This document shows positions 1 to 42,852 of a DNA stretch of 42,852 nt, one piece after another; the stretch's first letter is position 1, and each line of letters opens with the position of its first letter. Position numbers and translations under genes: made by a program. The DNA comes from Myxococcota bacterium (GTDB taxonomy: Bacteria > Myxococcota_C > UBA6777). The stretch is taken from positions 1-42,852 of the forward strand of contig JAKLKB010000054.1 of the NCBI GenBank assembly GCA_023150835.1. Direction: 5' to 3'. The notes under the pieces were generated by a model. The model worked only from the letters and a program-made list of their open reading frames with translations. It did no database searches and was not told the DNA's origin.

Positions 1-111
1 CGGGCCGAGCGGAAAACGGCAGAACAAACAAAACTCCAGATCGGGTTTTTCGCTCAGATAAGAGGTCAGATCCTCTTTACAACGCGGGCATCGCTGTTCT
101 TGTGTTGTCAT
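1..111 (-). CDS. Partial CDS: N-terminus (37 aa) of a paralogous Ser/Thr kinase with a Zn-ribbon; the gene continues beyond the window edge
   Basis: The reverse complement of 1..111 translates to MTTQEQRCPRCKEDLTSYLSEKPDLEFCLFCRFPLGP. This is nearly identical to the N-terminus of kinase 1 in this window (MTTTEKTLCPRCKEDLSSYLAMKPDLGFCLFCQFPLMP), including the CxxC...CxxC Zn-ribbon. The minus-strand ATG is at 111. Confidence 0.4.
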   Translation of the reverse strand, partial: MTTQEQRCPRCKEDLTSYLSEKPDLEFCLFCRFPLGP

Positions 112-216
112 GCCGATCGATTCCATGGTGTGCGTGTTCCCTTGTTGGGTGCGCGTTTCTCTTGAGTGCCGCAGGAGAGAGCGTTTCGTGGTACTGCCTC
201 GTCAATTGCCGACGAA

Positions 217-245
217 TAGACAAAGCACACTGCGCGTACTATACA
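217..245 (+). promoter_or_regulatory. Candidate sigma70-like promoter for the Cys-rich repeat protein gene
   Basis: TAGACA at 217-222, a 17-nt spacer, then TATACA/TACAAT at 240-247. It lies about 100 bp upstream of the ATG at 349. Confidence 0.3.
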
Positions 246-348
246 ATACTTGCGTTATGGACAAGTATCGTTTTGCTGCGAAATCTTTTGTGTGGTGTGT
301 CGTCGTGGGCTTTTGAGTCGCTTCTTTTGTTTTTTTGGTGAGGGCGCG

Positions 349-1227
349 ATGTTTGGTTTGATTCGAAAAATGCGGATATTGCCGCTGGTTGTGTTGTTTT
401 CTGTGGGGGCGGTTTTTCCTGCCTTGACGCACTGTGTCGCAAAACGCGATGCGCATGGTTTGCCATGCAACGAAAACACCGACTGTTGGGGAGATTCGAT
501 GTATTGCAACACGACTCCTGTTGAAAAGGCAGGCAAAAAAGTGTGCTTGGTGGATCAGTCTTGTACGCAATCATCGGATTGTACGGACCCTTGGATGGTG
601 TGCTGTGTTCCCAAAGGAGCGTCGGATGGGCTGCGTTGTCGTTTTGATCAGGAGTGTGCAAACACGCAATGCACCAAACCGAATTGTTCTGCGGGGTATG
701 TCTGTGTGCGGGGCGGAAAGTGCCTAGACAGCGAAAGCAAGTCTTGCGACAGCGATTGTTATCAGCCTGCCAAATGTGACGTCGCTTCGGGGAAGTGCAG
801 CGGAGGGACAACAGGCTGCACGACAAACGCCGATTGCCCGTCTGGGCAGACCTGTGCTTCGGGAAAATGTACGGGAGGAGCAACGAACTGCACGAGCAAC
901 GCCGATTGCGCGCAAGGGCAGACCTGCAAAGTCGGGAAATGTGAGAACACCACAGCCAACTCGTGTGTCTCACCAGAGCCCGGCCAGTCGCCGCCTTGTG
1001 GAGCGGGGATGGTTTGTTGCGCACTGAGCGGGCAGCAAGGGACGTGTTGGTCTCCGTCCGATTGTGCGAGACGATACACGGCCTCTTGTCTCTCCCATAA
1101 AGATTGCCCTCCCGGATTACAGTGTTCGGATAAAAATTGCCTGATCTTGTCATCCTGCGAAAATGGTGGCACCTGCCCGACAGGGTTTCGCTGTGATGGA
1201 AAAAACTGTGTCCCAAATATGCCTTGA
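349..1227 (+). CDS. Secreted cysteine-rich repeat protein (myxobacterial-type Cys repeat)
   Basis: The track ORF 250..1227 was trimmed to the ATG at 349 (MFGLIRKMRILPLVVLFSVGAVFPALTHC is a signal peptide). The protein has over 50 Cys residues in repeated units such as C-T-[ST]-N-A-D-C-x-x-G-Q-T-C-x-x-G-K-C. This resembles the myxobacterial disulfide-rich repeat family (TIGR02232-like), recalled from memory. Confidence 0.7.
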   Translation: MFGLIRKMRILPLVVLFSVGAVFPALTHCVAKRDAHGLPCNENTDCWGDSMYCNTTPVEKAGKKVCLVDQSCTQSSDCTDPWMVCCVPKGASDGLRCRFDQECANTQCTKPNCSAGYVCVRGGKCLDSESKSCDSDCYQPAKCDVASGKCSGGTTGCTTNADCPSGQTCASGKCTGGATNCTSNADCAQGQTCKVGKCENTTANSCVSPEPGQSPPCGAGMVCCALSGQQGTCWSPSDCARRYTASCLSHKDCPPGLQCSDKNCLILSSCENGGTCPTGFRCDGKNCVPNMP

Positions 1228-1297
1228 GGGGGCGAGGGTTCGGTTGTTTGGAAAAGGTGCCTCGTAACTCTCTTTGTACCGCGATCTTGAGGTGGCG

Positions 1298-2305
1298 ATG
1301 ATTCGGTTGTTTGTGTGGGTTGTTTGGTTGTTTGTTGGAGCGTATTTCTTGATATCGCCTGTGGTGTGGGCAGAAGAGGACTCCAAGGCGTGCAGCCGCT
1401 TGTTTCAGCAAAAAGAAGCTCTGCGTGCGGCAGATTGTTTTTCCCGACTTGCCGAAAAGATGCCCGCTTCTGTGCAGCTGGATGCGTTGCAAAAGCGCCA
1501 GAAAGGGCTGTATCTGCAATACGCAGCGAAAGCTTATGTTGCGCACACCAAAGAAGAGCCCTTGGCGCAGAAGCAATCGTTTTTTTATGAAAAAGCAGTG
1601 TTGCTTTTACGACGTTATCTGGATGAAAAACTGTGCTTGCAAGCGTACCAATGTCGCTCGATACAAGGTTTGTTGTACGAGTACGAAAAGCGAATCGGTT
1701 ACGCGACCTTGGTTCTTTTGGATGATAGCCCGACTTCCCCGCAGGTCGAGGTCTTGGGATATCAAGTGGATCGGCGTTTTATGTTGAACAAAAAGCACAC
1801 AGAAAAGTTGCGCCCCGGCACCTACACCCTGCGCGTTTTGTATGCGGGTGCAGTGCCGATAGAGCGCGTGATCCTGCTCAAGCGAGAGACCGATCATGCG
1901 GAGCGCTTTTCGTCGCCATCGCAGGGGCCTGCCAAAACAGCGGCGAGTAGCGCGCCTTGGGTGGCGTGGCTGGTGTTTGGTGTGGGGGCAGCGTCGCTTG
2001 CGGGTGGGATCGCGCTGGTTGGGGCGTCGTTGGCGACGGACAGTGATGTTGCAGCGAAGCTAGAAAATGCGGGGGATCTTACGGTGGCGCAAAGCCGAGA
2101 GATCGGGAACACTTATGCGACTGCGCGGGGATTGAACACAGGAGGATGGGTGGCTGTCGGGGTGGGGGCTGCGGTGGCTGTGGGGGGGATCTTGTGGGTG
2201 GTGTTGGCTCCGAAAAGCCCCAAAGTATCGGGGGTAGCGCAAAAACAACGTCCGTTCGAGATGGAGCGTGCGAGAATCTCCGATTCTTCGATTCTTTTTC
2301 CCTGA
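1298..2305 (+). CDS. Hypothetical exported/membrane protein with a PEGA-like beta domain and two C-terminal Gly-rich transmembrane helices
   Basis: The track ORF 1274..2305 was trimmed to the ATG at 1298 (MIRLFVWVVWLFVGAYFLISPVVWA is a signal peptide). The segment ATLVLLDDSPTSPQVEVLGYQVD...LRPGTYTLRVLYAGAVPIERVILL resembles a PEGA/carboxypeptidase-regulatory-like fold. The C-terminus has hydrophobic stretches WVAWLVFGVGAASLAGGIALVGA and GGWVAVGVGAAVAVGGILWVVLA. Confidence 0.5.
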   Translation: MIRLFVWVVWLFVGAYFLISPVVWAEEDSKACSRLFQQKEALRAADCFSRLAEKMPASVQLDALQKRQKGLYLQYAAKAYVAHTKEEPLAQKQSFFYEKAVLLLRRYLDEKLCLQAYQCRSIQGLLYEYEKRIGYATLVLLDDSPTSPQVEVLGYQVDRRFMLNKKHTEKLRPGTYTLRVLYAGAVPIERVILLKRETDHAERFSSPSQGPAKTAASSAPWVAWLVFGVGAASLAGGIALVGASLATDSDVAAKLENAGDLTVAQSREIGNTYATARGLNTGGWVAVGVGAAVAVGGILWVVLAPKSPKVSGVAQKQRPFEMERARISDSSILFP

Positions 2306-2712
2306 AGCAGAAACCACGTGGTCGCCAAAACCCTCCCTGTTCGCAGCACTTCGAGCATACTGTTTGTGTGAATCGCCAAACGAACAAAAACCCCCGTGTT
2401 CGCAGACATTCTAGCGGATTAGCTGTTGGTTTGAAAAACGTTTGATCATCCCGCCAGTACGGGGTCAAGGGGCCATTGGTCCCTTGTGGGGTGTGGGCAA
2501 CGCCCCATACGCGCCTTGTTAAGGTGGAAACCTCGTAGAGTCGGTCTTGATCGCCTTTTTTTTTTCTCCCCCCCTCAATCCCCCCGGCCAACGGGGGGAA
2601 GTTGGAACGGGCAGCGTCTGCATTTCGTGCATACAGCGTGCGTCATGAAAAAACAAAATCCCCGATGCTTCCGACTTTCGCTCCCTCCCCTGTTCACGTT
2701 GATAGAGATAGA

Positions 2713-4953
2713 TTATTTGGAGAGACAATAATCCATCTCGACGACGTCATCGCTTTGTTCGCGCATTCGGACGCGGAAGGGGGATTTTTGCGGGACGTTG
2801 AACTGACATTCGTGAAAGCCGGGATGGGAGAGTGAGGCTTTTTTGATTCCTTTTGGCAGACAAAATCCTTTTCCGTCTGTGGCCTTTGTGGCTTTTTGAT
2901 TTCCTGAAAGAAGGATATCGCTGAGCCGAACACGTGGAGAAACCACCATCCAGATCCTGTCTGGACAGGGAGATACTTTTTGAGGGGGTGGAGGGGGAGG
3001 CGTGGGGGTGGGAGAGTCGGGAGGTTGTTTGGGCAGGCGGCGCGAAGGCTTGCGGCGTGCGAGTTTTCGCCGAGGTTTGGGAGGGGTGGTGCTTGGTTCG
3101 GGCTGAAGTTCGGGAGAGGCTTCTTCGGGCAAGGCTTCGGGTAATCTCTCGGTGGGTGATGCGGATTTTTCTTCGGGAAGTCGAACTTCCATGTCGGGGA
3201 AAGGAACCCATCTTGCGGTTCCTGCGTCAGCGAGGGCTGCGGTGATCGGTTCGTCGGATCGAGGGGGAGGACTAGAAAAAAGGCCCATCGCATAAGCGAT
3301 GCCGATCGCGGCGATAAAAAACAGGGTGCTTCCAACGAAGAGGCCCAAGGATCTGTTTTTGGGGGAGAGAGACTCCACGTCGTCCGAACCTGCGAGCGTT
3401 GCACGCGAAGAAGGCGAACGCGTCGTGGGGGGGGACGGTGGTGTGGCGATCGCGATCGGGCGGCTACCTTGATCGAGCGTTGCAGATCGGGCGGATGGAG
3501 GTGTGTCTCCGCCGAGCGTTGTAGAGCGGGAGGATGAAGGTCTGTCTCCAAAGGTGACTTTGGCGGCGGAAGATGGCGGAGAAGAGAGCGATGCCGCAGG
3601 TGGCGAAGACAACAGAGAAGCGGACGGCGGCGGAGAAGAGAGGGCCGCAGTGTGTCGAGGGGAGGGGGCAACGGCGGCGCGTTGGGCAGAAGACGGTGCG
3701 TTGGGTGTGATCGCCATGGTTTCTTCGTCGATGGCGTCGAGGTCGGCTTCTGTGGAGGTGGGGAGGGGGCCAAATGAAGCGGGGATAGGCGGGTGCTGGC
3801 CGTGTTCGCTGGTATGGATCACGGGGGTTGTGCGCGGCGTATGGAGGTCCATTTGTCCCGTGTGATCGAGGGCGATGGCCTGTTTGGGTGGAGTTTGGCG
3901 TGTACTGTCTGAAGCCGCAGTCAGTCCTGCGATCCGTGCGGGTTTTTGAAGGGTGTATCCTTCGTGGTCGCTTTGGAAGGGTTCGAGTGCGGCCCAAAAG
4001 GCTTCGGCAGAAGGGAAGCGTTGTTGGGGATCGCGTGATAAGGCCCGTTGTACGGCGAGATCGAGTCCTTCGGGGATGCCTCGATCAGGGCGGATGGTGC
4101 GCAGGGGTGGGATCTTGTCGCTCATCATCCGCATGGAGATCAGTTGGAGCAGGGTAAGTTCTTTGATCTTTTGTGGATCGACGAGCGGGATCTGGCCTGT
4201 GAGCAGCTCGTGAAGGATGATGCCCATCGCGTAGATATCAGCGCGGTGATCGAGGTTTGCGGCGTTGGAGATCTGTTCGGGGGCGACATAAAAGGGGGTG
4301 CCAAGGAGGCCTTGTGTTTTGTGTCCACCTGTGGAAGTTGCGCTGTCAAGGGGCTTTGCGATACCAAAGTCGAGAACTTTGACAAAGTTCTCGCGGCGGC
4401 GATGGTGGATCAAGAAGATGTTGTCGGGCTTGAGATCGCGGTGGACGATCTGCTCTTCGTGGGCGGCTTGCATGGCGTCGCAGAGTTGGGCAAACACATC
4501 GAGACACCACGATATCGGCGGTAGTTGCGAGCGATCGGTCAAGCAGTCGGTCAGGGGGACGCCCTTCAAAAACTCCATGACATAGAAGTATCCGAGGCGG
4601 GGGATCTCACCGAAATCATCGAAGACACGGACGATATGGGGGTTGCGTTGAGACAGCGCCGATGTGGTTTGAACCTCGCGCAAAAAGCGGTCTTTCATGC
4701 CGAGTTGTTCCATGACTTCGGGCTTCATGATCTTGACGACGCGCTCGGCGTCTCGGTGCATGGTGAGGTGCATCGCACGGTACACCATGCCAAACCCACC
4801 TTCTCCAAGCACTTCGATCAACCGATACTTCCCTGCGATGGGCATCAGGGGAAATTGACAAAACAAGCAAAAGCCCAGATCGGGCTTCATCGCGAGGTAA
4901 GAAGAAAGGTCTTCTTTGCACCGAGGGCAGAGCGTCTTCTCTGTGGTGGTCAT
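2713..4953 (-). CDS. Ser/Thr protein kinase 1 (Hanks-type) with an N-terminal Zn-ribbon, a Pro-rich linker, one transmembrane helix and a disordered C-terminal tail
   Basis: Kinase motifs are present: GEGGFGMVY, VVKIMK, HRDLKPDNIFL, DFGIAK and GTPFYVAPE. The N-terminus carries CPRCKE...CLFCQ. The start was set at MTTTEK (4953) by analogy with the paralogue at the window start, and the upstream 48 codons of the track ORF overlap a repeated non-coding motif. There is a transmembrane helix LGLFVGSTLFFIAAIGIAYAMGLF. The C-terminal 120 aa are low-complexity and run into an AT-richer region, so the 3' end is uncertain. Confidence 0.8.
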   Translation of the reverse strand: MTTTEKTLCPRCKEDLSSYLAMKPDLGFCLFCQFPLMPIAGKYRLIEVLGEGGFGMVYRAMHLTMHRDAERVVKIMKPEVMEQLGMKDRFLREVQTTSALSQRNPHIVRVFDDFGEIPRLGYFYVMEFLKGVPLTDCLTDRSQLPPISWCLDVFAQLCDAMQAAHEEQIVHRDLKPDNIFLIHHRRRENFVKVLDFGIAKPLDSATSTGGHKTQGLLGTPFYVAPEQISNAANLDHRADIYAMGIILHELLTGQIPLVDPQKIKELTLLQLISMRMMSDKIPPLRTIRPDRGIPEGLDLAVQRALSRDPQQRFPSAEAFWAALEPFQSDHEGYTLQKPARIAGLTAASDSTRQTPPKQAIALDHTGQMDLHTPRTTPVIHTSEHGQHPPIPASFGPLPTSTEADLDAIDEETMAITPNAPSSAQRAAVAPSPRHTAALSSPPPSASLLSSPPAASLSSPPSSAAKVTFGDRPSSSRSTTLGGDTPPSARSATLDQGSRPIAIATPPSPPTTRSPSSRATLAGSDDVESLSPKNRSLGLFVGSTLFFIAAIGIAYAMGLFSSPPPRSDEPITAALADAGTARWVPFPDMEVRLPEEKSASPTERLPEALPEEASPELQPEPSTTPPKPRRKLARRKPSRRLPKQPPDSPTPTPPPPPPQKVSPCPDRIWMVVSPRVRLSDILLSGNQKATKATDGKGFCLPKGIKKASLSHPGFHECQFNVPQKSPFRVRMREQSDDVVEMDYCLSK

Positions 4954-5145
4954 CCAACATCTCCAAAACAGCGCTGTGATCGCTGCGTAGCGCGGGGCCA
5001 TCGGTATCCGCCCCCCAACACTTCAGCACATCGTTGGATTGCTGCGTAGCGCGGGGGCCATCGTGTTGTATTCGTTTCTTTACAGCCACGCTACGCGCTC
5101 TTGTGTGGCTCTGTCGTTGTTGAGCGTCAAAATCATCGAGCTGCA

Positions 5146-7032
5146 TCAAGTCCCCCACAGCCAGAGCGCAAGGCTTCCTAACAAAACGATTAGGCCGAGG
5201 CTCCACCACAAGAATGCACGCCCTTTGCTTTTGGGTGTAGGGGATGTCGCACGAAACTCCGATGATTCAAAGCTCTTGGGGGATCGAGGGGGGGCTTCTT
5301 GTTTGAGCAGGTTGCGCACAGGGAGCATCTCTTGGGTGGGGAGTTCTTGGAGGGGAGTAAAGGAGTCGAGTTCTTTGGTGGAAGGGGTTGGGCGTAAAAG
5401 AGCAGAGGGGCGATCGAGGGCTGGGAGTCCATCTTCGGAAGCGGCTTGGTGGAAGGGGGAAGGGTGAGGTTGTGGTGAGGCGACGAGAAATGCAGGGGGT
5501 TGGATCGCTTCAAGTACTCCGAAGGATTGGATCTCGATGTGTGTACGATCGTCGGAGGGGGGCGGCTTGGGTCGGTGGGTTGGGCGTTTCGATGCGGTGG
5601 GCTGGTAGGAGGGTTCTTCGGCGGGTTGGTAGGAGGGTTCTTCGGCGGTCGCTTCGGCAAAAAGAGGGAGGGAGACGGCTTTGATCTCGCTCCATGACGC
5701 CATCGCGCTTTCGTCGTCAGGAAGGGTATTTTCGAGAGAAGGTGTCGTGGGAGCCGATGGTTCGGGCGACTGGATCGCCCAAGAGGGGGCGATCTGTGTA
5801 GCGACTTCCCAGTCTTGGGCGGGCGGTGCAGCGGAGATTTGGGGGGAGGAAGGATGAGAGGGGGTGCCGTCGCGGGGGGCGTTTGGTGCGGGATGTTGGG
5901 TGTAGGGGGCGGCGTTCCAATCGTCTCCCGAAGAGGATTCGATCTGGGTTGAGGCGGCCCAATCGTCGGCAGAACGGGCATCCCACAGCGTGCGTGCAGA
6001 AGGAGCAGAAGACTCAAGGGCGACTTCTGTCCCCAAAAGGTAAGCGCGATCGTGCGGAGGCGAAAAGTGCTCTCCTTGGATGGCTTGGCCGGAGATCAAG
6101 TCTCCAAAAAACTCTGCAAGATCATCTTGTTCGAGAAATATCTGGTGGGCGCGTAAGAGTTGTTCGAGGGCGCGATAGGTTTGGCGTGCGTCGGCAAAGC
6201 GGTGTTCTCGGTCTTTGTGCAGCATGCGGGCAACGATCGCATCAAGGGCTTCGGGGATATCTGGGCGGTGGTTGCGCATCGGAGGTTGGTGGTGATCCAC
6301 GACGGCGAAGATCTGCGCGCCCATCCCGCCTTCTGTGGGTTCAAAGGGGCGGATATGGGTACAAAGTTCATACAAGATCGAACCAAGCGAGAAGATATCG
6401 GAGCGTCCATCCAGAGCTTGTCCTAAGATCTGTTCGGGCGACATATACGCGGCGGTGCCTTTGAGGACTTCCGAATTTTTCTGTGTGATGTTGTAGCTTT
6501 TGGCGATACCGAAGTCGATCAGTTTGAGAAAGCCTTCGCGGGCAAGGATCACGTTGGCGGGCTTGAGATCGCGGTGAACCAGACCAAGGGAACGACCATC
6601 CATGCCGCATTTTTGGTGGGCGTGTTGGAGGGCGCGGGCGATGCGCGCTCCGAAACGAACCGCAAGTGGCCAAGGCAAGGGGCGTTTCCAAGAAGCCCAA
6701 CAGCGATCCATCACCACGCGCAGATCGGCCCCGTCGATCCGCTCCATTGCGATGTAGACGATATCGTCTTCTTGGCCGACGTCGTAGATCTCGACGATAT
6801 CAGGGTGTTGAAGTTGGGCGGCGAGTCGGGCTTCTTGGAGCAGCACACGTTGGGCTTCGCTGGTAAAATCTCGATCGGAGCGCAATAATTTGAGGACAAC
6901 ACTTTTGCGAAATCCTGCGATGCCGGTCTGTTCGGCTTCCCATACGTCGGCTTGTCCCCCACGCGAGAGATGGCGCACCAGTTTGTATTTGCCTTGGACG
7001 ATGACGTGTCCGGGTTCGATCTTGCGTTCCAT
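5146..7032 (-). CDS. Ser/Thr protein kinase 2 (Hanks-type), Pro-rich, with a C-terminal transmembrane anchor
   Basis: Motifs present: GGQADVW, VVLKLL, HRDLKPANVIL, DFGIAK and MSPEQ. The C-terminus ends in a hydrophobic helix AFLWWSLGLIVLLGSLALWLWGT. An overlapping ORF 5190..6017 in another frame is Pro-rich noise. Confidence 0.85.
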   Translation of the reverse strand: MERKIEPGHVIVQGKYKLVRHLSRGGQADVWEAEQTGIAGFRKSVVLKLLRSDRDFTSEAQRVLLQEARLAAQLQHPDIVEIYDVGQEDDIVYIAMERIDGADLRVVMDRCWASWKRPLPWPLAVRFGARIARALQHAHQKCGMDGRSLGLVHRDLKPANVILAREGFLKLIDFGIAKSYNITQKNSEVLKGTAAYMSPEQILGQALDGRSDIFSLGSILYELCTHIRPFEPTEGGMGAQIFAVVDHHQPPMRNHRPDIPEALDAIVARMLHKDREHRFADARQTYRALEQLLRAHQIFLEQDDLAEFFGDLISGQAIQGEHFSPPHDRAYLLGTEVALESSAPSARTLWDARSADDWAASTQIESSSGDDWNAAPYTQHPAPNAPRDGTPSHPSSPQISAAPPAQDWEVATQIAPSWAIQSPEPSAPTTPSLENTLPDDESAMASWSEIKAVSLPLFAEATAEEPSYQPAEEPSYQPTASKRPTHRPKPPPSDDRTHIEIQSFGVLEAIQPPAFLVASPQPHPSPFHQAASEDGLPALDRPSALLRPTPSTKELDSFTPLQELPTQEMLPVRNLLKQEAPPRSPKSFESSEFRATSPTPKSKGRAFLWWSLGLIVLLGSLALWLWGT

Positions 7033-7094
7033 CTTCTCTGCCTACTTAGTCCGATGTCTTGGAGAAAGCGTTGTTTTGATGTGGCGAAGCACGG

Positions 7095-7700
7095 TTACAG
7101 AAAAGAAGTTCCTGTTTCTTCCAAGAAAGTCTTTTCAGCTTGTGTTGAAGGGCGACCGAGAACCGCGTTGCGGTATGGAAATCGCCCAAACTGCTCGATC
7201 AAGGCGTGATGGCGCTCTGCATAATCCCGATAAGACGCAAACAAGGGCTTTTGCGAAGCAGGGGCTGCTTCTTCTAAAGCCCGAAACAACGCAACGGAGC
7301 GTTGTTGCATCGGCAAAGATTCCGCATGTTCTAGGGGGAGCAAGACAAAGACACGCTCGATCAACGTGAGGGCTTGCCAGCTTCCGTCCTCGATGCAAGC
7401 AAGCGCGATATCGAGAGCCTTGGCATCCTGCGCGAAGGCTTGGGGTTGTCCTCTATAGACGTTGCGAGGAAATTGATCAAGCAACAAACACAACGCAAGG
7501 CATCCACGCGGGGTTTGACGCCAAGCGTCCAGTCCGCCTGTGGTGGCAGCTTCCATCTCTTCGTCAAAGAGGTCTTCGAGCTCGCGGTCGAAGGCTTCGC
7601 CACCGCGAAACCATTTTGCGCGTTTTTCTTCGGAAACTTCGCCCTCTGATGAGATTCGACCAAACCAAAACCACAAGATCTCAGCAGCGCGTGGGTCCAT
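7095..7700 (-). CDS. DUF924 family protein
   Basis: The long track ORF 7095..8273 was trimmed to the ATG at 7700 (MDPRAAEILWFWFG...). Conserved DUF924 blocks are present: WF(R)GG, LDxWRxTPRG, LLDQFPRN, LP(L)EH(A)ESL and ERFGRFPYRN. Confidence 0.75.
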   Translation of the reverse strand: MDPRAAEILWFWFGRISSEGEVSEEKRAKWFRGGEAFDRELEDLFDEEMEAATTGGLDAWRQTPRGCLALCLLLDQFPRNVYRGQPQAFAQDAKALDIALACIEDGSWQALTLIERVFVLLPLEHAESLPMQQRSVALFRALEEAAPASQKPLFASYRDYAERHHALIEQFGRFPYRNAVLGRPSTQAEKTFLEETGTSFL

Positions 7701-7776
7701 TGTGTTGTTCCTTTTGGGTGAGGGGGTGATGTTTGTGTTGTCGAGGTCGGGCCGATCGGCGTTGACTAGCCTTGTT

Positions 7777-8217
7777 TTAACGCGCAGAGGCGAGCCGCAC
7801 AAGGTGGCGTCCTCCGCTTTGCTCCCAAAGAAGGGCCTTTGTGAAGCGTAGGGTCCGTCCGTCTCGATAATGCAGCGCAACGGTGAGTGTGTGAGATCCC
7901 CGCAACAAACGCAAGCGTTGTTTGCGAGAGACCGTCGTTGTCTCGGTGCGTGGGGGACGGTGGTGAAAGAATGTGACGTGAGCAAGGCGTTTTTGCTTGT
8001 GGTCGGTGATGTGGGCCACAACGCGCAAAAGCTCGGATGGATGGGGTATATCGTTATATTGATACTCAACCTCGGCGTCGATCGGATAGTCTGTTTGATA
8101 GATCCGACTTCCCCATAACAACGCCCCTGCCAAGATCGCCAGCAAAACACCACGCGCAACAGCGTTTCGCCACGCAGAAAACGACGCAAGAGCATCTTGT
8201 TTTTCAATGGGTTGCAT
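7777..8217 (-). CDS. Hypothetical small membrane-anchored protein
   Basis: 146-aa ORF with one N-terminal hydrophobic segment (GVLLAILAGALLWG). No recognisable domain. It lies upstream of, and on the same strand as, the DUF924 gene. Confidence 0.4.
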   Translation of the reverse strand: MQPIEKQDALASFSAWRNAVARGVLLAILAGALLWGSRIYQTDYPIDAEVEYQYNDIPHPSELLRVVAHITDHKQKRLAHVTFFHHRPPRTETTTVSRKQRLRLLRGSHTLTVALHYRDGRTLRFTKALLWEQSGGRHLVRLASAR

Positions 8218-8338
8218 CTTTTGGTTGCCCTTTCCATCTTAAACCGAAGCAAGCCCGCAAAGCTTGGGGCCAAGGAGACACTCCCCGCGTGTGTTTCCCA
8301 TCACCGCGAGGCGACGGAAGCTCCCTCGCAAAAGGAAG

Positions 8339-9166
8339 ATGCCCATGTCATCGTCTTTTGAGCTAGAACATCCCTTGCAAGAGCGCAAGACCCTGCGGGG
8401 ATGGATTCCGCTCGCTGCGCCTGTTTTGTTGCACACGTTTGCTTGTGACAGCGCCGAGAGGATGTTGTGTATTTGTGAACGAGCCGGCCATGTCATCGAC
8501 CCGACGGTTTGGAAGGCTCTTTATACAAAGCGCCGTTGGATCGAAGGAAAGCAGGGGGAGATCGAGCAACAAGAGGTGCTGCGTGCGTTGCTTTCGTTGA
8601 CTTTGGAGGCGATCGACGTGGATATGGCGCTTGCGTGGTCTTATCTCGCTGTGGCCGAAGCCATCCATCACGACGCACAAGAAGCTGCACTCAAAACATC
8701 TTCCAAAACAGCCCGCGCTGCTGCGATCTTGGCTTTGAGCCAATCACAGGCGGCGTCCCCGAACGAAGAAACCCATCCTTCGTTGGTTTTAGGCCAAGCA
8801 CAAACGAGATCCCCGAACGAAGAAACCCATCTTTCGTTGGTTTTAGGCCAACAAACGAAATCTCCGAGCGCAGCCCACCCTTGTTTGTATGCTCCGTCCG
8901 TTCTGCGTCGCGGCTACCTTTTGCGCACAACGGCTTCGATCTCCCAATGGCAGGAACATCCGTACTTTCAGCAGCGATGGACCCCGTCGCTTCGCGCTTG
9001 GATCTTCGAGCGCTTTTGGCAAGAAGATCATCTTGCGATGTTGATCTCGATGATGTCTCGTGCTCGCCATCGGCTGCTTTCGGCTCTGTTGCAGCGTCAA
9101 GACAGCAAGACGCAAGCTGCACAGCGTTGGCAACACCTCTGGCAGGACGTCTTGTTTGAAGCGTAG
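8339..9166 (+). CDS. Hypothetical protein with an internal 17-18-aa tandem repeat (SPNEETHPSLVLGQxQT)
   Basis: The track ORF 8264..9166 was trimmed to the ATG at 8339, which is preceded by AAAGGAAG. The region is ambiguous: two further ORFs (8509..9159 plus strand, 8691..9329 minus strand) read through the same DNA repeat in other frames. Confidence 0.4.
   Translation: MPMSSSFELEHPLQERKTLRGWIPLAAPVLLHTFACDSAERMLCICERAGHVIDPTVWKALYTKRRWIEGKQGEIEQQEVLRALLSLTLEAIDVDMALAWSYLAVAEAIHHDAQEAALKTSSKTARAAAILALSQSQAASPNEETHPSLVLGQAQTRSPNEETHLSLVLGQQTKSPSAAHPCLYAPSVLRRGYLLRTTASISQWQEHPYFQQRWTPSLRAWIFERFWQEDHLAMLISMMSRARHRLLSALLQRQDSKTQAAQRWQHLWQDVLFEA
8756..8873. repeat. Tandem DNA repeat, 54 bp and 51 bp units plus a 13-bp partial third copy; each unit contains a hairpin
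   Basis: tccccgaacgaagaaacccatccttcgttggttttaggccaagcacaaacgaga (8756-8809), then tccccgaacgaagaaacccatctttcgttggttttaggccaacaaacgaaa (8810-8860), then tctccgagcgcag. Within each unit, cgaacgaag pairs with cttcgttgg across a 9-nt loop. Confidence 0.7.
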
Positions 9167-9216
9167 ATCTTTCCCGATGGATGGGATGAATGGAAACAAG
9201 AGAGCGGGGTGGCGTT

Positions 9217-12177
9217 CTAGTACTTGACGCGTATCCATGCGTTGACATCGAACTTTTTCTGCGGAACAAACAGGATATCGCTGGCATCGTAGATGTCGAG
9301 GTTGAGCAGGTTGCTGAGGCGGATAACAAAGTCTAAGTGGCCCAAGATATCGAGAAATTGGACGGTAAAGAAAGTGTGGACATACCAAGGTGTCGCAATA
9401 CTCGGATCGGTGGGGATATCCAGACCGACTTGTTTGTAGCGGTCTTCGAGTTCTTTGGTGGTGGTCCAAAAGGGCAACATCACGGGCTGCCCACCTGTTT
9501 GGCTGTTGGCAGGCAAGATGCCGGGTGCAAAAACAGCCCGAGGGTCGGTGAGTTTCGGACCCACAAACAGCGCTCCTGCGGCCACCGAGAAAAATTGATA
9601 GCGATAGGACACCATCAACGAACCTGTCCATCCTGCGCCGTATTTCAGGCGCTCTTCTTCTGTTCCGAGGAGGTTGGCGGGATAGAGACCGACGTTCCCA
9701 CGTATATTCAGCCCACGAATCGGGAAGATCCGAAACTCCAATTCGGCTCCGTAGGTCACGAGGCTTTGGCTATTTTGTTTTTGCACATAGTCTTTGGTCC
9801 CGTCGGGTCGCTGACTTTGCGGAAACAACAGACGTAATTTTTCGATCTCTTCGGCGGTTTTGCCTGTTTCGTTGACTCCTGCGAGTTCTTCTTCTTTGCG
9901 CCGTTGGACGTAGGTAATCAAGTTGTTGAAAAGCGAGACAAATCCGGTCAAACTGACCGCCATCAGACGATTGCGCACCCAACCTGCTTGAAGTTCGAAG
10001 GTGTGGACGGATTCGGGCTTGAGGCTTGGGTTTCCGTAGGTTTCGTTGCGTCGCCAATAGTACCAATCTTGGAAGGACGGGGCTTTAAAAGCATTTCCGT
10101 ACAGCGCTTTGATGTAGAATCCTGCGCCGGGCGTCATGACTGCGGCGAGGCGAGGTGTGACCACCGCGCCGTATTGTTGGTCGTAGTCAAAGCGGGCACC
10201 TGCGGTGAATTCAACAAAGTTAAGCAGGTTGTATTGGAGTTGAAGAAAGGTGCTGAAGTGGATGTTGTTGATGTACGGGAGTTGCAGGCCAAGGACGCTT
10301 TGCCAGATATCGGGGAAATAAAGTTGCAGCAGGCTGAGGTACTCGAACTCGATCCCAAAGTTGAGAGAGAAGTTGTCCATGATCTGCGCAGAAAGTTGCG
10401 CACCGATCTCAAGGCGTTGGTCGGTACCAGCGAGCTTTCGGGTGAAGCGGCCATCTTGGTAAGTCGGCAAGCAAGCGGCTCCTAGAGGGATCTCTTGGGC
10501 GGCCTTGCTTCCGGGAGTTCGGGCCTCTTGGGGGGTGTTGTAGATCTTGCAGATGCGGCTGGCGCTGAGATTGACACGATCGATGCAGGGGGTGGTGGCG
10601 TTGGCGGGAAGAAGGTCACAAAGCGGATAATACCCTTGGAAGGAGCCTTGATTGCGTACCGCAAAATAGCCCGAAGCTCCGTCGAGTTGGGAGGCGCTGG
10701 CATTGGTGGACATCGGGTTGGCTTCGTATTGTGCGCCGGGCGCAAAGCCGTAATTGTCGTAAGAGGTCCACAGCAGCAAAGTTCCCCACGAGGCAAGCGG
10801 GGTGAGGTAGGACAGGCGGGCGATATGGCGATCAGAGGATATCTTGGTGTCGTCGCCGCCGACGATACTAAAAGAGCCAAAGGGCGCGAAGTATTCGTAT
10901 CGGTTGTGGTAGTAAGAAAGACTGAGTCCTTTCCAAGACATTTGCGCCATAAAGTAAAGATTGTTTTCTTCGTCACCGGGGGCTGTAAAGCTATAGCGTT
11001 GGTAGTTGAGGCCGGGATAGCGTGCGGGGAGTCCGCCAAAGGAGCGGAGTAGATCGTTGACGTTGTTGAGCTTTTTATAATCATCGTCGCTGAGCTTGAG
11101 GAACTCGTACACAGGAGCAAGAAGGGGGGAGCGGATATCGCGGGTGTAGGAGAAAGAAGCGCGCAGAGAGAGTCCGCCGATGACTTCGGCACCGCCTTGT
11201 GCGGTGAGGAAGTAGGAACCCGATAAGGGAGAACCCCCACCGACCATCTCGATCCCTTTGAGGGCTTGCCCTGTTTTGGTGATGACGTTGACCACGCCGC
11301 TGATGGCGTTGGCCCCCCACAGGGTCGATCCGGGGCCTCGGATGATCTCGATGCGCAGGACGTTGTCGGGACTGACGATGGTGGAGTTGCGGTTGAGTTG
11401 TCGCCAAGCCATGTTTTGGCCATCGATCAACAAGACGAGTTTGTCGCCGAAGGCAAGGCGGGGATTGAGTCCACGTATACCGATATCAGGCGAGAGTCCG
11501 TTGTGGTTGACGTCGATCCCTGTCATGTAGCGCAAGGCTTCGATCAGGTCACGAAAGCCGAAGGCGCGGAGTTCATCGCCTGTGATCACGGAGATCACCC
11601 CGGGGGCTTTTTGGAGGCGTTGTTCACGGCGACCTGCGGAGAAGACGACATCTTCGGCTGCGGTAGTTTCATCGTCTTTTTTGTCTTCTTTGGGGGCAGC
11701 GCGCAGGGCGAGAACAAAGGGCTTTTGTGGAGAAGCGAGCAAGGGGATGGGCTTTTTGTCGGTGCCTGTTCCGATGGTGTAAAACTCGATCCCTTCGGGC
11801 TTTGCAATGTTTGCGGGGATGGTTGCGCGATAAAACTCTCCGCGATAGAGAGCCATCTTGACGCGAGCAAATGTGGTCTTGCTTTTGTGTGTGCGGTAGA
11901 ACAAGAAGACATCTTCGAGATCTTCGTTGTTGGGGACTTGTCCGTTGATCTCGACAGGACGTCCGATATAAGGGGTTTTGGGTGGGAGCAACCGCATCTG
12001 TAGCTTGGTATCGGCAGCGTGGGCGGTGGGGAGCCTACCGAGCCAAGGCAGGCAAACCAAGGCGAGCCAGAGACCGAGGAGTCGTGGGTTTGTGGCGCGA
12101 TAGCGGAGTGGAGCTATCCTCAAAGGCAGGGGGGGGGCTGGGGGGGCAACACGGTGTGGTGTGCTTTGTGTGCGCAT
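9217..12177 (-). CDS. TonB-dependent-receptor-like outer-membrane protein (986 aa) with an N-terminal extension
   Basis: Signal peptide RLLGLWLALVCLPWLGRLPTAHA. A plug-domain-like segment GVISVITGDELRAFGFRDLIEALRYMTGIDVN is present. The long Tyr/Gly-rich region is typical of a beta-barrel, and the C-terminus ends NAWIRVKY (terminal aromatic). Confidence 0.65.
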   Translation of the reverse strand: MRTQSTPHRVAPPAPPLPLRIAPLRYRATNPRLLGLWLALVCLPWLGRLPTAHAADTKLQMRLLPPKTPYIGRPVEINGQVPNNEDLEDVFLFYRTHKSKTTFARVKMALYRGEFYRATIPANIAKPEGIEFYTIGTGTDKKPIPLLASPQKPFVLALRAAPKEDKKDDETTAAEDVVFSAGRREQRLQKAPGVISVITGDELRAFGFRDLIEALRYMTGIDVNHNGLSPDIGIRGLNPRLAFGDKLVLLIDGQNMAWRQLNRNSTIVSPDNVLRIEIIRGPGSTLWGANAISGVVNVITKTGQALKGIEMVGGGSPLSGSYFLTAQGGAEVIGGLSLRASFSYTRDIRSPLLAPVYEFLKLSDDDYKKLNNVNDLLRSFGGLPARYPGLNYQRYSFTAPGDEENNLYFMAQMSWKGLSLSYYHNRYEYFAPFGSFSIVGGDDTKISSDRHIARLSYLTPLASWGTLLLWTSYDNYGFAPGAQYEANPMSTNASASQLDGASGYFAVRNQGSFQGYYPLCDLLPANATTPCIDRVNLSASRICKIYNTPQEARTPGSKAAQEIPLGAACLPTYQDGRFTRKLAGTDQRLEIGAQLSAQIMDNFSLNFGIEFEYLSLLQLYFPDIWQSVLGLQLPYINNIHFSTFLQLQYNLLNFVEFTAGARFDYDQQYGAVVTPRLAAVMTPGAGFYIKALYGNAFKAPSFQDWYYWRRNETYGNPSLKPESVHTFELQAGWVRNRLMAVSLTGFVSLFNNLITYVQRRKEEELAGVNETGKTAEEIEKLRLLFPQSQRPDGTKDYVQKQNSQSLVTYGAELEFRIFPIRGLNIRGNVGLYPANLLGTEEERLKYGAGWTGSLMVSYRYQFFSVAAGALFVGPKLTDPRAVFAPGILPANSQTGGQPVMLPFWTTTKELEDRYKQVGLDIPTDPSIATPWYVHTFFTVQFLDILGHLDFVIRLSNLLNLDIYDASDILFVPQKKFDVNAWIRVKY

Positions 12178-12341
12178 CTTTTCCCTCGCTTGTTGAACAA
12201 CGTCGAAGAATCTTGCCTTGCAGAAGCACGCCGCCTCGACTTGGAGTGGGGCGGGTCAGTGGTAAGAAGCCGATTGTGCGAGGATGGCACGAACCGCAAG
12301 GAGATGCAAGCACATTGGAGGGGAGGGAGTGTCTGGGTGGG

Positions 12342-15020
12342 TCACTTGTCTTGGAGGCTTTGGAATTTGGATCGCATGGCGAAAGAGACGAGGATCTGGC
12401 CGACACGCTTGGTGGGACGGCCTTGGGCGAGGTATTTGTAGGCGACGTAGGCGACAGCGCGAGGATGGACGGTTTCGTAGTCGTTGGTGCTGTTTCGGCC
12501 TTTTTCGAGGACGTAACGCAGCCAAGCGTTGGTCACGCCGCTGACAGGGAAGTTGGAGCCGAGGACGCGTTTGAGTTCCGCTTCGATCTGTGCGCAGAGT
12601 TTGGGGTGGGCTTCGGTGTAGTGGCGTCCAGCGATGCCGCGAGGATCGCTCATAAAGATGCGGAGCGTTACTTTGCGCGGGAGGCGGATGCTTTCGAAGG
12701 GGAGTTGGGGTTTGTTGCCCTCTTCTTCTCGGTTTTGAGGGGGATCGGTCGCGACGACGGTTCGTCTTGTGGGTGGCGGTGGTGTGGGGCGATCGGTGGC
12801 CAAAGGTTCGAGGGAGGCGTTGATCTCTGCGGGTTTGTCGCTGCGCAGTTCAACGATGCGTGTGAGGGTCTTGTACCCGGGGGCTTTGAGTTGCAAGCGG
12901 TAACGTCCTACCGCAGCGATGTAGTTGTTGATGGGGGTATAGCCGATTAATTGGCCGTTGAGTTCGACGCGTGCGGAGGGTGTGGTACCGATGTAAAGTT
13001 TGCCTTGTTGAGGCTGTGCGGGATCCTGTGTTTCGGGCGTTTTGACAGGATCAGCGGAGGCTGCGCGTTTGGCGCGTCGCTTGGGTGGTTTGCGCCAACG
13101 CCGGCGTTTGCGGCGTGATGTGCGGACTTCGGGTTCCTCGTCGGGTCCTGTGGTTGGGGGGGGCGGGGTGGTACGGGGGAGATCACTTTGAAGGGGAGGG
13201 GGCGGCGGGCGGCGGGCAGCGGCCATCGCGGAGGTGATCTGCTGCTCCAATCGAAGGATGTTTGGGTGGTTGGGGGTTTGTTTTTTGAGGACTTGCAGGA
13301 AAGAGCGTGTTTCGAGCAGTTCGCCTTTTTTGATCATCTCTTCGGCGATCTTGAGTTGGGCCATCAGATCGAGGGTTTGGCGTTGGGTTTGTATCCAGTC
13401 GCCAAATTTTTGGTGTGCGCCGTCCATCTGCTCAAAGATGCGCAAACGCATCCGAGCTTCTTTGTGCTCGTTTTTGTCCATCAGTGCGGCGATTTGGAGC
13501 CTTTGTTTTTCGAGGGCACCGTCGTTGGGGCGGAGGAAAAACCACCATCCAGCCGCAGATCCTGAGAGAAGCAGCAGCAACATGAAACTCAGAACGAGCC
13601 AACGGGTGCCGCTGCTTCGAGGTGTCGAGCGGATACCGCTTTGTCCTTCAAGCGAAGGACTTGCGGGAACGCCTGCGGCCAAGGTCTCTTCGCCCGTGTC
13701 TTCGGGCAGTCCGGCTTGGATGTGGGCGAGATTCATTTGGGCCATCATGCCCGCGCCGCTTTGGTGGCCTTGGGATGGGGTATGTGTGGCTCGTCCCATC
13801 GCAGCCAACGAAGCCGAAGAAGGGGGGGTTCCTCCTTGGTAAGCGACCGGACCCATGCCTTGATAAGAAGCGGGTGTGGTTTGGCTGTAGGAGGGTGGAA
13901 AGTTGCCTGTGTGTTGGGTATTCCAGCCGGGTTGTGAGATCTGCGAGTTGTATCCGGGATGTTGGAAGTTGGGGATCATATCGGGCGAAGCAAATTCACC
14001 TGCAAACCGAACGAGATCAGCGGGGGTGAGGGGAGAGAAGATGCCCGTTTGATCGGTTCGTTGTTCGTCGGGGAAAAATTCTTGGGTGAGTTCGGCAAGC
14101 TGTGCTGTTCCGAAGTATTCGCCACTTTCGTGCATGAATTTTTCGAGATCGCCGCGCAGTTCGTCTGCGGAGTTGTAGCGCAAGTCGCGCTCTTTGGCGA
14201 GCGCTTTCATCACGATGGTTTCGAGAGCTTCGGGATAGCTGCGATCGAACTTGGACGGGGCCATCACTTGGGCTTCGCTGACGGCTTTAATCACTTCGAT
14301 CTCGCTGCGGCGACCAAACAGGCCGACGTTGGTGGTCATCTCATAAAGGATGATCCCGAGCGAGAAGATATCGGAGCGGTTGTCGAGGTCTTTGTTGGCG
14401 ATTTGTTCGGGGGACATATAGCGGTACTTGCCTTTGATGGTCCCTGCGCTGGTACGGTGTTGCTGGGTGGTGGCTTTGGCAACGCCGAAGTCGACGATCT
14501 TGGCGACTCCGTTGTAGGAGACCAAGATATTGGTGGGGCTGACGTCGCGGTGGATGATTTGGAGGGGGTATCCGTCGTCATCGACGGCAGTGTGGGCATA
14601 ATGCAAGCCTGCGGAGGCTTGGGCGAGGATCGCGGCAGAGACGGCATACGGGGAGAACTTGGTGGGGCGTTGTTTGTAAAGGCGTTTTCGGAATTCGCGG
14701 AGGCTTTGCCCACGAATAAACTCCATCGCGATGAAGTACACGCCGACTTGTTCGCCGATCTCCAAGATGCGGACGATGTTGGGATGTTCGAGGCTTGCGG
14801 CGATCCGCGCTTCGTCCAAGAACATCTGAACGAATTGTTCTTCTTTGGCCAAGTGAGGCAGGATGCACTTTAAGACGATCGTCTTGCGAAAACCCCCGAT
14901 ACCCGGTTGTTTTGCCAAGAACAATTCGGCCATCCCCCCCGTCGCGAGTCGAGCAAATACGCGGTATTTGCCAAACTGAACGCCAATCTCGTCTCGGACT
15001 TGCTGTTTCGCGTTATCCAT
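12342..15020 (-). CDS. Ser/Thr protein kinase 3 (Hanks-type): kinase, transmembrane helix, helical region, PEGA domain, C-terminal domain
   Basis: Motifs present: GGMAELF, IVLKCIL, HRDVSPTNILV, DFGVAK and MSPEQ. Transmembrane helix WLVLSFMLLLLLSGSAAGWWFF. PEGA domain LYIGTTPSARVELNGQLIGYTPINNYIAAVGRYRLQLKAPGYKTL. Confidence 0.85.
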   Translation of the reverse strand: MDNAKQQVRDEIGVQFGKYRVFARLATGGMAELFLAKQPGIGGFRKTIVLKCILPHLAKEEQFVQMFLDEARIAASLEHPNIVRILEIGEQVGVYFIAMEFIRGQSLREFRKRLYKQRPTKFSPYAVSAAILAQASAGLHYAHTAVDDDGYPLQIIHRDVSPTNILVSYNGVAKIVDFGVAKATTQQHRTSAGTIKGKYRYMSPEQIANKDLDNRSDIFSLGIILYEMTTNVGLFGRRSEIEVIKAVSEAQVMAPSKFDRSYPEALETIVMKALAKERDLRYNSADELRGDLEKFMHESGEYFGTAQLAELTQEFFPDEQRTDQTGIFSPLTPADLVRFAGEFASPDMIPNFQHPGYNSQISQPGWNTQHTGNFPPSYSQTTPASYQGMGPVAYQGGTPPSSASLAAMGRATHTPSQGHQSGAGMMAQMNLAHIQAGLPEDTGEETLAAGVPASPSLEGQSGIRSTPRSSGTRWLVLSFMLLLLLSGSAAGWWFFLRPNDGALEKQRLQIAALMDKNEHKEARMRLRIFEQMDGAHQKFGDWIQTQRQTLDLMAQLKIAEEMIKKGELLETRSFLQVLKKQTPNHPNILRLEQQITSAMAAARRPPPPPLQSDLPRTTPPPPTTGPDEEPEVRTSRRKRRRWRKPPKRRAKRAASADPVKTPETQDPAQPQQGKLYIGTTPSARVELNGQLIGYTPINNYIAAVGRYRLQLKAPGYKTLTRIVELRSDKPAEINASLEPLATDRPTPPPPTRRTVVATDPPQNREEEGNKPQLPFESIRLPRKVTLRIFMSDPRGIAGRHYTEAHPKLCAQIEAELKRVLGSNFPVSGVTNAWLRYVLEKGRNSTNDYETVHPRAVAYVAYKYLAQGRPTKRVGQILVSFAMRSKFQSLQDK

Positions 15021-15268
15021 GATCCGTATCCTTTGATGGGGGGCCGCTTACCCTCACCGTACAAGACGGTCCTTGTTTTCCGCACAAGGAGCGACGCCCA
15101 TGCAATGCTGATCGCCGATAGAGAGCGGCTTTCTCTTCAAAGAAACGTGCGGTGGAGAAAGACCGATCTAAGCAAAAGTGTGTTGGATGATAGTCTATCT
15201 CGCTTTGCGATGCAAAGGAGATGCGCAGAAAAACTTTGTATCCTTGTGGTGCTGGGTGGTTTTGGGGG

Positions 15269-16513
15269 TCAATGTTTTCGGATAGTGCGGCGTTGTTGAA
15301 AAAAGCGGTGCAGGGCGGGCAGGATATCTTGATCAGTATGAAGGCGGAGCGAGTCGATTTGTGCGCGTGTCAAGGTGTCGTCCCATGCTTGTTGTTGGGA
15401 CCGAGCATGGCTGTGATGTTGTGTACGCAAGGTGTCGAGATCAAGCGTGGTGGGGCGTAAGGTTCCTTCTTCGAGATCGCGAAGCCAGACGGTTCCGAGG
15501 TGGCGGTGAGAGCGAAGACCCCACGATCCAAGCAGAGCCACCAAGGTCGCAGCCCCCGCACTCGCCCACCACGTCCCACCCCAAAGCACCGCAGGAAGCC
15601 ACCAAAGCATCACAAAAAGCCAAGCCGTGATGCCCGGGCTATCGCTTGGGGTGCTTTGCGAAGGTTCTGGCTCTGCGATTGCGGAGGATGTGGAAGATGC
15701 GGAAGATGCGGAAGATGCGGAAGATGCGGAAGATGCGGAAGATGCGGAAGATGCGGAAGATGCGGAAGATGCGGAAGATGCGGAAGATGCGGAAGGTAGG
15801 TCGCTTTCGAGGGGATCTTGGATGCACAAAACGCTTAGCTCGTAGCGTTGCGAGGCGACTTGGAGCAGTCGTTCGTCGATCGGAAGGAGCAGATCAGAGA
15901 GCAAAAAGACGATGCTGTTGCGGCGTTCGACGTGTTGAAGGTACTGGAACGCGGCGTACAGATCGCTATGGGTGCGGGTGAGATGACGTTCGGGGGGGTG
16001 CAAGATCTCTTGGATCAAGCGCATGACGTGTTTTCGGCCTTTTTGAGGTGCGACATACCGTTCGACGCGATCGCTAAAGACGATCAGGCCCACGCGGTCG
16101 TTGTTTTTGGTTGCACTCAACGCGATCAACATCGCGATCTCTGCACCGAGCATCCGTTTGCTGCGCCAGACTGTGCCCCACTGCATCGAGGGCGAAGCAT
16201 CCCACAAGATCATCACCGAACGTTCGCGCTCTTCGGCGAATTGTTTGACGTAGGTATCACCCATCCGAGCAGAGACATTCCAGTCGATCCAACGGACTTC
16301 ATCGCCCGGCTGGTACAAGCGAAGATCTTCAAACGACATCCCACGCCCTCGAAACGACGAGTGATAGTCGCCTGCGAACAGGTGGTTGACTTGGCGGCGT
16401 GCGACGATCTCCAGTCGCTGTAGCGCCCGGGTCATTGCTTGTTCTGGGTCTTCGTCCTGATCATCAAGGGCTGACCATGCCCAGATGTCCGCATCGATCG
16501 GCTTTTCTTGCAT
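15269..16513 (-). CDS. DUF58 family protein (MoxR-associated VWA-like) with an internal (Ser-Ala-Ser)n repeat and a C-terminal transmembrane segment
   Basis: The track ORF was trimmed to the ATG at 16513 (MQEKPIDADI...), preceded by AAGGAGAGGG. The DUF58 core is recognisable (RGRGMSFEDLRLYQPGDEVRWIDWNVSAR...VMILWDASPSM...DRVGLIVFSD). It is followed by SAS x about 11 and a hydrophobic stretch AWLFVMLWWLPAVLWGGTWWASAG. Confidence 0.7.
   Translation of the reverse strand: MQEKPIDADIWAWSALDDQDEDPEQAMTRALQRLEIVARRQVNHLFAGDYHSSFRGRGMSFEDLRLYQPGDEVRWIDWNVSARMGDTYVKQFAEERERSVMILWDASPSMQWGTVWRSKRMLGAEIAMLIALSATKNNDRVGLIVFSDRVERYVAPQKGRKHVMRLIQEILHPPERHLTRTHSDLYAAFQYLQHVERRNSIVFLLSDLLLPIDERLLQVASQRYELSVLCIQDPLESDLPSASSASSASSASSASSASSASSASSASSASSASSTSSAIAEPEPSQSTPSDSPGITAWLFVMLWWLPAVLWGGTWWASAGAATLVALLGSWGLRSHRHLGTVWLRDLEEGTLRPTTLDLDTLRTQHHSHARSQQQAWDDTLTRAQIDSLRLHTDQDILPALHRFFQQRRTIRKH
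15681..15797. repeat. 9-bp tandem repeat (gcggaagat) of about 13 units, 10 perfect, inside the DUF58 CDS
   Basis: Read directly from the sequence. On the minus strand it encodes SASSASSAS...; the other frames read EDAEDA, RKMRKM and IFRIFR. The period is a multiple of 3, so copy-number change keeps the reading frame. Confidence 0.9.
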
Positions 16514-16877
16514 ACCCTCTCCTTGGTGGGGAATAGGTCGCTTCGAGGTGTTGCGTACCTCGCACGATATCTGAGAGAAGTGTACATGGGGCGTCGGCAC
16601 GGTTTGCTATAGACGCCCTATGGTTGGGCAGCCACAGGTGCTCTTTGCGATCGCATCACGGGCGGATCTCGTACCGTCGCCTCTTTCCGTCGGTGTGATC
16701 TCCGAGAGCCTCGATTACATCAAGGCATCGCGTGCCTCAAGGCCATCCTTCGGGTGTATCGCCTGAATTGACAACTGGCTTGGTGCGTGGTAGCCCCCAA
16801 ACCAACTTCCAGATCTCGCGTCTCTAAGCAAGAGGCCATGCGCCGATCTTTGACCGATACGATCCACAGGAGCCGTC

Positions 16878-17846
16878 ATGTCCAATCCGCAACGCTATCT
16901 CTCAGGAGTCCAACCTTCGGGACTTTTGCATCTAGGCAATTACTTCGGTGCGATCCGCCAACACATCCTCAACCAAGACAATGCTTTTTACTTTATTGCG
17001 AATTATCACGCATTGACGACCTTGCGTGATGCGGTGCAGTTGCGTCAACACACGCACGATGTGGCCGTCACGTATCTTGCGCTGGGTTTGGACCCCGCAC
17101 GCGCTACTTTTTTCCGACAGTCCGATGTTCCCGAAGTGACCGAGCTGACGTGGTTGTTGTTGACGGTGACGGGGATGGGGTTGTTGGAACGCGCCGTGTC
17201 TTACAAAGAGAAGAAGGAGCGTGGAATCGCCGCAACAGCGGGCTTGTTCACATATCCTGTGTTGATGGCGTCGGATATCTTGATCTACGACGCGGATGTC
17301 GTTCCTGTGGGAAGCGACCAAGTTCAACATCTTGAGATGACAAGAGATATCGCACAGACCTTCAACAACACATTCGAGCGAGAGGTCTTTAAGTTGCCGC
17401 GCTATGTGCTTGGGACGCCTGTTCCTGTGCCGGGGTTGGACGGGCAAAAGATGTCCAAAAGTTATTCGAACACCATCCCGATCTTTGAAAAAGGCAAGGC
17501 ATTGAAAAGCCTTGTGATGTCGATCAAGACGGATAGCACGCCTCTCGAAGAGCCAAAAGATCCAGACAATTGCAATGTTTTTGCTTTGTACAAGTTGTTT
17601 GCAAGCGAGCAAGAGATCGCACAGATGCGCGACAATTACGGGAAAAGTGGTTATGGCTACGGTCATGCAAAGAAGGCGTTGCTTGAGTTGATCGATGCGC
17701 ACTTTTCGGAAGCCCACAAACGGCGCGAAGCATTGGAGAAAGATCCCGATTATGTAGAGGATATCTTGAGAGAAGGGGGGCGGCGCGCCCGCGAAGCTGC
17801 ACGTCAGGTCTTGGAGCGTGCGCGGCAAGCCTGTGGGATCTCTTGA
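16878..17846 (+). CDS. trpS: Tryptophan--tRNA ligase
   Basis: N-terminal GVQPSGLLHLGNYFGA (the TrpRS HxGN variant of HIGH), the KMSKS motif (GQKMSKS), and the overall TrpRS fold blocks. Confidence 0.9.
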   Translation: MSNPQRYLSGVQPSGLLHLGNYFGAIRQHILNQDNAFYFIANYHALTTLRDAVQLRQHTHDVAVTYLALGLDPARATFFRQSDVPEVTELTWLLLTVTGMGLLERAVSYKEKKERGIAATAGLFTYPVLMASDILIYDADVVPVGSDQVQHLEMTRDIAQTFNNTFEREVFKLPRYVLGTPVPVPGLDGQKMSKSYSNTIPIFEKGKALKSLVMSIKTDSTPLEEPKDPDNCNVFALYKLFASEQEIAQMRDNYGKSGYGYGHAKKALLELIDAHFSEAHKRREALEKDPDYVEDILREGGRRAREAARQVLERARQACGIS

Positions 17847-17988
17847 GGCTGTGTTCTTGACCGCGTATGGTTTTTTATGTAGGGTGCTTGTTTTGGCTTT
17901 GCGTGATTGCCTTGGCGTCTTCGGGCCATCGGGCCTTTCTTTCCCCACGCACGTGGATAAACACAGACATTTGTTGAGCGAATAAGCG

Positions 17989-18735
17989 ATGTCACGAGAC
18001 CGCACCGAACAAGCAAGAGAAGAAGCGATCCAGCTTTACCAACAAGGTGTGAAGGCCCAAGCCTTGGGGGAGTATACCCAAGCCGAAGACAGTTACCAAC
18101 GTTGCTTGCTGATTATGCGGGCGATCGGTAACCGAAACGGACAAGCGGCGGCCCTGCACTATCTTGGAACCTTGTACGAGTCCAAGGGAGATTTCCAAGA
18201 ATCCCTGAAGTGCTACGAAGAATCCAACGAGTTGTTTGCGTTGGATCAAGACCTCCAAAACAGTCTTTTTTCTGTTTTTTTTCAAGCCATGTTGCGCCTC
18301 AAGATGCGACAACACGACAAAAGCCAGCAGCTTTTGATGCGTGCGTTGGAGCTGGCTTTTCAGCTCGGCCCACACTTTGTCCAAGAAGCGTGGAGCCGTG
18401 TGCGCCAGATGGCGGGGGTGTTTTTTGCCCAACGTCAGATCGGGGTGTTGATCCGTCTCGGAGAAGGTTTGGAGGATACCAGTCGAAAAGTTCTCGACCA
18501 AGGTTCTTCGCCCTACCCGATGTTGGAGCGATTGGCCCAGATGACCCAACAATTGGGGATCTTTTTGATGGGGTGTGGGCGCCTGTGGGAACCTCCTGAA
18601 AACATTGATGAATTTCCAGAAGAAGAAGTCTCGTCATGGCTGCTCCAAGCCGCTGTCAATCTCGATCAAGCGACGGGGTCAGGACTTTCTTTTACCGACC
18701 TTGCGGCCAAAGTGATCCAAGAGCGCGAGCATTAA
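17989..18735 (+). CDS. TPR-repeat protein
   Basis: ALGEYTQAEDSYQRCL..., AALHYLGTLYESKGDFQESLKCYEES and further helical repeats typical of TPR. Confidence 0.6.
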   Translation: MSRDRTEQAREEAIQLYQQGVKAQALGEYTQAEDSYQRCLLIMRAIGNRNGQAAALHYLGTLYESKGDFQESLKCYEESNELFALDQDLQNSLFSVFFQAMLRLKMRQHDKSQQLLMRALELAFQLGPHFVQEAWSRVRQMAGVFFAQRQIGVLIRLGEGLEDTSRKVLDQGSSPYPMLERLAQMTQQLGIFLMGCGRLWEPPENIDEFPEEEVSSWLLQAAVNLDQATGSGLSFTDLAAKVIQEREH

Positions 18736-18737
18736 AC

Positions 18738-18791
18738 GGCAGGTCGAGCAAAAGCGGCAGGCCGAGCAAAAGCGGCAGACAGAGCAAAGGA
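18738..18791. repeat. 18-bp tandem repeat x3 (ggcaggYcgagcaaaagc), immediately 3' of the TPR gene stop
   Basis: ggcaggtcgagcaaaagc / ggcaggccgagcaaaagc / ggcagacagagcaaagga, read directly. Confidence 0.7.
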
Positions 18792-18908
18792 CGTGGGAGC
18801 TGTGATCGATCCTGTGCGTCACGCTCGAAATCTACGATCATTCGGGACATTTGAACGGGGGGGAGGTTGTTGTACGATATCCGAGCGATACGTACACAAA
18901 GCATCATT

Positions 18909-18958
18909 CGTAGACGCCCTAAAATAGGGTAGCCACAGGGGGCTACCCCTACGTTTTA
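18909..18958. terminator. Bidirectional intrinsic-terminator-like hairpin between the convergent TPR gene and the PLC-like gene
   Basis: Inner stem GGGTAGCC/GGCTACCC with loop acaggg. Outer stem CGTAG/CTACG. The structure is flanked by TTTTA on the plus side and by TATTTTA on the minus-strand side. Confidence 0.5.
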
Positions 18959-18982
18959 CGATCTGTATGGGGGGATTTCGTA

Positions 18983-19942
18983 TCAGGGGCGGACGCTTCG
19001 GCGCAAAGCCTCGATCAAAAAACGGGGGGTTTCTTTGGGCATCTGGAAGGTTTCTCCCACGCCTGTACGAAAAGCATCGCGAAAGCAAAGGATGGATTCT
19101 TGGAGGGCAGGTTCGGGGAGAGGATGGCGGATCTGCATTTTTCGCAAGCCTTTGCGAAGGATGCGAGCGATCCTGAGGTTGGGGATGCCCGTTGGATCCG
19201 CGAGGCAGGTGCGACTGTGTTGTTGGTGGTGGAAGAGATCGACGATGGCTTGGATGGAGAGGTTGAATTGCTCGGTGGCTTCTTCCTGTCCGAGAGACCA
19301 GCGCGATCGGACGTCGACGCGATCCAAGAGCCCTTGCCATCGCTTGAGCCGTTGGACAAAGAGCATCCCGCGAAAGATCACCAAGTTGGTTTCAAACCCA
19401 AAGATCGTGCCTTGGATGGTGCGGGAGAGTAGTTCTTTGGGGCCATGAAACTTTTGTCGGCTGATATGGCGGGCGAGATCCCAGACGGCAGGGGAGGCGC
19501 GTTGATCGAGTCGGACTTCCCAGTAGGCGTGGCCGGTGGTGCGGGCTTGAAAGCTTTCGGTGAGCTTCCATGGGACAAAGTAGTTGTGTGCGATGGTATC
19601 GGCAGCGAGGTGGCTGAGATATCCCCACGCGAAGGCTTGTTGTTGTTCATCGAGGGCTTCATCGAGGACCGAAAAGCCGATGGACCAGTTGTGGCAGTGT
19701 TCTTCGCTTTTGGCGAGGTTTTTGGCGATGATCACGTCAGCGGCCATATTCCCGTAAAGATAAGCGTGCGGGTGGGCTTGGAGAAGTTGTGCAAGGGCGG
19801 GCGGAAGGAGCGAGAGGTGGTTGAGGATGTGCGAGCCAAGGTTGACGTGCGTGATCGGCCCGTAAGCAAGGGCCTCTGCGGGGAAAAGTAAAAGTAGGCC
19901 AAGACAACAAAGAGTACTGACAAACCAAGGGATGCGGAACAT
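18983..19942 (-). CDS. Secreted Zn-dependent phospholipase C-like / P1-nuclease-like metallohydrolase (tentative)
   Basis: The track ORF was trimmed to the ATG at 19942 (MFRIPWFVSTLCCLGLLLLFPAEALA is a signal peptide). The mature protein starts YGPITHVNLGSHIL and has multiple conserved His/Asp blocks (HPHAYLYGNMAAD, HCHNW, YLSHLAADTIAHNYF). This is reminiscent of the zinc-dependent PLC family. The assignment comes from motif recall only. Confidence 0.45.
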   Translation of the reverse strand: MFRIPWFVSTLCCLGLLLLFPAEALAYGPITHVNLGSHILNHLSLLPPALAQLLQAHPHAYLYGNMAADVIIAKNLAKSEEHCHNWSIGFSVLDEALDEQQQAFAWGYLSHLAADTIAHNYFVPWKLTESFQARTTGHAYWEVRLDQRASPAVWDLARHISRQKFHGPKELLSRTIQGTIFGFETNLVIFRGMLFVQRLKRWQGLLDRVDVRSRWSLGQEEATEQFNLSIQAIVDLFHHQQHSRTCLADPTGIPNLRIARILRKGLRKMQIRHPLPEPALQESILCFRDAFRTGVGETFQMPKETPRFLIEALRRSVRP

Positions 19943-20086
19943 GGGGATCGAGCCTCCAAAGGTATCTTTCGCGACAACTATCGGCGAGCGTGCCGCGATG
20001 TCAAGGGCAAAGGATAGGGTGTTGCGTTGTGGGAGGCGTGGGCGCATAATGCCGTGCAGATTTGTACAGTCTTTCTGTGAGGCTCT

Positions 20087-21421
20087 GTGAGCGAGGTGTC
20101 ATCGGATGCGGAGTTGTTTGTAGAGAGAACAAGGCCGTGTGTAGGGAGGAATGGGTTGACGCAGGAATCTTGGTCGCAAAGTCCCTTGGCAGAGGCGATC
20201 TTGCTGGTGCGCTCTTTGCGCGAATATCTTTTGTGGCAAGAGTCCCAAGGATGGGACGGTGTGCCGTTGTCTGCGCAAGGCGGCGCTTCTTTTCAACAGC
20301 GACCTGTTGCGTTGAAGCCGCAGGGAGCTTCTTCGCGCCCCGTTTCGCGTGTTCGCTCGCAAACATCACACATCTCTCCCGTCCGCTCGCAAACACCGCA
20401 GATCTCTCCGCTTCCTCAAGATATCCCCTCGTCTCTGTCTTCGTTGCGGAGCGCGAGTCTGTCTTTGTCTGCGGATGGAGCGGGAGAACAGCAGATCAAG
20501 GAGACCTCTGCGGAAAGGTCGATCTCTCCGTCACTTTCTTTTCAAAGCCCGACAAACGACCAGAAGAACGCACCTTCGCCCCCATCTCCGCCGAACGAGC
20601 GCCTTGTTTTATCGGGGCAACAGGAGGCCGAAAGCGGTCACCCTTCGGAGCGTTTGCGCGTGAATGGAGGGGGGCGTCGTCCATCCTCGGAAACTGCGAA
20701 CTCTTCGCAACAAACGGCCACTTCGCAGCTTCCAGACAGGTTTGTGGATCTGCGCCCGATCACGTTTTCGACGCTGCGCAAGATATCGCAACAAGAACAA
20801 GCCGAACGCCAACAACGCCTTGACGCGATCCATGCGCGCTTACCGCGTTGTGAAGCTTGTGAGCGCCAACGGCTGAGCTGCAAACAACAGGTCTTGGGGC
20901 GCGGCCCTGTGGAGGCGCGTCTGATGTGGGTGTATGAAGGCCCCAACATCGCGGAAGATCTGCGCGGGCAGCCTTTGCAGGGGAGGGCAGGGCGCATCCT
21001 TGAGGGTATGATGCGATCGGTGGGGTTGCGGGCTGCGGAAGCGTACATTACGCCGATCGTCACGTGCCGTCCGATGTTTGAGGAAAAATCAGAGGCGACG
21101 GGTATCTTCAACCCTTCGTGGGAGCAGCTGCAGGATTACACGCCGATGTTGCATCAAAAGATCGATGTGATCCAGCCCGATCTGATCGTGACCTTGGGCG
21201 TAAAGGCGGCACAAGTCTTACAAGAAGAAAAAGAGGCGAAGTTTCAGTCTCTGCGTGGGTATGTTGTCGAAAGACAGATCCTCGGCAAGGATTACCTGAT
21301 CTTTTCGATGTTTCACCCGTTGCATCTGTTCAAATACCCGATATCCAAAAAAGACGCATGGACGGACTTACAAGAATGTTTGTCGGTGCTGCGGAAGTTG
21401 TGGGAAAGTGAGTTAGGATAG
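20087..21421 (+). CDS. Uracil-DNA glycosylase, family 4-like, with a ~250-aa Ser/Pro-rich N-terminal extension
   Basis: The C-terminal 190 aa align with family-4 UDG: CEAC...C (Fe-S Cys residues), ARLMWVYEGPNIAED (where GEGPG is expected), GRAGRIL, AYITPIVTCRP, DLIVTLG and FHPLHL (HPS/HPA motif). The N-terminal half is low-complexity, and the start (GTG at 20087) is uncertain. Confidence 0.6.
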   Translation: MSEVSSDAELFVERTRPCVGRNGLTQESWSQSPLAEAILLVRSLREYLLWQESQGWDGVPLSAQGGASFQQRPVALKPQGASSRPVSRVRSQTSHISPVRSQTPQISPLPQDIPSSLSSLRSASLSLSADGAGEQQIKETSAERSISPSLSFQSPTNDQKNAPSPPSPPNERLVLSGQQEAESGHPSERLRVNGGGRRPSSETANSSQQTATSQLPDRFVDLRPITFSTLRKISQQEQAERQQRLDAIHARLPRCEACERQRLSCKQQVLGRGPVEARLMWVYEGPNIAEDLRGQPLQGRAGRILEGMMRSVGLRAAEAYITPIVTCRPMFEEKSEATGIFNPSWEQLQDYTPMLHQKIDVIQPDLIVTLGVKAAQVLQEEKEAKFQSLRGYVVERQILGKDYLIFSMFHPLHLFKYPISKKDAWTDLQECLSVLRKLWESELG

Positions 21422-21596
21422 GTGTCGTGCGGTGGCTAAAAAAGTCCGTGTTCGCGGAAAGCCTTGGTGGTGGGGCTTTTTGGCTTTTCGGGAGAGATGG
21501 AAAGGAGGAGCGGTGTCGATCATCAAGATACGCAAACGATGGATGGAGCGATGGCAGCGATGGCAGCGATGGCAGCGGGTGTGTGGACGGTGGGGT

Positions 21597-22925
21597 ATGT
21601 GGTTGTGGCTTGTGCCTGTGGCGCATCTGTTGATCGGCGCAACAAGTCGTCCTTCCGCTCAATCTACCGAGCAAAAAGCGTGGGTGATCTCGGTGGTTGG
21701 GAGTATCAATGCGGGAACTGCTGATTATATCGACGAGGCGATCCGCAAAGCCCCGTCCCAAGGGGCTGTGGTGGTGGTGCTAGAGATGGACACCCCGGGA
21801 GGGTTTTTGCAGGCAACGCGTTCGATCGTCAAATCGATCTTGAATGCGGAGATCCCTGTGTTGGTTTTTGTCACACCTTCGGGGGCGCGGGCGGGAAGTG
21901 CGGGGGTGTTTATTACCCTTGCAGGACATCTCGCGGCGATGAGTCCGGGGACGAATATCGGGGCCGCGCATCCTGTGACGGGGGGTGGAAAAGATCCCGA
22001 AGCTACGGGCGGAAAGCATCTTGCGAAGAAGATCGAAAATGACACTGTGGCGTTTGTGTCGGCCATCGCAAAGCAACGCCATCGCAACGTGGCATGGGCG
22101 CGCAAAGCCGTTTTGGAGAGCGATTCGGTGACGTCGGATGAAGCGCTGTCTTTGAAGGTGATCGATCTGATCGCCTCGAATACGCAAGACCTTTTGCAAA
22201 AGGTGGATGGGCGGACGGTGCGTGTCGGACAGCGCGATCTTCGTTTGCGTACGCGGACACTCCCGATTGAACGCAAGCAGATGACGTTCAAACAAGGAGT
22301 CGTGAACTTTTTTGCGGACCCGAATATCGCGTACTTTTTGTTGACGTTTGGGATGTTGGGGATCGTGATGGAGATCTATCACCCGGGGGCGATCTTTCCC
22401 GGGGTGTTTGGGGCGATCTGTTTGTTTTTGTCATTTGTTGCGATGCAGGTCTTGCCGATCAATTACGGTGGATTGGCGTTGATGGGGCTTGGGTTGTTGT
22501 TGTTGGTGGCGGAACTCTTTACGCCGACGTTTGGGGTGTTGTTTTTGGGGGGTCTGATCTCGTTGGCGGTGGGATCGATCTTTTTGATTGATTCGCCTGA
22601 TCCGAATCTGCGGATATCGTTGATGATGATCGTGCCGACGCTTTTGGTGATGGCGCTGTTGCTTGGAGGTGTGTTGGTGGCTGTGTTGCGAACTTATCGC
22701 AAGCCTGTTTTTTCGGGAGTGGGGTCTTTGGTGGGTCGTGAAGGGCTCGCGTATGCGGATATTCGGGGGGAAGGCAAAGTTTCTATCGACGGGGAACTTT
22801 GGAATGCTCGTACAAAGCAGGAGATCGCCAAGGGAGCGCGCGTGCGGGTGGTTGCGATGGACGGGCTGTTGTTGCATATTGAGCGAGTGTCCGAGAAATC
22901 CGAAAAAGACAGGAGTGGCGTATGA
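21597..22925 (+). CDS. NfeD family membrane-bound serine protease (ClpP-class) with a C-terminal OB-fold domain
   Basis: Start set at the ATG at 21597 ([15 protein letters not shown] is a signal/transmembrane segment). The alternative ATG at 21543 (MERWQRWQRWQRV) lies within a 9-bp x3 repeat, gatggcagc. NfeD blocks: [60 protein letters not shown]. Several transmembrane helices follow, and then a C-terminal beta domain ([30 protein letters not shown]). The stop overlaps the stomatin start (ATGA). Confidence 0.75.
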
Positions 22926-23716
22926 ATCCAGCCGTATCGATGGCATTGGGCCTTTTGGCCGCATTTTTGTTGATGGTTGTTCCGATGATGTTCCGTATCT
23001 TGCGGGAGTACGAGCGGGGGGTGGTGTTTCGTTTGGGCCGATTGTCGGCGGTCAAAGGCCCGGGACTGATCTTGTTGATTCCGATGGTGGACACGATGGA
23101 GCGTGTGGATCTGCGTACGGTGACAGCGGATGTTCCGACGCAAGACATCATTACACGCGACAACGTATCCGTGAAGGTCAACGCGGTGGTGTATTATCGG
23201 GTGATGTCGCCTGACAAGGCGATTACAACGGTGGAAGACTACCGCTACGCAACAAGCCAGATGGCGCAAACCAAATTACGCGATGTGTTGGGCCAATTGG
23301 AACTCGATGATCTGTTGTCAGAGCGGGATAAGATCAACGAACGCCTGCAAGAGATCCTCGACAAACAGACGGATCCTTGGGGAATCAAGGTATCGACGGT
23401 CGAACTCAAGCACGTCGACTTGCCCACAGAGATGGTGCGTGCGATGGCGCGTCAAGCCGAAGCCGAGCGCGAACGACGGGCCAAAGTGATCAACGCTGAA
23501 GGCGAATTTCAAGCCTCCGCAAGGCTCGGTGAAGCGGCAGATATCATGGAAAAACACCCGATGTCGCTTCAGTTGCGTTATCTGCAAACCATCTTGGAGA
23601 TCGCTTCGACGCAAAATGCCATCAATACGATCATCCCTTTGCCCATCGAGTTGTTCAAGCCCTTCATGTCGAAGGAATCGACATCGGCGACTTCTGTAGA
23701 AGAGAAGAAATCTTAG
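22922..23716 (+). CDS. SPFH/Band-7 stomatin-like protein
   Basis: N-terminal transmembrane helix, then [14 protein letters not shown]...[12 protein letters not shown]...[22 protein letters not shown]: a canonical stomatin/prohibitin core. Followed by a coiled-coil and an acidic tail. It is translationally coupled to the NfeD gene. Confidence 0.85.
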
Positions 23717-23846
23717 GATGTGGTTTGTTTGCAACTGGATCTTCTTGAGGCATTGCGTTATGCTGGGCGCGTTTTCCGAGGTAAACGCGGTACCTCGGAG
23801 GTAACGAAGCCACAAAACAAACCCTGCGAGTTCATGGAGTGGAGTT

Positions 23847-25619
23847 ATGTCCCGTTCGCGGATCGTCTGGATGCTCTTTTTCGCTTTGTTGTTGGGCGCA
23901 GGAGCCGCAGTCTTTTTCTTCCGACAAGGCTTGGATGCTTACCAAGCCAACGTTGCGCAGCCTTCTTTGCAACAGCAAGCACGCAGCGCGCAACAAGCCA
24001 TCAAACTCTTGGGATTGCAACAGATCTCTCTGGCCTCGGCCCACCTTAAAGATGCGCGTCTTTCCTCGATATTTGGGGCGCAAGGAGAAGAACGTAAAAA
24101 GCAAGCCGCTGCTTTTCTCGCCTCCGCCATCGGCGCGGCCTCTCCAAAAACAGCCGAGAAGCTGGGAACCTCCTTTGCTGCGCTGTCGGATGAAAAAGCC
24201 GCTGTCCTCGCGCTCTCCGCAGGCGCACCTGAGGGAGTCGTCTTGGAAAATGTCGAAGCCTCGAAGGATGGGAACTCTTCGCAGGGTGTGATCGTCTCCA
24301 ATGGCAAAGCGTATCTTTTGGTGCATGTTCCCGTCTTTGGCGTCCCAAGCACCGCATCTGCCCCAAAAGCGGGCGATGGCGACAAAAAAGAGGGCGATGG
24401 CGATAAAAAAGCCGGAGATGGCGATAAAAAAGAAGAAGACGGTGGCAAAAAAGAGGGCGACGGCGACAAGGAAGAAGATCCCCCCACGCCCCGCAAAAAA
24501 AGCAGCAACGCCAACAAACAAGCCTGTCCCGCTGGGAAGATCTGGGCTTGTTTGAAGGTCTGTGCAAAGCGCGACAGCAAAAAGAAGTGCCTCGAACAAA
24601 AAGAGAAATGTGCTTGCTATGCTCCGAAAAAGAAACCCAAAAGCTCTTGGCGGATGCCCTCGTTGCAACAACGCTTTGCGCAAGCTGCGGAAGATGACAA
24701 GCCCACTCCTGCTCCTGCGACCACGCCCCAACCTCCTGTCGCTTTGAGGCTTTTGGGGATCTTTACACAAGCCTTTGCGATCGATGATCGCTTTGCTTAT
24801 GTCCTCAAGTCTCCAATCTTCGGAACAGCGGTCGATCTGGTGTTCTTCTCGCCCAAAGGCCAGATCCTTGGGAGTTCGCTCAAAGAAAAAGCGTCCATGC
24901 AGACCTTGCTTGCTTCGGCGACTGGCAAGTTTTTGTTAGAGATGAAAAAAGAGGGCGGTGCGGTAGAGCTTGGAAGCAAGCACTACGATGCGCTGTCTTT
25001 GAAGATGGACGGCGGAAAGATCGGGCTGGTTGTGCTACAGACTCGTTCTGGGTGGGAAGGCTTTTTGGAGCAGAACTTGATCTTGATGGGGTCGGTGGTT
25101 GTAGGGTTTGTGTTGTTGCTGTTGTTGCTGTTGCTGCCGGGAGCAGGCAAAACAGACAAGCAATTGTTTGATCTGGAAGAACAACTTTTGGATATCTACC
25201 GCACAGGTAACTTGCAAGTGGCTTTTGTCGAAAGCGCCCCGGGTGCTGTGGGCTCGCTTGCAGCAACGCTCAACCGCATCTTTTTCCAGCTACACAACCA
25301 AGTCGTCGAGATCCAAGAAGCTTCCGTTCAAGATATCCCCCGTCAGCACGAAACCACTCTTTCGCTGTCTTCACCCGAAGTGCAGATGGCGCTTCATGAA
25401 CCCGAAGTCCATTACCAACAAGTCTTTCAGCGTTATGCCAAAGCGAAAGAACAAACAGGAGAAGACACTTCTTTGCTCGATCAAGAGCGGTTCTTGGACA
25501 AGCTGCGTCAAAATGCGGCCACCTTCCGCAAACAATACGATTGCCTTGGCGTTGCGTTTGATGTGGCCGTCAAAGACAACAAAGTGATCTTGAAGCCCCA
25601 ACTGATCCCCCGAGATTGA
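23847..25619 (+). CDS. Hypothetical sensor-like membrane protein: transmembrane helix, periplasmic domain, (KKEGDGD)x5 acidic/basic repeat, Cys cluster, transmembrane helix, HAMP-like segment, C-terminal domain
   Basis: ATG at 23847 with GGAG upstream. N-terminal transmembrane helix WMLFFALLLGAGAAVFFF. Low-complexity repeat KAGDGDKKEGDGDKKAGDGDKKEEDGGKKEGDGDKEED. Cys cluster CPAGKIWACLKVCAKRDSKKKCLEQKEKCAC. Second transmembrane helix LILMGSVVVGFVLLLLLLLLPGAG. A HAMP-like stretch (ESAPGAVGSLAATLNRIFFQL) follows. No recognisable output domain. Confidence 0.5.
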   Translation: MSRSRIVWMLFFALLLGAGAAVFFFRQGLDAYQANVAQPSLQQQARSAQQAIKLLGLQQISLASAHLKDARLSSIFGAQGEERKKQAAAFLASAIGAASPKTAEKLGTSFAALSDEKAAVLALSAGAPEGVVLENVEASKDGNSSQGVIVSNGKAYLLVHVPVFGVPSTASAPKAGDGDKKEGDGDKKAGDGDKKEEDGGKKEGDGDKEEDPPTPRKKSSNANKQACPAGKIWACLKVCAKRDSKKKCLEQKEKCACYAPKKKPKSSWRMPSLQQRFAQAAEDDKPTPAPATTPQPPVALRLLGIFTQAFAIDDRFAYVLKSPIFGTAVDLVFFSPKGQILGSSLKEKASMQTLLASATGKFLLEMKKEGGAVELGSKHYDALSLKMDGGKIGLVVLQTRSGWEGFLEQNLILMGSVVVGFVLLLLLLLLPGAGKTDKQLFDLEEQLLDIYRTGNLQVAFVESAPGAVGSLAATLNRIFFQLHNQVVEIQEASVQDIPRQHETTLSLSSPEVQMALHEPEVHYQQVFQRYAKAKEQTGEDTSLLDQERFLDKLRQNAATFRKQYDCLGVAFDVAVKDNKVILKPQLIPRD

Positions 25620-25695
25620 TATCTGGTCGTTTCGATATCGCTCGAATCCACCGATATGACGGGCTTTTGGATCTCTCTTCGTGTGGGGATCTTGT

Positions 25696-26388
25696 ATGCT
25701 ACCTCAAAACCCTCCGCCCTTTTCTTCTTCTACACACCTCAACCTCTCTCATTGGGTTCCCAAAACAGGAGCCGAAGGCCCCGGTCAACGCTTTGCTTTG
25801 TGGGTACAAGGCTGCGCCATCCGTTGCGCAGGGTGCTGTAACCCCGAGATGTTCGGCTTTTTTCCAAAGCAACTGCTCACCGTCGACGACGTGATGGGCA
25901 TGATCCGTTCGGCACAGTCGCAGTATTTGATCGAAGGCATCTCTTGTCTTGGAGGAGAACCCTTTGCACAAGCCGAACATCTCGGCCTTTTGGCAGAAGC
26001 TGTGCAAGCGTGTGGTCTTTCGGTGATGATCTTTTCGGGCTACACGCTCGAAGAGATCCGCGCACGTCATGATCCCCATGCGGAGCGCCTGTTGGCGCAC
26101 ACAGATATCTTGGTCGACGGGCCTTATCGAGAAGATCTACACACCGAAGAACGCCGATGGATCGGCTCAACCAATCAGCGCCTCCACTTTTTAAGTGATC
26201 GCTACGACCCCGAAGACCCTTGTTGGAAGCAAAAGAACAGCGTCGAAGTGTTCTTTGATGGCAAAGAATTGCGGATTACTGGATTTCCAAAAAAAGAGTG
26301 GCGCGAGGAAGTTGTGCGATGGCGTCGCCAAATCGAACAGGCCCGAACGACGGGACATCCCGAAAAAAACAAATCGCACACATCTTAG
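25696..26388 (+). CDS. NrdG-like anaerobic ribonucleotide-reductase-activating-protein homologue (radical SAM / single 4Fe-4S cluster domain)
   Basis: AEGPGQRFALWVQGCAIRCAGCCNPE matches NrdG N(G)PG...SGCxxxCxGCxN. GISCLGGEPF matches ISLSGGDPL. ILVDGPY matches VLVDGKF. The ATG at 25696 was preferred over the GTG at 25681. No nrdD or glycyl-radical enzyme gene is adjacent. Confidence 0.7.
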   Translation: MLPQNPPPFSSSTHLNLSHWVPKTGAEGPGQRFALWVQGCAIRCAGCCNPEMFGFFPKQLLTVDDVMGMIRSAQSQYLIEGISCLGGEPFAQAEHLGLLAEAVQACGLSVMIFSGYTLEEIRARHDPHAERLLAHTDILVDGPYREDLHTEERRWIGSTNQRLHFLSDRYDPEDPCWKQKNSVEVFFDGKELRITGFPKKEWREEVVRWRRQIEQARTTGHPEKNKSHTS

Positions 26389-26406
26389 AGAGGAGTGCTT
26401 TGTTGG

Positions 26407-27162
26407 TTAGTGCTTGCCGGTGTGTTCGATACGTACGGGGACTTCTTGCATGGTGGGGGAGCCAAACAGAGAGAGCATCAAGAGGGGGCTTGCTTCGCCG
26501 AGAAGTCCCCGCCCGATCGATTGTAGCACGCGACTGATCAACAAAGACAATGCGAACAGCCCCAAAAAGACGGAGAGTCCGATCCAAAGATAGGTGCGTT
26601 GGGTCAGAGCAAAGAAGACGGCAGGGAACAAAGACAGCAGCCCCAACCCAACAAATACACGCGATATCTGCACTCCGATACTTCGTTTCGTCGGATGGAA
26701 GGCCATGTTGGTGATAAAGTAGGTGATGATAAACAACGCCCATGCGAAAAACAAAGGTAGCAACACACCCACAGAGAGCAATTGTCCTGCGACGGCAACT
26801 TGCTGCAATCGTGGGAATTGAAAAAGAAAGTAGCTTGTTCCATAGAAAAATAAGGCCGCGATCAGGAGGTAGCGCAACGGAGGCTCCAACAACAATCGCT
26901 GCAATAAGGAAGTGAAGGAGATCGAGCGGAGTTGGTGGAGTGCTTCGTTGCGCTGGGCTTCGTCGCCGCAGGACAAGGCTCGTCGAAAGGAGACACGCGC
27001 TGCGTCGAGGTTGTTGTCAAGGACGTGGCAATTTCCCATCCACAGATGGGCCGAGGCTTCGTCTTGATCTCGTTCGATCAGCCCAAGGAAGATCTTTGTT
27101 GCCCCGTCAAGATCCCCTTTTTTAAAGAGTGTGATCCCGTCTTGTATTGTTTTTTTGGCCAT
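26407..27162 (-). CDS. Hypothetical membrane protein: N-terminal TPR-like cytoplasmic segment plus about 4 transmembrane helices
   Basis: The track ORF was trimmed to the ATG at 27162 (MAKKTIQDGITLFKKGDLDGATKIFLGLIERD...). Four hydrophobic helices follow. It is divergent from the MVP-like gene. Confidence 0.45.
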   Translation of the reverse strand: MAKKTIQDGITLFKKGDLDGATKIFLGLIERDQDEASAHLWMGNCHVLDNNLDAARVSFRRALSCGDEAQRNEALHQLRSISFTSLLQRLLLEPPLRYLLIAALFFYGTSYFLFQFPRLQQVAVAGQLLSVGVLLPLFFAWALFIITYFITNMAFHPTKRSIGVQISRVFVGLGLLSLFPAVFFALTQRTYLWIGLSVFLGLFALSLLISRVLQSIGRGLLGEASPLLMLSLFGSPTMQEVPVRIEHTGKH

Positions 27163-27416
27163 GCAACCAAAACCCTTTCGTGCCATGTTCCATTGATCTG
27201 GCGCTTGTGGTACGTTGCGCATCATAACACTTCCACGCCAAAAGATCACTCTCAAGAAAGGACTTTGCCGCCAACGCTTTCTCTCTCGCCGAAGACGCGC
27301 AAAGCCCGAAGGTTCAAAGGAGACGTCACACAACATACAAACAAGCCAAAGCCTCCGAACATCCGAATCCATCACCAACGTCATCTCGATCCGTACGACG
27401 CTTGGAGCAAAACAGT

Positions 27417-42852: not shown

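Follow-up and report, generated by a model that had tools for sequence, protein, structure and literature searches.

Glycyl-radical activases are the textbook partners of oxygen-sensitive anaerobic enzymes, and Planctomycetota and Myxococcota are mostly aerobic. A gene coding for an activase-type radical S-adenosylmethionine (SAM) protein, referred to below as rSAM, is present on a Myxococcota contig of 42,852 nucleotides (42.8 kb; the whole of this stretch is hereafter the window) with no glycyl-radical enzyme (GRE) beside it. The question raised by this locus is what such a protein acts on.

The rSAM gene and its product

The open reading frame occupies 25681(GTG)/25696(ATG)..26388 on the + strand. 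The homologues in alignment A1, which comprises 37 rSAM sequences and is the basis for all motif invariance given below, begin at ATG 25696, and a GGGGA is located about 8 nt 5′ of this codon, so the coordinates 25696–26388 and the length of 230 aa are considered correct. The features of the gene are:

25696–26388, + strand, radical-SAM (rSAM) gene, 230-aa NrdG/PflA-type product (Pfam/NCBIfam matches, AF2 model, fold match to 3CB8)
25777–25791, + strand, G28-P-G-x-R32 loop (E27, G28, P29, G30 and R32 invariant in A1; aligned with DGPGIR of PflA-AE)
25813–25845, + strand, [4Fe-4S] cluster motif C40-x3-C44-x2-C47-C48-N49-P50 (invariant in the 37 homologues; within the Fer4_12 and Radical_SAM matches)
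25951–25962, + strand, GGEP SAM-binding block, residues 86–89 (invariant in A1; aligned with GGE of PflA-AE)
26194–26385, + strand, C-terminal extension, residues ~167–230, predicted β-hairpin and helix (past the point where the NrdG models stop)

By structure the protein belongs to the GRE-activase class (NrdG/PflA type) of [4Fe-4S]/S-adenosylmethionine radical enzymes, in agreement with the original prediction. It matches Pfam Fer4_12 with E = 2.4e-31 (residues 27–164) and Radical_SAM with E = 1.1e-7, and the motifs E27-G-P-G-x-R32, G39-C40-x3-C44-x-G-C47-C48-N49-P50, G86-G-E-P89 and V140-D-G142 are all invariant or nearly so across the 37 homologues. The top Foldseek matches of the AF2 model (pLDDT 87.7) are 3CB8, 8FO0 and 3C8F, with E-values from 5e-8 to 2e-7 and QueE coming next after PflA-AE, and an hmmsearch against the PDB detected PflA alone (E = 6e-15). 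Judging from the motifs and the model, the catalytic apparatus is predicted to be intact. The GPGxR loop is, by alignment, the putative counterpart of the DGxGxR peptide-contact loop of GRE activases; we take the latter to contact the substrate peptide, as in the 3CB8 structure, and presumably G28–R32 has the same role in rSAM. Within the C-terminal extension Y170, W177, N181, G196 and P198 are invariant in A1, W202 is clade-specific, and the AF2 model contains strands at residues 183–187 and 192–196 followed by a helix at residues 200–219.

Comparison with NrdG, PflA and QueE

The radical-SAM core of NrdG (TIGR02491, NF008335) is minimal, as in rSAM, with about 150 aa, and the two are alike in the GPGxR loop, the GCxxxCxGCxN cluster motif, the GGEP and VDG blocks and RxxGSxNQ near the core end. 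However, NrdG has a length of about 150–170 aa and ends soon after GSxNQ, whereas rSAM possesses about 64 extra conserved C-terminal residues: the 154-position NrdG profiles stop at rSAM residues 164–166, with 64 more residues after them. HMM classification, proposed by the original prediction as a way of separating NrdG-type proteins from QueE, does place NrdG ahead, but not above its threshold, as rSAM reaches 100.5 bits with the best NCBIfam match, TIGR02491 (NrdG), for which the cutoff is 126.1. The remaining models give 54.8 against 199 (NF008335), 48 against 151.7 (TIGR02826) and 38.2 against 131.15 bits (TIGR02495), and in NCBIfam the protein is far under the cutoffs for NrdG2, NrdG3, PflA, YjjW and QueE. 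The scores under the cutoffs, together with the invariant residues past the end of the NrdG profile, argue that rSAM is not the activase of the anaerobic ribonucleotide reductase and is a member of a separate family.

By fold, rSAM comes closest to PflA (PDB 3C8F/3CB8; E = 5e-8, rmsd 2.6 Å over 130 columns), the peptide-binding DGPGIR loop of which aligns with EGPGQR of rSAM. PflA differs in having 245 aa and a fuller barrel, with a TM-score to rSAM of 0.45–0.48; rSAM scores 53.7 bits with the PflA model TIGR02493, the cutoff being 231.75, and there is no PFL-type substrate nearby. QueE shares its COG-level group of small radical-SAM enzymes with rSAM and ranks second among the fold matches, but rSAM reaches just 23 bits with TIGR04349 (cutoff 300) and shares 13–14% identity with QueE in the fold alignment, and the rSAM contig contains no que (queuosine) genes.

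Search for a glycyl-radical enzyme or radical site

The original prediction had found no glycyl-radical partner in the neighbourhood of rSAM, and this holds for the entire 42.8-kb contig, in which no GRE was detected when all the ORFs of at least 500 aa and most of those of 250–500 aa were scanned against Pfam and NCBIfam. The scanned ORFs encode Ser/Thr kinases, a TonB receptor, DUF58/VWA, a TrpRS/TyrRS-class synthetase, UDG, NfeD, SPFH, UvrB, F1Fo ATPase and similar proteins. In 14 sets of related loci the genes with a Pfam annotation include no GRE or nrdD; unlike NrdG, rSAM was not found beside nrdD in the loci examined and has conserved partner genes of its own. A regular-expression scan for RVxG[FWY] yielded chance matches only, and no conserved neighbour of rSAM carries such a motif.

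Several glycines were considered as possible radical sites, none of them convincing. The Gly of the C-terminal GY.DE.Y of fvmX6, a gene accompanying rSAM in related loci (see below), is replaced with Ser or Ala in several members. G568 of M590, the membrane protein encoded upstream of rSAM, has no RVxG context and gives way to S, A, T or D across the wider domain family, being invariant only within the rSAM-linked subfamily; a low-confidence AF2 model places it at a helix–strand junction, whereas the glycine of GREs is at a hairpin tip. As for the tail of the window rSAM itself, R-I-T-G-F, its Arg is not conserved in the homologues.

That rSAM is an ordinary NrdG or another GRE activase, the nrdD or GRE partner of which is unlinked and encoded elsewhere in the genome, would agree with NrdG being the best NCBIfam match, with the presence of all GRE-activase motifs and with the inspection having covered one 42.8-kb contig, but it is made very improbable by the scores, which stay under the curated cutoffs of all NrdG, PflA and GRE-activase models, the conserved 64-aa extension past the NrdG profile, the conserved non-GRE neighbours (53/66 loci in the family and 10/10 members with upstream sequence in the window's own clade), and the fact that a GRE was seen in none of the inspected loci. 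Many of the hosts, moreover, such as Cystobacter, Pyxidicoccus, Gemmataceae and Pirellulaceae, are aerobes.

The rSAM family and FtsH ternary systems

The rSAM family is large and tightly conserved, with 50–92% identity across Planctomycetota and Myxococcota. The gene fvmX6 is located directly downstream of rSAM in 53 of the 66 genome loci with enough sequence, and, of the 44 loci where the downstream sequence is 6 kb or longer, 25 have fvmX5 and 20 an FtsH-like gene. The array is headed by rSAM, followed by fvmX6, fvmX5, the gene for the double-AAA FtsH-like protein, the fvmX3-analog and fvmX7, and also includes MoxR(GPPGTAKS). In the NJ tree the window rSAM falls within a monophyletic clade which is sister to this fvmX6-linked clade, and the genes of the fvmX6 array are not found near the rSAMs of the window clade.

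The fvmX6-linked array is what Kaur, Burroughs, Iyer and Aravind (eLife 2020) described as the "FtsH ternary" conflict system; they mentioned a "distinctive radical SAM" as the effector of simple FtsH ternary (FtsH-vWA-MoxR) systems and proposed a peptide substrate for it. From gene context we infer that their radical SAM belongs to the same family as rSAM; the supplement of that paper contains no radical-SAM accession. Searching the literature for NrdG-like orphans, MXAN_5187 and fvmX returned nothing beyond Kaur et al. 2020, and PADLOC-DB 2.0 gave no defence match for rSAM or six of its neighbours.

The proposal of a peptide substrate (Kaur et al. 2020) bears on another explanation, namely that the substrate of rSAM is, like those of QueE and viperin, a small molecule or nucleotide, from which it would make a signalling or toxic metabolite, with M590 as a regulator or anchor. 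The position of QueE as the next-best fold match after PflA-AE, the weak QueE profile match and the classing of the radical SAM as a conflict-system effector (Kaur et al. 2020) would all fit a small-molecule substrate. It is nevertheless unlikely, considering that the QueE match amounts to 23 bits where the cutoff is 300, that the GPGxR loop and GCxxxCxGCxN are typical of GRE activases and not of QueE, and that the substrate proposed for the conflict-system enzyme is a peptide.

The rSAMs of FtsH ternary systems and the window rSAM are 48–55% identical along more than 80% of their length and have the C-terminal extension and its invariant residues in common. Unlike the former, the window rSAM is encoded on a contig without an fvmX, FtsH-like, vWA or MoxR gene. 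Comparison of the window neighbours with fvmX6, fvmX5, the fvmX3-analog and fvmX7 gave hhalign probabilities of at most 1.2%, and M590, the TPR-membrane protein, the MVP-like protein and the 337-aa and 166-aa proteins were on that account rejected as diverged forms of these four; the vWA and AAA_5 proteins encoded in relatives had no tblastn match in the window. As M590 lacks homology to fvmX6, fvmX5, the fvmX3-analog and fvmX7, no common substrate domain joins the two clades.

M590, the upstream partner of rSAM

The genes and the spacer flanking rSAM in the window are:

23847–25619, + strand, M590, 590-aa upstream partner gene (alignment A2; adjacency in the clade)
25404–25616, + strand, MXAN_5187-type C-terminal domain of M590, residues 520–590 (NCBIfam NF041621, E = 6e-17; conservation in A2)
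25620–25695, no strand, 76-bp M590–rSAM spacer (GGGGA before the ATG; no terminator-like site on the + strand)
26407–27384, − strand, TPR/membrane protein, neighbour of rSAM
27402–30302, MVP-like protein (MVP_shoulder 7.6e-18)

The neighbours are thus the sensor-like membrane protein, the TPR/membrane protein and the MVP homologue which the original prediction had listed, the latter two being limited to the immediate relatives of the window. It had listed the sensor-like protein among the neighbours, and comparison of related genomes shows a closer tie: each of the ten clade members having upstream sequence (the window, WIN, and L013, L003, L005, L014, L015, L093, L095, L097 and L102) carries M590 directly upstream of rSAM and in the same orientation. 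Across these ten, rSAM identity goes down to 48–55% and that of M590 to about 24–32%, and the surrounding genes vary. Given the adjacency in 10/10 members, M590 is not an incidental neighbour, and the partner of rSAM is probably this membrane protein. The description of rSAM as a stand-alone orphan stands in that there is no GRE partner on the contig but falls short in that the protein belongs to a distinct conserved family with fixed partners, either fvmX6/fvmX5/FtsH-like or M590. One sub-branch of the clade, consisting of L011/L016 and L103 (Planctomycetota), has no M590.

According to A2, M590 has two TM segments and, besides a cytoplasmic tail, an extracytoplasmic region in which six Cys are invariant. 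A HAMP-like stretch was noticed as well, judged by eye only, and a low-complexity repeat swamps the full-length homology search (5 matches). The C-terminal domain is the most conserved part; it carries D565-C566-x-G568-V, ends with KDNKVILKPQLIP and is modelled by AF2 as helix-helix-hairpin with pLDDT 65–77. The M590 subfamily comprises about 9 clusters at 50% identity, sharply separate from about 420 other proteins with the MXAN_5187_C domain, and two relatives from the wider family without an rSAM neighbour differ at positions invariant in the subfamily. A metagenome scan with M590 gave 3 loci. The small size of the subfamily matches that of the rSAM clade. The spacer between the two genes is 8–213 bp long in the relatives, and its length of 76 bp in the window with no terminator-like site makes co-transcription of M590 and rSAM plausible.

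The pairing could also be synteny inherited within one Myxococcota lineage, and one explanation of this kind is that rSAM still serves an FtsH ternary system (fvmX6/fvmX5/FtsH-like/vWA/MoxR) encoded elsewhere, with the M590 adjacency having no function. An unchanged substrate encoded elsewhere is compatible with the finding that the two rSAM clades are told apart by no more than four positions, which, along with the 48–55% identity to the fvmX6-linked enzymes and the commonness of the array in Myxococcota (L067, L085, L081 and L090 among the loci), lends this explanation some weight. We still find it doubtful in view of the monophyletic and separate position of the window clade, the persistence of the M590–rSAM adjacency while all other flanks change, and the almost constant association of sister-clade rSAMs with fvmX6.

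Proposed mechanism

The best reading, held here with middling confidence, is that rSAM is an enzyme of the GRE-activase type acting on a non-GRE protein partner, most likely the M590 tail, the window clade having swapped its fvmX partners for M590. The fixed pairing with the sensor-like M590 and the lack of an adjacent reductase suggest that the target is probably a protein other than the reductase. The C40/C44/C47 cluster would reductively cleave SAM bound at GGEP, and a protein substrate gripped by the GPGxR loop would lose a hydrogen atom to the resulting 5′-deoxyadenosyl radical, while the C-terminal extension may dock the partner. In the window lineage, in which the fvmX/FtsH partners would have been exchanged for a co-transcribed M590, this partner would most likely be the cytoplasmic C-terminal domain of M590. 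Such a partner would site the reaction at the membrane, where it may be gated by what M590 senses. While the analysis itself establishes the family, motifs and fold of rSAM, the conserved pairing of the genes and the lack of a GRE on the contig, we infer the protein nature of the substrate, its identity with M590 and the chemical outcome, which may be a stable radical, a cross-link, an epimerisation or a cleavage. More specifically, and with low confidence, rSAM may place a protein-centred radical on a non-GRE partner or, through radical chemistry, cause a cross-link, epimerisation or O2-triggered backbone cleavage in it, the partner being the M590 tail here and fvmX6 or fvmX5 in the sister clade.

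The rSAM family combines the full activase machinery and a wide distribution in Planctomycetota and Myxococcota with no GRE alongside in the loci examined, and is associated with conflict-system proteins in one clade and with a membrane sensor in the other. If the pairing has a function, the M590 tail and the 230-aa enzyme form a two-gene system in which an activase without a GRE can be studied, as well as an experimentally simpler relative of the putative "radical SAM effector" of FtsH ternary systems. If the protein-radical reading is true, rSAM and its partner would represent a new class of membrane signalling or conflict switch, driven by a radical-SAM enzyme in bacteria that are largely aerobic and of multicellular type; if the pairing is mere synteny, rSAM is one more uncharacterised radical-SAM protein.

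Other flanking genes

The flanks change within the clade, which has NfeD/SPFH genes or lacks them upstream and vWA-MoxR, MVP or NHL-repeat genes downstream. A vWA and AAA_5 pair convergent with rSAM occurs in L005, L014, L015, L093 and L095; it was rejected as a tie to the ternary systems, being confined to one sub-lineage and absent from the window, and its AAA_5 protein has only generic AAA+ likeness to the FtsH-system MoxR (hhalign probability 12%). The pair is kept as a lead only. The upstream UDG was rejected as a member of the known rSAM–UdgX repair pair, since it is a family-4 UDG and under the UdgX cutoff. Upstream of M590 the window contains:

21432–23716, + strand, NfeD (21432–22925) and SPFH/Band_7 (22922–23716) pair (Pfam)

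This pair is facultative, as it is found in most members of the clade and is absent in L097, where the UDG gene directly precedes M590.

Sequence features and family assignment of rSAM

The longest frame in the ORF listing for the radical-SAM protein studied here (rSAM) has 235 aa and starts at GTG 25681. ATG 25696, five codons further on, is the start used by the homologues (alignment A1) and has GGGGA about 8 nt upstream, so the ORF is real and the coordinates of the original prediction, 25696-26388 (+), stand, for a product of 230 aa. Pfam Fer4_12 matches residues 27-164 (E=2.4e-31) and Radical_SAM also matches the protein (E=1.1e-7), and the predicted GPG loop, cluster motif, GGEP and VDG blocks are all present, each being invariant or nearly so in 37 homologues:

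E27-GPG-x-R32, GPG loop
G39-C40-x3-C44-x-G-C47-C48-N49-P50, cluster motif
G86-GEP89, GGEP block
V140-DG142, VDG block

The catalytic core is that of an intact radical-SAM enzyme of the glycyl-radical enzyme (GRE) activase type. The label NrdG-like holds insofar as TIGR02491 (NrdG) is the top NCBIfam model and all motifs are found, but the score of 100.5 bits lies below the equivalog cutoff of 126.1, so the protein is not NrdG proper. It also falls far under the NCBIfam cutoffs for the E. coli type of NrdG, NrdG2, NrdG3, PflA, YjjW, other GRE activases and QueE. The NrdG profiles (154 positions) are exhausted by residue ~166, and conservation among the homologues persists past it (Y170, W177, N181, G196 and P198 are invariant), forming a conserved family-specific C-terminal module. 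In the confident AlphaFold2 model built from the homologue alignment (pLDDT 87.7) this extension is predicted to be a β-hairpin (183-187, 192-196) followed by a helix (200-219).

The E. coli PflA activase is the sole solved structure detectable by sequence (E=6e-15) and also the best fold match of the model (3CB8, E=5e-8, rmsd 2.6 Å, 130 columns), with QueE coming next. Its DGPGIR loop, which grips the substrate peptide in the 3CB8 complex, aligns with EGPGQR of the rSAM family, and this analogy supports a protein or peptide as the probable substrate. A reaction on a small molecule, like those of QueE or viperin, is unlikely, given the GRE-activase loop and signature in rSAM.

Genes surrounding rSAM

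Every contig ORF of at least 500 aa and most of those of 250-500 aa were scanned against Pfam or NCBIfam. They include three Ser/Thr kinases, a TonB-dependent receptor, DUF58/VWA, DUF924, a class-I W/Y tRNA synthetase, a family-4 UDG, NfeD, SPFH and FHA proteins, UvrB and the F1Fo ATP synthase operon. No GRE was found among the scanned ORFs, which extends its predicted absence from the vicinity to the entire contig, and rSAM has no GRE partner in cis. It would act in the manner of a GRE activase yet stands outside NrdG in score and length, and probably in its partner too. The neighbours originally named, a sensor-like membrane protein, a TPR/membrane protein and an MVP homologue, were all confirmed:

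23847-25619, +, 590-aa protein with two transmembrane (TM) segments (M590)
26407-27384, - (opposite to rSAM), TPR/membrane protein
27402-30302, +, MVP-like protein, 966 aa (MVP_shoulder 7.6e-18, Vault_3)

The MVP-like protein is homologous to the major vault protein of eukaryotes, with MVP_shoulder at residues 614-724 and Vault_3, below the gathering cutoff, at 555-608; it has no match in NCBIfam or PADLOC, and its gene is restricted to the window and the relative with 92% identity. At 21432-23716 (+), just 5' of M590, a gene for a long-form NfeD (an N-terminal ClpP-like, a membrane and a C-terminal OB domain) and an SPFH/Band_7 gene share 4 bp in a classic NfeD-stomatin operon. Since the MVP shoulder domain is SPFH-like, the locus possesses two SPFH-type scaffolds.

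Relatives of rSAM and the FtsH ternary systems

The homology search covered 5.8 billion proteins and gave thousands of matches, the best 120 of which are all 190-260 aa long, with 51-92% identity and 80-100% query coverage, and belong to Planctomycetota (Gemmataceae, Pirellulaceae, Lignipirellula cremea) and Myxococcota. On a 254-kb Planctomycetota scaffold the homologue is followed by PF20004 fvmX6, PF20003 fvmX5, an AAA+/Peptidase_M41 FtsH-like protein, PF20002 fvmX3-analog and PF20005 fvmX7, and the array starts in the same way at further loci. For 80 loci from one-genome-per-species contigs, ORFs were called and clustered by all-against-all BLASTP, and representatives were annotated. Of the 66 loci that offer 1.5 kb or more of downstream sequence, 53 carry fvmX6 directly 3' of the rSAM gene and in the same orientation, a count that takes in a divergent Myxococcota form still matching PF20004 at 1.7e-11; where at least 6 kb is available (44 loci), fvmX5 is present in 25 and the FtsH-like gene in 20. 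Wherever the array sequence extends far enough, fvmX7 is followed by a MoxR ATPase whose P-loop, GPPGTAKS, is unusual. The fvmX6/fvmX5/FtsH-like array is what Kaur, Burroughs, Iyer and Aravind (eLife 2020; PMC7159879) called the "FtsH ternary system"; the GXXXTAKS P-loop was also described by them. We infer that the radical SAM of these systems is the rSAM family; no accession list tying the two was found, nor any later paper on the family. Judged by homology, rSAM is a member of this FtsH-ternary radical-SAM family, which is known only from that one computational study.

Among the 71 loci with upstream sequence, 23 (L007 6884-7942, L038 8900-9943 and 21 others) have an RtcA-type RNA 3'-terminal phosphate cyclase gene (PF01137, 3.5e-75) immediately 5' of the rSAM gene and on its strand. 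They come mostly from Gemmataceae and Fimbriiglobus, and in them the cyclase gene heads the fvmX6/fvmX5/FtsH array, a hint that the array's role is connected with RNA ends.

A conserved pair with a membrane protein

Despite fitting the family by homology, the window's rSAM fails the contextual definition of the ternary system. The contig has no fvmX, FtsH-like, vWA or MoxR gene of the ternary type, profile-profile comparison of M590, the TPR, MVP-like, 337-aa and 166-aa proteins with fvmX6, X5, X3a (the fvmX3-analog) and X7 gave probabilities of at most 1.2%, and tblastn with the relatives' vWA and AAA_5 proteins found nothing in the window. In a neighbour-joining tree of 84 family members it belongs to a monophyletic group apart from the large fvmX6-linked one. 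Outside a Planctomycetota sub-branch without M590 (L011/L016, L103), every member of the group with upstream sequence has an M590 homologue immediately upstream on the same strand.

Table. Loci with M590 upstream and identity of their rSAM to that of the window
Window, 100%
L013 (= L002), L003, 92%
L014, L093, ~60-67%
L015, ~58-66%
L005, 55%
L095, 52%
L102, 49%
L097, 48%

The two genes are 8-213 bp apart, and the 76-bp spacer of the window contains no terminator-like site on the + strand. M590 identity drops to ~24-32% with the architecture kept. NfeD-SPFH lies 5' of M590 in most members and is missing in L097, where UDG directly precedes M590; downstream, the TPR and MVP genes are confined to the window and its 92% relative, one sub-lineage has a zincin-vWA protein and a ~1,000-aa AAA_5 ATPase, and the remaining M590 loci have NHL or MopE-like repeat proteins. 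As the pair is kept while all other flanks vary, M590 and rSAM form the conserved core, a probably co-transcribed pair, and neighbourhood comparison singles out M590 as the constant partner in this clade. As far as could be found, pairing of a radical SAM of this family with an MXAN_5187-type membrane protein is undescribed.

It is conceivable, if rather improbable, that rSAM serves an FtsH ternary array encoded elsewhere in the genome; the M590 pairing, which has outlasted every other flank, speaks against it. An ordinary NrdG with an unlinked nrdD is very improbable, as the scores stay below threshold, the extension is conserved and the partners are fixed and are not GREs. No more than four positions, W202 in the tail among them, consistently tell the two rSAM clades apart, which suggests that they share the same chemistry and differ in docking partner.

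In the sub-lineage with the zincin-vWA protein (L005 10708-15582 (-), also L014, L015, L093, L095), two genes are convergent with the rSAM gene. They encode a 615-aa protein with an HEVGH zincin motif and a CobT_C/vWA domain and a ~1,010-aa AAA_5 ATPase with the P-loop GETSTSKT and a C-terminal ribosomal L7/L12_C-like domain; both are related to the ternary-system MoxR in a generic way only (hhalign probability 12%). In the M590-less sub-branch the rSAM gene lies near aldehyde dehydrogenase genes (L103 3863-7210 (-); L011 11001-12443 (+)) and, in L103, also near bacterial microcompartment shell genes (BMC, CsoS1D_N); no GRE was present among the annotated genes around rSAM in either locus.

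The M590 protein

An identical protein is recorded as L6R29_13025. Two TM segments were read from the sequence:

~7-25, N-terminal TM segment
~436-457, second TM segment

Between them, a long and predicted extracytoplasmic stretch holds a GDGDKK repeat of low complexity as well as six cysteines (C227-C257), all invariant. In the window (24350-24620, M590 ~170-258) the repeat is followed by a very basic segment, the cysteines being C227, C235, C239, C248, C255 and C257. A HAMP-like stretch after the second TM is seen by eye only, with no Pfam support, and the protein ends in a cytoplasmic tail, as read from the sequence. NCBIfam NF041621 "MXAN_5187 C-terminal domain" matches the final 70 residues (E=6e-17), the best conserved part: DC[LR]G568V.FD..VKDNKVILKPQLIP

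An exhaustive HMMER search with residues 500-590 gave 429 cluster representatives, and the scores drop sharply below ninth place: eight representatives have E<=5.5e-19 and 53-85% identity, the ninth is intermediate (9e-11) and all others have E>=6e-10. The top group is the M590 subfamily, three members of which are the L102, L097 and L095 proteins by matching lengths. In the wider MXAN_5187-domain family C566, V569, F571 and V573 are conserved but position 568 varies (S, A, T, G or D); two metagenome members have RCNSV at this site and no radical-SAM neighbour. The five-sequence AlphaFold2 model is poor overall (pLDDT 45.8) and moderate in the tail (65-77), where it has two helices plus a hairpin and puts G568 at the point where helix gives way to strand.

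Proposed mechanism

SAM would be cleaved at the rSAM cluster (C40/C44/C47), yielding a 5'-deoxyadenosyl radical that would take hydrogen from a protein substrate gripped by the GPGxR loop, with the C-terminal module docking the partner, which in the window's clade would probably be the cytoplasmic tail of M590. No classical glycyl-radical loop is present in fvmX6, M590 or the tail of rSAM itself. Many hosts of the family are presumably aerobes and glycyl radicals are oxygen-labile, so a stable glycyl radical seems less likely, and we speculate that a cross-link, epimerisation or a deliberately destructive modification is the likelier product. The M590-rSAM pair would be a compact two-gene handle on activase function without a GRE.

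Other features of the window

Three large genes for Ser/Thr kinases (762 aa, 628 aa and, with a PEGA domain, 892 aa) lie at 2713-7032 and 12342-15020 (-), and FHA-domain proteins are encoded at 32406-33275, a complement typical of signalling-rich Myxococcota genomes. On the + strand, GC skew is strongly positive over the first ~23 kb, reaching +0.28, and strongly negative between ~35 and 42 kb, reaching -0.31, with the switch around 24000-30000. The skew does not follow gene orientation, so a switch related to replication and with terminus-like polarity may lie within the contig.
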